Virus record (IMG/VR): IMGVR_UViG_3300046171_000227 | Span: 1-64,000 of that record | DNA: 64,000 nt | Source of the DNA: a virus | Direction: 5' to 3' (one strand) | In this document: positions 1 to 64,000 of the stretch, one piece after another | Numbering within the stretch: the first letter of the stretch is position 1 | How the letters are laid out: the number at the start of each line of letters is the position of its first letter | The notes under the pieces: model-generated | The model's database searches: none | What the model was told of the DNA's origin: nothing | The model's input: only the letters and a program-made list of their open reading frames with translations | Made by a program: the position numbers and the translations under genes

Positions 1-427
1 ACTACTTTTAAGTGCCCCAAACTTAAGATCATTTCAATTCTCATTCAAAATGAGTGCCAGAAGTAGAACTGAGGCAACACAAATCAAAAAAATTATTAGA
101 TTTTTCAAGCAAGGAATGTCCGTAAAGAGATCTCCAACCTCTCTCTTTATCGTCTCTCCGAATATGTTTAGGATTAAATATTTGACTGATGAAGGAATAC
201 AACATCCATCAATAGGAAGAATTAAAGATTGTGCCTTAACTGCACTAAATACACAATATACTCCTGATGGAACATATATGACTTTTGATGATTTAGGAAG
301 AACCATGACTTCTTATCAAATCGATATGACATTTACTGAACTTGAACCACTGACTGAAAATGATTATGTAACAGGGCCCATAGAAGATGATCCAATATTC
401 TCTAATGACAATCAGATAGGATACTGA
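1..427 (+). CDS. Baseplate tail-tube cap (T4 gp48-like), 3' part; gene probably begins before the window
   Basis: The ORF 50..427 reading frame resembles the cyanophage gp48 C-terminus (CALT...YTPDG...FTELEPL), and it lies directly upstream of gp53. Confidence 0.7.
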   Translation, partial: LLLSAPNLRSFQFSFKMSARSRTEATQIKKIIRFFKQGMSVKRSPTSLFIVSPNMFRIKYLTDEGIQHPSIGRIKDCALTALNTQYTPDGTYMTFDDLGRTMTSYQIDMTFTELEPLTENDYVTGPIEDDPIFSNDNQIGY

Positions 428-1095
428 TGGCAAGTTATTTCAGACAAGTTCCAGATTTCGATTATGTCAACAGAGATTCTGATGGCAAAAATATTGGTGA
501 CTATCAAGTAGTAAAAAACTTATTTAAAAGAGTAAAGATTCGTCAAGATATTCTTGAAAATATTGCATACTTTACTCAATATCAGATTGTTGGTGATGAT
601 CGTCCTGACAATGTTGCTTTTGAAATCTATGGAGACGAAACATTTGATTGGTTAGTTCTTCTCTCTAATAATATCGTCAATATCCAGAATGAGTGGCCTA
701 TGAACCAGTCATCATTTGATGAATTCTTAATTAAAAAGTATGGAAGTATTGAGAAGACACAAAATATTCATCACTATGAAACCAGAGAACTAAAGAATGA
801 TTCTGGACAGATTGTAACACCTAAAGGTTTAAATGTACCCAAGAATTATAAAGTTGAATATTTTGATGTTGAAAGGGGACAATATGTTATTAGAACGAAT
901 GAAGTAGATGCAGTTACGAACTATGTTTATGAAATTCGTAAAGAAGAAGCAAAAAGAAACATCTACTTACTGAAACCAGATTATATCGAACTTGTCCTTG
1001 AAGATACGCAAAGATTGATGCAATATAGAAAAGGTTCTACTCAATATGTGAGCAGAACCTTGAAGAGAGGAGAAGATATTAGATTGTTTAATTAA
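427..1095 (+). CDS. gp53: Baseplate wedge subunit gp53
   Basis: YFRQVPDFDY start, RPDNVAFEIYGD...DWLVLLSNNI...EWP and IHHYET motifs are typical of gp53. Confidence 0.9.
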   Translation: MASYFRQVPDFDYVNRDSDGKNIGDYQVVKNLFKRVKIRQDILENIAYFTQYQIVGDDRPDNVAFEIYGDETFDWLVLLSNNIVNIQNEWPMNQSSFDEFLIKKYGSIEKTQNIHHYETRELKNDSGQIVTPKGLNVPKNYKVEYFDVERGQYVIRTNEVDAVTNYVYEIRKEEAKRNIYLLKPDYIELVLEDTQRLMQYRKGSTQYVSRTLKRGEDIRLFN

Positions 1096-2036
1096 CTCTC
1101 TGCCAGTTTTTGGAAGTAGGAGAGTGCATCATCTTCGTCTTCGTCTTTTGATACAACTGGTGTAGATGCAGTGATATCAGGAGAATTGAAGTCAGGTTTG
1201 GAGCGTGTCAGTGATTCTTGAATCTGACGCTCTGCAGACTCTTTTGCTGCATAACCATCATACTCAGTCTCTTCATCTGCAGGAGAAGGAGTGCGGGACT
1301 TCTGTCCCAGTACATACTTCAGACGACGCTCAAGATCTTCATAGGACTTGAACTGATCTTCAGCAGTCAGTCCGGCGAGAGAATACTGCTTCTTCCAGAT
1401 TGCTTCCATGGCATCATCATCGGAGAGGAGGGGAGAAGCTGCTTCAAACTCAGACTTGTCATAATTCCAGTAACCGTCTTTCTTGACAATCTTCAGTTTG
1501 AAGTTTGCACCCTGCCAGAAGTCAAAGGGATTGATGGGAGTTTCGTCTTCAAACTCGGGTTGCATTGCTTCCATGATCTTATCAAAGATCTTCTTACCGA
1601 ACTTATAGAGGAAGACACCACCTTCATTGTGAGGATTAGTAGGATCCTTCACAACATAAACATTTGCATAGTAAGACAGTTTACGCTTCTGCTTACGAAC
1701 AATTTCTTTGTTAGAGTCAATACCGCTGTTCCACAGTTCGCGGTTGTGCTCTGATACGGGATCTTTTTGTCCCAGAGTTGTGAGAGAGTTCTCAATGTAC
1801 CAACCACCAGTGCCTTGGAAGGCATGAGAGTACATCTTTGCCCAAGGGAGATCTTCTCCATCAGGGGCAGGCAGGAAACGAAGAACGGCAAACCCGTTAC
1901 CAACTTTATCTACTTCGGGTTTCCAGAGGCGATCATCACCTCCACCACCACTATTATTCATCTTCTCTACTTCTTTGACGAGTTTGGAAGTCAGAGAACC
2001 AATAGAGGATTGCTTTTTAAGATCAGAAAAGGACAT
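1092..2036 (-). CDS. gp32: Single-stranded DNA-binding protein gp32
   Basis: DDRLWKPEVDKVGNGFAVLRFLP, WYIENSLTT, FDFWQGANFKLK motifs and an acidic tail ending DDALSYFQKLAE. Confidence 0.95.
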   Translation of the reverse strand: MSFSDLKKQSSIGSLTSKLVKEVEKMNNSGGGGDDRLWKPEVDKVGNGFAVLRFLPAPDGEDLPWAKMYSHAFQGTGGWYIENSLTTLGQKDPVSEHNRELWNSGIDSNKEIVRKQKRKLSYYANVYVVKDPTNPHNEGGVFLYKFGKKIFDKIMEAMQPEFEDETPINPFDFWQGANFKLKIVKKDGYWNYDKSEFEAASPLLSDDDAMEAIWKKQYSLAGLTAEDQFKSYEDLERRLKYVLGQKSRTPSPADEETEYDGYAAKESAERQIQESLTRSKPDFNSPDITASTPVVSKDEDEDDALSYFQKLAES

Positions 2037-2077
2037 TTTTGTATTTGTGAGATTTGGCTTTTGAGTACTTCGTTATT

Positions 2078-2422
2078 CTACACGTCGAAACCCTGTGTGT
2101 CAATCTGCTTCTTCATAGCGTCGAGCATCTTTCCCATATTAGAGAAGATGACACTAATGTCAACATCTTTCGGAAGTCCCATCATTGTAGCAGATTCTAC
2201 AATACGGGTTTTCATCATCTTTGCTTCGGGATCATCGGATAAACTCAGTCTCGTATAGAGAACCTTTTGTTTATCCAGTAGTCTTTCTAGAAGAGACACA
2301 TGAAACTTTTTCTCCTCTGTATTCATAGAGGGGAACTTAAAAACACTACTATAAACTTCTTCTTGAAGTTCCTGAATTTCCGTCATTTCTGCGCGGACTA
2401 CATCAGAATCAAAAAAACTCAT
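2078..2422 (-). CDS. DUF1825-like conserved cyanobacterial/cyanophage protein
   Basis: MSFFDSDVVRAEM...RLSLSDDPEA; start moved to the internal ATG that overlaps the gp59 stop. Confidence 0.7.
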   Translation of the reverse strand: MSFFDSDVVRAEMTEIQELQEEVYSSVFKFPSMNTEEKKFHVSLLERLLDKQKVLYTRLSLSDDPEAKMMKTRIVESATMMGLPKDVDISVIFSNMGKMLDAMKKQIDTQGFDV

Positions 2423-3018
2423 GCTTCTCCTAAAACTACTTCTTTCAATATTTTTTTGTAACGAAATACATCTATATTTAGGAAAGGTGTGTACTTTCTC
2501 AGTTTTAAACTTACTGATGTCCATACAGGATCAGTCAGTTGTTTATCCCAGTTTGTTTTATAACCAAGGATAAGATTCAATATTACCATAGTTTCGATAG
2601 AAACATTACCCCTAAGATACTCTTTAAGAATAAGAGGATGTTTTGATCCATCTAAGGCAAACATTGAATCTATATTATTATCAATGAATACTTTACTAGT
2701 TTCTTCCTTAAAAAGATAAGAAAGAGACTGAGTGCGTTTCTTCCATGACATGTATCTACCTTCACCTTCTCGGATCATTTCGCCAATCCAAAGTTTTGCG
2801 GGATCTGTACAATCAATGAAGTTAGACACAAAAAATTCGATTACTTCTTTGTCCGATTTGTTACGTGCTAATTTTTCAAACCAGAATCTATCTTTGCGTT
2901 TATAAAAAGACTTTACTGTGGCACGACTTTTACCACAATACTTATGATAATCATATTTCTCTTTAGTAAAATGATTCTTTAAAGAAAGATACGATTTATA
3001 GGCATCAAACGGCATCAC
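2419..3018 (-). CDS. gp59: Helicase loader gp59
   Basis: YLSLKNHFTKEKYDYHKYCGK...FYKRKDRFWFEKL; synteny between gp33 and gp32. Confidence 0.85.
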   Translation of the reverse strand: MMPFDAYKSYLSLKNHFTKEKYDYHKYCGKSRATVKSFYKRKDRFWFEKLARNKSDKEVIEFFVSNFIDCTDPAKLWIGEMIREGEGRYMSWKKRTQSLSYLFKEETSKVFIDNNIDSMFALDGSKHPLILKEYLRGNVSIETMVILNLILGYKTNWDKQLTDPVWTSVSLKLRKYTPFLNIDVFRYKKILKEVVLGEA

Positions 3019-3019
3019 T

Positions 3020-3640
3020 TTATTGATATTGTAAATTAGGGATATTATCACTCTTAGTATTTTTAAGAAAAAAGTCCCCAATCATATTGAATGCAATTGT
3101 AATTCTTTCTTCATCTCGCAGTTGCTCTTTTACGTGATGTCGAACATGACTTGGAAATAAAACCATTGTACCATCATATCCATCATATTTAATATCATAA
3201 TCATCAAAATAAGTAGGATGATCGTGATTTTTATAATATATTACACCCGATAAATCTCCTCTATGAATATGAGTAGGATTGTCATCACCTTTATATGAAA
3301 AATTAGTCCATAAATCGTAAAAATCGTAATGTCCAACACTACTCAGCAATTGAAAATTTTTACTTTCAAAAATTTTATTTGCTAATCTGATAATCCATGG
3401 CAACCAAAAAGATTGTTGAATTAAATTATATGGAACTGATGTCTGGTAAGAATTATGTTTAATGCCAGCAGCAGCAGCAACATATCCTGCATTTTCGACT
3501 GCTTTAAGTTCAGCAAGAGGATGATCTTTAATTTTTTTTGATTCATCAACCCAGACATCAATTTCTTTCATAATCAAATCGGGTATTTTAGCAATCATGA
3601 CAGGACAATCTTCCTGCAATTTTTTAATTTCAAATTTCAT
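3020..3640 (-). CDS. Putative 2OG-Fe(II) oxygenase
   Basis: NPTHIH...LSGVIY...GTMVLFPSHVRHHV...ERITIAFN double-stranded beta-helix signature. Confidence 0.75.
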   Translation of the reverse strand: MKFEIKKLQEDCPVMIAKIPDLIMKEIDVWVDESKKIKDHPLAELKAVENAGYVAAAAGIKHNSYQTSVPYNLIQQSFWLPWIIRLANKIFESKNFQLLSSVGHYDFYDLWTNFSYKGDDNPTHIHRGDLSGVIYYKNHDHPTYFDDYDIKYDGYDGTMVLFPSHVRHHVKEQLRDEERITIAFNMIGDFFLKNTKSDNIPNLQYQ

Positions 3641-3718
3641 TATTTAAAAAAAACCTACAGACGAAAATTTTGCCGGAAATTTTTTTGCCCCTTTTTTGAA
3701 ATTAAAAGTTAATTTTGG

Positions 3719-3976
3719 TTAGAGGGGCAACTTGGCACGAGATGTTCTCTTGAGAAAGTTAAGTTCCATTGCTTCGTACTTTAACTTCTCTTTCAGAGGT
3801 TTAGATATAAGTTTGGGGACGGACTCCACATCAATTGAATTCAGATCACAGAAGTGAACGATGGCATCGATATAACTCATGTCTTGATTTTCAAGAACAA
3901 GTTTCTCTATATCCTGCGCGAATTTTGACGGGCAGAAGAATTTCTTTTCTAGTGCTTTTTCTAGTTCATTCTCCAT
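3719..3976 (-). CDS. gp33: Late-promoter transcription co-activator gp33
   Basis: YIDAIVHFC...VPKLISKPLKEKLKYEAMELNFLK. Confidence 0.9.
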   Translation of the reverse strand: MENELEKALEKKFFCPSKFAQDIEKLVLENQDMSYIDAIVHFCDLNSIDVESVPKLISKPLKEKLKYEAMELNFLKRTSRAKLPL

Positions 3977-4649
3977 TCTCTGTCCTAGTATTGTGATGTA
4001 CAAATTCTTTAATGTAACGAACTAGAAGTTTAATATAGTCGTCTTTGTTTCTTTTGTCAAATACTTCTACTTCACCACTGGGAGTTACCATGAGAGTGAT
4101 TAGTTTTTTAACCGGAATACCAGTCATCTCATAGTATGCACACGCATAAAACGTTTCTTGAACGAAGTAGTTTTCCAACCATTTCTCAGGTTTGATTTTT
4201 TCAGATGTTTTAAAGTCAATGACTGCAAGTTCTCCTTCGTACTCGCCGATGCAGTCAACCCTACCAGCCAATCCAAGATATTCTGAATACAGAGTTCTTT
4301 CAATAGCATGTACGTTATTTATCTTGTCAAGATATGGTTTGGCATGATGAAACATAAACTGAGTCATGGGACGGAAGTCATCCCAGTTCAGTTGCAAATT
4401 CATCAAATATGCTTGAGCTGCTTCATGAAAATCAGTTCCCCGTGCAGTGGCTTTCTTGGTAATACGATTTGCTTCTTCAATACCGACTCGCTTTCGCCAC
4501 TTTACGAAGATTTCTCTATTATAGAAGGAAGTCACAGAAGTGATAGAGGGAACCCACTGTCCATCTGGAAGATTATAGAGGCGAATTCCCTGTGTTTCTT
4601 TCTTGTTTAGTTCAATGTCACCGAGATAATTATGATGAATGAAGTTCAT
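3966..4649 (-). CDS. PD-(D/E)XK (Cas4-like) exonuclease
   Basis: PSITSV, RGTDFH, AGRVDCI and IDFKTS motifs. Confidence 0.85.
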   Translation of the reverse strand: MNFIHHNYLGDIELNKKETQGIRLYNLPDGQWVPSITSVTSFYNREIFVKWRKRVGIEEANRITKKATARGTDFHEAAQAYLMNLQLNWDDFRPMTQFMFHHAKPYLDKINNVHAIERTLYSEYLGLAGRVDCIGEYEGELAVIDFKTSEKIKPEKWLENYFVQETFYACAYYEMTGIPVKKLITLMVTPSGEVEVFDKRNKDDYIKLLVRYIKEFVHHNTRTENGE

Positions 4650-5398
4650 AGTTTAAGTTCGTCTTTCGCAAGCAAGTATTCTTTACATAGTCCAGAACGG
4701 ACGATATCTTCAACACCAAATTCAATGATATCAACGGAAGGCATAACTCTAAGAATATTCATAAAGTCATGAATACCATTCCTTTCATTCTGTTTAACCA
4801 AGTCAGTCTGAGTTGCGTCACCACAGAACATGATCTTAGTATCTTCACCAACTCTAGTAATAATACTATCAAGTTCGTGAAAGTTCAAGTTCTGATATTC
4901 ATCAACAATAATAATCGCTCTATCTAAAGTAGTGCCTCGGATAAAAGATGTGCTCCAGAAACTAATTGTTCCTTGAGTCTTCAGATTACCGTAAAGCATT
5001 TCAAAATCTGTCTCTGAGGGGAGAGAGAACATATACTTTACCATATTCTTGTAAGGAATCTGATAGATATCAGATTTATCCTCATGATCACCAGGTAAAA
5101 ATCCAATCTCTCTAGTTGCTACAAGAGATCTAACAATATAGATTTTATCGTATGGAGATCTTTCATCAAGAACTTCTCTCAGTGCATTGTAGAGAGTAAT
5201 GAATGTTTTACCCGTACCTGCTGCACCGTATGCAACTAAGTTTTTATTATCAGAGTAAGCGTCAAATAGTTTTTGCTGATTATCAGTAAGAGGATCAATG
5301 CTCCTCATCAACTCAGTGTTAATTGGTTTGCGGCGTTTCATTTGCTTTGCAGTTAAACCAACACCAATTGGTTGATCTCTTTTTCTTTTTGCAGGCAT
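4646..5398 (-). CDS. phoH: PhoH-family ATPase
   Basis: GAAGTGKT P-loop, IGFLPGD, FIRGTTL, VDEYQN, GDATQTDL, DIVRSG. Confidence 0.95.
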   Translation of the reverse strand: MPAKRKRDQPIGVGLTAKQMKRRKPINTELMRSIDPLTDNQQKLFDAYSDNKNLVAYGAAGTGKTFITLYNALREVLDERSPYDKIYIVRSLVATREIGFLPGDHEDKSDIYQIPYKNMVKYMFSLPSETDFEMLYGNLKTQGTISFWSTSFIRGTTLDRAIIIVDEYQNLNFHELDSIITRVGEDTKIMFCGDATQTDLVKQNERNGIHDFMNILRVMPSVDIIEFGVEDIVRSGLCKEYLLAKDELKL

Positions 5399-5401
5399 AG
5401 A

Positions 5402-5650
5402 TTAGACAGGTTTGACAGTAGAACCGGGGTACTTAGATGCACGATGTAAAACATCATTCCATCCAGGATGTGACTTTTTAAGTTTATCGTAGACTTCTCC
5501 AAGTTCACCGCATCCGGGTGCAGTGCTTGGATCACTCCAATCTCTTTGCCATTGAGGATTATCCTCTAGCCACTGAGTCCATTCATGTACACTAAGTTTA
5601 ACATCCTTTTGTTCACCAGTTTCCTTATTAATAACAGGATATGTAGCCAT
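5402..5650 (-). CDS. Conserved cyanophage hypothetical protein
   Basis: ORF MATYPVINKETGEQK...; late-promoter-like AATAAATA just upstream. Confidence 0.7.
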   Translation of the reverse strand: MATYPVINKETGEQKDVKLSVHEWTQWLEDNPQWQRDWSDPSTAPGCGELGEVYDKLKKSHPGWNDVLHRASKYPGSTVKPV

Positions 5651-5678
5651 AGAAATTAACTCACGATATTATATTTAT

Positions 5679-6314
5679 TCACCATTCCAATGCTTCCGCA
5701 ATAGAAGGGAACTGTTCTTTAAAGATGCGCTTAGCATCATTAGCAATGTCCATGTGCTCCTTCTGTGTGCCGTTTGCAGAGCGCAAATCAATGTAATGGA
5801 TCCATGAGCGGATAGAACCCGTCATGTAGAGTCTGGTGGGCACAGCGAGTGGAAGGACGAAGCGAGCACACTCCTTTGCGATTCCTTCACGAAGAAGTTC
5901 GTTGTAAAGATCCATACCCTCATTGAAATAATTTTCAATGCGTTGATTCAAGAACTTGATTTGTTTTGGATCGATATCATCAATAGAGTTCTGACGATTC
6001 TTTTCATCCTGACGACGAAGTTCAGGAATAGGAATACCAGCATCCAACCAGTTCACATCAGCATACCTTTGCGAAAATTCCTGATATGTGAAACTTCTAT
6101 GCCGAAGCACCTGAGCCGCGATTCCACGACTGGTGTTCAGTTCCAGAGTCATGAATGCCTGTTCAAAAATACTCCAGTGCTGATGTTTGATACAATATTT
6201 CAACAATCCAGAGAACTTTTCATTCTCTTGATTTTGAGGATTACTTACGCGAGCACAATATGCAATGTGTTTCTCCGCATCAGGAGTTACACTGATCAGT
6301 TTTACGTCGTTCAC
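5679..6314 (-). CDS. thyX: Flavin-dependent thymidylate synthase
   Basis: RHRSFTYQEFSQRY ThyX motif, HWSIFEQ, ECARFVLP. Confidence 0.95.
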   Translation of the reverse strand: MNDVKLISVTPDAEKHIAYCARVSNPQNQENEKFSGLLKYCIKHQHWSIFEQAFMTLELNTSRGIAAQVLRHRSFTYQEFSQRYADVNWLDAGIPIPELRRQDEKNRQNSIDDIDPKQIKFLNQRIENYFNEGMDLYNELLREGIAKECARFVLPLAVPTRLYMTGSIRSWIHYIDLRSANGTQKEHMDIANDAKRIFKEQFPSIAEALEW

Positions 6315-6443
6315 TTTTTTTCAGTACCTTCTTCACTAGTTTAGCATACATTACATCTTCTTGGGTATACCAGTCTGGATGTTTCTTTGCACTTTTGATT
6401 ATTTTTTTAGCTGCTTTTTTTGCGGATTTTTCTTCCATAGAAG

Positions 6444-6617
6444 TTAATCGGGATAACCGTCATCGTCATCAAAGATCTCATCATAATCAGTTATAACTGC
6501 ACTACCTTCACTATTATATTTAGATACGTCAGAATATACCTCAGACTCCAGTGCCTCTACTAGAGACTTAAGATTGCGAACAATAAGTTTCAATCTCTCT
6601 TGCTGTTCTGCTTCCAT
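6444..6617 (-). CDS. Small hypothetical protein (57 aa)
   Basis: Translated by hand: MEAEQQERLKLIVRNLKSLVEALESEVYSD...DYDEIFDDDDGYPD. Confidence 0.65.
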   Translation of the reverse strand: MEAEQQERLKLIVRNLKSLVEALESEVYSDVSKYNSEGSAVITDYDEIFDDDDGYPD

Positions 6618-6641
6618 TAAAAAAGGGGGCGAGTGCCCCCA
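6618..6641 (-). terminator. Rho-independent terminator ending the riboswitch-led operon
   Basis: Minus strand GGGGGC-ACTC-GCCCCC followed by a T run. Confidence 0.75.
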
Positions 6642-6664
6642 TTATAACATATTAAGATTGCAAG

Positions 6665-6823
6665 TCAATCAAATACTTTCCATTTTGGTGTGCCTAGAGA
6701 TTTTAGAAAAACCCACTTAGCATATGTAACACCACGATATGTCAAAAGTCTAAAGACTTTATCTGGATCATGTACCTCTGGATTGTATTCTGGAAGATCA
6801 TATTCTAATTTGATCTTCAGCAT
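6665..6823 (-). CDS. Small YRG-motif (DUF4278-like) protein, 52 aa
   Basis: Translated by hand: MLKIKLEYDLPEYNPEVHDPDKVFRLLTYRGVTYAKW...; GAGGAG Shine-Dalgarno upstream. Confidence 0.6.
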   Translation of the reverse strand: MLKIKLEYDLPEYNPEVHDPDKVFRLLTYRGVTYAKWVFLKSLGTPKWKVFD

Positions 6824-6834
6824 TTAATTCCTCC

Positions 6835-6930
6835 TCAAGAGTGTTGAAGAAGAACGATTTCGCCATAAAGTAGAGCCATAGTTGCAACACATGCCAAGGT
6901 AATTACGCCTGTGATTTGTAGTGCTTCCAT
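6835..6930 (-). CDS. Small membrane peptide, 31 aa
   Basis: MEALQITGVITLACVATMALLYGEIVLLQHS, one hydrophobic helix, GAGG upstream. Confidence 0.55.
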   Translation of the reverse strand: MEALQITGVITLACVATMALLYGEIVLLQHS

Positions 6931-6937
6931 AAGTGCC

Positions 6938-7102
6938 TCACTTAGTATAAGTGCGTCCACGATAGCAAAATGTGCCATGTGGTGCTTTACCTGACTTACG
7001 AACTTCACATTCTACACCACGATATTTGGTGAGAGTAATTTGTGAATCATGAAGAGCAGCTTGCTTGCTGATTTGCTCTTTGATAAGTTGAAGGGTGTTC
7101 AT
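6938..7102 (-). CDS. DUF4278-like protein, 54 aa (two YRG motifs)
   Basis: MNTLQLIKEQISKQAALHDSQITLTKYRGVEC...GTFCYRGRTYTK; AGGAGA SD; directly downstream of the glnA-type riboswitch. Confidence 0.75.
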   Translation of the reverse strand: MNTLQLIKEQISKQAALHDSQITLTKYRGVECEVRKSGKAPHGTFCYRGRTYTK

Positions 7103-7159
7103 TTGTTTTCTCCTGAAGTGGGTGATTTTGCTCCTTTAACCCCGTAGGGTGATCCGAGT

Positions 7160-7440
7160 TCCCGTTCCTTCAGTCGTTTGCGTCCGTCAAAGACGGATGA
7201 ACGCTCCGTTCCGCGACTTACTTGCGTCTCATGTGTATGCTCCCTTACATTCCCCCGCAACTTTCGATCTAAGATAACCTATAAGATTATACTTAGATTG
7301 GCGATCGAGATTGGAATCCATTTGAATTTCAACTGATCGTTGTAGAAACCTTTCACAAGACATATGCCAATCGTAAGGATTAGCGTCATTATGATGGGCA
7401 AGGGTTAATGCCAGTAAGATACTGAGCATGAGATGAACGA
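7160..7440 (-). ncRNA. Glutamine (glnA-type) riboswitch with two aptamer-like units and an ORF in the first P2 loop
   Basis: Minus strand: CGTTC-A-TCTCATG[...]CATGAGA-CGCAAGTA-AGTCG-CG-GAACG-GAG-CGTTC-A-TCCGTC-TTT-GACGGA-CGCAAA-CGACT-GAAG-GAACG. This matches the glnA P1/P2/E-loop/P3 layout, and DUF4278-like genes follow. Confidence 0.8.
7229..7429 (-). CDS. Hypothetical 66-aa protein with a hydrophobic N-terminus, nested in the riboswitch P2 loop
   Basis: ORF track; the ATG and TGA both lie inside the 7-bp inverted repeat TCTCATG/CATGAGA. Confidence 0.7.
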   Translation of the reverse strand: MLSILLALTLAHHNDANPYDWHMSCERFLQRSVEIQMDSNLDRQSKYNLIGYLRSKVAGECKGAYT

Positions 7441-7447
7441 CAAGTGT

Positions 7448-7476
7448 ATACTACACTATCAATTCTATTTAGTCAA
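7448..7476 (-). promoter_or_regulatory. Sigma70-type early promoter for the riboswitch transcript, with an overlapping late-like ACTAAATA
   Basis: TTGACT (7476-7471), 17-nt spacer, TAGTAT (7453-7448); predicted start site falls at about the 5' end of P1. Confidence 0.7.
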
Positions 7477-7487
7477 ATGTGTTGGTA

Positions 7488-7736
7488 TCAACACGAACAT
7501 TTATAGTTGATCTTGTTTAGATAATTCAGTGTCTCTTTAAGGCTTCCACGATGATTCACTCCGATAGCAATCTGTGGGTACTCTGCACCTTCTCCAAACT
7601 CTGCTCTGAATTGTTCTTCAGTAAAATCTACATCTAAAAGATATTCATGGAAATCATTATGAATACTTTTAAGAAGCATAGCAGCTCTTTCACATTCTTG
7701 ATTTCCGTTGCTGTAGATCCATGCTCGGATATTCAT
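7488..7736 (-). CDS. Glutaredoxin-fold protein (degenerate CxxC)
   Basis: QECERA...FTEEQFRAEFGEGAEYPQI resembles the Grx at 10500. Confidence 0.6.
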   Translation of the reverse strand: MNIRAWIYSNGNQECERAAMLLKSIHNDFHEYLLDVDFTEEQFRAEFGEGAEYPQIAIGVNHRGSLKETLNYLNKINYKCSC

Positions 7737-7877
7737 TTCTTTCTGCAGTTATACTCGATTACAATTTTTTCGTGTTCGGTAGTTTTATCACAGCAAATAA
7801 AATGCTTCGCTTCCCCACCCAAGATTTTACACACATTATCTAGTTGAGTTTTAACAGCAAATTTTTTAAAGTCGTCG

Positions 7878-8192
7878 TCAATCACGTTGCCTCCAATCAT
7901 CAGGTTTATCTTGCTTAAACCAATCTACAATTTCATCTGCACTATCGAATCCCGTTTTATAATTGGATGGATCGGGATCACCTAGTCCCATCCTATTCAT
8001 AAAATCATCAACAGTTCCCTCTTCAATATCATGAGCGGCTTGACGACGTGCTTTATTCAACCAATCTCTAGCAAGGGTGTGTGCCTTGGCAAGTTTTTCT
8101 GCCCAAATCATATCCTCTAGTGGAACATCTTCTTTGTTGGCGATGCAACGACAGATAGACTCCAGACGAAGGCGGTATGCGGTAGAAAGCAT
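7878..8192 (-). CDS. Conserved cyanophage hypothetical protein
   Basis: MLSTAYRLRLESICRCI...MGLGDPDP...DDWRQRD. Confidence 0.7.
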   Translation of the reverse strand: MLSTAYRLRLESICRCIANKEDVPLEDMIWAEKLAKAHTLARDWLNKARRQAAHDIEEGTVDDFMNRMGLGDPDPSNYKTGFDSADEIVDWFKQDKPDDWRQRD

Positions 8193-8193
8193 G

Positions 8194-8391
8194 TTAGTTC
8201 GTTTTGAGTTTGTCTTTTAGATCTAAAACCTTATTGACTTCATCAATAGCAACAGACATCCTTGTACCAAGGATATCCATGATATCACTGTAGATTATTT
8301 CATTATCCACGTAGTCATCGAAATAAGTGTCTATCGCTTCTTTGAGATATCTTTTTCGATGCCACTCAGGACTGTAAGGTTTGTAAGTCAT
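8194..8391 (-). CDS. Hypothetical protein
   Basis: ORF in operon context. Confidence 0.6.
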   Translation of the reverse strand: MTYKPYSPEWHRKRYLKEAIDTYFDDYVDNEIIYSDIMDILGTRMSVAIDEVNKVLDLKDKLKTN

Positions 8392-8424
8392 AATTAAGGT
8401 ATCATGTGGATATTTAGTTATTGA

Positions 8425-8751
8425 TCAACGCTCAATGTAACTAAGGTTATGGTTCTCCGATTTTAACTGATAAATGATAATATCGCAACCTATCTTAGGT
8501 TCAGCGTTACCACATGTAAATATATCCACTGCTGCTTCTCCTTTTTCAGGCCAAGAATGAATACTGATATGACTCTCAGAGAGAAGACAAACAGCAGTTA
8601 CGCCATGCGGTTCAAACTTTTTTGAAATAGTCTGAATAACAGTTGCACCACTTGCCTCAGCAGCGATCTCCAACAATTCTCTTAGATATGTTTCATTGTT
8701 AAGATAGTCAAAATCACATCCATAAAGATTAAGGAGATAATGCTTTCCCAT
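8425..8751 (-). CDS. speD: S-adenosylmethionine decarboxylase proenzyme
   Basis: MGKHYLLNLYGC, KFEPHGVT, LLSESHISIHSWPE self-cleavage motif, DIFTCG. Confidence 0.92.
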   Translation of the reverse strand: MGKHYLLNLYGCDFDYLNNETYLRELLEIAAEASGATVIQTISKKFEPHGVTAVCLLSESHISIHSWPEKGEAAVDIFTCGNAEPKIGCDIIIYQLKSENHNLSYIER

Positions 8752-8969
8752 TATTCTATTGCTTCTGAGTCGATACCATATTCGTTAACCAAGCGATCAA
8801 CTTCTGTTTCGATTCCAGAAAGTTTAGATAATTCAGCGATATTTGATTTTTGAAATTTCTTTAGTTTTTTGTATTTCTTGATGAGTTTTCCAACTTCATC
8901 AGTGTCTATTTCAAACCTAACGTTTCCATTTTTATCAGAGCCGTTAGTAAATCCTTTGAACCCTGTCAT
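8751..8969 (-). CDS. Hypothetical protein
   Basis: Start placed at MTGFKGF, coupled to the upstream stop. Confidence 0.55.
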   Translation of the reverse strand: MTGFKGFTNGSDKNGNVRFEIDTDEVGKLIKKYKKLKKFQKSNIAELSKLSGIETEVDRLVNEYGIDSEAIE

Positions 8970-9238
8970 TATTTTTTCTTCTTTTCTTTTGGAGGAGGAT
9001 TGCCCCAAAGTTTTGGATTAGCTCTTCCCTCAGATTGCACCATGGTTACAAAATTTTCTCTATACTTATCATAATAAGCATCAAAGATTTTTGATTGTTT
9101 TGCTCCAACAACTAAATCGTAGTGCTCTACATCATCTACTTTATATGTGACAAGGTAGCAACTATTAGGAAGATCTGTCTTGTTGTCCACATTAGGATCA
9201 CAATCCTCTTTAATAATTTTCAACTGCGTCCACCCCAT
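8969..9238 (-). CDS. Hypothetical protein
   Basis: ORF in operon context. Confidence 0.6.
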   Translation of the reverse strand: MGWTQLKIIKEDCDPNVDNKTDLPNSCYLVTYKVDDVEHYDLVVGAKQSKIFDAYYDKYRENFVTMVQSEGRANPKLWGNPPPKEKKKK

Positions 9239-9786
9239 TGAATGTCAGGATATGCCTGTTTCACTACATCATAAGTGATTTTGTATTTCTCTGCAAGTTT
9301 TTTGTCCTTTACCAGACAAAGAACTTCAGCTTCCCGTGGATGCAAACCACGAAGAAGATTGATAAACATCATCTCTCTGCGAATATTACTGAGAGAATCA
9401 TTGCCACCTTTCACAAAATTGTAAAGGTTTTTATATTCTCTACGTAGTGAAGTCTTACCTCTACCGTCCAGATCTTGTCCTGTCGCAGACTCTCCACCCT
9501 TTGCTTCCCGTGCCAGATTTTCAGATAAGGTTCCAGAGTAAACAGATTGATCATTACCATCTGCATATGGAACCTCACCCTCAGGAACAAGACTAATAAC
9601 AGTTTCATCAAAGTTCCAAATGAAGATGCTTTTTAGTGCATCATTTTGATATTCCTGAAGAACCTCAACTTTCTTTGCTTTTGCTCTTTGCTTGCTTGCA
9701 AGTTCAAGAATTTCAAAGAGAAAAGGGTTGGGTGGTAACTCAACCTTCGTCTTCGTCTTCGTCGTTGTCGCCATAATCGTTTTCAA
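9220..9786 (-). CDS. Conserved T4-like phage hypothetical protein
   Basis: RREMMFINLLRGLHPREAEVL motif. Confidence 0.7.
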   Translation of the reverse strand: MKTIMATTTKTKTKVELPPNPFLFEILELASKQRAKAKKVEVLQEYQNDALKSIFIWNFDETVISLVPEGEVPYADGNDQSVYSGTLSENLAREAKGGESATGQDLDGRGKTSLRREYKNLYNFVKGGNDSLSNIRREMMFINLLRGLHPREAEVLCLVKDKKLAEKYKITYDVVKQAYPDIQWGGRS

Positions 9787-9964
9787 ATCGTACTGCTACT
9801 ATTTCATCGGGAAGAATATTCCCATTTTCATCAAACATTTCGGGATGTATATACACTGGTTGTGTAGCATAGACATGTTCTTTTGCCAACCATCCTACCA
9901 TACCTCCAACAAAAAAGAACATTATTGATACCAATGTTCCAATCGTTAATGTTACTGCTAACAT
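9740..9964 (-). CDS. Small membrane protein
   Basis: MLAVTLTIGTLVSIMFFFVGGMVGW...HPEMFDENG. Confidence 0.6.
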   Translation of the reverse strand: MLAVTLTIGTLVSIMFFFVGGMVGWLAKEHVYATQPVYIHPEMFDENGNILPDEIVAVRFENDYGDNDEDEDEG

Positions 9965-9983
9965 TTTTCCATCCTCCGAGAGT

Positions 9984-10211
9984 CTATCTTTTCCGAATAT
10001 CCAAATAAAAATTGAAGTGGAAAACAATATCTCTCTTGAAGAGAGAAACCATGTTTCCAAACCTTACCTGGAAAGTTTTGGGCGGTTCTGCTCTCCTCCT
10101 ATTTCTGAGTAATAACTCTACCCCACGATTAAGTTGGGTATCTGATTTATTTAGAGCGTTTAGTTTTCCGTCCTGGCCTTCTATCATAACTATACCTTTC
10201 AGCGTCTTCAA
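9984..10211 (-). CDS. Hypothetical protein
   Basis: LNRGVELLLRNRR segment; the true start may be further downstream. Confidence 0.5.
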   Translation of the reverse strand: MKTLKGIVMIEGQDGKLNALNKSDTQLNRGVELLLRNRRRAEPPKTFQVRFGNMVSLFKRDIVFHFNFYLDIRKR

Positions 10212-10500
10212 GGATACCTTCTAAAAATTGTTTGATTTTTCTTGCTTGTGGTTTGGGAATGTGTCCATAAGCTTCACGAAGTTGCTTATGTTCATTATCC
10301 TGTCCACCTTTTAAATATTCGTCCAATTCAAGGATCATATCTTTGATTTCTTTAAAAGTACTGCTTGCAATAAATTCATCAGCATCCTTTCTCTTTGCAT
10401 CAATAACCCTAAGATAATCATAGAATTTCAACTGAAATTTTTGTTGCTCAAAAGCAACATCAATTGATTGTTCGACGACTTCGTAGACTTCTCGATCCAT
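10147..10500 (-). CDS. Conserved cyanophage hypothetical protein
   Basis: QLREAYGHIPKPQARKI. Confidence 0.65.
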   Translation of the reverse strand: MDREVYEVVEQSIDVAFEQQKFQLKFYDYLRVIDAKRKDADEFIASSTFKEIKDMILELDEYLKGGQDNEHKQLREAYGHIPKPQARKIKQFLEGILEDAERYSYDRRPGRKTKRSK

Positions 10501-10739
10501 TAAACCAGATTGTTTTCTCTTAAGTACTTGACTGTTTCTTGACATCCACCAATTAAATCATCATTAAGTACAACACGAGGAAAGGTAGATCCTTTTCCAA
10601 ACTGTTCATAAAACTCTGCTCTAGTAAAGTCCCTACCCAATTTATACTCTACAAATTGCTGTTCTGCAAGTCCGAGAGCAGCGATTACTTTAGTGCAATA
10701 GGGACAACCAATCTTTGTGTAAACTAGAAAACTTCTCAT
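10500..10739 (-). CDS. Glutaredoxin
   Basis: CPYC, TFPRV, IGGC. Confidence 0.9.
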   Translation of the reverse strand: MRSFLVYTKIGCPYCTKVIAALGLAEQQFVEYKLGRDFTRAEFYEQFGKGSTFPRVVLNDDLIGGCQETVKYLRENNLV

Positions 10740-11382
10740 TTTTTAACGGACTCCCAATCTTTATCAAAAATTTCTAAACCTTTGTCAGGTGAGAATGTGA
10801 TCATACATTTGATCAAATACCTTTGGGGGCATTGTGCAAATCTCAGCACCATTATACCATGAACGGATTGCTCTTTGCACACTACGGATAGAAGCAGATA
10901 GAACCTGAGTTTTCATTCCATGAATGCGATACAACTCAGAAATAGAGCGCACAACTTCAAGTCCTGCCACTGACTGATCGTCCAGTCGTCCTACAAATGG
11001 AGAGACATAAGTAGCACCCGCTTTGGCAGATAGAACCGCCTGTGAGGCGCAGAAAATCAAAGTGACGTTAACCTTGATACCCTTGCTCCGAAAGACGCTT
11101 ACAGACGATTAGGCCCTCTCTGGTGCAAGGAACTTTGATAGTAGCGACATCACCAAACTTCTCAGCAAGTCGAATCCCCTCATCATACATTTCTAGATCA
11201 GAACCAACGACTTCCATGCTGATGTCTTTGACACCCATGTCTTTGATTTCTTGGTAAACATCCTCTGGATTTTTACCACTCTTCATAATGAGAGTTGGAT
11301 TAGTAGTTACGCCGTCTACTAACCCTGTAGAAAAATACTTTGCGATCACATCTGTGTCCGCAGTATCAAGAAAAATTTTCAT
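10736..11382 (-). CDS. talC: Transaldolase TalC (two apparent +1 indels at ~11081 and ~10788)
   Basis: MKIFLDTAD, GVTTNPTL, IKVP, YVSPFVGRLDD, SASIR; removing two single bases restores one ORF. Confidence 0.9.
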
Positions 11383-11573
11383 TTAGACAGATACTCCTTC
11401 TCTGATTTATACAAGAATGATTTTTCCTTGTCAAAAAACATTGTAATACCAACACGAAGTTCTGGCAATAACCATTCATGAACAGGCAAACAATATTGCC
11501 AATTTGCAGGTTGAATGCAATTCATAACAACCACTGTCCAGAATGCTGAAACATGATTGATAATTGTAAGCAT
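11379..11573 (-). CDS. Hypothetical protein
   Basis: FWTVVVMNCIQPANWQYCLPVHEWLLP. Confidence 0.6.
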   Translation of the reverse strand: MLTIINHVSAFWTVVVMNCIQPANWQYCLPVHEWLLPELRVGITMFFDKEKSFLYKSEKEYLSK

Positions 11574-11597
11574 AAAAAAGAGGGGTTATCCCCTCTA
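11574..11597 (-). terminator. Rho-independent terminator
   Basis: AGAGGG(G)-ATAA-(C)CCCTCT followed by a T run on the minus strand. Confidence 0.65.
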
Positions 11598-11630
11598 GTA
11601 TATCATATAAAAAAATAAATTCAATAATTT

Positions 11631-11843
11631 TTACTCGTCTTCATATAATTTTTCCAGTCTTTCTCTAGATAGATCTACATACAAAACCTCATCTCCTTCT
11701 TTTGGTGCTTCTGGATGTTTTGGTATAGGAGGTTCATCCATCATCATATTAATGGATTGGATGTTACTCCACATCATCGCAAAAGCACCACCAGCGATGA
11801 TAGCAAAGCAAAGAAAGTAGAAGAAGACTTCAAAGTTATTCAT
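11631..11843 (-). CDS. DUF2973-like small membrane protein
   Basis: Transmembrane helix followed by HPEAPKEGDEVLYV. Confidence 0.55.
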   Translation of the reverse strand: MNNFEVFFYFLCFAIIAGGAFAMMWSNIQSINMMMDEPPIPKHPEAPKEGDEVLYVDLSRERLEKLYEDE

Positions 11844-12094
11844 TATGCGTCCTGAAGCGATTGAACTGTGCTGTGAAGTTCTCCAATGTCAAGGAGTCCT
11901 TCAGCACTAAACCAAGGTGCATTTGCCCAACTAAATCCTTCACCCATGGTGCTATCTGGTGCTGTAATATACCAGTGACATTGTACATCGGGTACATCAA
12001 CAGCACACTTACTCCAGTCATCGCTCCATTGAGGGACTTGAACCCACATCACCGTAGCAAACATAAAAGTGAATAATGCTTTAAGGAAATTCAT
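11843..12094 (-). CDS. Hypothetical protein (probably a separate gene from DoxX)
   Basis: Own ATG (MNFLKALF) with SD; WVQVPQWSDDWSKCAVDVPD. Confidence 0.6.
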   Translation of the reverse strand: MNFLKALFTFMFATVMWVQVPQWSDDWSKCAVDVPDVQCHWYITAPDSTMGEGFSWANAPWFSAEGLLDIGELHSTVQSLQDA

Positions 12095-12484
12095 GTAAGT
12101 CCTCCGTTTTATAAGGTGATCTAGTGAGAAGTTGCCCCCACCATTAAGAACAATACACGCTGTGCCTCCCCAGTAAAGGACTAAGAGTTCCAACAAGTAG
12201 ATATTAAATCCAGATGTAATTACAGCATGATAAATCGCAAATGATATTGTACCCAGAATTGCCAGGGCACCCAGACGAGTACCGAGCCCAAAGATAATCA
12301 ACCAACTTCCAACAATCTCAGAGAATGCTGCAAAATATGAGGAGAAGATTGGGAACGGAAGATGCATAGGACGGACAAATGCATCAGCAAAGTTTTCAAT
12401 ATTTTCTAGTTTCTCATATCCATGATGGATAAGCATAGTACCTACCGCCAAGCGAAGTAATAAGAATCCTAGAGATTGAATCAT
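12091..12484 (-). CDS. DoxX-family membrane protein
   Basis: LLLRLAVG...HHGYEKL...[19 protein letters not shown]...GGGNFSLD. Confidence 0.85.
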
Positions 12485-13536
12485 AATGCATTACCTCTTG
12501 GCAATACTTCCTCAGGGAACACGAAGTTCTCATGTGGTTGATCTACTGGTGCCAACCATGCGCGGAGTCCCTCATTAAGAAGAATGTTCTTAGTGTAGAA
12601 CGTTTCAAACTCCGGATCTTCTGATGCCCTTATTTCTTGTGAAACAAAGTCATAAGCGCGAAGGTTGAGAGCAAGGCCAATAATACCGATGGAACTTGTC
12701 CACAAACCCATAACAGGAACAAACAGCATAAAGAAATGCAACCACCTCTTATTACTAAACGCAATACCGAAGATCTGACTCCAGAAGCGGTTTGCTGTAA
12801 CCATTGAATAAGTTTCTTCTTCTTGAGTACTATCAAATGCTTTGAATGTATTTGCCTGTTCACCATCTTCATACAGAGTGTTCTCAACCGTTACGCCGTG
12901 AATAGCACTCAGTAGTGCTCCACCAAGTATACCAGCAACTCCCATCATGTGGAAGGGATTGAGCGTCCAGTTATGAAAGCCCTGGAGGAAGAGAAGGAAG
13001 CGGAAAATCGCCGCGACACCGAAACTCGGCGCAAAGAACCAACTAGACTGTCCGAGTGGATAGATGAGGAAAACAGAGACAAAAACAGCAATAGGCCCAG
13101 AGAACGCAATAGCATTGTACGGACGGATTCCTATAAGACGTGCAAGTTCAAACTGTCGAAGCATGAAACCAATGAGGGCAAATGCACCGTGGAGAGCAAC
13201 AAAGGCCCAAAGCCCTCCAAGTTGGCACCACCGGACAAAGTCTCCTTGAGCCTCAGGGCCCCAAAGTAGAAGAAGAGAATGGCCCATAGCATCAGCAGGC
13301 GTTGACACAGCCGCTGTAAGGAAATTAGCACCCTCAAGATAACTACTTGCAAGTCCGTGAGTGTACCAAGACGTGACAAACGTAGTACCAGTAAGCCAGC
13401 CACCAATTGCGAGATAAGCAGTGGGAAAAAGAAGTAGTCCACTCCAACCCACAAAGACAAAGCGATCGCGTTTAATCCAGTCATCCAGGACATCGAACCA
13501 CCCCCTCGTTGGTTGTTGTAGAGTTGATGTTACCAT
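12481..13536 (-). CDS. psbD: Photosystem II D2 protein
   Basis: Full-length D2 ([11 protein letters not shown] ... [10 protein letters not shown]). Confidence 0.99.
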
Positions 13537-13606
13537 TTTTATTTACCTTTTGTAACTTTACAATAGTATCACAACCAGTAGTGGTATCACTAGAGTTGAA
13601 ATACCT

Positions 13607-13640
13607 ATAAAAAACCCCCCCACGAATGTGAGGGGGTTGA
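13607..13640 (-). terminator. Rho-independent terminator after psbA
   Basis: CCCCCTCAC-ATTC-GTGGGGGGG followed by a T run. Confidence 0.7.
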
Positions 13641-13657
13641 AACTAGCAGGTTGCATA

Positions 13658-14734
13658 TCAACCGATAGAAGGAGCAGTCAGAGCAACAGGAGTTGACTCA
13701 GCAGCAGCAAGATCAAGGGGGAAGTTGTGAGCGTTGCGCTCGTGCATTACTTCCATTCCAAGTCCAGCGCGGTTGAGCACATCTGCCCAGGTGTTCAGAA
13801 CTCGTCCTTGTCCATCAATAATGGACTGGTTAAAGTTGAAACCGTTCAGGTTGAATGCCATGGTACTAACACCAAGAGCGGTGAACCAGATACCAACAAC
13901 AGGCCATGCTGCCAAGAAGAAGTGCAGTGAACGGGAGTTGTTGAATGAAGCATATTGGAAGATCAAGCGTCCAAAGTAACCGTGAGCGGCGACGATGTTG
14001 TAAGTCTCTTCCTCTTGTCCGAACTTGTAACCATAGTTCTGAGACTCAGTTTCAGTGGTTTCACGTACAAGACTGGAAGTAACCAGACTTCCGTGCATAG
14101 CAGAGAAAAGAGATCCACCGAATACCCCAGCAACACCGAGCATGTGGAACGGGTGCATAAGGATATTGTGTTCTGCTTGGAATACAAGCATATAGTTAAA
14201 AGTACCAGAGATACCAAGAGGCATAGCATCGGAGAAACTACCTTGTCCGAAAGGATAAACGAGGAAGACTGCAGATGCAGCAGCGACAGGTGCGCTGTAG
14301 GCAACGCAGATCCAGGGGCGCATACCCAAGCGGTAAGAAAGTTCCCACTCACGTCCCATGTAGGCATAGATGCCGATCAGGAAGTGGAATACTACGAGTT
14401 GGAAAGGGCCACCATTATACAGCCACTCATCGAGAGAGGCGGCTTCCCAGATGGGATAGAAGTGGAGTCCAATTGCGTTGGAAGAGGGAACAACAGCACC
14501 AGAGATGATGTTGTTACCATACATGAGTGAACCAGCGACGGGTTCACGGATGCCATCGATGTCCACAGGGGGAGCAGCGACGAATGCTACGACGAAGCAG
14601 ATGGTTGCTGCCAACAGAGTTGGGATCATCAGAACGCCGAACCAACCGACATACAGACGGTTGTTAGTTGAAGTAACCCACTCGCAGAAAGATTCCCACG
14701 AAGAGGTTTGTTGTCTTGAAAGAGTTGTAGCCAT
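13658..14734 (-). CDS. psbA: Photosystem II D1 protein (Glu130 high-light type), no intron
   Basis: Full-length D1; GREWE; HNFPLDLA. Confidence 0.99.
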
Positions 14735-14739
14735 TTTGA

Positions 14740-14860
14740 AAAAGGGTTAGTTATGAGTGCGGGGAACACTAGGTAAAATATTCCAACTCTACCCTCCAGA
14801 GTTGGTATTAGAGGCGTTTTTATACTCCCTAGAGGCCTCGGTTTGTAGAGAGTGATACAA
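14740..14860 (-). ncRNA. Structured psbA leader, probably the PhotoRC-II motif
   Basis: Hairpin CCAACTCT-GGAGGGT-AGAGTTGG, pairing GAGGC/GCCTC and AGTG-TTCCCCG-CACT; located in the cyanophage psbA 5' UTR, where PhotoRC-II occurs. Confidence 0.65.
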
Positions 14861-14893
14861 CTTTACAGAAATTAACATTCTGTGTCGTTGATG

Positions 14894-14927
14894 TATTTAT
14901 AATATACCAGATCTGGGGTGCTGTCAA
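14894..14927 (-). promoter_or_regulatory. Overlapping early (sigma70) and T4 late promoters of psbA
   Basis: TTGACA (14927-14922), 17 nt, TATTAT (14904-14899), overlapping TATAAATA (14901-14894). Confidence 0.75.
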
Positions 14928-15040
14928 CACTTGACGCCACTTATAAAACTGGTTAGACTTGGTTTGTTGTTCTTGAAGATACATTAATACTCTCTAGACA
15001 ATATTGAGATCTAAATAAATATACACTTCGTCTGATAGAT

Positions 15041-15539
15041 ATGAAAAAAGCATTATTAGCTTTTGGAATGTTATTATTGACAGCAAGTTCTGTAAATGCA
15101 GGAGGACTTGTTTCAAAGCACGCATCTAGTGTTCAATTAACTGTTGATGCAGCAAGAGCAACATCTTCTAGAATTGGATCTTCATACAGTATTTCTGGAT
15201 CAAATATAGATACAACTGACGGTTCAACTGCTAATACAGTTTCTGCTGGTACTATTACTACCGGAGTATACAATCCTGGCACTATTGCTGCTACTCAAGA
15301 TACTCCTGGTGCAGCGTTTAGTTTTAGTCAGTCTTATACACAAGCTGATGCAGTTCCAACTGGTGCGGTTACTTTAGGATCAGCACCTAACTTCTCTAGC
15401 GTTACTTCTTATGCTGCTGGTGTTAACACTGATTTAGCAGGTACTGTAACTTCTGCTGGTGTCCTTACGGTGACTGCTGGTGGGAGCTGGTTCTACTGCT
15501 ATCGGCCAATTCGTCAGTGAGATCACTGTTATCGATTGA
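15041..15539 (+). CDS. Secreted/virion-like Gly-Thr-Ala-rich protein (apparent +1 indel at ~15483)
   Basis: Signal peptide and SSVQLTVD motif; the corrected frame ends GQFVSEITVID; AATAAATA upstream. Confidence 0.7.
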
Positions 15540-15550
15540 GGTTAAATATT

Positions 15551-16021
15551 ATGACTAGATTACAAGAGGCAATCAGTTTAGGGTTGGTTCTTGGAATCAT
15601 TCATGGTTTGATTCAACCAGCACACTCCGTACCAGTCGTTCCAAATTTCACTCAGGGCTCAATGACGAGTCATACTGAGACTACATCGAAAGTGACTGAA
15701 ACTATTAATTCAATTGATTATAATACAGGATGGCAATACTCAGTAACTGGAAGCAACGTGTCCAACAACGGACAATCTTTACTACCATCAACGACAAACA
15801 ACAATATAATAGTGAATCCTCTGGGTGGAGCGGAAGGACAGATAACAAGTCCATCTGCTGGACTAGATTTTACCAATTCAAATTTCACGATAACAAACCC
15901 GGGAGAAGCATTTCAGTTTACTCAAACCTACGACGGGCCTGGGGTTTCAAACCAAACAGTGATTCAAAGAGTTACCGAAGTAACAAGCGTAACAGACACA
16001 ACAAGTATCTTTACCCAATAG
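15551..16021 (+). CDS. Secreted hypothetical protein
   Basis: Signal peptide then VPVVPNFTQGSMTSHTET...PGEAFQFTQTY.GPG...TSIFTQ. Confidence 0.75.
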   Translation: MTRLQEAISLGLVLGIIHGLIQPAHSVPVVPNFTQGSMTSHTETTSKVTETINSIDYNTGWQYSVTGSNVSNNGQSLLPSTTNNNIIVNPLGGAEGQITSPSAGLDFTNSNFTITNPGEAFQFTQTYDGPGVSNQTVIQRVTEVTSVTDTTSIFTQ

Positions 16022-17037
16022 CATTATGTCTAACCAATCTTGCGATTGCCCCTGCCACACTGGCGGCAGATGTCGGGGGTGTAAGTGCAACAGCAAATCC
16101 GATAGCTAATTCATCGGGCTCAGTTACCAACCAAGCAATTCAGGTTTTACAGGGCCCATATATTACTAATACTTATGGGGGTGGTATCAGTTGCCAAGGG
16201 CCAACTGCAAACTTCACTCCTTATATTACTCATGCAAGAAACGATAAAGATCCATTTGAAAGATATTATCTAGAACCTCAGTATGATGCTAGAGATTTCA
16301 AAGGAAGAAAAGTAGAAGTTCAAAAGAATGTAAAGAACTGGCCCTGGGAAGACTGGTATAATACTCAAACATATATTAATGAAGAAGGTGAAGAGGTAAG
16401 AGCCTATGAAGATGGGCAGGATATGACTATCACAACCATGGAGGTGCAGGGAGATGGTATTCCTGATAAGCCTGGACAAGTTTTATGGAACAAACCAGTA
16501 AGAACTGGTATGGCAAGAAACTTCAGCACCAGCATTGGTTTATCAGCAACTCTTTCTTTACCTCTTGATGGTGGATTACAAGAGCGTTGTAAGCAAGCAG
16601 CAGAAACACAAATCGCATTACAATCTCAATTACTCGCTAATAAGAGACTTGATTTTGAATTAGCCCGACTCAAGAATTGTGGAGAGTTGATGAAGGCTGG
16701 AATTCGTTTTCATCCACGAAGTCAATATGGTAAAATCTGTGCAGATGTCTTAGTACAAAATGTGAATGTAATCGCACCACATAGACATTCTATTCCTCGT
16801 CCTACTTCTTCTTCGGCGCTACAGAACGAAGCATCTTCAGCGCGTGGTTCCTCTGTCTCTGCTCAGCCCGCCGTTCCCCGGCAGACAATTCCCGGATCTT
16901 CTTACCCCGTAAGGCAGCAACCTTCTTCAATACCTTCTTCACAGTCGGTTTCACCACTTTTAACAAAAGATCAGCAAGAGGTTTTGCGAGCAGTGCCGAA
17001 GTCGTGGCAACCACTGCAATCGACGCCGTTGCCGTGA
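15730..17037 (+). CDS. Secreted/outer-membrane-like hypothetical protein; start uncertain
   Basis: SATANPIANSSGSVTNQAIQVLQGP, YGGGISCQGPT, RLDFELARLKNCGEL; no canonical start next to the signal-like segment near 16000. Confidence 0.7.
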   Translation: MAILSNWKQRVQQRTIFTTINDKQQYNSESSGWSGRTDNKSICWTRFYQFKFHDNKPGRSISVYSNLRRAWGFKPNSDSKSYRSNKRNRHNKYLYPIALCLTNLAIAPATLAADVGGVSATANPIANSSGSVTNQAIQVLQGPYITNTYGGGISCQGPTANFTPYITHARNDKDPFERYYLEPQYDARDFKGRKVEVQKNVKNWPWEDWYNTQTYINEEGEEVRAYEDGQDMTITTMEVQGDGIPDKPGQVLWNKPVRTGMARNFSTSIGLSATLSLPLDGGLQERCKQAAETQIALQSQLLANKRLDFELARLKNCGELMKAGIRFHPRSQYGKICADVLVQNVNVIAPHRHSIPRPTSSSALQNEASSARGSSVSAQPAVPRQTIPGSSYPVRQQPSSIPSSQSVSPLLTKDQQEVLRAVPKSWQPLQSTPLP

Positions 17038-17612
17038 CGGCACCAGGCACTAGGAATATTCTCTAATACTTGAGTAGGTATATCAATATCTCTCTTCACA
17101 GTAATGCAAACCCAGTTGTTCCTTGCATTACTAATCGGTGTTCTACTACTACCTGATCACCAATAACTTTACCAATAGGTTCTGTCAATGCCTGAATGTC
17201 CTGAAGGACAATCAGGTTTTTTTGTCTTAGGAATGTTTGGTGTCTTTGCTTTAGGAACTGCAGGTGGTTTAGGTTCTGGTGCTTTATATGCTGGTGGTTT
17301 GGGTTTTTCTTGTTTTATTTCAATTCTTGATGCGTCATAATCTATGGGATAAAAATTCGGTGCTCCAGCATCACAATAAGTTACCAATCCGTCATCATCA
17401 TCTGCAGTTAGTGTTTGATTTTCACTACTATCTTTATGAGCTTCAACACAACCAGGCAAGTTGACAACCGGAACACCGATTTGCGTTGTAACTGGTGGAT
17501 ATATTGGTAGTGCAGAAGGTGGATTTGTTATGTAATTTGGGATGGATATGTCTGGAATTTTTCTGATTCCATTATTCACATCAGGAATGACTGGTATCAT
17601 CAAAGTAAACAA
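16802..17612 (-). CDS. Hypothetical Pro-rich membrane protein (several apparent indels)
   Basis: ORFs 17169..17612 and 16802..17050 join after single-base corrections. Confidence 0.6.
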
Positions 17613-18104
17613 TATTTAATGCAATTCTCTAATGACATCAGTACATGTTGTACTGAATGTCTATATTGCAGGAAATATACACATCTATTCGCATCTGATT
17701 CTACTTTTGTTCCATTTCAAAACAAGTAAATCCGTTATTAGTGTTCAAATATAAAATAGGTTTTCATTCCATCTCAGTACTCTTCAATAAAACAAATATC
17801 TGATGAAATCCATGAATTATATTTTTCCCCTAAAATAGAATTAACCTTTACTCTCATAAGAGTCTTGCTTCTAATTTGTCCAAACGGGCCTTACAAATTC
17901 AAAATATTGCTGACGGTTCTTCCTCTAGTAAACAGTATGAATATATTGATGATTATAATTTTTATCGCAAATTTGATCAATAAATTCATCATCATAAGAT
18001 TGAACAATACCGAATCTCCAGGGAATATTACCTTCATTAACAGATAGTAATTTTTCAAATAGTTCTTTATCGCAAAAATTGTCAACTATTTTAATTTCAT
18101 TCAT
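17600..18104 (-). pseudogene. Heavily frameshifted 2OG-Fe(II)-oxygenase-like gene
   Basis: Fragments MNEIKIVDNF..., LMRVKVN and NGTKVESDANRCV lie in different frames. Confidence 0.45.
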
Positions 18105-18560
18105 ACTAATGTACCATGTTCTCTACGAATTTCTCTTAATTCTTCAAAGTTTTTTTGTTTTGTTCCACCATCATATGCCCATGCATATCCTTCTTCAATC
18201 ATCTGCTCATTCAACGATGTTTCTCCATCTCCAATATATAACCAACCAAGAAGCCTACCATACTTACCCATACCACCAACCAATTCAGTTCTAATGATGA
18301 GATCGTCGTCTCCAGAAATAGCACCATCTAGTTTCTCCTTCATCCAGTTGGTAGCATCGATACCCAATTTCTTCTCATCAAGATCTCGGGTTCTCTTCTC
18401 CGGTGTGTCTACTCCCGCTATCCTCACTCTCTCCTTCTTGTAAAGATCGAACCCCAGATCGATCGTCACATCTATCGTGTCCCCGTCCACTACTCTGTTG
18501 ATCTCTATCACTCGGAAGTTGTAGCAACTCTTCCGACTCGGGAGGTGTCATCGCTCCCAT
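18101..18560 (-). CDS. Thermonuclease (SNase-like) family nuclease (apparent indel at ~18541)
   Basis: VVDGDTIDV, RVRIAGVDTPE, GKYGRLLG, LNEQMIEEGYA. Confidence 0.85.
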
Positions 18561-18689
18561 AGGATTCACTTTCATCAATTCCTAGTATATAGACGATTAT
18601 ATAAAAAACACCTACTAAAAGTATGATAATTGAGATAATCACACTCCAAACAGGATCATTAGGATTTTCAAGTGGACGTAATACTAAAT

Positions 18690-18920
18690 TCATGGATTTC
18701 TCCTATCAATACCCATACTATCAAGATATTCTAACCACCAATCTTGATCCTTTATGTATCTCCAGTTTGGAACTGGAAGATCATTTTCTACGACATAATA
18801 TTGATATAATGCTTCATCAATAATAGCAGAAATTTTAATACTCTTCTGCCTCTCTGTCAACATCTTCATATGCTTTTTCCAAATAAGGGCCGTGTTCTCG
18901 TCTGGATTCTGATTCGACAT
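18690..18920 (-). CDS. Hypothetical protein
   Basis: ORF in a run of small minus-strand genes. Confidence 0.5.
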   Translation of the reverse strand: MSNQNPDENTALIWKKHMKMLTERQKSIKISAIIDEALYQYYVVENDLPVPNWRYIKDQDWWLEYLDSMGIDRRNP

Positions 18921-19633
18921 ACTTTTCCTCGGTATAAATTCCGGATAACCATACCGCCAGTTTCATAACAAGAAGACAATTACTAGTGGTATAAAACAGG
19001 CAAGTAATACTAAGTTCATTTATGTTTCTTTGTGAATGGTTCCCAATGTTCCCATCCGTACTTATGCACTGCCCACATCCCAATGATAGGAACAAACACA
19101 AGGCACCATGATAAGATGCCAACAGTGTATGAGTTATTTAACACCCAAGCGGCAAAGCGTCCTGCAGAATGTATCATCCTTTCACCTCATTTTGAAAGTA
19201 TTCTGGTAAAGGACATCCCTTAAAGTCTTGGATCTCATCCACGGCGAGGACAAACATAGTTACAAATCCTAAGCAGAATGCAAAAAGCATCTGAGGAAAG
19301 TTATAGTTGCCATCATGTGCTGTCGGATCAGGTTCATCGTCATGAGGATGAATCATCTTTGCGATTTCCTCTGATCGCTTTTTCGATTTGTCTTCTGACT
19401 CTGTCCCTTGCTTCGGGATCTTCGGTTTCTTTTCTGGAGTATCCATATTTTTGATGGTAAATGAAGTGTCCTTGACAAATCATAGTGAGTCCAAACAAAA
19501 ATGCAAGGACTACACCTATCCATTCTAAGATTTCAGTATTAAAATCATTCACGTTTCTTTTTCTTAACTGGCCATGTAAGTTCCATGGCAACTGTAAGTC
19601 CGATTGAGAATAAGATTACTACTATTGCTGCAC

Positions 19634-20971
19634 TCATTCTGGATAGTCCCAATTGGTAATTGAATCTGTCTCATTACGAGGGCCCCATGATCCCACTTCA
19701 TGTATATACGGAGTGGTTCTAATTGGACAGGAGTCGCCAGTACAAAGGAGATCATCAACAATCCTCCATGATTCTATCACTTCTTCAGAATGAACAAAGT
19801 GTGATTGATCACTTTCTATAGCATCATATAGAAGTTTTTCATAACCATCAACTCCCAACCAATCAGGATAACGATGAGTAAGAGTAGCTAACTCTACACT
19901 CTCTCCTAATCCTGGAGATTTTACATCAATTTGAATATCTAGGTGAGCATGAGGTTGTAAACGCATAACAATTCTACCAGGAGTCTCCCCTCAAATAAAC
20001 CTAAGGGTGGCGCTTTAAGTTTTACAATAACCTCCACACATTGATAAGGCATTTTTTTGCCTGTCATAAAGCGAAAAGGAACTCCCTTCCAACGCCAGTT
20101 ATCGATGAATAAAGTACCAGCAACATAGGTAGGAGTGTTACTGTCAGGATCAACGCCCTCTTCATCGCGATAAGTTTCATATTGTCCAAGGATCATGTCC
20201 TCCCCTAGATGAGTAGCAGATAAAACTTTGACTTTTTCTCTTCTAATTTCTTTTGCGTCCATTCTACAAGGTGCTTCCATTGCAACTAGTGCAAGAATTT
20301 GAAGCATATGATTCTGCAGCATATCTCTTACAACACCTGCACCATCGTAATATTGAGATCTTCCTTCACAACCAATAGTTTCAGTCGCAAAAATTTGAAT
20401 CTCCTCTATGTACTCTCTGTTCCAAAGTGGTTCAAGAAGAACATTACCAAAGCGGGTGGCAAGGATATTATTAACAGTATCTTTACCAAGATAATGATCA
20501 ATGCGATATACTTGTTTTTCGCGTAGATGTCGCTCCACCACAGACTGTAGATGATTAGCAGATTGATAATCGTACCCAAAGGGTTTTTCAATAACAACAC
20601 GGGATTTTTCTGGATCATCTAAAAGTCCTCCTTGCTTGAGGTTGATGATTGCCCATTCATATCTTTCGGGTGGGACAGATAAGAAATAAGTTGTATCATC
20701 AGGTTTTGGGAAGTGTATTTAAACTTTCCTGACAGGATAAGTCACATGAAACATAATCTAATTGATGTAGAAATTCCTCTGGATATTCTCCAAGAGATTT
20801 TTTCCAAGCATCAACTCCAACATCTCTTCTAGCAGCACCAGTAATTAAAAATCCCCTTGGAAGAAGATCTTTCTCCCAAAGTTTATGAAGTGCTGGAATA
20901 AGTTTTCTTTTGCACAGATCTCCAGTGGCACCAAAGATTACTATACCTCTAGTGAGCAGTTCCGTTTCCAT
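19634..20971 (-). CDS. zwf: Glucose-6-phosphate dehydrogenase (indels at ~20702 and ~19988)
   Basis: IFGATGDL, EKPFG, RIDHYLGK, RDMLQNH and RWKGVPF spread over three frames. Confidence 0.92.
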
Positions 20972-21066
20972 TGTATTTGTCTGTTTCATAATAGTTATTT
21001 TCACCCTTTTTCATTCCAAAAAGTACAGTAGTCAATACAAAAGGTATCGAAATTATCATAAGGAAA

Positions 21067-22088
21067 TTACCTAACATGATGTCCTCCAAACATGTACCGC
21101 ATTCCATTAAGAACTTTATTTGCAAATGCTCCTAACTTTCTTGATCCGAATCGTTCAAATAGTGCGGTTGATATAACAGGTGCGGGAACACCAAGATCCA
21201 CAGCAGCGTGGACAGTCCAACGCCCCTCACCACTATCGCTAACTCCCCCACCGAACTTGCTAAGCTCTCTATCGCCGCGTAGAACATCAGCGGTAAGATC
21301 AAGCAACCAACTGCCAACCACGCTACCACGACGCCATAACTCAGCCACCTCAGCACAGTCAATATCATACTGATAATCTTCTGGATTCTCCATCGGAGCA
21401 ACCTCAGCATCGCCTTCCTTAACATATTTTGCCCCAGCATTAGCTTCATGCAGGATATTAAAGCCTTCGGCGTAGGCTTGCATGATTCCATACTCTACTC
21501 CATTATGAACCATTTTTACAAAGTGTCCTGCACCTGGAGGGCCGCAATGCAACCAACCATACTCAGCACTTGTTGCTCTACTCATAGGATCAGTTCTGGG
21601 AGATGAAGCGATGCCTGGTGCCAGTGCCCTAAAGATAGGAGCGCAGACGGATACTGCGCTATCTGTACCACCAACCATAAGACAGTATCCACGCTCCAAA
21701 CCGTAAACACCGCCGCTAGTGCCACAGTCAATATATTGGATGCCCAACTTAGAAAGACGCTCTGCCCTCCTCCTACTATCCTTAAAATTACTATTGCCAT
21801 GATCAATAATAATATCTCCCTCATCACAAAACTGTAGTAACTCATTTAAGGTGTCCTCCACTGTTTCTGCTGGTACAACCATCATGAAAATTCCAGGAGC
21901 ATTTGCTCTTTACAGCACTACAAAGTGATTGAATATCAACAGTTACACCATCAATACCACCATTTCTCCAAAAGTTCTTGCGCCTTTTCATAATTTCTAC
22001 GATATCCCCATACTTCGATACCGTCTTTCATCATGCGGCGAGACATACCCTCGCCCATTCTTCCTAGTCCAATAATTCCTACTTTCAT
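21067..22088 (-). CDS. gnd: 6-phosphogluconate dehydrogenase (indels at ~21965 and ~21903)
   Basis: MKVGIIGLGRMG, IDHGN, DCGTSGG, GAGHFVKMVHNGVEYG, DSGEGRW, FGGH. Confidence 0.92.
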
Positions 22089-22687
22089 TTTTGTTCTTCT
22101 GTTGATACTAATGTTACTGAACTCAAATCACTTAAATCTGGTGGAAATGGTTCACGATCTTTTTCTCTTACAGTTAGACGATCAGGATCAATCATTCTAA
22201 TTGCTTCCGCTAGTTCTTGAAAGTGTTGAATTTCATCATTCATAATCTCACAGATTTTCTTATCATCTGGAAAGCGAGTTAGATATTCAGCATACGTTTC
22301 AGCAGCGTGCATCTCTATCTCATAGGAGAGGTGGTAAGCAGAGCGAGGAGCCAACCAATAATAAACCACGTTGATCCAATAGTAGATAAGGACAAGGTGT
22401 CTGGCGACAAAGCGATCCACCCAATAAGCACTACCGCCCCTGCTCTCCATATATTCAAGATGTTCTGTTTCGTTAAGAGTTTGAGCAAAATGTTCCTCCA
22501 TTAGATATATGTGCCACTGTCCACGTAATCCTAGTGATTCTCTTAAATGAAGAACACTTAAGAAAGCAAAGTATGGTGCCCGAGCAATCTCCTCAAGCAC
22601 CCAAAAACGTGGAAAATCTCTTCCTTTATAAAGAAAATCAATAATTGCTACAGTGAAATTTAAAACCCATATGTTAATAGTTTTCAT
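22085..22687 (-). CDS. ptoX: Plastoquinol terminal oxidase
   Basis: RFWVLEEIARAPYF, NETEHL, EMHAAETY and DEIQH di-iron ligands. Confidence 0.92.
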   Translation of the reverse strand: MKTINIWVLNFTVAIIDFLYKGRDFPRFWVLEEIARAPYFAFLSVLHLRESLGLRGQWHIYLMEEHFAQTLNETEHLEYMESRGGSAYWVDRFVARHLVLIYYWINVVYYWLAPRSAYHLSYEIEMHAAETYAEYLTRFPDDKKICEIMNDEIQHFQELAEAIRMIDPDRLTVREKDREPFPPDLSDLSSVTLVSTEEQK

Positions 22688-22692
22688 AGTAG

Positions 22693-22878
22693 TTAAACAT
22701 AAATTTTAGGTTCCCCATCCTCATCATCGTCATAATCATAAATCATACGACAGTCAGACAAATCATCCCACTCTGGTTCATAGAGTGGACATGGTTCCTC
22801 AAATAAATGACTCATTCTTAATTGTTGAATCCTTTCTCTGAGAGATTTGTAAAACTCTCGTTTTTCGTCTTTGTTCAT
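22693..22878 (-). CDS. Hypothetical protein
   Basis: HLFEEPCPLYEP. Confidence 0.55.
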   Translation of the reverse strand: MNKDEKREFYKSLRERIQQLRMSHLFEEPCPLYEPEWDDLSDCRMIYDYDDDEDGEPKIYV

Positions 22879-23198
22879 TCTACGTGTACTGTACCGATCA
22901 TTCCTGCTCCTTTATGTGGCCCACACCAGTAAGTATAGTCACCTTTATCTGAAAATACAACGTCTTGGGATTCTCCCGGATTAAACATGAGCGATTCTCT
23001 AGAGAGATCAGGGCGATCTTCGACAATTATATTATGCGGAGGTAACATATTATTTTCAAAATGAACAGTGTCACCCGCACTTATTGTAACTTCAGCAGGA
23101 TCAAATACTAAGTTGCCATTAGAACCCATCTGCACATCTACAGCCCAAGCAGGTGCAGCAAGAAATAATGTAGCAAGAAGTCCGAATAAAAACTTCAT
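22875..23198 (-). CDS. petE: Plastocyanin
   Basis: Signal peptide, PHN, and YWCGPHKGAGM copper ligands. Confidence 0.95.
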   Translation of the reverse strand: MKFLFGLLATLFLAAPAWAVDVQMGSNGNLVFDPAEVTISAGDTVHFENNMLPPHNIIVEDRPDLSRESLMFNPGESQDVVFSDKGDYTYWCGPHKGAGMIGTVHVE

Positions 23199-23221
23199 AA
23201 ACATTTTTATAACTACACTAT

Positions 23222-23428
23222 CTATTTCAGATTCAATCCCCTATAACGAGGGTTTGTTTTGACTTCCTGACTTATCATTTTACTGTGTTCGTTCACACAA
23301 TTACACCATTTTTTTCTTAATTCTTTTGCTTTTTCTTTATCTTTTATTTCATACTGAAAGTGCCACCATTCATTCCAAATGGCGGCACACTCGTCACTCT
23401 TTTTTTGAAGTTGTGGTTCGTGATACAA
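23222..23428 (-). CDS. Hypothetical protein
   Basis: ORF track. Confidence 0.55.
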   Translation of the reverse strand: MYHEPQLQKKSDECAAIWNEWWHFQYEIKDKEKAKELRKKWCNCVNEHSKMISQEVKTNPRYRGLNLK

Positions 23429-23737
23429 TTACTTTTTAGGTTCTATTGCTGACTGAACTGGTGGTTGCTCTTTCTTTTTAGAATGTCCATTACCATTACC
23501 ATTACCTGCTTTAGCGGGACTGAGTCCAAAAGCAGCCAGTGATCCAGAGAACACTGAGGCAATGAATGTAGGATCAAAATCTAAAATCTTTTGTCCGTTT
23601 GGAAGTCTAACATAGGAGAATGTGAGAAGGGATGCACTCCAAATAAGGACTACAACTTTCACCAAATTACCAAGAACTTCACTTTTGTCTTCATCATTTT
23701 GCTTCTCTTCTACCTCTGCTTTGGATTTACCGAGCAT
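23429..23737 (-). CDS. Membrane protein with two transmembrane helices
   Basis: VLIWSASLLTFSY...DPTFIASVFSGSLAAFG. Confidence 0.65.
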   Translation of the reverse strand: MLGKSKAEVEEKQNDEDKSEVLGNLVKVVVLIWSASLLTFSYVRLPNGQKILDFDPTFIASVFSGSLAAFGLSPAKAGNGNGNGHSKKKEQPPVQSAIEPKK

Positions 23738-23758
23738 TAGTATAGAAGTAAGGCATCT

Positions 23759-24414
23759 TTATTTAGAGATATACCCCTGTTCCATCAACCATTTTTCGGT
23801 AAGAGGTGTTGGTTTATAAACTTCCCACATCCTTTTAGGGCCTGCACAAACTTTAAGAGCATCTCTAGTCATAGGTATCAGAGAATGCTGCAAACATTGC
23901 TTCCGATTCATATGGAGATGCTGAGGGTGGATATGTTCTTTTTGCACCATCTTTAATCCAATCAGGAATTTCATCGGGATGAATGATTATAGCAGTAAAT
24001 GTATTATCAAGAGTTCCTGCCATGCAGTCTTGAGCGGTATGCCAACCCTCATGACGGAGAACTTTAATGAGCATAGTAGGAGAAGAAATATATTTCTCAT
24101 TAAAGAACATATCATTTCCCTTTACATAATAAAGTCCGCGTGTCAAGGAATAAAAATATTTGTTGTCACCAATATAAACATTTACTCCAATTTGGTTAAG
24201 ACTGGTGAGGATATCAGTGATCTCATCTTTGTTTACTTCATGTTGCTCACCAAAACTCATCCAAGTTTTCACCTTGTCTTACATCTTTAGTGCATTCACG
24301 AAGCATCATACAACCCATAGAGTCATAAGAATTCCAGCTTTTAACTTTTGATTCATCGGCAAGGGCAGGTGTAGTCAATGCTGCTGCCATCAACATCATA
24401 AAAAATTTTTTCAT
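23759..24414 (-). CDS. Secreted HExxH (zincin-like) protein with apparent indels
   Basis: Signal peptide, then LRHEGWHTAQDC...ESEA...YKPTPLTEKWL across frames. Confidence 0.6.
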
Positions 24415-24417
24415 ATC

Positions 24418-24645
24418 TTAAAAAGGTAATGCACCACCAGTTGTTTGTGGAAGTGCCTCTGGGAGTTCTGCATCTAATGCAACAGGAAGAGCATCTGTAA
24501 TTGCTTCTCCGATCGCCTCAGTCATTCGTGACTTGACATTCGCAATAATGTTATCCTTATTGAGATAAACATAACCTCCTCCTGCAATTATAGCAGAAGT
24601 TCCTACGAATGAAAGTAGTGCTAATACATTAATTACTTTTTGCAT
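24418..24645 (-). CDS. Small membrane protein
   Basis: MQKVINVLALLSF. Confidence 0.6.
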   Translation of the reverse strand: MQKVINVLALLSFVGTSAIIAGGGYVYLNKDNIIANVKSRMTEAIGEAITDALPVALDAELPEALPQTTGGALPF

Positions 24646-24850
24646 AATATGCCTTGTAGTATTGAACTATGCCAGCTGTATGCATGTTGCCTTGAGATAC
24701 CCAATCGTTGGCACATTCATAGATGGACTGACTCGAATATTTAGGAACAACACCATCCATTTGTCCTCCATATTTTGTAAGCAATATCTTAAGTGCCTGC
24801 TCACGCACCTTCATTTTGTGATCGTTGTAGCGCCAATCATCGATGGACAT
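24629..24850 (-). CDS. Hypothetical protein
   Basis: YSSQSIYECANDWVSQG. Confidence 0.55.
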   Translation of the reverse strand: MSIDDWRYNDHKMKVREQALKILLTKYGGQMDGVVPKYSSQSIYECANDWVSQGNMHTAGIVQYYKAYYAKSN

Positions 24851-25256
24851 TTTCGGAACCGCCTTGAAAGTTTTCTGAACCACCAATAGGATTTAGTTGC
24901 AGAGTAGTTTTACCACTTCTAGTAGACATTTCATACATTAATTGATGCATCCCATCATCCCCAACAGACTTTTTAAACTCATCAACTGCAGTATAAGGGG
25001 CATACAAAGGCCCTTCATAGTTTCCAGCAAATTCTACTTCTTTCTCTTTCATAGGATTTGGAAACCAATCATCATGAGATAATTCTTTTGGGGCAGGAAT
25101 ACCAGTGAAGTAATTTTTTGCATCATCTTTAAATGCTTGTCCTTCATTATAGTCGTCTTGTAGTTCACTACAATCAACAATATTATCGTCTACCTCGCAT
25201 TTAATCTTATCTGTTGCTTGTTCTCTCTTGAAGAGTGCTTTAATTTTTTCGATCAT
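24837..25256 (-). CDS. Hypothetical protein
   Basis: ORF track. Confidence 0.55.
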   Translation of the reverse strand: MIEKIKALFKREQATDKIKCEVDDNIVDCSELQDDYNEGQAFKDDAKNYFTGIPAPKELSHDDWFPNPMKEKEVEFAGNYEGPLYAPYTAVDEFKKSVGDDGMHQLMYEMSTRSGKTTLQLNPIGGSENFQGGSENVHR

Positions 25257-25430
25257 AAAAAAGGAGCAACCTGTGCTCCAATGATAGTAAATTTATTTAG
25301 TTTTGTCAAGGAGAGGGAACCGATGCTGGTATCATCATTCCTCCACTCATGTCGTCATCATCATCAATGTCTCTTCCCAAGAATGATCCAACTATAAATC
25401 CTGCGAACAAAGACATTGCTAAGACTAACA

Positions 25431-25538
25431 TCACCATACTCCTGGGATGATCTGCCCTGTAAGTGCATATGCACCTAGAGCGGCAACAATGCCGATCATG
25501 GCTGCGAGTCCATTAATTCTTTCTGCTGTTTCGTTCAT
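25431..25538 (-). CDS. hli: High-light inducible protein (35 aa)
   Basis: Translated by hand: MNETAERINGLAAMIGIVAALGAYALTGQIIPGVW (ExxNGxxAM and TGQIIPG motifs). Confidence 0.9.
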   Translation of the reverse strand: MNETAERINGLAAMIGIVAALGAYALTGQIIPGVW

Positions 25539-25756
25539 GATTCTAAGGTAAGGTAAAATTTAGTTTGATCGGATGGTGAATTTTCATAAATGGAGGAATC
25601 ACCATACTCCTTGTGATCTTTGTATCCAACCATGCGTCCCTTCGTATTTTGAAGGGCAGACATGAATACGATAAAAAAGAATACTCCTGGGGCACCAATC
25701 AAAAGAGCACCACCAATAACATAGTAAGTAAGAATTTCAAGAAGGGAGTTTTCCAT
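25535..25756 (-). CDS. Small membrane protein
   Basis: Transmembrane helix then ALQNTKGRMVGYKDH. Confidence 0.6.
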   Translation of the reverse strand: MENSLLEILTYYVIGGALLIGAPGVFFFIVFMSALQNTKGRMVGYKDHKEYGDSSIYENSPSDQTKFYLTLES

Positions 25757-25977
25757 TAGGGATGATCAGTAAAGTGTTTTTGAATAACTTCTAAGCGTTC
25801 TTCCTCGTGTGCAATGATATCGAGTTGATCTTGGATTGCAGCGAGGATATCTGGGTGTTCGCCAATACCTACAGGTTGATGTAGGTAAACTTCTACATTT
25901 GCTTTTGCTTTAGCAATATTACCTTGAGCATCAGCACTTAGTGCTTCGATAATTTTAGCGCGGAGATTGCAAGACAT
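25756..25977 (-). CDS. Conserved phage hypothetical protein
   Basis: ANVEVYLHQPVGIGEHPDI. Confidence 0.7.
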   Translation of the reverse strand: MSCNLRAKIIEALSADAQGNIAKAKANVEVYLHQPVGIGEHPDILAAIQDQLDIIAHEEERLEVIQKHFTDHP

Positions 25978-26267
25978 CAGTACAGTTCTTCCTCTTTTTC
26001 AGTTTCAATTACACAATCACTTTCAGGATATGCAACACAAAGCAATGCAAATCCTGCTTCAAGTTGATCATCATCTAAAAATGATTGTTCTTCTTGATTT
26101 AGTGAACCTTCAATAACCTTTCCTGCGCATGATGAACAAGCACCTGCACGGCAGGAATAAGGGAGATCCAAACCTGCTTCATCAGCAGCATCTAAAATAT
26201 ATTGATCTTCTTCACATTGAATAGTATTTTCACCTTCGGGGGTTTTGAGAGTAATAGTGAAAGACAT
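25977..26267 (-). CDS. petF: Plant-type [2Fe-2S] ferredoxin
   Basis: [15 protein letters not shown]...LLCVAYP. Confidence 0.97.
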
Positions 26268-26327
26268 TTAATACAATCGGATGTAAAGATTATATAGATT
26301 CTTTGATACCAAGTCAAGTATCAATTA

Positions 26328-26546
26328 TCAGAATCCGAAGACACCAAAGAAAAATACACTACCAGTAGTAGCATAAGAGATGATAGCAGAAACAAATCCA
26401 AGCATAGCAGTACGTCCATTTAATTTTTCCGCACGCTCTGCATACGTTTCATATCCATAACGCTCAGCGTCAGTCTTAGAGACGTACATCTGTGGCTCCT
26501 TAGCAAACAGATTCTGCTGTCCAAACTCATTCGTTGTTACAGTCAT
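26328..26546 (-). CDS. hli: High-light inducible protein
   Basis: NLFAKEP and AEKLNGRTAMLGF. Confidence 0.92.
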   Translation of the reverse strand: MTVTTNEFGQQNLFAKEPQMYVSKTDAERYGYETYAERAEKLNGRTAMLGFVSAIISYATTGSVFFFGVFGF

Positions 26547-26555
26547 TAACTTATT

Positions 26556-26610
26556 GTTATGAAACTTTACATAGTATATAGTAAAAAAGGAACGCTGTCA
26601 AGCGTTCCCT
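26556..26610 (-). promoter_or_regulatory. hli sigma70 promoter with an HLR1-like repeat; -35 box lies inside the upstream terminator
   Basis: TTGACA (26601-26596), 17 nt, TATACT (26578-26573); hairpin GGAACGCT-TGAC-AGCGTTCC plus T run. Confidence 0.7.
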
Positions 26611-26624
26611 GTAGTGATTTATAC

Positions 26625-26813
26625 TCAGTAGTCGTCTCCTTCAAGGATATCCTGACATTTCTCAGGATTCTTCTCACAAAATTTTCTGACATAACCATGA
26701 ACATCTTCATCCATATGATAATGGTAGATGTTGTGCATCACACCGACAATAATCAAAGTTCCCACAATCAAAATATTGAGTTGGGTAACAGGAGAAAGTA
26801 GAATCCTCTTCAT
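26625..26813 (-). CDS. Small membrane protein
   Basis: ORF track. Confidence 0.55.
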   Translation of the reverse strand: MKRILLSPVTQLNILIVGTLIIVGVMHNIYHYHMDEDVHGYVRKFCEKNPEKCQDILEGDDY

Positions 26814-26814
26814 A

Positions 26815-26839
26815 AAAAAAGGGGTGCCGTCGCACCCCA
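26815..26839 (-). terminator. Rho-independent terminator
   Basis: GGGGTGC-GACG-GCACCCC followed by a T run. Confidence 0.75.
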
Positions 26840-26872
26840 GTATATCATCTAGATGTATTATTGTCTATCGTA

Positions 26873-27247
26873 TCAGAAGTTGTACTTCACACCCAATTTA
26901 CCACCGACGCTAAGATCATCCATTTCAAACTCATCGGTAGCGGTAATCGCAGAGAGTTCGCCGTAGACGCCAAGTGCATCAGTCACGGGGACGCCAACAC
27001 CAACCTTACCGGAGATACGGGTTTCGTTCTCTTCACCATCGATAGCAACGATAGCAGGGCCACCCTGAACATAAACGGAAGCAGCACCGACTTGGCCTTC
27101 AACGCCTACGTGGATGTCGGTAGTTGCCCCGACATAATCATCGCCCGCCCAACCTGCATTGGTTTCTACGTTGACATAAGGGCCTGCAAGGGCAGCGCCT
27201 GCGGAAGTGAACAGAGCAGCAGTTGCTGCGAATACAGTTTTAAACAT
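26873..27247 (-). CDS. Small outer-membrane beta-barrel (porin-like) protein
   Basis: Signal peptide (ALA-GPYVNVE), amphipathic beta-strands and C-terminal GGKLGVKYNF BamA signal. Confidence 0.75.
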   Translation of the reverse strand: MFKTVFAATAALFTSAGAALAGPYVNVETNAGWAGDDYVGATTDIHVGVEGQVGAASVYVQGGPAIVAIDGEENETRISGKVGVGVPVTDALGVYGELSAITATDEFEMDDLSVGGKLGVKYNF

Positions 27248-27368
27248 TTTTGTGTACCTTTATTTACTTGCGGAATGGTTACCCGCAGATGGAAAGAACC
27301 TCGACTTGGTTCTGTGTAATTATACCTAATGCAAAGCAAAAGGTTAAGTATTTATGATAACAGTTTCT

Positions 27369-27998
27369 TCAGATTCTGTCAACTTGAGAGTTTCCTACGT
27401 AAAGTGGAGCTTGAGATGGATGAATTCCAGCAAAATAAATCCACCCGGTAAGAATATACTTATTACCACTTACCACCATACCACCTCTATGAGTATGTGT
27501 AAACCCAGTTGGCCATATTAACAATGTTCCTTTTTTAGGTTTAACTCTTTTTGATAGGTAGTTAAATTCAGTTTCTCCACCCTCATAATCATCATTAAGA
27601 TAAACCATCCATGCTAACAATCTATCTTTATCATAATCGTTTATAAAATGTGGTTGTTCACAGTGCCAATTATGAAATCCACCCCCAGAGATAGTTTTTT
27701 GAAGTTTTAATCCTGGATTATAAACAGAACAATCTTTTAAAATTGGATAATTATCTATGTAATGATGAAAACTATCAAAGATTAAATCATTGCAACGAAC
27801 AGTAATTTTATGTCCAGGCATAAAACACTGCAAATTAAAAGAACAATCACTTCTGTATACTGTATTATTTCTTCTAATATCAATTGATTGCTCATTTTCT
27901 ACCTGTGAAAATACATCAATTAATGCATTGCATAATTTGTCAGGGAATTGATTTTCATAAAATCCAATAAAGTCCTCATAATAAACATCTTTAGACAT
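27369..27998 (-). CDS. 2OG-Fe(II) oxygenase (prolyl-hydroxylase-like)
   Basis: GFHNWHCE, YLNDDYEGGETEF, WPTGFTHTHRG, KYILTGW. Confidence 0.88.
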   Translation of the reverse strand: MSKDVYYEDFIGFYENQFPDKLCNALIDVFSQVENEQSIDIRRNNTVYRSDCSFNLQCFMPGHKITVRCNDLIFDSFHHYIDNYPILKDCSVYNPGLKLQKTISGGGFHNWHCEQPHFINDYDKDRLLAWMVYLNDDYEGGETEFNYLSKRVKPKKGTLLIWPTGFTHTHRGGMVVSGNKYILTGWIYFAGIHPSQAPLYVGNSQVDRI

Positions 27999-28827
27999 TA
28001 TTATTATCCTTTTCTTTTGCAGCTGCTACAGCAGCAGAGTTCTCAGTGATTCTACCCAAATATGGATCATAATTCATTTGATCCTGGATACTCATTTGAG
28101 CACCATTTGTAATCCAGTAATTAGATTGTGCTTTATAGTTGCCTATATGAAAAGCATCAATATGTTCTGGATGAATACTAGAACCCAAATCAGTCTTATA
28201 AAGAAGAAGTGGAATGGAGTATGTGTTACCTGAATTGTAGATTAAATCATCTGCAACAGGACGCGGTTTCACTCCGTTATCTAGTTTGTATTTGTTACCG
28301 CGTACATGAAAGTCTAACAGTTTTTGTGCATGGCGTCTAGTAATCATGTAGCAAGCGGTAGAGAAGTCATTTACAAACCGCTTGTGAATCTTGACATGAA
28401 TATCGCCTGTGCAGATAATTGCGAGTTGAATTACATCATAGTCATAAGGAGTGTATGCAATAAAATCATCCCATGTAAAGTTCCAACATTGAACTGTTTC
28501 AAGACTACAATCATCTTCCATGATGATTGCATAAGAACTATCAGATGTCTCTAACCAGTGTTTAATTGCTTTTAGATGAGAAGTGGTACAACCAATCTCA
28601 CCAGAAGACATTAGATCTGGATATCTTCCCTTAATAATATGTCCAAGATCATCATCTCTACCATCATAAGCAGAGATACGTTCATAGTTTTCTACTCCCC
28701 AGTATTCAAACTGATCTTCCATGAACTGACGCCGTTCTGGTTGATCATCTAGGTTTAGATAATAAACAGGGCCAAAATTACGGAGTTTATGTTTTGATTT
28801 GTTCTTTTCGGCATTAGTAAAAGTCAT
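27991..28827 (-). CDS. Glycosyltransferase family 25-like
   Basis: YLNLD...ERR, ERISAYDG, GEIGCTTSHL, IMEDD. Confidence 0.8.
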   Translation of the reverse strand: MTFTNAEKNKSKHKLRNFGPVYYLNLDDQPERRQFMEDQFEYWGVENYERISAYDGRDDDLGHIIKGRYPDLMSSGEIGCTTSHLKAIKHWLETSDSSYAIIMEDDCSLETVQCWNFTWDDFIAYTPYDYDVIQLAIICTGDIHVKIHKRFVNDFSTACYMITRRHAQKLLDFHVRGNKYKLDNGVKPRPVADDLIYNSGNTYSIPLLLYKTDLGSSIHPEHIDAFHIGNYKAQSNYWITNGAQMSIQDQMNYDPYLGRITENSAAVAAAKEKDNNNV

Positions 28828-29963
28828 TAGATATCTACTTTAAATACTTCTTCGTTAGGTTCTCCAAACTTTACTCTATCATAATATTGATCATATAGAG
28901 TATCTTTTACACGATTCAGAATAGTTTCGTTATCATTGATGTAAACAGTATATCCTTGATTAAGTAATTCCTTACAAAGTTTAAACTGCTGACTCTCCGT
29001 TAGAATATCTGTTCCTTTCTTATATGAAACGTAGTCAAAGTAGAAAGGAAGACTCTTATGATTCTTACAAATCATGTAATCAAGAAGAAACTTATTATGT
29101 ACTTCATTGAAGTTATCAGTCGTAGCACCTAGGTTATATTCAACCCCAAGACTCTTGGCATAGGCAGCAAAAGCACGATTGTCTCTAGGAAGACAAGGGC
29201 CACCAAAACCATAACCAAACTTCAGATACTTCTTACCGACTCGACTGTCAGCACCAATAGCATCGAGTACGGTATCAATCTCGTCCTCCATGCCGTCTAG
29301 AGTGAGAACCTGTCCCATCATGTTGGCATAACTGATCTTTGTCGTAAGAAAGCAGTTAGTGGCGATTTTAACAACCTCTGAGGCAGTTCTAGACATCAGA
29401 CTAATCTGAGGTTTCGTAACTTGAATCTTATGATAAAGTTCAGATAACTTATCAAATGTTTTACCCCACTTACCACCAATCAGAACCATATCAGCGTTCT
29501 GAAGATCTTTAACAATAGATCCTTGTGCGATAAATTCTGGATTATAGAAAGTTTCCCAACCAACTTCATCTAGTCTATCTTGGAACATCTCACAATCACC
29601 AGGATTAGTAGTGCATCCAACGATAAAAGATTTATCTTTTACACCAGACTCGATGATATCATCAACAACTCTCCACACAGCACTGACATCATAGTCACCA
29701 CTGGGAAGAGAAGGAGTTGCAACAAGTGTGTAAATGATATCACACTCTTCAATTACTTTTTGATTGCTAGTTGTGGCTGAGAAATTATTAGATTGACTAA
29801 GCAAGTCTTGAACATCAGGTTCATTAGTCTTGATCTTCTTTTCCATAAGATCAGCGACGTAATCTTCGCGAATATCAGAGACTAATACATCATACCCTGC
29901 CTGTTCACAAAGAAGTGCGAAGCAAATACCAAGTCGCCCCGCACCAATTACACCAATTTTCAT
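28827..29963 (-). CDS. UDP-glucose/GDP-mannose 6-dehydrogenase family
   Basis: GAGRLG, YNPEF, KISYAN, GFGGPCLPRD. Confidence 0.88.
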   Translation of the reverse strand: MKIGVIGAGRLGICFALLCEQAGYDVLVSDIREDYVADLMEKKIKTNEPDVQDLLSQSNNFSATTSNQKVIEECDIIYTLVATPSLPSGDYDVSAVWRVVDDIIESGVKDKSFIVGCTTNPGDCEMFQDRLDEVGWETFYNPEFIAQGSIVKDLQNADMVLIGGKWGKTFDKLSELYHKIQVTKPQISLMSRTASEVVKIATNCFLTTKISYANMMGQVLTLDGMEDEIDTVLDAIGADSRVGKKYLKFGYGFGGPCLPRDNRAFAAYAKSLGVEYNLGATTDNFNEVHNKFLLDYMICKNHKSLPFYFDYVSYKKGTDILTESQQFKLCKELLNQGYTVYINDNETILNRVKDTLYDQYYDRVKFGEPNEEVFKVDI

Positions 29964-30799
29964 AGTTTGAATGTTGGAATAGAGATCATTTTATGCTTGT
30001 TCTGGCGGTGAAACTTACCATACTGTTTGATTGCAGACTTTTGATTTTCGGTTAGTTCTTTACCCATCCACATGGTAGCAGACTCTGGATGTTTTTCATG
30101 AATGAAAATTCCAGATTCCATAACCCATTCTAGATCTTCATAGGAAGCACCAACCTGTGCTTCATCAGTCCTGCTATCTTCCCACAGTCCATCTGTAGGA
30201 GCAGCAGCGATAATACGCGGATCGACACCAAGGTGTCTACCAAGTTCCCATACTTCTGTTTTGTACAAGTCCGCGATAGGTGCGATATCAACACCGCCAT
30301 CACCATATTTAGTGTAGAATCCGATACCGTAATCTTCAACTTTATTACCAGTACCGACAACCATACCACCAACTGTTCCTGCAATCTGATACAGAGTCAC
30401 CATACGAAGACGTGACTTTGTATTTGCATTTGCAAGTTGATTGGATGTGTATGTTCCTTTCTCTCCGCCATGCGCATCAGTCCACCAGTCAATAGAACTG
30501 AGTAATTTTTCATATGTAGAAGAAAGATCTACATTTTGCATCATGACATTTTCATACTGCTCTCTCAGTTCAGTCGCATGTGCGACAGATAGAATAGTAT
30601 TATCCATCTTTGAATTGAGAGACATCGTCAGGACATAAGTAGGCAGTCCTGTACGAGCACAAAGAGTTGACACAACAGCAGAGTCAATGCCACCAGACAC
30701 ACCACAAACAAGTGCTCTGATGTTATTGTTATCAGCGTATTCTCTAAGCCAGAGAACGATTCTTTCTTCTAATTCAGCGTAGTCTTTAATTCTGTTCAT
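29960..30799 (-). CDS. nadE: NH3-dependent NAD+ synthetase family
   Basis: SGGIDS, NTKSRLRM, GTGNKVE, FYTKYGDG, PIADLYKTEV, PTDGL...TDE. Confidence 0.9.
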   Translation of the reverse strand: MNRIKDYAELEERIVLWLREYADNNNIRALVCGVSGGIDSAVVSTLCARTGLPTYVLTMSLNSKMDNTILSVAHATELREQYENVMMQNVDLSSTYEKLLSSIDWWTDAHGGEKGTYTSNQLANANTKSRLRMVTLYQIAGTVGGMVVGTGNKVEDYGIGFYTKYGDGGVDIAPIADLYKTEVWELGRHLGVDPRIIAAAPTDGLWEDSRTDEAQVGASYEDLEWVMESGIFIHEKHPESATMWMGKELTENQKSAIKQYGKFHRQNKHKMISIPTFKL

Positions 30800-31650
30800 A
30801 GGATAATCCAATCAGGGCAATAGAGATCTGTAGTGTCTTTATCTGCATAAGCAGGCCCGAACCAGTTCTTCGGAGCAATAACTTTTTTGTTGGAGTTTGC
30901 TTGTAACCAGGCTCCCCACCAACTCATACTACTGTTAGCAATAATAGCATGAGAGCATAGAGACATCAAGCACAAGTCAGCATATGGAGTAAAAGATCCG
31001 TCTGCATATTTATCAACTGGTTCAGAAATTAAGAATCTATCTCCGGAGAAGAACTCCTGTTCCTTCACCCAATCAACAGAATCAGAGAATACAAAGACGG
31101 GTTGATTGTCATTAAATTCTGCAAGAGCACTTTCATAATATTCAATAGTTTGAGGTGGATGTTGTGATGAACACTGAGTATATGCCCACTTAAATCCCCG
31201 AGGATCTGTTAGGTTGGGATCACCTCGTCGAACATGAAGCATGATAGGTTCTTGATCCTTAAACTCATCCATGATTTGTTTGCAAGGTTCGAGATGCTCA
31301 TCATGAAATGTATACTCCCTCCTAATGATATCTTCTACGTTCTTGAAGTATCTTTCAGACTGAAAGAATCCATGAAGACTGACATTATCAGGACAACTCT
31401 CTACAAGAGATTCATCATAATTGAAGAATCTTTCTTGTACATATCCACCATTTCTTTGTTGGAGATTTTCTTCTTTTACATCCTCCATCTTGAAACAATA
31501 GTGCAAACTATAGTTTTCAATACTTTGTGCATTATATGGAGGAATACACCAGTCATATCCATGCTTAGCAGCAATACCACGAAGTGCAGCATACTCAAAC
31601 ATTTGATTACCTAGTCTTCCTAGATTGCCGAGTTGATTAAATGCTAGCAT
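30796..31650 (-). CDS. Glycosyltransferase family 11 (alpha-1,2-fucosyltransferase-like)
   Basis: GRLGNQMF, GFFQSERYF, HVRRGD, ANSSMSWWGAW. Confidence 0.9.
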   Translation of the reverse strand: MLAFNQLGNLGRLGNQMFEYAALRGIAAKHGYDWCIPPYNAQSIENYSLHYCFKMEDVKEENLQQRNGGYVQERFFNYDESLVESCPDNVSLHGFFQSERYFKNVEDIIRREYTFHDEHLEPCKQIMDEFKDQEPIMLHVRRGDPNLTDPRGFKWAYTQCSSQHPPQTIEYYESALAEFNDNQPVFVFSDSVDWVKEQEFFSGDRFLISEPVDKYADGSFTPYADLCLMSLCSHAIIANSSMSWWGAWLQANSNKKVIAPKNWFGPAYADKDTTDLYCPDWIIL

Positions 31651-32449
31651 ATTTCTCCAGATATTCTTGGTTAGAATAATAATCCATTAATTGTTTTTTG
31701 TCCATTCCACTTATCATTTCCCATTCTTGCAGGTTAGATTCCATATGTGGGTTAGAGAACCATGAATTTTCTCCTCTGGCATGTTCTAAGTGATAAACTA
31801 CATTATTAATTCTACCAACTTTATATCCTAATGTAGTAAATCTGAAATACCTTTCTTTATCTTCAGGAGCATATGCTCGGAAGTTTTCATTCTCCATGCC
31901 ACCTTCAATATAAACACTGCGTCTGAAGAACTGAGCCCATCCAAAATCAGATGTATGCTCATTAGAAACAGCATCTAAGACTGAATAGTCATTACCATCA
32001 AGGAAAGCAGATACAATTTTATCTTCTGCATTTACTTGTCGTTGATACATCCCATCACCGTATGGGTATACAACATCAAAAACTTTTTCTTTAATCCCCA
32101 TGTATGCAGTCACATATGATTCAAGGGGGAGAATCACATCACAATCATAATTAACTACTATTTCTGTGTCTGCCTCTACAATCATTTCATTAAGAACTCT
32201 CTGACGATGAAACAGAGGTTGATCACTCTCTTCAAAAATGTGCTTTACCTTGACATCTCCAAAAAAACTTTCTAGTTGTGGAAGTGCTCTTTCATTGAAT
32301 ACAGAGGTTTTATCAACTTCTTTAACAATAATGTTTGTATTAAAGTTGTTTAAAAGAAATGCTACTGAAGTAATAACATTTCTAAGTCTATCTTCCGATT
32401 CGATACGAATAGGGATGATAAAGGTTGCGTCGGTTAAATCAATTCTCAT
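31637..32449 (-). CDS. GT-A fold glycosyltransferase (GT2/GT7-like)
   Basis: FIIP, DCD motif, GGMENENFRAYAPED. Confidence 0.75.
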   Translation of the reverse strand: MRIDLTDATFIIPIRIESEDRLRNVITSVAFLLNNFNTNIIVKEVDKTSVFNERALPQLESFFGDVKVKHIFEESDQPLFHRQRVLNEMIVEADTEIVVNYDCDVILPLESYVTAYMGIKEKVFDVVYPYGDGMYQRQVNAEDKIVSAFLDGNDYSVLDAVSNEHTSDFGWAQFFRRSVYIEGGMENENFRAYAPEDKERYFRFTTLGYKVGRINNVVYHLEHARGENSWFSNPHMESNLQEWEMISGMDKKQLMDYYSNQEYLEKYASI

Positions 32450-33198
32450 CAGGATACTTTCTCGTCACAAAAAATTCTGAATGCTTTTGATAGATATGAT
32501 CTATTTCTTCTTTATTTACCAACCAAGTTCTAGATGAGTCAGAAATAGTAGCGTTATAATCAATCCCACCGGAACTCGTTCTATTATCATGCTCACGGTT
32601 TGCTGTTAATACCTCGTCAATTATTGCTGGCATACCATGCTTGACTCTCATTCGATGATACAATTCAGTATCAATTAAGAGATTAAGTTTTTCATCCATA
32701 CCATCATAAGTGCCATTAAGAAATGCAGTACCTGATGGATTACCTAATAAGTTGTCACCTTCAAGCATTCTTGCAGTCCATTTTGGAAAACAATCTCTAT
32801 GAGTTTCCTACACCATCTGTAGTGTGAGTAAACCCATGAATTAACCATTTAGCACCATTTTGAAATACTTCATATATTTTTTGAAGGGCATCATTACTAA
32901 TAAAAATATCATCCTGATAAATTAATTTTAATATTTTACCCTCAGCATTTTCAATAGCACAATTAGTATTTGCTGCTAAACTCCCTCGCCCATTTGGATT
33001 TTTAATATATGTAATATCAAAATCATAGTCACAATTACGACACCATTCCTGAATCACATCATCCTTACTATGATCAGAAATAACAATATCAAAGTCTTTG
33101 AAAGATTGATTTGCAATTGTATCAAATAACTTTTCAAGATAAAAAACTCCATCACCTCGATATTCGTAGGTGGGAATGCATACACTAATTTCTGACAT
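32439..33198 (-). CDS. Glycosyltransferase family 2 (apparent indel at ~32806)
   Basis: ISVCIPTY, IVISDHS, QDD, then GNPS...DTELY in the next frame. Confidence 0.75.
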
Positions 33199-33991
33199 CA
33201 AGATACTCCCATCGATCGATGTAAATGTCTGTAGGATCTTCTCCATCAGGGCCAAACCACAGTCTGGGTGCAATCACATTTGTATGTCCTGAGAGCCATG
33301 CTCCCCACCAGGAGAAGGTAGAGTTTGCGATGATGTTGTATTGTGACATTGACATGAGGCACATATCGTGAATGTTGTCACTCTCAGAGATAAAGAAACG
33401 ATCTGATTCAAAGAATTCGTGTCCGAACGCCCACGATGGATCATCCGTGAGTACAACCACAGGGATATCCTTAGGCAGTCTTCCAAGTGCTTCTTCATAA
33501 TAACTGATAGGCAAGACTGGGTGGAATGTTGGTTTGATTAGATGATCTGTGCGACGAACATGAAGGGTGATGAAATCATTATCACCTACTGCTTGATCCA
33601 GAAAATTATGACAATTCTCCTCTACTTCATCTCTAAAAGTAAAGTCTTCGCGAATTTCGTCTTCAATATGCTTGAAGTATTTTTCTGATTGAAAGTACCC
33701 ATACAGATTTACATCATCAGGACACTCATCAACAATATTTTGATCATACCGAAAAGATGCCTCTTTGCGATATCCCGCTTCTAGTAAACCAATATTCTTA
33801 GCACCTGCCATATCAAATGCCATGAAGAGTTTATGTTGTTCCTCTTCATCATGAAACTCTTCATCTGTTTTAGGCCCATCGGGGATGATGAATTCATATC
33901 CCCTCGCTGCTGCAATACCTCTAGTAGCAGCATATTGGAACATTTGATTACCAAATCTTCCATTCCTACCAATGTGGTTATGTCCAATCAT
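33185..33991 (-). CDS. Glycosyltransferase family 11
   Basis: GRFGNQMFQYA, GYFQSEKYF, HVRRTD, ANSTFSWWGAW. Confidence 0.9.
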   Translation of the reverse strand: MIGHNHIGRNGRFGNQMFQYAATRGIAAARGYEFIIPDGPKTDEEFHDEEEQHKLFMAFDMAGAKNIGLLEAGYRKEASFRYDQNIVDECPDDVNLYGYFQSEKYFKHIEDEIREDFTFRDEVEENCHNFLDQAVGDNDFITLHVRRTDHLIKPTFHPVLPISYYEEALGRLPKDIPVVVLTDDPSWAFGHEFFESDRFFISESDNIHDMCLMSMSQYNIIANSTFSWWGAWLSGHTNVIAPRLWFGPDGEDPTDIYIDRWEYLDVRN

Positions 33992-34689
33992 GAAAGTTCA
34001 ACTCCTGGGGGCAATCTATAATGGAAACCAAAAGGTGTTACACCTTCCGCTTCAGGTACTCTGGTTTCCTGTGAGAACCTTACTGCAACGTCAACGGGGG
34101 CATATTTCATGCCCTCTTTCTGAAAGATATGTCTGTTGTGGACACAGACATTTCCATCTTCGTGATAGTTTACCACACCCTCAGGCATCCAGTAAAAGTC
34201 ACTATTGTTTGTTTCCCAAGGGACTTCTACTTTCGTCGGAACTTCAAGAAACCTTTTACTACGCATGGAGAATCCACCATTACCAACACGCCAGTGTCTA
34301 CCAAAAGGATCAATGTAAGCGTCCTTTACAATCGCCCAGGGTGCTCCAATATAATCATATTCAAGCCATGTATCATCCCACTTATCAGGAAACAATACGA
34401 ACCCATCAGGTTGAACAAGAAGGCAATGTGATGTGTCTACATGTTCATGAAGATGATACACCACATAGTAATTGTAATCATCGTAGTTTTTGATATCACG
34501 TACAGGAGTCTGCATCGTGATACCATCTTCTACAAGTTTAGGATTGTTGTCAATCTGCTCCTGTGTCGTGATAAGTTTGACATCACCGAAATTGATGCCA
34601 GACATACTAGTATAAACACCATTAAGTGTCCCTGATAAATCATCAGTGGTATCAACAGATATCAATGTGACATCTGGCAAATTAATCAT
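33988..34689 (-). CDS. DUF5672-like putative glycosyltransferase
   Basis: LLVQPDG, YDYIGAPW, VGNGGFSMRS, FGFH. Confidence 0.75.
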   Translation of the reverse strand: MINLPDVTLISVDTTDDLSGTLNGVYTSMSGINFGDVKLITTQEQIDNNPKLVEDGITMQTPVRDIKNYDDYNYYVVYHLHEHVDTSHCLLVQPDGFVLFPDKWDDTWLEYDYIGAPWAIVKDAYIDPFGRHWRVGNGGFSMRSKRFLEVPTKVEVPWETNNSDFYWMPEGVVNYHEDGNVCVHNRHIFQKEGMKYAPVDVAVRFSQETRVPEAEGVTPFGFHYRLPPGVELS

Positions 34690-35575
34690 AAGTCTCCATC
34701 GTAAATGTTTGAAGTCTTTTTATACTCTTCCCATTCTACTCTACATTCGTCTGGTGTAAAGAGTTTACCATCTCTATCCATATAATATGTTGGATAACTA
34801 TAGATACTGCAACCAAGACTCCACCAACCCTGAGAAAGGTTATGGTGAAACCAATACTTAGGTGCAATACACATCTCTAGATTTTTTGATGTCCAGAGAG
34901 GAAGCAGGAGAAAGTAGAGGTGGTACAGATAACGTTCCTTGCATTCTTGACAGCGACATAATCCCATGCAACGTCAACATGGTATGCAGGAATATCAGGA
35001 AGCATCCTGTTAGCAGATTTAACATCATCGGTTACAATGCAATACTCCATTTTTGGATTATACTGAGACATATGCTCCATTGCGTTTTCCCAATATGTTC
35101 TGGGGACAAATGCACCAGCATTGCCCACCATATCTCCACCACGAAAGTTAAGAACACAGATGTTCTTTCCGTTTGTGTCATCATGTTCGTACATTATACG
35201 AACTTTTAACCACTCTTTTACAAGATTGATTTCATTATAAAAATAATCTTCAGATTGAAATATACCATGAAGAAGATGATTATCCGGTATAGAAAGTAGA
35301 TTTCTATCAGTCAACCGAATATCAGTACGTAAATATTCATCAGTGTGAAAGGCATGTCGATATTCAAAATATGTTTCAAGATCATCAGGAACTTTTTTCC
35401 CATAATCAAGGTTCATAAAATAAAAACCTTTCTTATTAACTCTGGAATCTCCAGCGTTTTGAAGTCCTTTAATACCAAAGTCGTAACCCAATCTACGGGC
35501 TAAGACTCTAGTTGTTACATATGCGAATAATTGATTTCCAAGTCCTTGTCCATGCAAAAATTCAGTCGCTAACAT
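34686..35575 (-). CDS. Divergent GT11-like glycosyltransferase (apparent indel at ~34900)
   Basis: GQGLGNQLF, GIFQSEDYF, NFRGGD, STFS, IAPKYW. Confidence 0.7.
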
Positions 35576-36858
35576 ATTCAGATGATACCTTACTAATATA
35601 ATCAATCATCTCATCGGTGATTGTAGGCGAACACCCAAGGAAAAATACAAGATCTAACACTTGGTTCGCGTTTGGATATTTATTCGCGTCATCAAGGTGT
35701 GAGTATCCAGGGTGAAGAAGAATATTTCCAGCAAAGTAATTTCTAGTTTGAATCTTATTCTTCTCAAAGTGACGAACTAGAGAGTGCTTCAGTTTTTTAT
35801 TTTCACATAAAATGGGAACACCAAACCAACTTGTTTCGGCGTTAGGCATCTCATTCATTACACGAATACCAGGAATGCTTTCAACAATTTGTTGAATCTT
35901 CCACTTGTTACGACGACGTTTATCATGAATTTCTTCATACTTGAGTAGTTGAACAGAACCTACAGCACCCTGCAAATCAAGAGGCTTAAGATTGTAACCC
36001 ATATTAGAAAAGACATACTTATGATCAACAATGTCATCATACTTGTCTAACCACTTGTCGAAACGCTTTCCGCATACTCCATTAGGAAGAAGGTTTTGCT
36101 GTCCCACACAATAGCAACCTCGGCCCCACCATGCAAAACTACGTGCGAGATCCACAACACCTTTGAGGTTAGAAGGACACCATACCGCCCTCAATCGTAC
36201 ATAGATGATGTGCGGGATAGAATGAGCATGATGCTGCTACAGCACGATCGGTAAGATACTTGCCATCATACTTACTACCAAGACTATCACAATTATCAGC
36301 GATCAGTTCAAGTTGATGTCTATCAAGAATATCATACAGACAATCCATATCATAAGGATTGCCAAGAACTGGTGAAGAAAATACTGCTCTTGTCCTGTCC
36401 GTAATTTTAGATTCTACTTGTTCAAGATTCCAGTTAAGATCATCCCAGACAATATCTACAAATACTGGTTTTAAACCTGCCTGAACAATAGGTGCTACTG
36501 TTGTGGCAAAACCACAAGCACATACGATAATCTCATCACCATCTCGCCAATTGAAGTACTTCTTCAATGCAGCAATCATAACAAGATTGGCAGAACTACC
36601 AGAGTTCACCATAACAGAGTGCTCAAATCCAAACTTACTTGAGAACTCACGCTCAAACTTATTAACTTTCTCACCAGAAGACAACCACTTACCTTTCATG
36701 ATTGAATAAACAAGTTCCCTCGCTTCATGATCATCCCAATAAGGGCCTGAATAATACACAGGTTTACCCTCTTTCCAATCTTTATTTGCCATGAAAGGAA
36801 AGATGTCATCATCCATCTCCTTTGCATCATTAATAAAGTTTTCAATCAGTTGATACAT
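35562..36858 (-). CDS. PMP/PLP-dependent NDP-4-keto-6-deoxyhexose 3-dehydratase (RfbH/DdhC/ColD-like); apparent indel at ~36172
   Basis: VNSGSSANL, DNCDSLG, SFYPAHH (His in place of the aminotransferase Lys), WGRGCYC...CGKRF, GYNLK. Confidence 0.82.
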
Positions 36859-37640
36859 AATTCTCTGATGATGTCTGTTTGCGATATTTGTGGTTTAAAA
36901 CCAAGTGCTCTTAGTTTACAGGAGTCAAGATACATGTCTTGAGTATCTGCTTTCTTTGTCAGAATTTTTGAATCTGATTTTAAGAAGTGTTTCGCCGTCC
37001 TAATTATATCACCTAGAGTTGTCCGCTGTCCACTGCCAATATTGTATATGGTATCAAATTCTCCACGGTTAACAACTGTGTTAATTGCTCTGCATACATC
37101 ATCTACATGCATTATATCTTTGATTATATCTCCATCATTATAGAGGGTAATATCATTACCCTTCTTAAGTTCACCAATTAGATAATGAATAGCGTTCTTC
37201 TTTGGGGAAGCTTTTGGATCATAACCACCTACAACATTAGGCATCCTCAATATTCTATACTTTACTTTATAGGTTCTGCAGAAATCAATGAGTAGATCTT
37301 CTGCACACTTCTTTGTAATGGAATAGAAACCTCTTGGATTACATGGAGAATCTTCTTTAGCAGGAAGTTCACAATCTCCATAAACGAACCAAGAAGAAAT
37401 AAAATTGAAAACGCGATCAGCACTCCTGCAATGATCCAACACTTCACAAAGAATACTGAGATTTGTCTTGACATCTAAAGTAATATCTGTATGAATATTG
37501 CTGTTATCAATCGTTGAAATGAAGTATAAAATTTCCTGTGTTTCAGGATTTCTCTGTTCTCTGGGAATAATCAGTGTTTCATTGGTATACATTTCACAGT
37601 ATCTACCACCAATATACCCAGCACCATATACACTCAGCAT
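36846..37640 (-). CDS. NAD-dependent epimerase/dehydratase/reductase
   Basis: GAGYIG, FISSWFVYG, YSITK. Confidence 0.85.
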   Translation of the reverse strand: MLSVYGAGYIGGRYCEMYTNETLIIPREQRNPETQEILYFISTIDNSNIHTDITLDVKTNLSILCEVLDHCRSADRVFNFISSWFVYGDCELPAKEDSPCNPRGFYSITKKCAEDLLIDFCRTYKVKYRILRMPNVVGGYDPKASPKKNAIHYLIGELKKGNDITLYNDGDIIKDIMHVDDVCRAINTVVNRGEFDTIYNIGSGQRTTLGDIIRTAKHFLKSDSKILTKKADTQDMYLDSCKLRALGFKPQISQTDIIRELCIN

Positions 37641-38242
37641 TCTGAAGTTCTCAAAATAAAAAATCCATTTCCATGTGGATGCGGGTTAATCCACTTTTCT
37701 TTAATTGATCCTAGTGAATATGAAAATTTCACAAGTTCCATACCCTGCGATTCAAACATCTTGATCCACCACTCCTCATCTTTCTTAGTGACGTGAGTAA
37801 CATCTACTTCATACTCTCTGATTCTAAATCTATCATTATCTCCAAGAGGAATTACAAAGAAAAACTGATTTGATTTCTTCTTGAAATTTTTGAGAACAGA
37901 AGGAATATCCTCAACCTCAACATGCTCAAGAACATCTTTACAAATAAGTAAATCGTAAAATTTGTCATTTGGTAAGGATACATAATCTCTTACATTAAGA
38001 TGACAATTCTGAACAGCATACTCACTTATATCTTCTCCCCAAGCGTCACATCCAATAATACGAAGAGCATTTACAAGAAACCCCTTCGCACATCCATAAT
38101 CAACACAAGTCTTAAATTCAAAATTGTTTTGAATATCAAGTGCTTCAGGAATTGAACGAGTGGGCATCCACTTATAGTCTTCATACCCAGAAATATGTTT
38201 TCTTACACCATCCTCATAATAGTCTTTGGTGAATTGATGCAT
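37634..38242 (-). CDS. Class I SAM-dependent methyltransferase
   Basis: VDYGCAKG, GEDISEYA, DVLEHV. Confidence 0.85.
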   Translation of the reverse strand: MHQFTKDYYEDGVRKHISGYEDYKWMPTRSIPEALDIQNNFEFKTCVDYGCAKGFLVNALRIIGCDAWGEDISEYAVQNCHLNVRDYVSLPNDKFYDLLICKDVLEHVEVEDIPSVLKNFKKKSNQFFFVIPLGDNDRFRIREYEVDVTHVTKKDEEWWIKMFESQGMELVKFSYSLGSIKEKWINPHPHGNGFFILRTSEC

Positions 38243-38243
38243 A

Positions 38244-39377
38244 TCATGCGAAATCATTGTGAATAGTATCAGTAAGAATATCGTCAACTAGTTCATTTTG
38301 CATAGCATACTTGCAATAATGGCAAGCATGATGTCTCAAAGTTGGCCCTTGATTGTAAAAATCTTCGATACCATCAATGTCACATACAGCAAATTGAGAT
38401 TCGGGAACATAGTTGTAGTTGTTCTCAATAGACAACTCTGCAGACGGACAAGCGTAGATATATCCGTCAGTGAACAAGAAAGGTTTCACCATATGCATAT
38501 AGCAATGATCATTTCTACGTTCACCTTGGAAGTTAAAGTCAGACAAAAATGCAGACTTTAGTTTTCTGCCACGATCTTCTTCATATGCCTCGATGATACC
38601 ACGGATAGTTTCAATATCCTTCTCGGTTTCTTTAACGTCTTTGATGGCATTGAATGCGATGCGGCAAGGAATTTTATTTTCCTCAACCCAATCTAACATA
38701 CGAATGAAGTTTTCGGTAGTCTGAAATTTCTTGGAGAGAACACGCTTATTCTTTACATCGCTCCATTCACCAGTAATGTTTGGGTTCTTAGAAGTCTCAA
38801 GGTTTTCATCCCAAACATATGCAGCGGAGGGTTTACAGTTAGTTCCTTCAAAGACACTTAAGTCATAATCATAACCCTCATAGAAACCATACATTCCCAG
38901 GCGAACCCAGTCAAACAGTTCTACAATGTCCTTTTTAATAGGACGATCTGCACCAAAACGGGCTCCATTAGTACAGATACCAAGACTAAATCCTAAGTCT
39001 TTGGCATACTGAACAATCTCTTTAAAATGTGGGTGAATACTTGGTTCACCGCCACCAGTGAATTCTACTCCAGTTACTCCAATCGCTTTAAAACTTTCAA
39101 GTGCCTGGAATACCTTTTCGGTAGGCATCTTTTCTGAAATATCTCTATTCGCGAAACAGCAGAAAGAACAAGTCAGGTTACAAGCATTTGTAAGAGAAAT
39201 GTGTGCCATTACAGGAGATGCTTTTTTGCCTTCCTGAAGGTTCTGCAATTTTGGTAATTGCTTAAGAAGTTTAGTTAAATTACTACTATAACTTCTACCC
39301 TGAACTTTATCATCTTCTTTTCTGAATGTCCCGTCTTCATTAAAGATTGGAGTTCCCTTATAAGGTACTGTAGTCAT
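38244..39377 (-). CDS. Radical SAM enzyme with a C-terminal Cys cluster (Twitch/SPASM-like)
   Basis: CNLTCSFC, FTGGGEP, TNG, CYMHM...CPS...CHYC. Confidence 0.88.
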   Translation of the reverse strand: MTTVPYKGTPIFNEDGTFRKEDDKVQGRSYSSNLTKLLKQLPKLQNLQEGKKASPVMAHISLTNACNLTCSFCCFANRDISEKMPTEKVFQALESFKAIGVTGVEFTGGGEPSIHPHFKEIVQYAKDLGFSLGICTNGARFGADRPIKKDIVELFDWVRLGMYGFYEGYDYDLSVFEGTNCKPSAAYVWDENLETSKNPNITGEWSDVKNKRVLSKKFQTTENFIRMLDWVEENKIPCRIAFNAIKDVKETEKDIETIRGIIEAYEEDRGRKLKSAFLSDFNFQGERRNDHCYMHMVKPFLFTDGYIYACPSAELSIENNYNYVPESQFAVCDIDGIEDFYNQGPTLRHHACHYCKYAMQNELVDDILTDTIHNDFA

Positions 39378-39423
39378 TTTAAAATGCTCATGATGATTTT
39401 TTGCCTGTGTTATTTATTATACC

Positions 39424-40150
39424 CTAGTCATCTCTTTCTACTAAATCTTCATTCCAAATCAAATAAAACATCCTTTCAATAACATGAGCCTCTGCACAAG
39501 TTGGATCATACCCAGACTCTGGTTCATAGTATAGAGCACTTACCATTTTTTCGTATACATCTTTAGAATACTTTAAGATTACTTCTTTAGGTACTGCAAA
39601 ATTAGAAGCAGGTATAAATTCAATAGTGTTAGTTTTTGGTGGATCAACAAAACACCAGTCAAGTAATTCATGATGATTAGAAAAAGTGTCTATCTTCTAA
39701 GTCATTATTACGAGAATAATCACACCATACAACTGGTTGAATTAATCTACCATCGTTAAGTGTCTCAAGAGGAGTATAGTCAGTATGTCTCAAGTCTCCA
39801 ACTAATACATTTTTATCAACCCAGATACTAAAAAATTCTGTAGCGTTTAAAGACTGCAGAAATCTTTCTTCTGTTGTGTAATAGTTTTCTCCCCTAGAAA
39901 AAAGATTTCCCTTGATAAAGACACTCATGTCTGGGAGATCTTCATAGTTTTCAATGATGAATCTAAGTATGTCAAATTGATTAGCTCCGACATTGGGAGA
40001 TTTTATCACCTCACCAAGATGAGATAAGTCTTTACTAACATCACTTTTATCGTAAATGACTGTATTATCTGGAGAGAATCCATGATCATACGTCATCTTC
40101 AACCATTCAAGATCCCAATTATAATTTGATACTACTAGAGTTTTTTCCAT
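39424..40150 (-). CDS. DUF3431-like protein (apparent indel at ~39680)
   Basis: VVSNYNWDLEW, NVG...FIIENYEDLPD, then PASNFAV...AHVIER. Confidence 0.6.
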
Positions 40151-41060
40151 TTTTCAAAAAAGTTATTAAGATCAAGTTGAGATAAATCTTGCGTTTGAGC
40201 GTCTAGAAACATCTGATTATTATCTAGAAGCAGTTGTTCAGTCACTTCAGAATAGTCGTCAACAAAAAGAACCTGATAGTCTTTATACAATTCTTCTAGA
40301 AACGGAGTTCGTTTCATTACGGGAACACGCCGCATGTAGATTGTCTCCCAGTTTCTATGGCAATCAATAGCATTTCCTCTAGGACATAAAACAAACTTAC
40401 ACCTTCTCATGTGTTCTAAGTAAGTTTCAAAATCAACTCTTCCACTCTCCACGGTTGCCCAAGATTCATCTATAAACTTTGTAGACAAACCCTTACGCTC
40501 TTCATGTGAGTTTTCATTTATGCCAACATAGAGTAATCTAAATGATCTAGGATCTCTCTCATTCATGAAGTGATTGAGAATTTCAATTCGATCATCGTTT
40601 GGATTCATGCGTCTCTGCATACCATATGGCGCAGGAATCACTTTCCCACCAAAGGTGACGGCATTCACAGCAACAATGCGAACTACATTATCAGGAATAA
40701 ACTCATAAATGTAATCATCAATCGGAGTATCTTCAAGATTAGGTGAAGATAATAAACTTCATGTCCTTGAAGTTTCTGCAGAGATTAAGAAGATTACTCT
40801 TTTGCATCATTGCCCTGACAGCAGGCCAATCTTCATCTTTAACATCCTGCAATCTTTCTATGATATAAACGAATGTTATCAATGAACAGAGTCATATAAT
40901 TTCTACTTCTTTCAATCTCAAAAACTTTACTGACGAACTCAAAGTTCATCAGATTAGCTTCTTTCATGAAATGCGTATATATCCCACTCCATTGTCCCGA
41001 TTGATCGCCAAACGAATAGTCACAAAGTTGTGATAGTGCTACACCTTCAATTAATTCCAT
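40135..41060 (-). CDS. Exostosin/GT47-like protein (apparent indels at ~40845 and ~40742)
   Basis: KFVLCPRGNAIDCHRNWE...VPV. Confidence 0.6.
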
Positions 41061-41905
41061 GGTTTAATAAATTCTGCATACTTCTCCTGATTATTCTGAA
41101 TATACTCTGGATAACTTTCATCAATTGGAACTGGATGATACGATATTCCTCTACCTAAAGGATCAGATTTATTAGTCACTCTTGAAGAAGATTCAATTTC
41201 TGTAAGTTGTTGACTATCAGCACCTGCAGTCATTTTTTGCCTGTACCTTTCAACCCCTCCAAAGTAACTCCAGTGCCACCCACCATCTAGAAGACGATGT
41301 GATTCCTCCCACATACTATCACGTAATTTGTCAACTGACAAATCTTTCATTTTACCCCAGGTACATACCCTAGATCCTCTCCAATCATTCTGGTAATGAG
41401 TATTAAGATCATAGTAAAATGCTCTCTGCATAGCAGCATATAAGTTATTAGGATCAAACCAATCAGTATTTTCAAGTATCAACGGATTAATTATTTCATC
41501 AGCATCACTAGTGATCACCATGTCATCATCTTCAACCCCAGACTTTTCCAATGAGAACGCAGTGTAATTTCTTGCGTACATATCTCTTTGGTATCTATTA
41601 GGAATATCGATATATCGCATACCGCAATTGGGATCAATATCTTTGTATGCAGTGTGATATTTTTGTTTTTCATAATATGCAGTGAAATCACTGGGAATAT
41701 CTTCCATTACATTATGAATAACCTTATCATTAAATTTAGAAAAACGATCTCTATTCTCCCAATAATAAAGTGGTTTACTATCACCCATGGTTGTATATGG
41801 TGATTCTGTGATTACAAAGTAATCAACAACATCATAAAGAATATTGAATCTAATTTCAAGAATTTCTAGTTCATTAAAGAATCTAAAGGAATCGAATATT
41901 TTCAT
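41051..41905 (-). CDS. Glycosyltransferase family 17-like
   Basis: FFNELEILEIR, VVDYFVITES, SDADEI, GGWHWSY. Confidence 0.82.
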   Translation of the reverse strand: MKIFDSFRFFNELEILEIRFNILYDVVDYFVITESPYTTMGDSKPLYYWENRDRFSKFNDKVIHNVMEDIPSDFTAYYEKQKYHTAYKDIDPNCGMRYIDIPNRYQRDMYARNYTAFSLEKSGVEDDDMVITSDADEIINPLILENTDWFDPNNLYAAMQRAFYYDLNTHYQNDWRGSRVCTWGKMKDLSVDKLRDSMWEESHRLLDGGWHWSYFGGVERYRQKMTAGADSQQLTEIESSSRVTNKSDPLGRGISYHPVPIDESYPEYIQNNQEKYAEFIKPWN

Positions 41906-42897
41906 CAATTTTTCCAATAATCATAAATGTCTTTCGTCACTTCATAATCCATATCTTTAACTTTTCTATTAGGTTGCTTCATAGCCCAAACAAACATACT
42001 CTCAATCAATTCATTAAGGTTTGTATTATCCTCGAAGTTGAGAATAGTTTTTGCTTTAGTATGATCACAATAAGCATGTTTTACTTCATGACGTGGTTCA
42101 CCATGCTCAATGTTTACCTGATAACCATACTTTGCAGCAATAGTCTGAACTGAAATAGCAACTTCATTCAGTGAGAAATGTTTATCAGCACCAATATTAA
42201 ATGTCTCACCATCATGATCCGTTAAGAGTTTATCAAACGGTTCCATATAATATTTGATATCAGAGAATGCTCTTGTTTGTTCTCCATCACCGTAGACAAG
42301 AATAGGTTGTCCATTCAACGCCTTACGGATGAAGATACCAATCACATTACGATATCTGTCCCAGATATTCTGATAAACTCCGAGAACATTGTGAGGACGA
42401 ACAATATTGTATCGTAATCCGAATTGTTCATACGCTAATTTCAAATCACATTCTACTGCATATTTTGCAATACCATATGGATCAATAGGTTGTGGACGCT
42501 TATCTTCGGTAAATGGTGGAGTTTGATCTCCATAGACTGCCATACTAGAAGTGAAGATGACTTTCGTTTCATAAGTGATGCACTCGTTGATCAGATTAGC
42601 GGAAACGATAAGATTATTACGATAATTGTAATTACGAATAAAAGGAGAAAGTCCTTCAGCCGCATACGCCGCGAAATGAACGAGGACATCAGGTTGATGC
42701 TCTTTAAAAAGTTCAGCAACTTTTTTCCTCCTTTCTAGATTTAATTTCACAAACGTAAATTTCTCCCCTTTAGGTACAAAGGCTTTGTACCCTCCAGAGA
42801 GATCATCAATACCTACTACATCATGCCCTGCAGCAAGAAGATGTCGTGAATAATTTGAACCAAGCAAACCAGCACAACCCGTTACGAAGATTTTCAT
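41905..42897 (-). CDS. NAD-dependent sugar epimerase/dehydratase
   Basis: TGCAGLLG, YGIAK, YGDGEQTRAF. Confidence 0.9.
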   Translation of the reverse strand: MKIFVTGCAGLLGSNYSRHLLAAGHDVVGIDDLSGGYKAFVPKGEKFTFVKLNLERRKKVAELFKEHQPDVLVHFAAYAAEGLSPFIRNYNYRNNLIVSANLINECITYETKVIFTSSMAVYGDQTPPFTEDKRPQPIDPYGIAKYAVECDLKLAYEQFGLRYNIVRPHNVLGVYQNIWDRYRNVIGIFIRKALNGQPILVYGDGEQTRAFSDIKYYMEPFDKLLTDHDGETFNIGADKHFSLNEVAISVQTIAAKYGYQVNIEHGEPRHEVKHAYCDHTKAKTILNFEDNTNLNELIESMFVWAMKQPNRKVKDMDYEVTKDIYDYWKN

Positions 42898-43751
42898 TCG
42901 TATCCATACTCCTTTTTCATTTCGTCGAATATTTTTCTGATACCCACATCAATTGTGGTTTGAGGAATCCACCAGTCAAGGATGTAAGTATCTGGTGCGT
43001 TTCTCTTATCAAGTTGAACGCTATCTTTAGCAAGTCCAGACTTGATATTAATATCATGCCTCCCAATCAATCCAAAACATCCCTGGATGATATTAGCAAC
43101 CTCTCTAATAGTGTTAGAGCGGAATGAGGTGATGTGAAGAGGATCTTCAGGTTTGAAGTCAGTATAAGACTCCATGATAGTCTCCAATGCCTCACAGCAG
43201 TCTTCAGCATAGAGGAACTGACGCTCTTCTGTGCCATCTGTCAGCATCTCAAACTCCTTCTCTTCAAATCCTTTACGGATAAAGTCAGTGATGACATGTG
43301 CTTTGTCCATGTCTTTCTCAATGCCGTAGACATTCCAGAACTTGACAATCAGTCCTTTTAGAGTGCTGGTATAAAGTTCACCAACACGTTTCAGCACACC
43401 ATAGGGAGAGTAACTCATGTTACTCATCTGAGATGATGCAAAGACAAAACGCTTCTTATACTTGCCAAGCAAATCAAAAATGTTTGCCATCATACGAGTG
43501 TTGTTATTAACAAAGTCAAACGTATGTTGATACTTCTTCAGATATCTAGAACCACCTACATCAAAGGCAAGAACAAATACAAAGTCCGCATTCTTGATTG
43601 CACGATCGAGATTATGATTCGGAATCTGAGTCAAATCTTCACCATGATGTCGAGCGATGTCGAATGGCGTGACATCATGCCCCTTAGCAGAAAGGTGCTC
43701 AACGAGATAAGCACCAATCTGTCCACTTGAACCCAATACTGTAACTTTCAT
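42894..43751 (-). CDS. NAD-dependent sugar epimerase/dehydratase
   Basis: GSSGQIG, YGVLK, DGTEERQFLY. Confidence 0.85.
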   Translation of the reverse strand: MKVTVLGSSGQIGAYLVEHLSAKGHDVTPFDIARHHGEDLTQIPNHNLDRAIKNADFVFVLAFDVGGSRYLKKYQHTFDFVNNNTRMMANIFDLLGKYKKRFVFASSQMSNMSYSPYGVLKRVGELYTSTLKGLIVKFWNVYGIEKDMDKAHVITDFIRKGFEEKEFEMLTDGTEERQFLYAEDCCEALETIMESYTDFKPEDPLHITSFRSNTIREVANIIQGCFGLIGRHDINIKSGLAKDSVQLDKRNAPDTYILDWWIPQTTIDVGIRKIFDEMKKEYGYE

Positions 43752-44797
43752 CGATTAGCAACCTGAATAGCAATCCAATTATATGTCTTTCTAATTCCTT
43801 CTTCAAGTGTCTGAGAATAATCCCAATCAAGTTTCTCACGAATGAGATCATTATTAGAATTACGTCCACGAACACCAAGAGGTGCGTCAAGTTTGTGACG
43901 CTTCTGAACAACCTTTCCAGAGACTCTAGCAGCAGTCTCTACAAGTTCATTGATGGTTACCATCTCTTCAGAACCAATATTGACAGGGCCAATAAAGTCA
44001 CTATCCATCAACCTTCTAGTTGCTTCAATGCATTCATCAATGAACAGGAAGGAACGAGTCTGTAAGCCATCTCCCCACACCTCGATGGATCCACCGAGCG
44101 GCGCGAGATCTGCGACTTTACGGCAGATTGCAGCTGGCGCTTTCTCTCTTCCACCCTCCCAGGTTCCTTCAGGCCCGAAGATATTATGATATCGAGCAAC
44201 CCGAACAGGGATATCGTGATTACGATGATAAGCAAAGTAAAGTCGTTCAGAAAATAGTTTTTCCCATCCGTATTCCGAGTCTGGATTGGCGGGGTATGCG
44301 GATTCTTCACGGCAATCTGGATTATCAGGATCAAGTTGATTATGCTCTGGATACATGCAGGCAGATCCAGAATAGAAAATCTTTGTCTTATTTACTTCTG
44401 TCCTTTCGTTAAGTTTACGTTGCTCTTCAAGGACATTCAGATTAATCGATACTGAATTATGCATGATGTCTGCGTCGTTCTCGCCAGTGAAAACGAAACC
44501 TGCACCACCCATATCGGCAGCAAACTGATAGATCTCATCAAAAGATTCAATCAGTCTTTCTGGAACATTTTTAAAAAAGTTTCCATTATATCCTTTAAAT
44601 TCAAGAACTCTTTTCACGAATGAAACATCCCTGAGATCACCAAGGATAAATTCGTTTGCTCTAGTAGAAGAGAACTCAGGATTCTTTAGATCTACTCCGC
44701 GAACCCAGTAACCTTCTTCGCGGAGTCTTTTAACCATATGACTTCCAATAAAGCCACCTGCACCAAGTACCAGTGCAGTCTTATTATATTCAGACAT
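43748..44797 (-). CDS. GDP-mannose 3,5-epimerase-like SDR
   Basis: GAGGFIGSH, AADMGGAGF, SACMYP, YGWEK, GGREKAPAAICRK. Confidence 0.85.
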   Translation of the reverse strand: MSEYNKTALVLGAGGFIGSHMVKRLREEGYWVRGVDLKNPEFSSTRANEFILGDLRDVSFVKRVLEFKGYNGNFFKNVPERLIESFDEIYQFAADMGGAGFVFTGENDADIMHNSVSINLNVLEEQRKLNERTEVNKTKIFYSGSACMYPEHNQLDPDNPDCREESAYPANPDSEYGWEKLFSERLYFAYHRNHDIPVRVARYHNIFGPEGTWEGGREKAPAAICRKVADLAPLGGSIEVWGDGLQTRSFLFIDECIEATRRLMDSDFIGPVNIGSEEMVTINELVETAARVSGKVVQKRHKLDAPLGVRGRNSNNDLIREKLDWDYSQTLEEGIRKTYNWIAIQVANR

Positions 44798-44816
44798 GAT
44801 GAAGACTTATACGTGT

Positions 44817-45050
44817 CTATTTAGATACTGTATCTTTGATGTAACAGGGAACACCTTCAGGATCCAACCACTTTGTATACTCAAAGTCATCCATAGCAGT
44901 AATCAGTTGCATTTTGTTGTCAAGCAAATACATGTCACTGTATCGCTTAGTGTAATAATGTGCTTTTTGAATACGATAGTCAGGATGTCCGTTCTCTAGG
45001 ACGCCAGACTCAACGTAACGATAGGGGAAGCGTTCGAGAAGAACTTTCAT
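44817..45050 (-). CDS. Conserved cyanophage hypothetical protein
   Basis: ERFPYRYV...DMYLLDN...YTKWLDP. Confidence 0.65.
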   Translation of the reverse strand: MKVLLERFPYRYVESGVLENGHPDYRIQKAHYYTKRYSDMYLLDNKMQLITAMDDFEYTKWLDPEGVPCYIKDTVSK

Positions 45051-45262
45051 TGGACTTCGATAGTTTCAAGATCATTATAGACATATTCCATCAGGATGTC
45101 ATAGTCATCCATGGGATCACCGGAAAAAACCACACCGCTGTTCTCATAATACTTGCGGACTTTCTTGAAAAGTTTTGGGTTCTTCACATCGAGAAAGAAT
45201 TCTCCATTTGCTGCACTTCGGAGAGTCTGTACGTCCTTCTTGAATTTTGTAGTCAGTGTCAT
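45047..45262 (-). CDS. Conserved cyanophage hypothetical protein
   Basis: LDVKNPKLFKKVRKYY...FSGDPMDDY. Confidence 0.65.
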   Translation of the reverse strand: MTLTTKFKKDVQTLRSAANGEFFLDVKNPKLFKKVRKYYENSGVVFSGDPMDDYDILMEYVYNDLETIEVQ

Positions 45263-45313
45263 TTTGCTGGGTGTTGACGAGTCAAGTATAACTGACTTAT
45301 GTATCCTTGTCAA

Positions 45314-45386
45314 TAGGGGTTGCGAGGATCGAACTCGCCTTAGGCAAATTATGAGTTTGCTGCATTCACCAGATTGCTAAACCCCT
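45314..45386 (-). tRNA. tRNA with CAT anticodon (elongator Met or Ile2)
   Basis: Acceptor AGGGGTT/AACCCCT, anticodon arm GCAAA-CTCATAA-TTTGC, TTCGA T-loop. Confidence 0.85.
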
Positions 45387-45461
45387 TGGTAGGACTGCTG
45401 AGAATTGAACTCAGTTCACACCGTTATAAGCAGTGGGCCTTAACCAATAGGCGACAGTCCC
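45387..45461 (-). tRNA. tRNA-Ile(UAU), CCA encoded
   Basis: GGGACTG/CAGTCCT-A-CCA; CACTG-CTTATAA-CGGTG. Confidence 0.85.
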
Positions 45462-45466
45462 TCAAT

Positions 45467-45637
45467 TCAAGAACCTTCTTCGTGTTCTGTATACATTTTT
45501 AGGAGTTCATCATTCGCTGGTATAAAGACAGCTGCTGTACCGTCTTCTTTGACAACGCCAAGTCTCTCTCCATTCTCAACTCGTGCGAAGAGTTCGTCGA
45601 AATTTTCTTCCCATTCTTTTAAAGAAAAGATTTCCAT
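45467..45637 (-). CDS. Small Phd/YefM-antitoxin-like protein
   Basis: Translated by hand: MEIFSLKEWEENFDELFARVENGERLGV...AVFIP. Confidence 0.5.
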   Translation of the reverse strand: MEIFSLKEWEENFDELFARVENGERLGVVKEDGTAAVFIPANDELLKMYTEHEEGS

Positions 45638-45813
45638 TTGTTAACTATAGTGAAAAGTCCATGAGAGTAGAATCCCAGGACTATCGATCCCAGAATCGCA
45701 CTTATAATTGTAGCAGTTTTATTGTGTTTGTCAATTGCCTTATCAATCATTTCTTGGCACTGTTTTTCCGTAACATAGTGCTCTGGTTTGATTTCATCCA
45801 TCCGATGACTCAT
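45619..45813 (-). CDS. Small membrane protein
   Basis: CQEMIDKAIDKHN followed by a transmembrane helix. Confidence 0.6.
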   Translation of the reverse strand: MSHRMDEIKPEHYVTEKQCQEMIDKAIDKHNKTATIISAILGSIVLGFYSHGLFTIVNKWKSFL

Positions 45814-46027
45814 CTTCTAGTCGCCCCAAAGTAACCATTCTCTCTTCCCATGTTACTCCACCTTCCATTCCAGTACAAGGATTTATGCAGGTTTCATCAC
45901 CGTGATTGTTACATACTAGTCCAGCAAGATCTAATTCGTTCCCTTTCTTGCCAGTATACCAGTAGTGTTGGCCACCTATCCAGGTTGCCTGACACTTTGG
46001 ACACTCTTTAGTATCAAGTGATGTCAT
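45794..46027 (-). CDS. Small Cys-rich protein
   Basis: CPKC...DLAGLVCN...CINP. Confidence 0.6.
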   Translation of the reverse strand: MTSLDTKECPKCQATWIGGQHYWYTGKKGNELDLAGLVCNNHGDETCINPCTGMEGGVTWEERMVTLGRLEDESSDG

Positions 46028-46304
46028 TCTTTGTATGCTCCTTGAGTAATTGTTTTCTGTCTTTCACAAGTTGAGATCTAAGTTTCCTCATCAAGAAGTA
46101 TGATCTCAATTTAATAAAAGAATACCTGACATTAAGATCAATGTATGCTACAAGTCGCATGGTGGCATTATAACCACCTATTAAAATTAATGCAACAAAT
46201 ATCAGGACAAGAAGATAAAAGAGAACCAATATTTTTATGCAGGTATAATTGTATATAGAAACAAAATATTTTCTAACAAGTGTAACATCTTGATACAAAC
46301 ACAA

Positions 46305-46378
46305 TCGGGATGATAGGATTTGAACCTACGGCCACTCGCTCCCAAAGCGAGTGCTCTACCAAACTGAGCTACATCCCG
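46305..46378 (-). tRNA. tRNA-Pro(UGG)
   Basis: CGGGATG/CATCCCG; CTCGC-TTTGGGA-GCGAG. Confidence 0.92.
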
Positions 46379-46380
46379 GA

Positions 46381-46463
46381 CGGAGAGAACAGGAATCGAA
46401 CCTGCGAAGGTGTTACCCTCAGCCGCTTTCAAGGCGGTGTCCTCGGCCAACCGGACTCTCTCC
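46381..46463 (-). tRNA. tRNA-Ser(UGA)
   Basis: GGAGAGA/TCTCTCC-G; CCGC-CTTGAAA-GCGG; long variable arm. Confidence 0.88.
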
Positions 46464-46480
46464 AGGCACATAATAGTTAT

Positions 46481-46963
46481 CTATTCAAAAAAATCAATTG
46501 CTAAACTGTATCTTGGCATAGTTACATTTGGAGGAACAGTATGTTTTATTTTACAGGGCAACAACATCAAAGAGTTGGTTGGACATTCTGTCTTGTAAAT
46601 TTCATTTTCGATATTTAGCCATGATCCAATACCTTCAGGATTATCAATCATATAGACGCAAGTTACATTATAATAACCCGGATAATCATGATCATGCCAC
46701 ACTTCATATGCCAAATCTTTATCAGTATAATTTACCCAAGAGGTTTTAACTGTTCTCGGTATATTAGATTTTTCTGCTATTTTTTTAATTATGGGTGAAA
46801 TAACTTCACATTTCATATGCAAATTATTCAGTGTTTGCAATCCAGGACAACCTTGAACTTTTTCTAAAAAACGTTTTGAACGAATGAATAAATTTACTCT
46901 TTCTTCTTCCGTAAGAATATTATCAATAATTTTTATTGAGTCTAATATATTATCTTTCCTCAT
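46481..46963 (-). CDS. 2OG-Fe(II) oxygenase-like protein within the tRNA array
   Basis: SWVN, WHDH, TCVYM, HTVP...RYSLAID. Confidence 0.6.
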   Translation of the reverse strand: MRKDNILDSIKIIDNILTEEERVNLFIRSKRFLEKVQGCPGLQTLNNLHMKCEVISPIIKKIAEKSNIPRTVKTSWVNYTDKDLAYEVWHDHDYPGYYNVTCVYMIDNPEGIGSWLNIENEIYKTECPTNSLMLLPCKIKHTVPPNVTMPRYSLAIDFFE

Positions 46964-47195
46964 AATTTATTTTACGTACTTTACGTTTTTTTCTTGCCTC
47001 TTGAAAAGCAAGATCCTGAGCAGAAAGTTTATTTGAAATTTTACTTTCTGATGATTTTATCATGACAATTTGACTTAAATCAACTGCTGATACTTTATCA
47101 TTAGTGACTATCATCATGTTAGGACAACCACAGACTTGAGTCTTAGTATTACTACAAATTTCTGTGTTGCATTCTTTGCAACGTACAATAATCAT
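46950..47195 (-). CDS. Small zinc-binding protein
   Basis: CKEC...CGCPN. Confidence 0.6.
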   Translation of the reverse strand: MIIVRCKECNTEICSNTKTQVCGCPNMMIVTNDKVSAVDLSQIVMIKSSESKISNKLSAQDLAFQEARKKRKVRKINYEER

Positions 47196-47219
47196 TTTTC
47201 ATAACCCTCCTAATGGGAA

Positions 47220-47291
47220 TGCTTGATGACGGGATCGAACCGCCGACACCCAGAATGTAACTCTGGTGTTCTACCTCTGAACTAATCAAGC
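47220..47291 (-). tRNA. tRNA-Val(UAC)
   Basis: GCTTGAT/ATCAAGC-A; CCAGA-GTTACAT-TCTGG. Confidence 0.85.
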
Positions 47292-47295
47292 AAAG

Positions 47296-47367
47296 CTCCC
47301 CCACTTGGACTCGAACCAAGAACCGCTCGATTAACAGTCGAGAGCTCTACCATTGAGCTATAGAGGA
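47296..47367 (-). tRNA. tRNA-Asn(GUU)
   Basis: TCCTCTA/TGGGGGA-G; CTCGA-CTGTTAA-TCGAG. Confidence 0.9.
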
Positions 47368-47541
47368 TTGTTTTTTTGTTCCTTCTTTAGTTTGAAATAC
47401 AGTTTATGATAATTATCACACATTTTTCTGAGAACATCTCTGTCTTCGTCAAAACCAAGTTTCTTAGTGTGTTGATAAGAACCTTCTAACTCGGATATAA
47501 GTAGAAGAATTTCAACTGGTTTCATGTTCCTAAAAAAGGAA

Positions 47542-47613
47542 AGCGGAGTATCGGAATCGAACCGACGACATCTAACTTGGAAGGATAGCGTTCTACCGCT
47601 GAACTAACTCCGC
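47542..47613 (-). tRNA. tRNA-Gly(UCC)
   Basis: GCGGAGT/ACTCCGC-T; loop CTTCCAA. Confidence 0.88.
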
Positions 47614-47617
47614 GAGG

Positions 47618-47691
47618 CGTCTCAGGTAGGACTCGAACCTACGGCCGACTGCTTAGAAGGCAGTTGCTCTAATCCACTGAGCTACTGAGAC
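47618..47691 (-). tRNA. tRNA-Arg(UCU)
   Basis: GTCTCAG/CTGAGAC-G; ACTGC-CTTCTAA-GCAGT. Confidence 0.92.
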
Positions 47692-47703
47692 AAAAGAGAA
47701 GAC

Positions 47704-47910
47704 TCAAATCTCTGATTCAGAACCCCGAGTTGTGTCTTCAAGTACAATGTAGTCCATTCCATCCATTTTGTCAAGATCGAACCACTCGTACCATTCATCC
47801 ATCATTGCAAGTCTATCATAAATTTGATCAACAGATTCATTTTGTGCCATTTCTTCAATATGAGTAATAGCCCAGTTACGAGCCTGCATTACTACGTCCG
47901 TCGTTTCCAT
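47704..47910 (-). CDS. Hypothetical protein
   Basis: Start placed at METTDVV; LAMMDEWYEW. Confidence 0.55.
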   Translation of the reverse strand: METTDVVMQARNWAITHIEEMAQNESVDQIYDRLAMMDEWYEWFDLDKMDGMDYIVLEDTTRGSESEI

Positions 47911-48328
47911 AGTAGTCTTTTCGGAAGTATCGGCTGAGGATGTTACTATTGTAGAACTTTGGAACTCCGTTGTCAAGGGATTCTGTAAGGACTCCGTTGA
48001 CGAAGAGTTGTCTGGTTTCTTCAAAATTAGTTTTGCCCTTCGTGTTATGAACGCTGATAATAGTTCTGCTAAAATTTTGCTTACCGAATTTGTCAATGTC
48101 TTCTTTAAGTTCCGGACAAGAACCATAATATTTTTTCCAGTCAGATTCAGATTTTACTTTTCGTTTTTTACCTCTTGGAGTTCTAAACTGCCAGAAGTAT
48201 TTTCTACCGATGTACTGTCGATTATTTTGTAAATTTGTAATGAGGTAGACAAAACCGAACTTATCGCCAATATTTTCAGATAAAAAAGGTTGTCCTTCAA
48301 AAATCCAGGGATTTTCATAATCAACCAT
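47876..48328 (-). CDS. GIY-YIG-family endonuclease
   Basis: GFVYLITN...QYIGRK...WKKYYGS...FYNSNI. Confidence 0.82.
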   Translation of the reverse strand: MVDYENPWIFEGQPFLSENIGDKFGFVYLITNLQNNRQYIGRKYFWQFRTPRGKKRKVKSESDWKKYYGSCPELKEDIDKFGKQNFSRTIISVHNTKGKTNFEETRQLFVNGVLTESLDNGVPKFYNSNILSRYFRKDYYGNDGRSNAGS

Positions 48329-48354
48329 TACAAATTTATTTCAATTTCGATTAT

Positions 48355-50760
48355 TTATATCTTCCAAATAAGATCACAATAATCTTGAATTGATCGATCT
48401 GATGAGAAGAATCCAGATCTAGCGATATTTATCAATGACTTACGACTCCATTCTTCACGATTGCCCCAGGTAGTATCAACTACACTTTGGGCACGATTAT
48501 AATCCTCAAAGTCGGCACATACGCAGAATGGATCACTATTGAGAATATTATCAATTAGTGGTTTAAATACTTCTCTATCCCCGCCACTAAAGTGTCCAGA
48601 TTTTACAAGTTGAATCGCTTCAAATAATTTGGGACTCATGAAATGTTTTGGATTGTATCCATTACTCCATAGTTCACCAATCTGCTCCTCAGTATTACCG
48701 AAGAGGAAAAAGTTCTCTTCACCTACCAAATCACGAATCTCAACGTTTGCACCATCAAGTGTACCAATAGTCAAAGCACCATTCATCTGGAACTTCATAT
48801 TACCAGTGCCAGATGCTTCTTTACCTGCTGTAGAAATCTGTTCCGACAAATCCGCAGCAGGATATACCTTCTCTCCAAGTTTAACACTATAGTTTGGAAG
48901 GAAAATAACTTTCAGTTTCCCATCCATATCAGGATCACTATTGATAGTTTCAGCAATAGAGCAGATAAATCTGATAATAAGTTTTGCCATCCAGTAACCT
49001 GGAGCAGCTTTACCGCCAAATATTACTGTGCGAGGTACAACGTAATCGTCTTTGTGATTTTTGATATACACATACCTAGAAACCACCCATAAAGCAAGGA
49101 GATGCTGGCGTTTATATTCATGAATCCTCTTTACTTGAACGTCAAACATACTTGACGGATCAACAGAAACACCAAGAGTCTTCTGTATATATCGAGACAG
49201 TTTATGTTTTCCTAAAGTTTTGGTGTTTGCAATCTGTTCGAGTAAGTTAGAATCATCAAGTCCATCTTCAAGTACTTGAAGTTTACTCATATCAGATATC
49301 CAATCAGAACCAATGTAATCAGTAATAACTTGACTTAATGCAGTGTTAGAACTTGCCAACCACCTTCTGGGGGTTACACCATTGGTAACATTAGTAAACT
49401 TATGAGGCCAAAGTTCATAGAACTCTGGCATTAGATTTTTAGTGATAAGATCTGAGTGAAGCGCAGCGACACCATTTACATGATGAGATCCAACCGTTGC
49501 AAGGTTTGCCATACGAATAGATCTGTTTCCATCCTCATCAATGATAGAAAGTTTCCTGAGGATTTTGTCATCACCAGGATACTTCATCCTAACAACCTGT
49601 AAGAACCTATGGTTGATATCATAGATGATCTCAAGGTGTCTAGGAAGTAAATCCCCAAACATCTCCAGATCCCACTTCTCAAGTGCTTCTGGAAGGAGAG
49701 TATGATTAGTGTATGCGATTGACTTGGTTGTAATATCCCATGCAAGATCCCAGTCAAGTCTATTATCATCAACGAGAAGTCTCATCAACTCAGCAACAGC
49801 TACTGCTGGATGAGTGTCATTTAATTGAACTTGATAGTGTTTATGAAAATCTTCTAAAGAAATATTATTTTCTTTAAGTGTTCTAATCATATCCTGAAGT
49901 GAGGCACTAACAAAGAAAAACTGTTGCTTTAATCTCAGTCTCTTTCCTTGACAGGTTCCATCATTTGGATAAAGAACTTTAGAAATAGTCTCAGTAAAGA
50001 CACACTTCTCTACCGAACCCAGGTAGTCTCCTTGGTTAAATGCATCGAAATCAAATACATCGCAAGCATCCGCTCTCCAGAGTCTTAATTTGTTGCACCC
50101 CTCAACATTATATCCAACCTGAAGAACATCATAAGGAACCGCAAAGACGTACTCCTCAGGCACCCAGCGTACTCTCTTAATATTATCCCCATTGTTTGAG
50201 GTATAGTGTTCAACTTTACCACCAAAACCAACCTTTACGGATTGATCTGGATAACTAACTTCCCAAGGCCAATCACCGTGCAACCAGTTATCAGTAACTT
50301 CTACCTGTTGATTGTTGTGTATACTCTGCTTGAAAATACCAAACTTGTATCTAATACCATATCCCGTTGCAGGAACCTTCAGAGTGGAAAGAGACTCCAT
50401 ATAACAAGCAGCGAGTCTACCCAATCCACCATTACCCAATCCAGGTTCTTCTGCTTGTTCTAAAATCTCATCAAGAGAATATCCATACTCTTTTACAGAC
50501 TCTGCCGCAACCTCTTTCAATCCAAGATTGAGTAAATTATTTGCTAGTTGTGGCCCTATCAAAAACTCTGCTGATAGATATGCGACTGTTTTATTTGGTT
50601 TAGGATTATTATGATAAGATGTCATCATCCTATCCCTAATGGCATAACACAATGCCATATACACATCATGAACCGTTTCGGTTTTTGGTTTCTTACCTAA
50701 GGTGAATGTAAGATGATCACCAATTGCCGAACTAATATCAACAGTACTAATTTTATGCAT
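48355..50760 (-). CDS. glgP: Glycogen/starch/alpha-glucan phosphorylase (GT35), intact
   Basis: GLGNGGLGRLAAC, LYPND, QLNDTHP, YTNHT, TNGVTPRRW, KRIHEYKRQ, EASGTGNMK (PLP lysine), FSSDRSI. Confidence 0.97.
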   Translation of the reverse strand: MHKISTVDISSAIGDHLTFTLGKKPKTETVHDVYMALCYAIRDRMMTSYHNNPKPNKTVAYLSAEFLIGPQLANNLLNLGLKEVAAESVKEYGYSLDEILEQAEEPGLGNGGLGRLAACYMESLSTLKVPATGYGIRYKFGIFKQSIHNNQQVEVTDNWLHGDWPWEVSYPDQSVKVGFGGKVEHYTSNNGDNIKRVRWVPEEYVFAVPYDVLQVGYNVEGCNKLRLWRADACDVFDFDAFNQGDYLGSVEKCVFTETISKVLYPNDGTCQGKRLRLKQQFFFVSASLQDMIRTLKENNISLEDFHKHYQVQLNDTHPAVAVAELMRLLVDDNRLDWDLAWDITTKSIAYTNHTLLPEALEKWDLEMFGDLLPRHLEIIYDINHRFLQVVRMKYPGDDKILRKLSIIDEDGNRSIRMANLATVGSHHVNGVAALHSDLITKNLMPEFYELWPHKFTNVTNGVTPRRWLASSNTALSQVITDYIGSDWISDMSKLQVLEDGLDDSNLLEQIANTKTLGKHKLSRYIQKTLGVSVDPSSMFDVQVKRIHEYKRQHLLALWVVSRYVYIKNHKDDYVVPRTVIFGGKAAPGYWMAKLIIRFICSIAETINSDPDMDGKLKVIFLPNYSVKLGEKVYPAADLSEQISTAGKEASGTGNMKFQMNGALTIGTLDGANVEIRDLVGEENFFLFGNTEEQIGELWSNGYNPKHFMSPKLFEAIQLVKSGHFSGGDREVFKPLIDNILNSDPFCVCADFEDYNRAQSVVDTTWGNREEWSRKSLINIARSGFFSSDRSIQDYCDLIWKI

Positions 50761-50791
50761 AATATTATGCGATGTGTTTACTATTTAAGCA

Positions 50792-50826
50792 CAAAAAAAG
50801 AGTCCGTCAACTAAGTTGAGGACTCT
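50792..50826 (-). terminator. Terminator between nrdB and glgP
   Basis: GAGTCC-TCAAC-TTA-GTTGA(C)-GGACTC followed by T7. Confidence 0.7.
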
Positions 50827-50842
50827 GTTTTGTTTTCCTAAC

Positions 50843-52033
50843 TCAAAGTTGGAATCCAGAAAAAGTATCTTTCTTGACATCCTGCTTGATACCGCCTACA
50901 ACATAAGACTCTACTTCTGTCTCTTGAGGAGCAACCTGAAGTCCTTTAGAAGAGATCCAATGTTGAGTCCATGGCAGAGGATTGTTCTTGGCAGCAATAT
51001 CATACTGAGGAGTCAGTCCTATTGCCTTCAGACGACGATTAGCAATCCACTCAACATACTGCTGAAGAAGTTTGTCATTCAGTCCGATCATTGAACCATC
51101 TTTGAACAAATAGTCTGCCCAACGCTTCTCTTCGTTAACAGCACGATCAAACATCTTATAAGTCCACTCTTCTTCTTCCTTCATGATTTGCTTCATTTCA
51201 GGATCATCACCTTGTTTCCACTTATTAAGAATGTTTTGTGTGATTGCAAGATGCTGGTTCTCATCTCTGGCGATAAGCGAGATGATCTTAGCGGATCCTT
51301 CCATAAGTTTAAGTTCGCCAAATGCAAAGCTGCAAGCGAAACTAACATAGAATCGAATACCCTCTAGGATGTTGACGTTTGCAACTGCTCTATAAAGTTT
51401 ACGCTTGATGTCATTAATCTCCCATTGTGCTGTGGGAGAATCTCTGAACTCTTTACTCCACATATTACCAGTGCCCCAAGTTTGAGCACTATTAATAAAA
51501 TCATCATATGCTTCTGTAACGCTGCTAGCACGCTCTAGAATACGCTGATCAGTAACGATCTTATCGAATACCTCTGAAGGATCCGAATAAACGTTCTTGA
51601 TGATGTAAGTGTAAGAACGACTATGGATCATCTCCATGAATCCCCAGACTTCCATACATGCTTCCAATTCAGGAAGAGAGCAGTAAGGAATGAATGCCAT
51701 TCCAGGGCCTCTACCTTGAATAGAATCTAACATAATCTGATACTTCAGGTTAGAAGTATAGATATGTTTTTGTTCTGGACGAAGAGTTTGATAATCTCCA
51801 CGATCTTTTTGCAGAGATACTTCTTCGGGACGCCAAAAGTATCCAAGTTGTTGAGTAGTCAGTTTATCGAAAACTGGATACTTATAAGAGTCATACCTCT
51901 GGACTCCCAGGGGTTTTCCAAAAAACATGGGTTGCTTTTTGGTATCTACTTGTTCTGTATTGAAAACAGTCATCCCTTTGACTTCTGTTTTCTTATCTTC
52001 TATTGATGAAACCTTAAACTGCACAGGATTCAC
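50843..52033 (-). CDS. nrdB: Class Ia ribonucleotide reductase beta subunit
   Basis: FWRPEEV, EMIHSRSY, LEGIRFYVSF, RDENQH, APQETEVESY. Confidence 0.97.
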   Translation of the reverse strand: MNPVQFKVSSIEDKKTEVKGMTVFNTEQVDTKKQPMFFGKPLGVQRYDSYKYPVFDKLTTQQLGYFWRPEEVSLQKDRGDYQTLRPEQKHIYTSNLKYQIMLDSIQGRGPGMAFIPYCSLPELEACMEVWGFMEMIHSRSYTYIIKNVYSDPSEVFDKIVTDQRILERASSVTEAYDDFINSAQTWGTGNMWSKEFRDSPTAQWEINDIKRKLYRAVANVNILEGIRFYVSFACSFAFGELKLMEGSAKIISLIARDENQHLAITQNILNKWKQGDDPEMKQIMKEEEEWTYKMFDRAVNEEKRWADYLFKDGSMIGLNDKLLQQYVEWIANRRLKAIGLTPQYDIAAKNNPLPWTQHWISSKGLQVAPQETEVESYVVGGIKQDVKKDTFSGFQL

Positions 52034-54311
52034 ACTCTCCCTCCTCGGCTTGTTCTAATTCTTCTAACAGGTTATTCAGTTTTTCTTTGTCTTCCTCTAC
52101 TTCATCAGACTTTAGATCATTTGTGTTCTGGTAATAAGAGGTTTTCCAACCGTACTTATATGTAGTTAAAAAGTCTTGTGCCATGATGGACACTGGGACT
52201 TCATTATCATCATAATGCTCCGGATTGTAACTCCAGTTACCAGAAATTGCCTGATCAAAGAACTTTTGCATTACTGCGACAACATTAATATAACCTTTGT
52301 TGTTAGGCATGTCCCACAAGAGAGTATAATTATTCTTCAAAGAATTGTATTGAGGAACAATCTGCTTAAGAGGCCCTTTCTTTGATTTTTTAACGGACAA
52401 GTAGTCGCGAGGTGGTTCGATTCCATTGGTGGCATTTGACACAACGGAACTGCTCTCCGATGGCATCTGTGCGGACAACGTACTGTGCCGTAATCCAAAT
52501 TCGTTGATAGATGCCCTAAGAGATTCCCAATCATGCTGGAGTTGTTGAGAAGAAATTTCGTCTACGTCCTTCTTGTATGTATCAATAGGAAGAATTCCAT
52601 CGGCGTACTTAGTGCGTCCAAAGTATTCGCAGTGTCCCTTTTCCTTAGCAATTTGATTAGAAGACTTCAGAAGGTAATACTGGAAGGACTCAGAGAGTCC
52701 ATGAACAGCATCCCATGCCTCTTGATCACCATACTTATATCCAAGTTTTGCCAGATAATGTGCTAAACCGATGAAACCAATGCCAAGCGATCTACGTGCC
52801 CTTGTAGCGATTTCTGCTGCCCTTACAGGATACTTCTGATAGTCAATGAGTTCTTCTAGTCCGCGTACAGAAAGATCACAAAGGTTTTCAAGTTCTTCAT
52901 CAGACTTGACTTTACCAACATTGATAGCGGAAAGAATACAAAGTGCAATCTCACCATACTCATCATCAATATGATTCAGAGGATATGTCGGAAGAGTAAT
53001 CTCTTGACACAAGTTGGACATCTCAACCTTGTCTTTGAAGGATGAGTGAGAGTTACAATGATCGATGTTCATAATATAAACACGTCCAGTCTCTGCACGC
53101 TCTTTCAGCAGATCAAGAATCAGTTTCTGAGCACCGATAGTCTTTCTTGGAATAGACTGATCTGATTCATAGTCCACATAGCGAGCGTCAAATGAATCAG
53201 TACCAAAAGCATCATACAAACCTGGTACGTCATGCGGTGAGAATAAGCTAATTTCTCCATCCTGGATGAAACGCTCATAGAAAAGTTTTGAAATCTGGAT
53301 CGAGTAGTCAAGTTTCCTTACGCGATTGTCCTCTGTACCCTTGTTGTTCTTAAGGACAATTATGTCTTCGATTTCTTGGTGCCAGATTGGGAAGTGGACA
53401 GTCGCTGAGCCACCTCGTATTCCATTCTGTGTACAACACCGGACAGTCGATTCAAACTTTTTAAGGAATGGTACAACACCTGTGTGTTGAACTTCTCCGC
53501 CTCGGATCTTACTGTTGATGCCACGGATTCGGCCTGCGTTGATACCGATGCCCGCCCTTTGTGCAACATATCTGCCGATAGCCATATCAGAAGTAAAGAT
53601 GCTATCGAGGGTGTCATCAACATCAACAAGAACACAGCTAGCAAATTGTCGAAGTGGAGTTCGCACTCCTGCCATGATAGGTGTGGGAATGTTGATTTTG
53701 TGTTTGCTGATTGCGTCGTAGTATCGTTTGACATAAGTCATCCTGGTTTCTTTGGGATACTCTGCAAAAATAGTCAGAGCAATCATGATATACATGAACT
53801 GAGGAGTCTCGTACACTCCACCAGTGCTGCGATCTTGAACCAGATACTTATCTGCTACTTGACGCAACCCAGCATAAGTGAAGAGAAAGTCACGATGATG
53901 ATCGATGTAGGAATTTGCTTTCGCAATCTCCTCCTTAGAGTATTTAAGGAAAATTTCTTTGTCATACACCTCAATATTTGTGCAACTCATGATATGAGTT
54001 TCCAAATCAGGAAGTTCACGCATCTTTCCATATAATTGCTTCCTGAGTGAGAATAGAAGCAGTCTAGCAGCGACGAATTGATAGTTAGGATGTTCTAGAT
54101 CAATCAGATCGCTTGCCGCCTTAATCAGAATTTCTTGAATCTCTGCTGTTGTGATGCCATCATAAAACTGAATACCAGACTTCATCTCAACTTGACTAGC
54201 GGAAACACCTGCAAGTCCTGTGGTTGCTTCATCAACCATCAGATGCATTTTATCTAAATCAAGAGACTCGATTCTACCGTCTCGCTTTTTAACCTTGATA
54301 CCGTTACTCAT
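52014..54311 (-). CDS. nrdA: Class Ia ribonucleotide reductase alpha subunit
   Basis: ATP cone, FASCVL, SNLCQEI, TNGIEP, C-terminal CESC. Confidence 0.98.
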   Translation of the reverse strand: MSNGIKVKKRDGRIESLDLDKMHLMVDEATTGLAGVSASQVEMKSGIQFYDGITTAEIQEILIKAASDLIDLEHPNYQFVAARLLLFSLRKQLYGKMRELPDLETHIMSCTNIEVYDKEIFLKYSKEEIAKANSYIDHHRDFLFTYAGLRQVADKYLVQDRSTGGVYETPQFMYIMIALTIFAEYPKETRMTYVKRYYDAISKHKINIPTPIMAGVRTPLRQFASCVLVDVDDTLDSIFTSDMAIGRYVAQRAGIGINAGRIRGINSKIRGGEVQHTGVVPFLKKFESTVRCCTQNGIRGGSATVHFPIWHQEIEDIIVLKNNKGTEDNRVRKLDYSIQISKLFYERFIQDGEISLFSPHDVPGLYDAFGTDSFDARYVDYESDQSIPRKTIGAQKLILDLLKERAETGRVYIMNIDHCNSHSSFKDKVEMSNLCQEITLPTYPLNHIDDEYGEIALCILSAINVGKVKSDEELENLCDLSVRGLEELIDYQKYPVRAAEIATRARRSLGIGFIGLAHYLAKLGYKYGDQEAWDAVHGLSESFQYYLLKSSNQIAKEKGHCEYFGRTKYADGILPIDTYKKDVDEISSQQLQHDWESLRASINEFGLRHSTLSAQMPSESSSVVSNATNGIEPPRDYLSVKKSKKGPLKQIVPQYNSLKNNYTLLWDMPNNKGYINVVAVMQKFFDQAISGNWSYNPEHYDDNEVPVSIMAQDFLTTYKYGWKTSYYQNTNDLKSDEVEEDKEKLNNLLEELEQAEEGECESCAV

Positions 54312-55276
54312 ACTTTCTTCCAGGTGTTAAATTTAAGTTTTGCTTCCAAACCACTGTATGTGTTACATTCTACAATCTTCTGAACATCATGTCCAGCGAT
54401 CACCATATCATTAATGTCCTTTTCATCTATAGATGATGGAAAGATAACTACCCTTCCACCGTTGTTGATTGTACGCTCGATTCTGGATACAATCTCTCTG
54501 TTGCGTGGTTCGTTATCATAGATCCAAACAGGATTGCCAATCCCCCAACGATCAACATCAGCATCAGCTCCGCACATAGCAATCGCGTTGCGAATGAACG
54601 TTGAATCAAAGGGGCCTTCAGTGACGTAAACTGACTCAGATTTTTCAACATCATCAAGTCCATAAATTTTTGGCGCATTGTCATCAAACATCACGGTGAT
54701 ATATTTAACAGGGTTAGGATCTATAGATCTACCCTGCAATCCGATCAGATTTTTCTCATAGTAGATCGGAATGATTATTCTCTCTTCATCATAGCGGGTA
54801 TCATCAAAGGTTGGTTTGATCGTGTTAACAAACTTCTTGAACTTCTTTGCATAATAAAACTTTGATGGATCTAATTTCCTTGCAGTCAGATATCCATCAG
54901 ATCGAGGATTCTCAAAAGCTTTAGGAATACTCAAACTCTTCTTGAACTTAGGTGCTTCAAACTTAAAGTCTGGTTCTTCAACAACAAAGTTTCTACCAGT
55001 ATGTCCTTCTTTGAATTTCTCTAATGAGTATTGCTTATGAGTCGGAGCATCCACATGCTTCAGAAAGTTACTGAAGGACATTGAAGCACCACAGTTATGA
55101 CACTTAAAGTTTGTATTAGTCTTTACAGAGTAAATATAACCCCGTGTTTTATTCTTGTTTTTCTTCGAGTCGCCACAAATGGGACAACGAAAGTTGTAGA
55201 GATTTGATTTAACTCTCTTAAATTTTCCTAAGCGTGGTGAAATAATCCCAATGTACTTAGAATCAATGTGATCCAT
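54308..55276 (-). CDS. gp61: DNA primase gp61
   Basis: FRCPICGDS...CHNC zinc finger; TEGPFDS and YDNEPRN TOPRIM; KDINDM. Confidence 0.93.
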   Translation of the reverse strand: MDHIDSKYIGIISPRLGKFKRVKSNLYNFRCPICGDSKKNKNKTRGYIYSVKTNTNFKCHNCGASMSFSNFLKHVDAPTHKQYSLEKFKEGHTGRNFVVEEPDFKFEAPKFKKSLSIPKAFENPRSDGYLTARKLDPSKFYYAKKFKKFVNTIKPTFDDTRYDEERIIIPIYYEKNLIGLQGRSIDPNPVKYITVMFDDNAPKIYGLDDVEKSESVYVTEGPFDSTFIRNAIAMCGADADVDRWGIGNPVWIYDNEPRNREIVSRIERTINNGGRVVIFPSSIDEKDINDMVIAGHDVQKIVECNTYSGLEAKLKFNTWKKV

Positions 55277-55664
55277 TCACGAAAGCGACTACTGGTGCTA
55301 CTATAGCACTTTCAGTAGAGGATATCAAGGGTTTAACAAGTTTTAATGCTTGGGGATTGGTGGCTGTGATTATTAATCCCAATACTCCGATACCAACCCA
55401 GAGTTTTCTTTCCAATAAGGATAATCTTTGACTAACATTGTCATGATCGCTGTCCATTTTATCACGGAGTTTGTCAATTTTATCAAAGAGTACTGAGTCA
55501 ATTTGTTCTTGTTTTGATATTCTTTCTTCATGGACGGCAAGCATCCTAGACACATTATTATTTACCTCTGCAATTTTTTCAATAGCAGAATCCAACTTCG
55601 TGACAACTGCCTCAAAGTTTTGAAGTTTTTCTTCTAGAACTGCAACCTTAATTTGCTCAGCCAT
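55263..55664 (-). CDS. Coiled-coil protein with a C-terminal transmembrane helix
   Basis: MLAVHEERI...LERKLWVGIG. Confidence 0.65.
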   Translation of the reverse strand: MAEQIKVAVLEEKLQNFEAVVTKLDSAIEKIAEVNNNVSRMLAVHEERISKQEQIDSVLFDKIDKLRDKMDSDHDNVSQRLSLLERKLWVGIGVLGLIITATNPQALKLVKPLISSTESAIVAPVVAFVNGSH

Positions 55665-55869
55665 TTTGACGCCAAGTTCTGCGAGTGCCGTATCTACCTA
55701 CAGGTGTTGGTTTTCTTTTTTTCTTCTTAGTAAAGACTGGAGGATCTTCTCCAGGTGCTGCACCAGCGATCTTGCCATCACCAACATTATTAGTAGGAGC
55801 ACCAACAGCTCCCGCACCCATCATTTCTCTAAAGAGATGTAAAAAATTTTCTACTGATTTACTGCTCAT
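55657..55869 (-). CDS. Hypothetical protein
   Basis: APTNNVGDGKIAG...DPPV. Confidence 0.6.
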   Translation of the reverse strand: MSSKSVENFLHLFREMMGAGAVGAPTNNVGDGKIAGAAPGEDPPVFTKKKKRKPTPVGRYGTRRTWRQNG

Positions 55870-56245
55870 TGTGAAAAGAAATAAGTTCTCTTAGACAATT
55901 ATCATCCATTTCCAAATCATGAATATAAGTATGAGGAAACTCTGGTAACTTACCTAAAAACACTACAAATGTTTTTAAACAACTTCTAAGATCCTGCTCA
56001 TCTATTTTGTAAAATAACATCGGTGTTGTTGCTTCACCAAATATATTATATAAAACAATGAAATGATTAAGAAGAAGATGTACTTTCAATTCACCAGTTG
56101 ACTTATACCTTTTAAGTAACCGCTTGATATATTTAAAATGATTTAGATCCTTATCAAAGTCTTCTCTAGTTACTGCCTGAGGATTTTCATAATTCTTAAT
56201 GGCAAAGAGGAGAAAGTTCTCCGAATTCAATTCATGAAATAACAT
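55859..56245 (-). CDS. Conserved T4-like phage hypothetical protein
   Basis: FLLFAIKNYENP...FKYIKRLL...LLNHFIVLYNIFG. Confidence 0.75.
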   Translation of the reverse strand: MLFHELNSENFLLFAIKNYENPQAVTREDFDKDLNHFKYIKRLLKRYKSTGELKVHLLLNHFIVLYNIFGEATTPMLFYKIDEQDLRSCLKTFVVFLGKLPEFPHTYIHDLEMDDNCLRELISFHNEQ

Positions 56246-56251
56246 CCCTTA

Positions 56252-56782
56252 TCAGTTCGCATTAACAATATTAGGATAACTAGGAGCATTACCAGTAGAA
56301 ATACCGGACATAGCACAAAGAATCTCTTTCTTGACTCTCAGATTACCAGCATTATCTGTATAAGTGGTAACACCAACCCAGCCTACACCAGTCTCATAAA
56401 CGGTTCCTGATGCATCTGCAGAACCTGCTGCAGCGACTCCATAGTTGATAGAGGAATATGCAGTGTTTCTCTCACTGTAGTGTCCGTCAACAGCAAACTT
56501 AGGAAGTTGAGAAGCAGTGTAAGAAGTGGCAGCAATGGCAGCACCACTAAGTCCTGCAGTTGATGCGATTGTTAGTTGAGATGTACTAGCAATACTTACA
56601 ACAACAGCATCACCGAAATATGTGCCGGGTTTCTCAAGTGATCCAAAACGAATCACATCACCTTCTTGAATTTTGCCACTTTCACCAAATCCAGAATTAC
56701 TACCCGTCACAACTCTGGTAGAGTAATTCAGGGAGACAGTTCCATGTGCAGTAATATTATCGTTATTGCCCCAGAGTGCCAT
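56252..56782 (-). CDS. Putative virion structural protein
   Basis: MALWG...GWVGVTTYTD.GNLRVKKEILCAMS; TATAAATA at 56815-56822. Confidence 0.7.
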   Translation of the reverse strand: MALWGNNDNITAHGTVSLNYSTRVVTGSNSGFGESGKIQEGDVIRFGSLEKPGTYFGDAVVVSIASTSQLTIASTAGLSGAAIAATSYTASQLPKFAVDGHYSERNTAYSSINYGVAAAGSADASGTVYETGVGWVGVTTYTDNAGNLRVKKEILCAMSGISTGNAPSYPNIVNAN

Positions 56783-56825
56783 GTCTTACGTCCGATAGTT
56801 TAATTGCTATAAGATATTTATAAAT

Positions 56826-57026
56826 TCACTCTTCTCTCGTTTTGATTGATTTGGTGACAACTTCAAGAAGTTTATCATCCATATCAGTCTTGGTTAACTT
56901 AACCGCTTTAGCAAGGATAACAAGACAGATCTCAACCAACTTCTCACCGAGTTCTTCATTTTCCGGAATCTTTGCGACTGCATCTGAAATAATTTTTGAT
57001 GCTAATGGGAGTAAAAATGCAAACAT
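56826..57026 (-). CDS. Small hypothetical protein
   Basis: KAVKLTKTDMDDKLL. Confidence 0.6.
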   Translation of the reverse strand: MFAFLLPLASKIISDAVAKIPENEELGEKLVEICLVILAKAVKLTKTDMDDKLLEVVTKSIKTREE

Positions 57027-57054
57027 GATGAACCTCAATACTACATTCTATATA

Positions 57055-57843
57055 TCAATTATCGGGTGTGAAAGATCCTTTATTGAATGTTCCCATCTTG
57101 CCTTTATGATATCCACGCATTCCTGTTGATTTAGATCTTACTTTCTCTACATCCTGTACAAATTTACCAAACTTTTTACGCTTATCATCTTTGGCAAATT
57201 TCTTTTTCTCAGCATCATATCTCTTAATTTTTTCTGCCCTTCCAGAATCAGAACCACTATAGATTTCGTTTACCTTTTTCTTTTTTCCTTGACAATGTGC
57301 TTTTTGAGAGAATCCTTTGGGGTTATTGCAATTGATTGATTTCTTATACTTATCACTCCATCCTTCATTCATTTTTTTAGTTTTCTTTTTCATCGCATTG
57401 ATATACTTTCTGTAGACTGCTGCCTCAGAAGTCTTACCCATCTCTCTTGCTCTTTGCTCCATAGCAACTGCTGCTTGAATTTTGTGAGCATGAGATCTTG
57501 ATGACTTACGAATCTTAGAAACAGATGCTTTTGCAGTTGCAACATCCTTGAACCCTAAACCATGAATAGTTCCTTTGGGATTCTCATCAGTGTAAAGATC
57601 AGAGTGCTTCTTAGAATTAGCAGGTTGTCCTTTCTTTCTAGGAATACGAGGATTAGATTCCTCTTTAGCAACTACCTTCTCAGGAAGTTTCTTATGCTTT
57701 GTTGATGCAAAATCTTTTACATCTTTTTTCTTCATCTCAGCAGCTGCCTTTGCAGTCTCAGGAGTAGTAGGTGCCATCTCACCTTTCTGGATGGCACGAA
57801 CTATTCCAAAGAAACGCTGCTGCTTTTTAGATACTGCAGGCAT
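57055..57843 (-). CDS. Modular Lys-rich protein (DUF3008-like N-terminus)
   Basis: MPAVSKKQQRFFG...FASTKHKKLP, DLYTDENPKGTIHGLGF and SINCNNPKGFSQKAHC modules. Confidence 0.7.
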   Translation of the reverse strand: MPAVSKKQQRFFGIVRAIQKGEMAPTTPETAKAAAEMKKKDVKDFASTKHKKLPEKVVAKEESNPRIPRKKGQPANSKKHSDLYTDENPKGTIHGLGFKDVATAKASVSKIRKSSRSHAHKIQAAVAMEQRAREMGKTSEAAVYRKYINAMKKKTKKMNEGWSDKYKKSINCNNPKGFSQKAHCQGKKKKVNEIYSGSDSGRAEKIKRYDAEKKKFAKDDKRKKFGKFVQDVEKVRSKSTGMRGYHKGKMGTFNKGSFTPDN

Positions 57844-59246
57844 CAGTCACTACTTCCCATTCTGGGTTTGCCGACTGCATCAGTCATTTTCTGAGCATCT
57901 GTTCTGGTGTCCTTTTTAGGAGCAACTTTTGGAACATTACCCATTGCTTTTTTGTTTGCTGCTTTCTTCTGCTCAGGACTCATTTTATTATACTTCTGAG
58001 AGATCTTCATCTGCTGATCAACAGATAATTCCTTCTCTTGAAGTTCATTTTGTTCTGTGACACCAGTCTCTTTATCTTGACGACGTTGAGTACCCGTTGC
58101 TTTCATTGTGCGAGATTTCAAACTCACACCTTTTTTATTCTCAGCTTTTTTTAGTTGGACGGGGAGACTGAGGTTTAGAAGGATCTGCTGCCATACTAAA
58201 CTTTTCATCAACAATCTCTTCACTCATGCGCTTTGCAACAGCGAGTGCTCCTTGCTTGATTCTATCTTTGATACTTTTCTTTGCAACTTTAGGAGCATCA
58301 GTTACTCTTTTCTTAGCAGTGGAGAGAGCAGACTTAACTTTGTCTTTTGCAGCAGAACCAGCAAATGCAACATCTGTTGCTGTATTCACCGCTTTCTTTT
58401 TCATATTGCTAGCGACTTCACCTGCCTTTCTCTTCATGAATCTAAGGCGTCCTTTCGCCTTCTTCATCATCTCTGCTCTTTTGATCTTACCAGCAGCTGC
58501 TTTAGATGACTTCACAGCAGAGTCATAGTAACTATCACTTACTTCGTTAAGTTGCTCAGTCAGAGCAAACTCAATCGCATCCTCAACATCTTCCTCAGAG
58601 TATCCCTCTTCAATCAGTTCGTCATATACACTCTGAACGATTTCATCAAATTCATGATCTTCGATCTCTTCGATCAAAGTGCCACCAATCTCTTCGATTG
58701 CTTCACCAAGTTTAGGGTTAATCTTAACCTTATTGTTTACCTTCTTCTCTTTGATGGGTTTATCTGCTTCAGTCTCATCCATCACTTCAATAAGTCCCTG
58801 CTCTTGAAGATCTGCTCTCCAATCAGAAAATTCTTCTTTTGCAGCGATTGCCTTACCAATCTTCTTACGACGGTTCATCAGATACTTATCAGTCTTATCT
58901 TTTTTGCCATCATTATTGATATCACCATCTTCTTTTCCTACAGGATCAAGTCCTTCTTTATAATTATCTCTTGCTTTCTCATCACCCATCTTAGCAAAAC
59001 GCTCTTTCTCTTTCTGACGGGAGATAGCAGACACAATCTTATTAGACTTATTCAATGCATCTTCTTTCTTCTTACCTTTAGAAGCAAGTCCTGTGCGAGC
59101 AAGGTTGCCTGCACGACGATACATTTTATTTTCTTTGGATCGATCAATCTCTTTGTAACCTTCCTCTGTTGTTTCTTGGAAGCTACTTTATCCAGATATA
59201 CCTTTGAAATGTCATTCAAAGGATTCTTACCGATTCCATCAGACAT
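57843..59246 (-). CDS. Large modular Lys/Glu-rich protein (apparent indels at ~59130-59160 and ~58147)
   Basis: ORFs 59052..59246, 58141..59124 and 57843..58223 appear to be one gene; LDPVGKEDGDINNDG module; CATAAATA upstream. Confidence 0.6.
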
Positions 59247-59256
59247 GGTAATACTA

Positions 59257-60484
59257 CTACTTCTTTACCTTGTACTTATTTATGAAATTCTTGATACTAG
59301 TAGTGCCTGTTGCTGCCATAGCATTCTTAAGGTATCCACCAGTTCCATCTAAAGTATTAGGTTTGCCAGGAGTTCTCATCCGACGCTCCATGGTTTTCTC
59401 ATCATACTCCATGACATCACGAATCCATGACTTGAACATATAATCTTCTTTTGTCAAACAGATAAGATGATTAGTTCCTCTACGGATGATCTTACCAATC
59501 AATCCAGTGTTCAGGTTCTCTACAATATCACCAATCCTATAAATCAATCCATTTACATATTGCTCACGAAGTCCCTTTGCATCAAACTTTGGAGCAATCT
59601 CCCACATCTCAGCAGTAACTTTCTCTTTCTTCTTAATCTTCATTCCATCAGCAACAGCATCAAACAATGATTTAGCTTGAGAATCTGTTACTAATTTAGG
59701 AAGTCCCTTCTTGAAGGAATCCATGTCACCATCTACAACTGCTTTCCTCATCTTGGAAGCAGACATTCCCTCAACACCCTCAGCGTCTGCATCTCTTGCA
59801 CCAGCAGAGATTACTTTTATTTCACTGAAAGTTGTAGAGTTCGCCATTATATTTCTGTGCAAGGTTTTCAAACTCTGCTTGACGATCTGAACCGACGATT
59901 ATATTAACCTTATCAAAATCTCTATCAGCACTCTGAAGAACATTAAATATAGATCTCATTTCATCATCGTTAATAATGTTCTCCTTAAAGTCAGGAAACA
60001 TTTTTCTCATGAAGTTAACCTTCTTATCAGGATCAAGAGGGTTCTTCTTCTTATCTTGAGTTCTCGAAGGGAATATCCTTAATGTACCATTAGCGGCAAC
60101 TTTCTTTGCCATCTTCAGTAACTTCTCATGTCCAACAGTGGGAGGATTGAATCTACCAAAAGCAAGAGTAAGTGTATCGCTACCAACTACTTTCTCTGCT
60201 TCCTCTCCACCTTTCTTCTTTTCTTTCTGTGGAGCTTTGTCCACAGACATTGTTTTAGTTTTGAGTTTAGGTTCTACCTTTTTTGTATTAGGAGTCTGAT
60301 CTGGATCTCTTCCAGGTTTTTGATTTTTATCAAAGAACTTTAATTTACCACCAACAGTTTTAGCGACAAACTCGCCGGATCGATCTAACCATCCGCCATG
60401 TCCATCGCCTTTCAAACCAAGTTTTCTCGCCTGTGACGCAGCTTCTGTTTCTGCTTCACTAAGGAACTGAAAGAAACTTTTCAT
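59257..60484 (-). CDS. Cytidylyltransferase-like (HxGH nucleotidyltransferase); apparent indel at ~59829
   Basis: FGRFNPPTVGHEKL, VGSDR, SAGARD...MSASKMR. Confidence 0.82.
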
Positions 60485-60514
60485 CTATATGATTTTTTTC
60501 CTATATGTTATTTA

Positions 60515-60772
60515 TTAGAGTTTACCTCCAACAATAGAAGATCCAATCACACGACTATAATCATCAAGAGTTCCGTCAATCTCACACTTAAGATGCCACC
60601 TAGTCATTTCAATGACATCTTCTTTGTGTAAACCAGTAAGCATCTTTCTACCTTGAACTGTCATCGTACTATGAAGTCCATAGCGTGTTTCCCACACATA
60701 GAATGCTTCATCAATCAGTTCCGATCCTTCTGGAATTTTAATTTCTTGATCAGTCTGTGCTTGATTCGTCAT
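60515..60772 (-). CDS. Hypothetical protein
   Basis: MTRWHLKC...IVGGKL. Confidence 0.6.
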   Translation of the reverse strand: MTNQAQTDQEIKIPEGSELIDEAFYVWETRYGLHSTMTVQGRKMLTGLHKEDVIEMTRWHLKCEIDGTLDDYSRVIGSSIVGGKL

Positions 60773-60971
60773 TTTCCTCCTTTTTGTTGAATCCAAATGG
60801 GCCTTCTTTCTTTTCTAATGCAAGTTTCAATGCAACACCACCAACTGCTTCCATAACTCTCAAGATGTCTTCTGCCTTAGCATCTTCTCCAAGTTCCTTT
60901 GCTACATACCAATACTTAGGCCAAAATGTTTCTCCTGCTTTTTGATAATCTTCAAGTGTTAATAATTTCAT
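60750..60971 (-). CDS. Hypothetical protein
   Basis: FWPKYWYVAKELGE...GPFGF. Confidence 0.6.
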   Translation of the reverse strand: MKLLTLEDYQKAGETFWPKYWYVAKELGEDAKAEDILRVMEAVGGVALKLALEKKEGPFGFNKKEENDESSTD

Positions 60972-61136
60972 TTGTTACTCTCCTCAAAGTCACGTTCAAT
61001 TTCTTTATCTAACATGCTATTACTTCTCTAAGCAATACGACACGAGTGGAGGGAAAATCGTAAGAATCATCTTTAGTATGTAGGAACAAGGCATATCCTA
61101 AGGCATTTGCTTGCTCAGAAGTGAGTTCAAGACTAA

Positions 61137-61358
61137 TCATATCTCACCCTCCATTCTTTTAATTTGTTCTGTAAGATCGCGTAGAATTTTTTCTCTAGTA
61201 TAGGAACCACTCTTCTCTTTACGAAGATTCATTTCAGTTTCTACTTTTTCAGTGATGGAGGCATGACGACGAATCTCTCCACCCATAGACATTTGGTTTT
61301 TAGTTTGATCCATGCAAAACTTCAGTTGCATGAGTTCCATATCATCAAATTCAATCAC
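61137..61358 (-). CDS. Hypothetical protein
   Basis: ORF track; overlaps the mazG stop. Confidence 0.55.
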   Translation of the reverse strand: MIEFDDMELMQLKFCMDQTKNQMSMGGEIRRHASITEKVETEMNLRKEKSGSYTREKILRDLTEQIKRMEGEI

Positions 61359-61747
61359 AGATCACCCTCCTTACGGTTTTCAGAATAGTATGCATCAAAA
61401 GTGCCTTCAGGATATCGAGCACCAAGTTTCTCAACATTCATATCAAGAATCTCATCAAAGTTTGTATCAAGTGCCATAAATGCTTGAGCAAGATACCAGC
61501 AGATATCGCCAAGCTCACGCTTCATATGAAACACATTCTCTTCATTATAAGGTTTACCTTGAAAGAGAATCTTTTTTACAACTTCAGTAAACTCACCAGA
61601 CTCAGCAGTCAACCCAAGTGCAGCAGTGAGAAGTTGTGTAGTGTTGGTTCCTGTTACTTCAAGTTCTGCAAGACGAGATGCCATAGCACCATACTCCAGA
61701 CTGGGTTCACTGGTGGTTTGCTTAACAAAATCAACGTAGTTGTTCAT
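61355..61747 (-). CDS. mazG: MazG nucleoside triphosphate pyrophosphohydrolase
   Basis: ESGEFTEVVKK, ELGDICWY, NVEKLGARYP. Confidence 0.93.
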   Translation of the reverse strand: MNNYVDFVKQTTSEPSLEYGAMASRLAELEVTGTNTTQLLTAALGLTAESGEFTEVVKKILFQGKPYNEENVFHMKRELGDICWYLAQAFMALDTNFDEILDMNVEKLGARYPEGTFDAYYSENRKEGDL

Positions 61748-61752
61748 AGTTT

Positions 61753-62076
61753 TTAGTCGTGAAAATCAGGAATAAATGGTTCTTGAGAATTTTCGGGAAG
61801 TGATATTTCTCTCCAACTACCACCAACACCACCATCCATATTGACAACAATATCAGTGGTAGGAAGTTGATACGAAGTGTTAACATCAATATCAGTAGCA
61901 GAAATTTGATATGAAGTGTTCACATCAATTATATCACCTGGGAGAGGATTAAATGTGTAGTAATGTCCGTCCCAAGTTTTGTTTCGACTATGAATAAGAA
62001 AGAGAGCATCTCTTTCAGATCCACAGTCAGCAATTTTTTTACTGTCGGGATTAAAGACGGAGTAGTAACCATTCAT
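61753..62076 (-). CDS. Hypothetical protein with an internal 13-aa duplication
   Basis: KIADCGSERDA; IDVNTSYQ occurs twice. Confidence 0.6.
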   Translation of the reverse strand: MNGYYSVFNPDSKKIADCGSERDALFLIHSRNKTWDGHYYTFNPLPGDIIDVNTSYQISATDIDVNTSYQLPTTDIVVNMDGGVGGSWREISLPENSQEPFIPDFHD

Positions 62077-63449
62077 TAGAACTTAAATCCATCAAATGAT
62101 TTTTTAGGTTTGTCTTCGTAAGTATACTCCTCTTCCTGCCCACTGTCAACCATATCAGTCTGGGCAGTTTGCTCACAATCATAAAGACGCATCTTTGCAC
62201 GATCAATACCAACAATGAAACGCTTATACACAGTCGGATCATTGTAGCGATTCTTCAACTGCTTCACCATAATCTGCCCGAGTTCTTCAAGCTCATCAGT
62301 TGAAATAAGGGCAAACATAAAATCAGCAGTAGCAGGGAGGCCAAAGGACTCACTAGTATCAGTAAGCTCAACATCAGAGCTACCATAACCAGAACGGGTA
62401 GTCTGGGTGGCAGATACGATAGGTACGTTCGCTTCGACAGCGAGTCCTCTAAGTTCTTCAGCAATAGCCTTGATATAACTGTATGAATTGACAGAAAGGT
62501 TTCCGCGATACCTAGAGGAAGCACATATATTAAGGTAATCAATGAAAATAATGTCAGGACGAAATGATTTCTTAATAGCGAGTTCATTAAGCAAACCACG
62601 GAAATGTCCTGCATGTGCTGACGCAGTAGGGTATTCCTTAATAATTAGGGTGCCTTGAGTCTTTTCTGAGAGTTTTGTCACCTTACTCTCATATATCATC
62701 TTGGGAAGATCCGATATCTCCTGAATGGGTACATTAAGAAGGTTTGCATCAATTCGCTCTGCAATCTTTTCTTCAGCCATTTCAAGCGTGATGTATAGCA
62801 CGTTTTTTCCGTTAAGGAGTGCCGAAGCAGCGACATGGCACATAAACAAACTCTTACCGACGCCAGTGCCAGCGAGAGCAATATTAAGCGTCTTGTTAGG
62901 GATCCCGCCTTTCGTAATCTTGTTGAAATACTCCAAGTCGAATTCGGTTTTGTCTTCTTTCCTGTGGTAGGACTCATAACGTGCCTCATAGTCTTGAAGG
63001 TAATCATGTCCTACATGGGTGTCAAATGACACTGCAAGGGCATCAGAAAGAATAGTTGGAATAGCATCACGATTCTTCTTTTCGTCCTGTCCATCGGCAA
63101 TAGAGATGGACTCCATCAATGCCAAGTAGATAGCACGATCACGGCACCACTTCTCAGTCGTAGATACCAACCATTCAAACTCAGTAGGTGCTTCTTCTAA
63201 TAAAGAGATGAGTTGAGTTATTTCTTTATAGTCACCATCAGTAATGTCCTGACGCTTCTCCGTTTCAATACAGAGAATCTCTTTGGTAACTGGTTTGTTA
63301 TATTGTTCTACAAATTTAAGAATCTCTTCGTAAACAATCTTTTGACTACGATTATCAAAATAATCTGATTTGATAAATGGAATTACCTTACGGACATATT
63401 CCTCATTATAAAGTAGGTTTCTAAGAATTAGAAACTCAACATTGTCCAT
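62076..63449 (-). CDS. gp41: Replicative DNA helicase gp41
   Basis: AGTGVGKS, YITLEMAEE, IKEYPT, IDYLNIC, QLKNRY. Confidence 0.96.
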   Translation of the reverse strand: MDNVEFLILRNLLYNEEYVRKVIPFIKSDYFDNRSQKIVYEEILKFVEQYNKPVTKEILCIETEKRQDITDGDYKEITQLISLLEEAPTEFEWLVSTTEKWCRDRAIYLALMESISIADGQDEKKNRDAIPTILSDALAVSFDTHVGHDYLQDYEARYESYHRKEDKTEFDLEYFNKITKGGIPNKTLNIALAGTGVGKSLFMCHVAASALLNGKNVLYITLEMAEEKIAERIDANLLNVPIQEISDLPKMIYESKVTKLSEKTQGTLIIKEYPTASAHAGHFRGLLNELAIKKSFRPDIIFIDYLNICASSRYRGNLSVNSYSYIKAIAEELRGLAVEANVPIVSATQTTRSGYGSSDVELTDTSESFGLPATADFMFALISTDELEELGQIMVKQLKNRYNDPTVYKRFIVGIDRAKMRLYDCEQTAQTDMVDSGQEEEYTYEDKPKKSFDGFKF

Positions 63450-64000
63450 AACTAAACTCCTGTTTTGCAATCTCGTCTAATTTTTCCATCACCTCTGGGG
63501 TGAAGTATTGTTCTGGATCTTTATAGATCGCCTTTGCATAGACTTTCTTACCGTCTATTTCATAGCGTCCAGCCACATTCTTCCAAAGTCCACCAAGTTC
63601 TCCCAATTCAAGCAAACCGTAGTAACGATCCAAACCACGATTATCATAGTAAAGGCGAACGGTAACATCTTTGTTCTCCTTGCTTAAACGCGACTTAGCA
63701 GTCTTTGCCTTGATAAGATTTCCAACGACTTCAGTTCCATCCTTTTTCTTTCTTCTTAGACAAGTAGATGATAGAAGAGGCAGCGTACTTGAGTCCAGAA
63801 CCTCCACCCATTTCTTTAGTTGGGACATAAGCGCCGATGACATCATAAGTGTGATTCGTAACAATCATTGGAATATTTGCTTGCCCCAGTTTAAGAGTCA
63901 ACATTCTAAATGCACCTTTCACAAGTTGTGATTTAGTCATATCACGGACTTGCTTGTCATTCAAAACGTCTGTAATCTCCTTCTCAGTGGAAAGCATCCC
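63436..64000 (-). CDS. uvsX: UvsX RecA-like recombinase, 3' part (apparent +1 indel at ~63744)
   Basis: [32 protein letters not shown], then KSRLSKEN...GLDRYYGL. Confidence 0.93.

Follow-up and report, generated by a model that had tools for sequence, protein, structure and literature searches.

How can a metabolite sensor fold when a protein-coding gene lies inside it? Riboswitch aptamers are usually regarded as compact untranslated leaders. At the locus described here, the two strands of one putative aptamer helix flank a gene, and the start and stop codons of this gene are themselves part of the helix. We think it probable that the 5' part of the operon mRNA is a composite glutamine riboswitch, which would control the nested gene, gp196, and a downstream DUF4278-like gene reciprocally. 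The helices, the nested gene and the layout are shown by the data, while ligand binding, both regulatory arms and the sign of the response are inferred.

The locus lies in a window of 64,000 nucleotides, the whole stretch of DNA that was analysed. Its source is the contig of a marine T4-like cyanomyovirus, a 75-kb IMG/VR record with a PhotoRC-II RNA, a tRNA cluster, thyX and speD. No second copy of the composite element was found in the 75-kb viral record. The features are, in the order in which they would be transcribed:

7448..7476, minus strand: sigma-70-type promoter; TTGACT 7476-7471, 17-nt spacer, TAGTAT 7453-7448; a 9/12 match.
7434..7439, minus strand: outer P1 5' strand CGUUC 7439-7435 and unpaired A 7434; invariant in all loci, on RF01739 consensus positions in relatives.
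7427..7433, minus strand: outer P2 5' strand UCUCAUG, with the gp196 start codon 7429-7427 inside; covaries with 7233-7227.
7229..7429, minus strand: nested gene of 66 aa, Syn9 gp196 family (PHROG 6471); identified by homology, codon-position entropy and predicted structure.
7227..7233, minus strand: outer P2 3' strand CAUGAGA, with the gp196 stop codon UGA 7231-7229 inside; covaries with 7433-7427.
7219..7226, minus strand: junction CGCAAGUA (DNA CGCAAGTA), the ligand-site G of 'CGCA' and the 5' side of the E-loop; invariant.
7214..7218, minus strand: P3 5' strand AGUCG; covaries with 7172-7176.
7177..7212, minus strand: inner circularly permuted core within P3; GGAACG 7212-7207, GAG loop 7206-7204, CGUUCA 7203-7198, a hairpin, CGCAAA 7182-7177.
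7183..7197, minus strand: compact inner hairpin UCCGUC-UUU-GACGGA; in most relatives a gp197-like ORF occupies the same hairpin.
7172..7176, minus strand: P3 3' strand CGACU; covaries with 7214-7218.
7163..7171, minus strand: GAAG 7171-7168 (3' side of the E-loop) and outer P1 3' strand GAACG 7167-7163; assigned from the Rfam alignment, the nested P3 and energy.
7103..7162, minus strand: expression platform; CUUCAG 7118-7113 pairs with CUGAAG 7173-7168; Shine-Dalgarno AGGAG 7114-7110.
6938..7102, minus strand: downstream gene of 54 aa, DUF4278-like (IF17-like), Syn9 gp198 family, PHROG 545; weak PF14105 match.
6665..6823, minus strand: second small gene of 52 aa with a YRGVTY motif; weak DUF4278 match.
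6619..6640, minus strand: intrinsic-terminator-like hairpin GGGGGC-ACUC-GCCCCC with a U tract.

The promoter, CGTTCA and the P2 strands that the earlier note had listed are all there, at the coordinates that it gave. The -10 box (ending at 7448) and CGTTCA (starting at 7439) are 8 nt apart. TCTCATG and CATGAGA are exact complements and form a P2 helix of 7 bp, which closes a loop of 207 nt, compared to about 4 nt in the type-1 glutamine riboswitch. The loop holds the ORF 7429..7229, whose conserved 66-aa product begins at the ATG in one strand and ends at the TGA in the other. Hence, the central claim of the earlier note, a gene within the P2 loop with start and stop codons in the stem, describes the locus correctly. 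The leader of the nested ORF is only about 12 nt long and has no Shine-Dalgarno sequence. Further downstream, the DUF4278-like ORF is followed by a 32-aa ORF, which lies between it and the ORF 6823..6665. The terminator-like hairpin is the probable end of the operon.

For comparison we assembled two sets of IMG/VR loci, 80 that carry a homologue of gp196 and 120 more that match the pattern CGCAAGTA-N6-GGAACG-N3-CGTTCA. By this comparison the layout is common to about 200 cyanomyovirus loci. In 84 of 85 gp196-bearing loci, CGTTCA lies 4-8 nt ahead of the ATG and CGCAAGTAAGTCGCGGAACG follows the stop codon. The earlier note had named beforehand what would speak against its reading: a distal CGTTCA-P2 strand that neither persists nor covaries in relatives. 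The strand is both conserved and covarying. Compensatory P2 pairs include TCTCATG/CATGAGA, TCTTATG/CATAAGA and TCACT/AGTGA, and furthermore TCTCAC/GTGAGA, TCTTAC/GTAAGA and TCC-A-ATG/CAT-A-GGA. The gp196 stop codon, be it TGA, TAA or TAG, covaries with bases of the 5' UTR, a pattern for which, judged from the alignment, coding constraint cannot account.

The pairing is also far from random. For both hairpins the anchored pairing lies above all of 2000 partner shuffles (2000/2000). In a MAFFT alignment P2 is paired in 97.2% of cells, compared to 16-55% when the partners are slid, and none of 500 shuffles reaches the observed value. Without guidance, RNAalifold predicts both P1 and P2. A local permuted pairing, between the 3' strand of the first hairpin and the 5' strand of the second, was tried and rejected; at least 5 contiguous pairs form in only 2 of 35 haplotypes.

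The nested gene encodes a genuine phage protein. Homologues of gp196 are annotated in the same place in Syn9, Syn2, S-IOM18, S-CAM1 and S-SCSM2R, and these five phages share the split layout. A search of 5.8 billion proteins returned 88 clusters of homologues, almost all 66 aa long and without exception from phages or marine metagenomes; the homologues were unnamed, and no named relative was among them. An alignment of 66 distinct loci yields column entropies of 0.34, 0.27 and 0.82 for the three codon positions. Thus, by this measure gp196 is a conserved protein gene under purifying selection. No Pfam family matches gp196, PHROGs place it only in a family of unknown function (PHROG 6471), an ESM Atlas search returned only viral hypothetical clusters, and Foldseek against the PDB returned nothing below E = 2.7.

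AlphaFold2 models gp196 (pLDDT 78) with an N-terminal hydrophobic helix (residues 2-13), followed by a helical hairpin (25-37, 43-54) that is bracketed by the invariant Cys25 and Cys61. The hydrophobic helix is short and lacks a basic n-region. Hence, we do not adopt the earlier description of the product as a secreted-looking peptide. A comparison of gp196 with gp197 by hhalign gives a probability of 9% (E 0.0035) over the Cys-to-Cys segment, which is suggestive of kinship at most. The coding region itself contains conserved helices: a long-range stem 7411-7403/7255-7247 and a covarying hairpin near 7311-7291. These may help bring the P2 strands together, a suggestion only.

What occupies the two loops differs between relatives. 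The window has an ORF in the outer loop and a compact inner hairpin, which is the rarest form in the pattern-based sample:

Compact outer, ORF inner: 62 loci.
ORF outer, ORF inner: 26 loci.
Compact outer, compact inner: 7 loci.
ORF outer, compact inner: 3 loci.

Since all four combinations exist, the two halves appear to function as one unit. The earlier note had raised the possibility that different ORFs occupy the outer loop; across the relatives, outer ORFs are almost all gp196-like, and compact P2 hairpins are common too. The many compact relatives indicate that the switch can do without a nested gene. As for the inner ORFs, they make up a single diverse family (Syn9 gp197, PHROG 504), whose reading frame in most relatives runs through the aptamer core (...UGG GAC GCA AAC GAC UGA), which thereby encodes the conserved C-terminal WDAND of the protein.

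These combinations also speak for the main rival to a reciprocal switch, namely that gp196 is a passenger. The riboswitch would then control the DUF4278 gene alone, and gp196 (gp197 in relatives) would have settled in dispensable loops of a compact phage genome. P2 would be kept solely for the sake of the aptamer, and if gp196 translation were affected, this would be incidental. The hairpin loops of the aptamer indeed tolerate free variation and replacement (PMC6698751), every combination of compact and ORF-bearing versions occurs, and in some relatives the start and stop codons lie just outside the helix; for the AUG this holds, counting the contiguous helix, in about a quarter of the ORF-bearing relatives. 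Against a passenger stands the position of the codons. The distance from CGUUCA to the AUG is exactly 4 nt in about 90 of 105 outer ORFs, and likewise in most of the inner ones. The stop codon ends 2 nt ahead of CGCAAGUA in about 89 of 105. Furthermore, the gp196 mRNA carries the conserved helices that may join its ends, and the gp196 5' UTR consists entirely of the 5' half of the aptamer, which makes competition physically unavoidable if translation and folding both occur. We therefore rate the passenger explanation as unlikely, albeit less so than any other rival.

Both the passenger explanation and the reciprocal switch, which we prefer, presuppose a single outer aptamer. The P1 strands CGUUC/GAACG and the unpaired A are present and invariant in all loci and hence offer no variation that could reveal which strand pairs with which. 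The assignment of outer and inner P1 cannot be proven by covariation, P1 being silent in this respect; its basis is the nested P3, the Rfam alignment and a small energy difference.

P3 is the key to the topology. The hexamer that follows CGCAAGTA and the pentamer ahead of GAAGGAACG change together: AGTCG/CGACT, AGTCA/TGACT (4/4), AATCG/CGATT, AATCT/AGATT and AGTCT/AGACT, and G-U intermediates also occur among the 200 loci. In an alignment with every variant class, 100% of the P3 cells are paired and two of the five pairs have changed on both sides; at two pairs the change is from GC to AU. P3 encloses GGAACG 7212-7207, the GAG loop and CGTTCA 7203-7198, so in a pseudoknot-free fold these two strands pair with each other. 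The 5'-terminal CGUUC is then left to pair with the last GAACG (7167-7163). According to this pairing scheme, the outer RNA is CGUUCA-P2-CGCAAGUA-P3-GAAGGAACG, which is the type-1 consensus order with both sides of the E-loop.

Covariance models and energies point the same way. Read as the outer aptamer, three compact relatives (L092, L133 and L119) score 43.6, 42.9 and 40.3 bits with the Rfam Glutamine model (cut-off 35). The inner core appears as a 38-48-nt insert in P3 in the Rfam alignment of ORF-free relatives. What the earlier note took for a neighbouring intact unit is thus no separate aptamer; this alignment and the AGUCG/CGACU covariation place it in P3. For the window, nearest-neighbour energies are -93.6 kcal/mol for the interlocked fold and -91.1 for a tandem fold, a difference of 2.5 kcal/mol in favour of the former. 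The enforced aptamer fold lies 7.6 kcal/mol above the nearest-neighbour minimum, an amount that the ligand and tertiary contacts would have to supply. RNAalifold offers a local hairpin, CGC-AAGUAAGUC-GCG. We rejected this hairpin and kept P3, since the hairpin shows no variation and AGUCAC variants disrupt it yet retain P3. Overall, an architecture with one outer type-1 aptamer, its P2 around gp196 and a permuted core in its P3 is well supported.

Could the locus hold two independent aptamers in tandem instead, as the earlier note drew them? CGUUC 7439-7435 would then pair with GAACG 7211-7207 around gp196, and the compact unit 7203-7163 would stand on its own. The sequence permits both P1 pairings, Rfam aligns 7159-7205 alone with 30.1 bits, and tandem glnA RNAs are mentioned in the literature (PMC2864571). 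But the stand-alone unit is below the Rfam cut-off, while the outer reading reaches 40-44 bits. The first unit would lack the GAAG and the second the GUA of the E-loop, the covarying AGUCG/CGACU would become a pseudoknot across both units, and the enforced fold is the one that is 2.5 kcal/mol worse. Two tandem aptamers are therefore improbable, and we proceed with the single interlocked aptamer.

To which riboswitch class does this aptamer belong? At the gathering threshold Rfam finds no glutamine aptamer in the window. Under relaxed thresholds only 7159-7205 scores for Glutamine (RF01739), with 30.1 bits against a cut-off of 35. The window stays below this threshold because the model cannot span the 207-nt insert, and the earlier expectation that covariance models would miss the split half is borne out. 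Three further hallmarks of RF01739 can be located. A hairpin directly after CGUUCA is formed by 7433-7427/7233-7227 with compensatory changes. The junction ACG(G)AAGUA ... GAAGGAACG corresponds to GACGCAAGUA at 7228-7219 and GAAGGAACG at 7171-7163, and the helix between AAGUA and GAAGG to AGUCG/CGACU. In the Rfam alignment of relatives, the junction CGCAAGUA is placed on the consensus CGGAAGUA, from which it differs at one base (C for G). In known aptamers the ligand is contacted by C1, by the G in CGCA and by the CG in GAACG (PMC6698751), and all of these nucleotides are present in the window.

With Glutamine-II (RF01704), the segment 7154-7206 reaches 29.2 bits where the cut-off is 33, and several pairs of its 3' hairpin are non-canonical. 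The combination that marks this family, a pseudoknot of CGUUC with GGAACG in the 3' hairpin loop and a score of at least 33 bits, is absent. By sequence and helix criteria we file the outer RNA as a variant of the type-1 glutamine riboswitch.

A sigma-70-like promoter whose -10 box ends 7-9 nt before CGTTCA is found in 133 of 159 distinct upstream regions; in 16 of the others a T4-late-like TATAAATA takes its place. This fixed distance suits a transcript that probably starts just ahead of CGTTCA, in line with the earlier note, where the transcript begins with CGTTC. In the window, TTGACT-17-TAGTAT predicts a start probably near 7441. A 261-nt metatranscriptome contig spans 7441-7205 and ends exactly at 7441, which is a weak hint, as such contigs prove neither start site nor strand. 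Metatranscriptome contigs also cover the aptamer region, and four RNA-library runs have no cover at 7461-7501, which belongs to the same weak hint.

At the other end, a leader of 60 nt separates the aptamer from the DUF4278-like ORF. CUUCAG 7118-7113 abuts the Shine-Dalgarno sequence AGGAG; it lies 10 nt ahead of the AUG and is complementary to CUGAAG 7173-7168, that is, to the end of P3 and the E-loop strand. A complementary hexamer precedes the AUG by 9-12 nt in 126 distinct platforms, and in 115 of them all six positions pair if G-U is counted. An aptamer CUAAAG always faces CUUUAG (25/25), and CUGAAG faces C or U at that position. The helix belongs to the minimum-free-energy fold. On this comparative evidence the CUGAAG/CUUCAG helix is conserved and covarying, and it would mask the Shine-Dalgarno sequence of the downstream DUF4278 gene. 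The arrangement corresponds to the mechanism that has been proposed for the gifB riboswitch (PMC6212724). The earlier note had placed DUF4278 genes downstream, and this largely fits: PF14105 matches the ORF 7102..6938 with E 3.9e-4, its 21.2 bits falling short of the cut-off of 25.3, and the ORF 6823..6665 has a weak match.

How would the switch work? If the RNA starts about 2 nt before CGUUCA, then only 12 nt precede the gp196 AUG, which is itself part of P2. An initiating ribosome would cover CGUUCA and the 5' strand of P2, and a terminating ribosome would cover the junction and the 5' strand of P3. A ribosome that starts or ends gp196 would have to keep P1, P2 and the junction open. The 5' half of the sensor doubles as the gp196 5' UTR, and P2 contains both the AUG and the UGA of this gene, so the sensor should not be able to fold while gp196 is translated, nor gp196 be translated while the sensor is folded. 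If glutamine stabilises the fold, as it does in characterised type-1 and type-2 aptamers (PMC6698751), it would bury the AUG of gp196. In the unfolded sensor, the anti-Shine-Dalgarno helix would hide the ribosome-binding site of the DUF4278/IF17-like gene, and folding would free it. High glutamine would then favour the IF17-like protein and low glutamine gp196.

We consider such a reciprocal switch plausible, and its downstream ON arm gains support from the anti-Shine-Dalgarno helix. Closure of P2 over a 207-nt loop under translation may be slow. A fuller version of the model, which we advance only tentatively, would be a two-way switch: the bound fold silences gp196 and unmasks the IF17-like regulator, ribosomes that pass through gp196 reset the sensor, and the permuted core gives rise to two-site cooperativity. 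Such an RNA would respond to the metabolite level and to ribosome traffic together.

The helix that joins start and stop could also serve gp196 itself, independently of glutamine, by protecting the 5' end from RNase E/J or by aiding ribosome recycling. Its place at the extreme 5' end, where it joins stop to start, fits this idea. Yet a helix for gp196 leaves the invariant aptamer signatures CGUUCA, CGCAAGUA and GAAGGAACG unexplained, just like P3, the anti-Shine-Dalgarno helix and the identical helix in relatives without an ORF, and we regard it as very improbable. Finally, chance complementarity, or an aptamer remnant decaying after gene insertion, would agree with the sub-threshold Rfam score, all that the window offers on its own, but is refuted by conservation and compensatory changes across about 200 loci. 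The glutamine-responsive composite riboswitch hence remains our preferred explanation.

Much of this element is familiar. The type-1 structure was reported by Ren et al. 2015 (as given in PMC6698751), and in the Synechocystis gifB leader the type-1 riboswitch is a translational ON switch for IF17 (PMC6212724). The phage element shares with type-1 RNAs (RF01739) the order CGUUCA, P2, CG(C/G)AAGUA, P3, GAAGGAACG, the three-way junction with an E-loop and the DUF4278/IF17-like gene downstream. As in gifB, the ribosome-binding region has a complementary sequence in the 3' part of the aptamer, in keeping with an ON switch. The phage element departs from type-1 RNAs in that its P2 loop is a 66-codon gene whose start and stop codons form part of the helix, that a second core, circularly permuted, occupies the P3 loop, and that the whole stands at the extreme 5' end of a phage mRNA.

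The type-2 riboswitch (Downstream-peptide motif, RF01704) has the same ligand-site nucleotides, CGUUC, CGCA and GGAACG. In marine picocyanobacteria it is found upstream of short DUF4278 peptides, and it can assemble from two RNA pieces with glutamine (PMC6698751). In contrast to type-2 RNAs, the phage element lacks the P2/pseudoknot hairpin, and P1 of its inner core is closed by a 3-nt loop and opened through P3. We found no description of this connectivity in the searchable literature.

Protein ORFs in the loops of functional RNAs are known from homing-endonuclease genes in group I introns (PMC3984707). As in such ORFs and in trp-type leader-peptide attenuators, translation and RNA folding would here exclude each other. 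However, the RNA that hosts gp196 is a metabolite sensor and not a ribozyme, gp196 is a conserved phage protein, neither a mobility gene nor a sensor peptide, and its start and stop codons are contained in the helix that closes the loop. The searchable literature yielded no description of a P2 helix that encloses a translated gene and includes its start and stop codons, of a second permuted core inside P3 or of the wide distribution of the element in cyanomyoviruses.

If our explanation is correct, then a natural metabolite sensor and the ribosome compete for the same nucleotides, and possibly one RNA chooses between two proteins. The regulated genes resemble glutamine synthetase inactivators, so the element bears on how abundant ocean viruses read and rewire the nitrogen metabolism of their hosts. 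The permuted inner core and the shared P3 should be of interest to RNA structure and design.

A survey of riboswitch distribution lists only two glutamine aptamers in cyanophage genomes and concludes that riboswitch use is rare among phages (PMC5473149). The element is present on hundreds of contigs of T4-like cyanophages, in forms that covariance models miss, which alters the count of phage riboswitches. A scan of 185,579 species genomes of bacteria and archaea for the inner junction gave 7 matches, all of them with the phage-like layout and on contigs in metagenome bins.

The coding region of the gp196-family gene, which lies in the loop of the outer P2, itself contains helices. These helices are conserved across 66 loci, and 97.5% of cells are paired. 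Within the gp196-internal hairpin, compensatory changes fall on synonymous sites, for example GAC/GAU with CGG/CGA. The features concerned here and below are:

Window 7411-7403 / 7255-7247 (long-range stem) and near 7311-7291 (hairpin): gp196-internal helices
L005:685-849 (a related locus, in its own coordinates): example of an inner ORF reading through the aptamer core
Relatives, 15-30 nt 5' of the -35 box: GTA-N8-TAC palindrome
Window 6668-6619: promoter-like site and terminator hairpin

In most relatives (among the related loci L011-L205), the aptamer core is translated as part of the inner-hairpin ORF, the Syn9 gp197 family. The core sequence UGG GAC GCA AAC GAC UGA yields a conserved WDAND at the C-terminus, after which the ORF ends at the UGA within CUGAAGG. 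In the window the inner hairpin measures 15 nt and the gp197-family ORF is lost.

A few loci carry divergent hairpin ORFs of 57-75 aa (L061:1656-1826, L084:1737-1907, L120 and L131). These ORFs have in common a hydrophobic stretch at the N-terminus and a pair of cysteines spaced by about 35 residues, a pattern that hints at a single superfamily for all nested ORFs. The match between the gp196 and gp197 profiles is weak (probability 9%).

The 5' aptamer strand has a further possible partner. GUUCAU (7438-7433) is complementary to AUGAAC (7102-7097), with which the DUF4278 gene begins, and these segments are paired in the minimum-free-energy fold. The DUF4278 gene also starts with AUGAAC in many relatives; this start is absent from other subfamilies.

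In many relatives a GTA-N8-TAC palindrome, for example GTATCAAATGATAC, lies immediately 5' of the -35 hexamer; this is the consensus for NtcA, a nitrogen regulator. In the window, the palindrome at the matching position (7494-7479), GTGTTGATACCAACAC, is imperfect. If this putative NtcA site is genuine, it would place a second layer of nitrogen control on top of the riboswitch. At the probable end of the operon, a promoter-like sequence close to consensus (TTGACT-16-TATAAT, 11/12, TG-extended) adjoins the terminator hairpin GGGGGCACUCGCCCCC-UUUUUU. The transcript predicted from this site would start within the hairpin or just 5' of it.

The inner-junction pattern matches only 7 of 185,579 species genomes (L208-L214). 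The matching contigs are binned as Synechococcus, Nonlabens, Steroidobacter, Calothrix and a Euryarchaeote, and their layout is of the phage type. Mis-binning of cyanophage contigs into MAGs is the probable explanation.

Other RNAs encoded in the window are:

14770-14865, minus strand: PhotoRC-II RNA (71.5 bits)
45314-47691, minus strand: cluster of eight tRNA genes

Follow-up and report, generated by a model that had tools for sequence, protein, structure and literature searches.

A trimmed glycogen phosphorylase gene of picocyanobacterial origin in T4-like cyanomyoviruses

That cyanophages divert host carbon into the pentose phosphate pathway, by means of auxiliary metabolic genes (AMGs) such as talC, zwf, gnd and cp12 (PMC10452541), is well known, but the source of that carbon is less clear, a question of most weight during the night or once photosynthesis has been shut down. 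A phage gene for glycogen phosphorylase (glgP), located in a 64,000-nucleotide stretch of viral DNA (hereafter the window), points directly to the host storage polymer as that source. The established carbon AMGs are likewise host-derived central-carbon enzymes of T4-like cyanophages, as a rule shorter than their host counterparts and less regulated (PMC10452541). They accompany glgP in complete genomes, and the step catalysed by GlgP lies one reaction earlier, at the storage polymer itself.

The glgP locus and its signals

The window derives from a 75 kb fragment, about 35% complete, of a T4-like cyanomyovirus of the family Kyanoviridae with a Bellamy-like backbone. The gene (48,355–50,760, minus strand, as are the other features located in this section and zwf, gnd and talC) lies directly downstream of nrdB, as the sequence-only reading had stated, with the ribonucleotide reductase small subunit at 50,843–52,033 (PF00268, 1.5e-57) and the ATP-cone-bearing large subunit, nrdA, at 52,014–54,311 (PF02867, PF00317, PF03477) both upstream. 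Directly downstream of glgP lies a gene for a SegE-like GIY-YIG homing endonuclease (segE, 47,876–48,328; PF19835, 5.3e-55); beyond it, a cluster of tRNA genes detected by ARAGORN (Arg-UCU, Gly-UCC, Asn-GUU and Val-UAC; 47,219–47,691) marks where the insertion slot ends on that side. Phage hallmarks thus flank glgP on both sides, including gp32, gp59, a gp41-type helicase, nrdAB, segE, the tRNAs and a psbA/psbD-like pair, and phage Bellamy is syntenic, with nrdB followed by three small ORFs in the slot and then by an identically ordered series of these tRNAs.

The proposal that a terminator separates nrdB from glgP was borne out by folding, which detected an intrinsic-terminator-like hairpin and U-run after nrdB (50,792–50,826), comprising a 12-bp stem with one bulged C (50,799–50,826) and a run of seven U (50,792–50,798). 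The predicted free energy is −19.9 kcal/mol (z −3.8), none of 200 shuffled sequences folds as well, and the hairpin is kept in three related contigs (L003–L005); a consensus terminator scan of the nrdB–glgP gap missed it, owing to the bulge in the stem. A T4-type late promoter is taken here as TATAAATA about 6–30 nt upstream of a start codon. The late-like sequence CTTAAATA (50,782–50,789) does lie where it had been placed, 21 nt before the glgP ATG, but agrees with the T4 late consensus at just 6 of 8 positions and its function is putative; among the 13 loci that make up the GlgP subclade of the window (loci in the regA context described below being left out for their uncertain gene starts), a TAAATA core is present at −27 to −34 in 11, with differing flanks. 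A perfect TATAAATA (48,352–48,359) overlaps the stop codon of glgP and lies 24 nt ahead of the segE ATG. The possibility of a sigma-70-type promoter in front of glgP was rejected, since the sole hexamer pair has a 19-nt spacer and a second hexamer that ends 4 nt before the ATG.

The enzyme, its host relatives and its missing tails

The reading frame encodes 801 amino acids without internal stops, and the GT35 phosphorylase profile PF00343 matches from positions 2 to 713 of 713 with 1029 bits (curated cut-off 27). The pyridoxal phosphate (PLP) Schiff-base lysine of the EASGTGNMKF motif is K656, invariant in 81 of 81 aligned phage copies, and an uninterrupted 801-residue GT35 protein with the PLP lysine motif, as first described from the sequence, is thus upheld by frame, profile and residue alike. 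All 19 catalytic and PLP residues checked, namely this lysine and 18 active-site positions, are invariant across the 81 phage copies; the phosphate and glucosyl sites (G135, L136, H377, N484, K568, R569, H571, Y573, K574, E672, S674, G675 and T676, rabbit numbering) are invariant also in the host and other bacterial rows of the alignment. The predicted product is a catalytically complete glycogen/alpha-glucan phosphorylase. Rabbit muscle glycogen phosphorylase (800 bits) and Escherichia coli MalP align with it along their full length and have all catalytic motifs in common with it, although the phage alignment begins only at residue 28 of the muscle enzyme. The N-terminal segment with the Ser14 phosphorylation site is thus missing from the phage protein, whose regulation is therefore not of the mammalian type. 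The open frame extends just 8 codons upstream of the ATG (809 residues at most), which shows the short N-terminus to be real.

Comparison with host GlgP, a check proposed when the gene was first noted, placed the phage copies in one clade (support 100), whose sister group, likewise with support of 100, is the picocyanobacterial clade, itself monophyletic (support 96), the same topology being recovered by FastTree and by IQ-TREE under PMSF. A family-wide search of 81 Cyanobiaceae genomes found GlgP at 62–66% identity to the phage form in 77, and none closer. The phage copies therefore go back to one capture from the picocyanobacterial host lineage. Ratios of non-synonymous to synonymous substitution (omega) are 0.015–0.042 between the window gene and its nearest relatives, and the median over 2294 pairs is 0.14, values that indicate strong purifying selection.

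The picocyanobacterial enzymes of Prochlorococcus, Synechococcus and Cyanobium share the GT35 fold, the active site and, at the identity given above, the whole core with the phage form; the difference lies in what has been removed. Phage proteins of about 796–802 residues (the 'trimmed' form) compare with about 840 in hosts: the host N-terminal 'LPTPGC' and C-terminal 'EITCDV' tails are deleted in every phage copy, an extension beyond the ...IW(K/N)V core end being present in 31 of 31 host-family rows and 0 of 81 phage rows, and two small internal segments of the host protein are also missing. Four host-conserved cysteines are absent from all phage copies, the two that lie outside the tails being replaced by V and A. 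The earlier guess that redox or allosteric control has been lost fits this pattern, as every phage copy is without the C-terminal peptide, the N-terminal tail and the four cysteines.

The C-terminal peptide is reported to be unique to cyanobacterial GlgP, and for its part in regulation the GT35 glycogen phosphorylases GlgP1 and GlgP2 of Synechocystis sp. PCC 6803 serve as reference. In GlgP1 the peptide carries a Cys837/Cys842 redox switch, turned off by reduced TrxA, whereas the phage enzyme is entirely devoid of such a peptide; the tail of the picocyanobacterial enzyme contains a single cysteine compared with the GlgP1 pair, and its regulatory role is putative. Removal of the peptide from GlgP1 lowered activity instead of freeing the enzyme, so tail loss alone is no proof of a constitutively active phage phosphorylase, and the phage protein must work without the peptide. 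The consistent loss of terminal peptides is a natural experiment on the regulation of cyanobacterial GlgP, a subject that has only recently begun to be understood. A tentative reading, possible but rather doubtful as a whole, is that the phage enzyme is deregulated, escaping thioredoxin or diel control through loss of its tails, and that nrdB–glgP–segE is in addition a mobile cassette spread by the homing endonuclease between co-infecting cyanomyoviruses. Deregulation would let an infected cell burn glycogen at any time of day, and phage DNA synthesis might thereby be sustained in low light or during the night; mobility driven by segE would explain repeated changes of slot within one gene clade.

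A proposed route from glycogen to nucleotides

The reading preferred here, which is probably correct, is that glgP is a phage AMG whose host-derived, trimmed product mobilises glycogen into a phage-boosted pentose phosphate pathway. During infection, phage GlgP would phosphorolyse host glycogen to glucose-1-phosphate free of host control, which is probably linked to redox state and thioredoxin; glucose-1-phosphate would be converted to glucose-6-phosphate by host phosphoglucomutase or, in some relatives, by an adjacent phage HAD-type phosphomannomutase; and glucose-6-phosphate would enter the oxidative pentose phosphate pathway boosted by zwf, gnd and talC, the resulting NADPH and ribose-5-phosphate supplying nucleotide synthesis by NrdAB and ThyX. 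According to a review, host GlgP belongs to the small number of host proteins whose synthesis continues in S-SM1 infection.

The genes of this route had been reported in the window as zwf, gnd, talC, glutaredoxin, NrdAB and ThyX, and all are present by homology, but the first three are each split by two 1-nt indels. The glucose-6-phosphate dehydrogenase gene zwf (19,634–21,004) is in three frame pieces, with PF02781 in two frames, and carries private indels at about 20,703 and 19,991, relatives at 94–97.6% nucleotide identity having an intact 458-residue frame. The 6-phosphogluconate dehydrogenase gene gnd (21,067–22,088; PF00393, PF03446) has private insertions near its 5' end (about 21,965 and 21,901) where relatives have an intact 352-residue frame, and the transaldolase gene talC (10,736–11,382; PF00923 in two frames) has private insertions at about 11,084 and 10,789, the 214-residue frame being intact in contig L281 at 95.6% nucleotide identity. 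These six indels are probably sequencing errors. In both complete glgP-bearing genomes zwf co-occurs with glgP.

Phosphoglucomutase (PGM), phosphomannomutase (PMM) and sugar-1-phosphate nucleotidyltransferase families had no match on the 75 kb contig, nor had PGM or PMM in the two complete glgP-bearing genomes, and the link from glucose-1-phosphate to the pentose phosphate pathway would therefore depend on the host; a phosphomannomutase homologue stands beside glgP in 19 of 83 loci. The glycogen-to-dNTP route suggested at the outset thus holds only in part: it is supported at its first step, where glgP is intact, phage-borne and under selection, but it is not fully phage-encoded, no mutase for glucose-1-phosphate to glucose-6-phosphate having been found on the contig, and zwf, gnd and talC are frameshifted in the window.

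Flow of glucose-1-phosphate into NDP-sugars for a nearby glycan island is a possible side branch, less supported than the main route. As the principal role it is an unlikely alternative, in which glucose-1-phosphate would pass chiefly through NDP-glucose to a large phage nucleotide-sugar and glycosyltransferase island for modification of the cell surface or virion, with the pentose phosphate pathway no longer its main sink; the two readings are compatible, neither excluding the other. A nucleotide-sugar island fed by glucose-1-phosphate had been placed 4 kb away, and epimerase/dehydratase genes are indeed found at 41,905–44,797, starting about 3.5 kb from glgP, but proximity is the one connection between them. 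In the cultured Synechococcus phage S-SCSM2R, glgP has a glycosyltransferase cluster on one side and GT24/KdsAB genes on the other, and the recurrent phosphomannomutase neighbour is homologous to an enzyme of GDP-mannose synthesis. The missing match to the nucleotidyltransferase family on the contig argues against sugar supply as the main role, as do the 52 of 83 loci in which glgP lies among replication genes (regA to gp43), glycan genes being absent from the flanks retrieved.

On sequence evidence, phosphorolysis of glycogen is the probable reaction, with maltodextrin as the other candidate substrate. GT35 catalysis can run both ways in vitro, and the alignment with E. coli MalP takes in almost the whole length (753 bits), as would be expected of a maltodextrin phosphorylase acting on short glucans or in the synthetic direction and not as a degrader of glycogen granules. 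That reading is nonetheless improbable: the nearest relatives are the GlgP proteins found in nearly all the Cyanobiaceae genomes sampled, the best match in the PDB is an 855-residue alpha-1,4-glucan phosphorylase (9wvu, 996 bits) and not MalP, and the high phosphate concentration in cells favours phosphorolysis.

Distribution, genomic contexts and authenticity

Copies of glgP at 70–99% identity were found on at least 196 IMG/VR contigs, in three genomic contexts among cyanophages. The nrdB–glgP arrangement of the window accounts for 21 loci, most of them continuing into segE; the regA context (gp44–gp62–regA–glgP–hsp20...gp43) accounts for 52 of 83; and the third is a photosynthesis-gene region, as in S-SCSM2R. 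The gene has accordingly moved among at least three slots in cyanophage genomes. The S-SCSM2R copy (ORF260, 'carbohydrate phosphorylase', PQ898602) belongs to the same phage clade, has the same trimmed form and is 76% identical to that of the window, whereas its slot, near psbA, follows petF and a peroxiredoxin gene and precedes a GT24 gene, with no adjoining segE. It is the only cultured-phage glgP among 50,697 phage records; a tblastn search of the phage collection gave 22 hits, most of them bacterial records or gut fragments at 35–46% identity and not cyanophage.

The initial view that GlgP stands outside the commonly listed cyanophage set holds for the literature searched, full-text searches of cyanophage and AMG publications having found no description of cyanophage glgP, but not as a claim of rarity, given the contigs above and the cultured isolate. 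The S-SCSM1 paper does not mention glgP, and the main text of the S-SCSM2R paper names other phosphorylases without discussing ORF260 (PMC12801897). Although almost undescribed, the gene occurs commonly among uncultured cyanophages of the ocean; with copies widespread in ocean viral contigs and one in a cultured phage, a role for it in glycogen mobilisation can be tested at the bench.

Its persistence might in principle owe nothing to any benefit for the phage, glgP being a selfish passenger that hitch-hikes with the adjacent SegE homing endonuclease, whose gene (neighbour cluster 14) follows glgP in 13 loci and adjoins it in most of these; the several switches of genomic context within the phage clade could be read in the same way. 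This is very improbable in view of omega values of 0.015–0.14, the retention of every catalytic residue in 81 copies and the position of most copies, in the regA context, with no neighbouring endonuclease.

The junctions around glgP were also compared with independent assemblies. Three IMG/VR contigs from other metagenomes (L003, L004 and L005) are collinear with the window over 5.2–9.3 kb at 89–96.5% nucleotide identity, spanning nrdA–nrdB–glgP; L003 and L004 continue through segE into the tRNA cluster, and L005 diverges at the segE start. Positions 48,276–51,059 of the window are likewise covered by one Logan contig, from a metagenome of the viral fraction. The chimeric assembly that had been raised as a concern is refuted by these four contigs, all of which cross the same junctions. 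That host DNA was wrongly assembled into a phage contig, or that a piece of host genome was mistaken for viral sequence, can accordingly be dismissed as scarcely credible, for although the window is a metagenome-assembled fragment with six apparent sequencing indels elsewhere, both junctions are bridged by independent contigs and the Logan contig, no host genome has a copy above 67% identity, the GC content of glgP (37–40%) resembles that of its flanks, and the cultured S-SCSM2R carries the gene. The gene lies in a bona fide phage genome, its junctions are independently reproduced and an isolate bears it: glgP is a genuine AMG of T4-like cyanomyoviruses. Pieces of the window glgP are also present, as contigs, in two RNA libraries from different studies, where they may reflect either transcription or carry-over of DNA.

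An intact glycogen phosphorylase gene on cyanophage DNA

The glgP gene occupies 48355–50760 on the minus strand as an unbroken 801-codon open reading frame (ORF), with just eight further open codons upstream of its ATG. The product matches the GT35 carbohydrate phosphorylase family (Pfam accession: PF00343; 1029 bits, profile positions 2–713 of 713), carries the PLP lysine within an EASGTGNMKF motif, and aligns end-to-end with solved phosphorylases, led by an 855-residue alpha-1,4-glucan phosphorylase (9wvu; 996 bits) and followed by rabbit muscle glycogen phosphorylase (800 bits) and E. coli MalP (753 bits). All 81 phage GlgP copies examined share the same residues at nineteen active-site positions. 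Pfam matches place nrdB and nrdA upstream and a SegE-type GIY-YIG endonuclease gene (segE) downstream, with four tRNA genes beyond segE. A hairpin and U-run between nrdB and glgP (50792–50826; 12-bp stem with one bulge; dG -19.9 kcal/mol, z -3.8) is followed by CTTAAATA (50782–50789), 21 nt before the ATG, which agrees with the T4 late consensus at six of eight positions. On these ORF, Pfam, neighbour, hairpin and motif results, the sequence-only reading, which had described the frame, PLP motif, nrdB neighbour, terminator and position of CTTAAATA, was correct in every structural detail.

The source record (75,268 bp in IMG/VR, rated ∼35% complete) yields a window with T4-type genes, including gp32, gp59, a baseplate wedge protein and PhoH, alongside a gp41-type helicase, MazG and a psbA/psbD-like pair identified by clustering alone; this part of the genome shares synteny with Synechococcus phage Bellamy (Kyanoviridae). 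Bellamy carries, in order, primase, nrdA, nrdB, three small ORFs, tRNA-Arg, Gly, Asn, Val, Ser, Pro and Met, and sugar epimerases, whereas in the window glgP and segE occupy the place between nrdB and tRNA-Arg, a slot with the look of a gene-exchange hot spot. The Bellamy slot spans 154610–155403 of NC_047838 (L279:5142–5935), and one of its ORFs encodes a 147-residue 'NAD synthetase' fragment.

Chimeric assembly at glgP, recognised at the outset as a possible source of the arrangement, is excluded by independent contigs running through the junctions. Three IMG/VR contigs from other metagenomes (L003, L004 and L005) are collinear with the window over 9.3, 6.7 and 5.2 kb at 96.5, 95.1 and 89.3% nucleotide identity, spanning nrdA/nrdB through glgP; for L003 and L004 the collinearity reaches past segE and into the tRNA cluster, and the L005 alignment stops at the segE start. 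A viral-fraction metagenome supplies a further, gap-free bridge, a Logan contig of 2,784 nt covering 48276–51059, and at least half of the sampled words of the stretch were found in sequencing runs of at least 10 studies.

Distribution, genomic contexts and predicted expression

The phage glgP finding is real and adds another member to the familiar class of cyanophage central-carbon auxiliary metabolic genes. The gene is common in environmental contigs and present in one isolate, but no description of cyanophage glgP was found in the searched literature. Synechococcus phage S-SCSM2R is the sole cyanophage with a homologue among 50,697 deposited phage records; its ORF260, annotated "carbohydrate phosphorylase" and 76% identical to the window protein, is not discussed in the main text of the accompanying paper (PMC12801897). 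At least 196 IMG/VR contigs encode GlgP relatives (69–99% identical in the 80 fetched), and the protein database holds more than 120 GlgP clusters at 70–98% identity from ENA, JGI, NCBI, Logan and Tara. GlgP at 77% identity also occurs on two contigs of 482,719 and 481,176 bp (P0049, P0050), about twice the 240–250 kb of S-SCSM2R-like genomes; these two contigs may stem from concatemeric assembly or from far larger phages.

Three contexts, all classic cyanomyovirus neighbourhoods, were assigned from 83 loci examined: context A, nrdA-nrdB-glgP, mostly then segE (21 loci, the window included); context B, gp44-gp62-regA-glgP-(PMM)-hsp20 ... gp43 (52 loci; GC 33–35%); and context C, amid hli, petF, peroxiredoxin and psbA, as in S-SCSM2R (5 loci). 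Ten regA-context loci (L064:3823–4947 and nine others) encode near gp44 a 374-residue protein weakly matching the Druantia defence protein DruA (PF14236, 3.3e-8). Particular to the window are its nrdB-glgP-segE cassette, as against the glgP-free slot of Bellamy, the repeated context change within one gene clade, and apparent sequencing indels in pentose phosphate genes.

Of the 13 loci that make up the window's subclade, 11 share the TAAATA core of CTTAAATA at -27 to -34 even though their flanks diverge, which is suggestive of a putative late promoter. Two loci of that subclade (L007 and L013) feature TTGACG-N16-TATAAT, a near-consensus sigma-70 promoter that lies ∼45 to 10 nt ahead of glgP and overlaps the TAAATA motif; this predicted promoter suggests that in those phages the host RNA polymerase transcribes the gene early. 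In context B glgP directly follows regA. Timing may thus differ between phages. Pieces of the window's glgP lineage in one metatranscriptome and one oligo-dT RNA library, from different studies, are a hint, not proof, of transcription. A perfect T4 late-promoter consensus, TATAAATA (48352–48359, minus strand), lies 24 nt ahead of the segE start and overlaps the stop codon of glgP.

Origin, selection and divergence from host enzymes

A 188-row FastTree phylogeny and a 54-row IQ-TREE phylogeny (LG+C20+F+G4, PMSF) agree that phage GlgP proteins form a single clade (support 100), sister (100) to a monophyletic picocyanobacterial clade (96), with proteins of other cyanobacteria, and a second paralogue from Cyanobium, branching outside this pair. 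In the host family, 77 of 81 sampled genomes encode GlgP, at 62–66% identity to the phage protein and with no closer copy among those 81; one old capture from the host lineage is the simplest reading. Genomic context switches several times within the phage clade, with context A appearing at two distinct places in the tree, indicating that glgP moves between slots; SegE lies downstream in 13 loci. Selection is strongly purifying, with omega of 0.015, 0.042 and 0.031 between the window gene and its three nearest relatives (dS 0.17–0.48) and a median of 0.14 over 2294 glgP pairs. Contig L093 (CAYFMB010000235.1; 3.3 kb), assigned to 'uncultured Klebsiella sp.', encodes a GlgP that groups within the picocyanobacterial clade; the contig is probably mis-binned.

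Phage enzymes are shorter (∼796–802 residues) than those of picocyanobacterial hosts (∼840). An N-terminal tail of ∼22 residues with a conserved "LPTPGC" and a C-terminal peptide of ∼12 residues with "EITCDV" are present in every host row and no phage row; two short internal segments are also absent from phages, and two further host-conserved cysteines are replaced by V and A. A recent preprint and a review describe a C-terminal peptide that is unique to cyanobacterial GlgP and in Synechocystis GlgP1 houses a Cys837/Cys842 switch, turned off by reduced thioredoxin A and on by oxidants; the phage enzyme thus lacks a control element of at least one cyanobacterial GlgP. Two caveats apply: peptide deletion lowered GlgP1 activity, and the picocyanobacterial tail has one cysteine whereas that of GlgP1 has two. 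A "deregulated" phage GlgP is thus an inference.

The proposed glycogen-to-dNTP route and pentose phosphate genes

The proposal that host glycogen is channelled through glucose-1-phosphate (G1P) and the pentose phosphate pathway to dNTPs is sound in its logic, and zwf accompanies glgP in both complete glgP-bearing genomes. Indirect support comes from host GlgP being, as paraphrased in a review, among the few host proteins still made during infection by S-SM1, a glgP-less phage. The route is nevertheless incomplete on phage DNA: on the 75-kb contig nothing matched the phosphoglucomutase, phosphomannomutase (PMM) or sugar-1-phosphate nucleotidyltransferase families, and the two complete genomes likewise gave no match to either mutase. 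A HAD-type (eukaryotic-type) PMM homologue (PF03332; matches to PMM1/PMM2 in the PDB as low as 1e-28) neighbours glgP at 19 of the 83 loci (e.g. L058:6341–7057), and could act as a G1P/glucose-6-phosphate mutase or feed GDP-mannose synthesis. This homologue also occurs, annotated merely as a hypothetical protein, in cultured cyanophages P-TIM68 (119674–120384), S-SSM7 (193830–194516) and S-SSM6a (81980–82666).

In the window, talC (10736–11382), zwf (19634–21004) and gnd (21067–22088) each contain two 1-nt indels private to this contig. Of the six, five are insertions and one is a deletion, and most adjoin short homopolymers. Gene decay into pseudogenes would be one explanation, but the three frames are intact in contigs at 94–97.6% nucleotide identity, and localised sequencing or assembly error in this record is the probable cause; by contrast, the 9.3 kb around glgP shows almost no length difference from L003 (9,287 alignment columns, 9,286 bases each).
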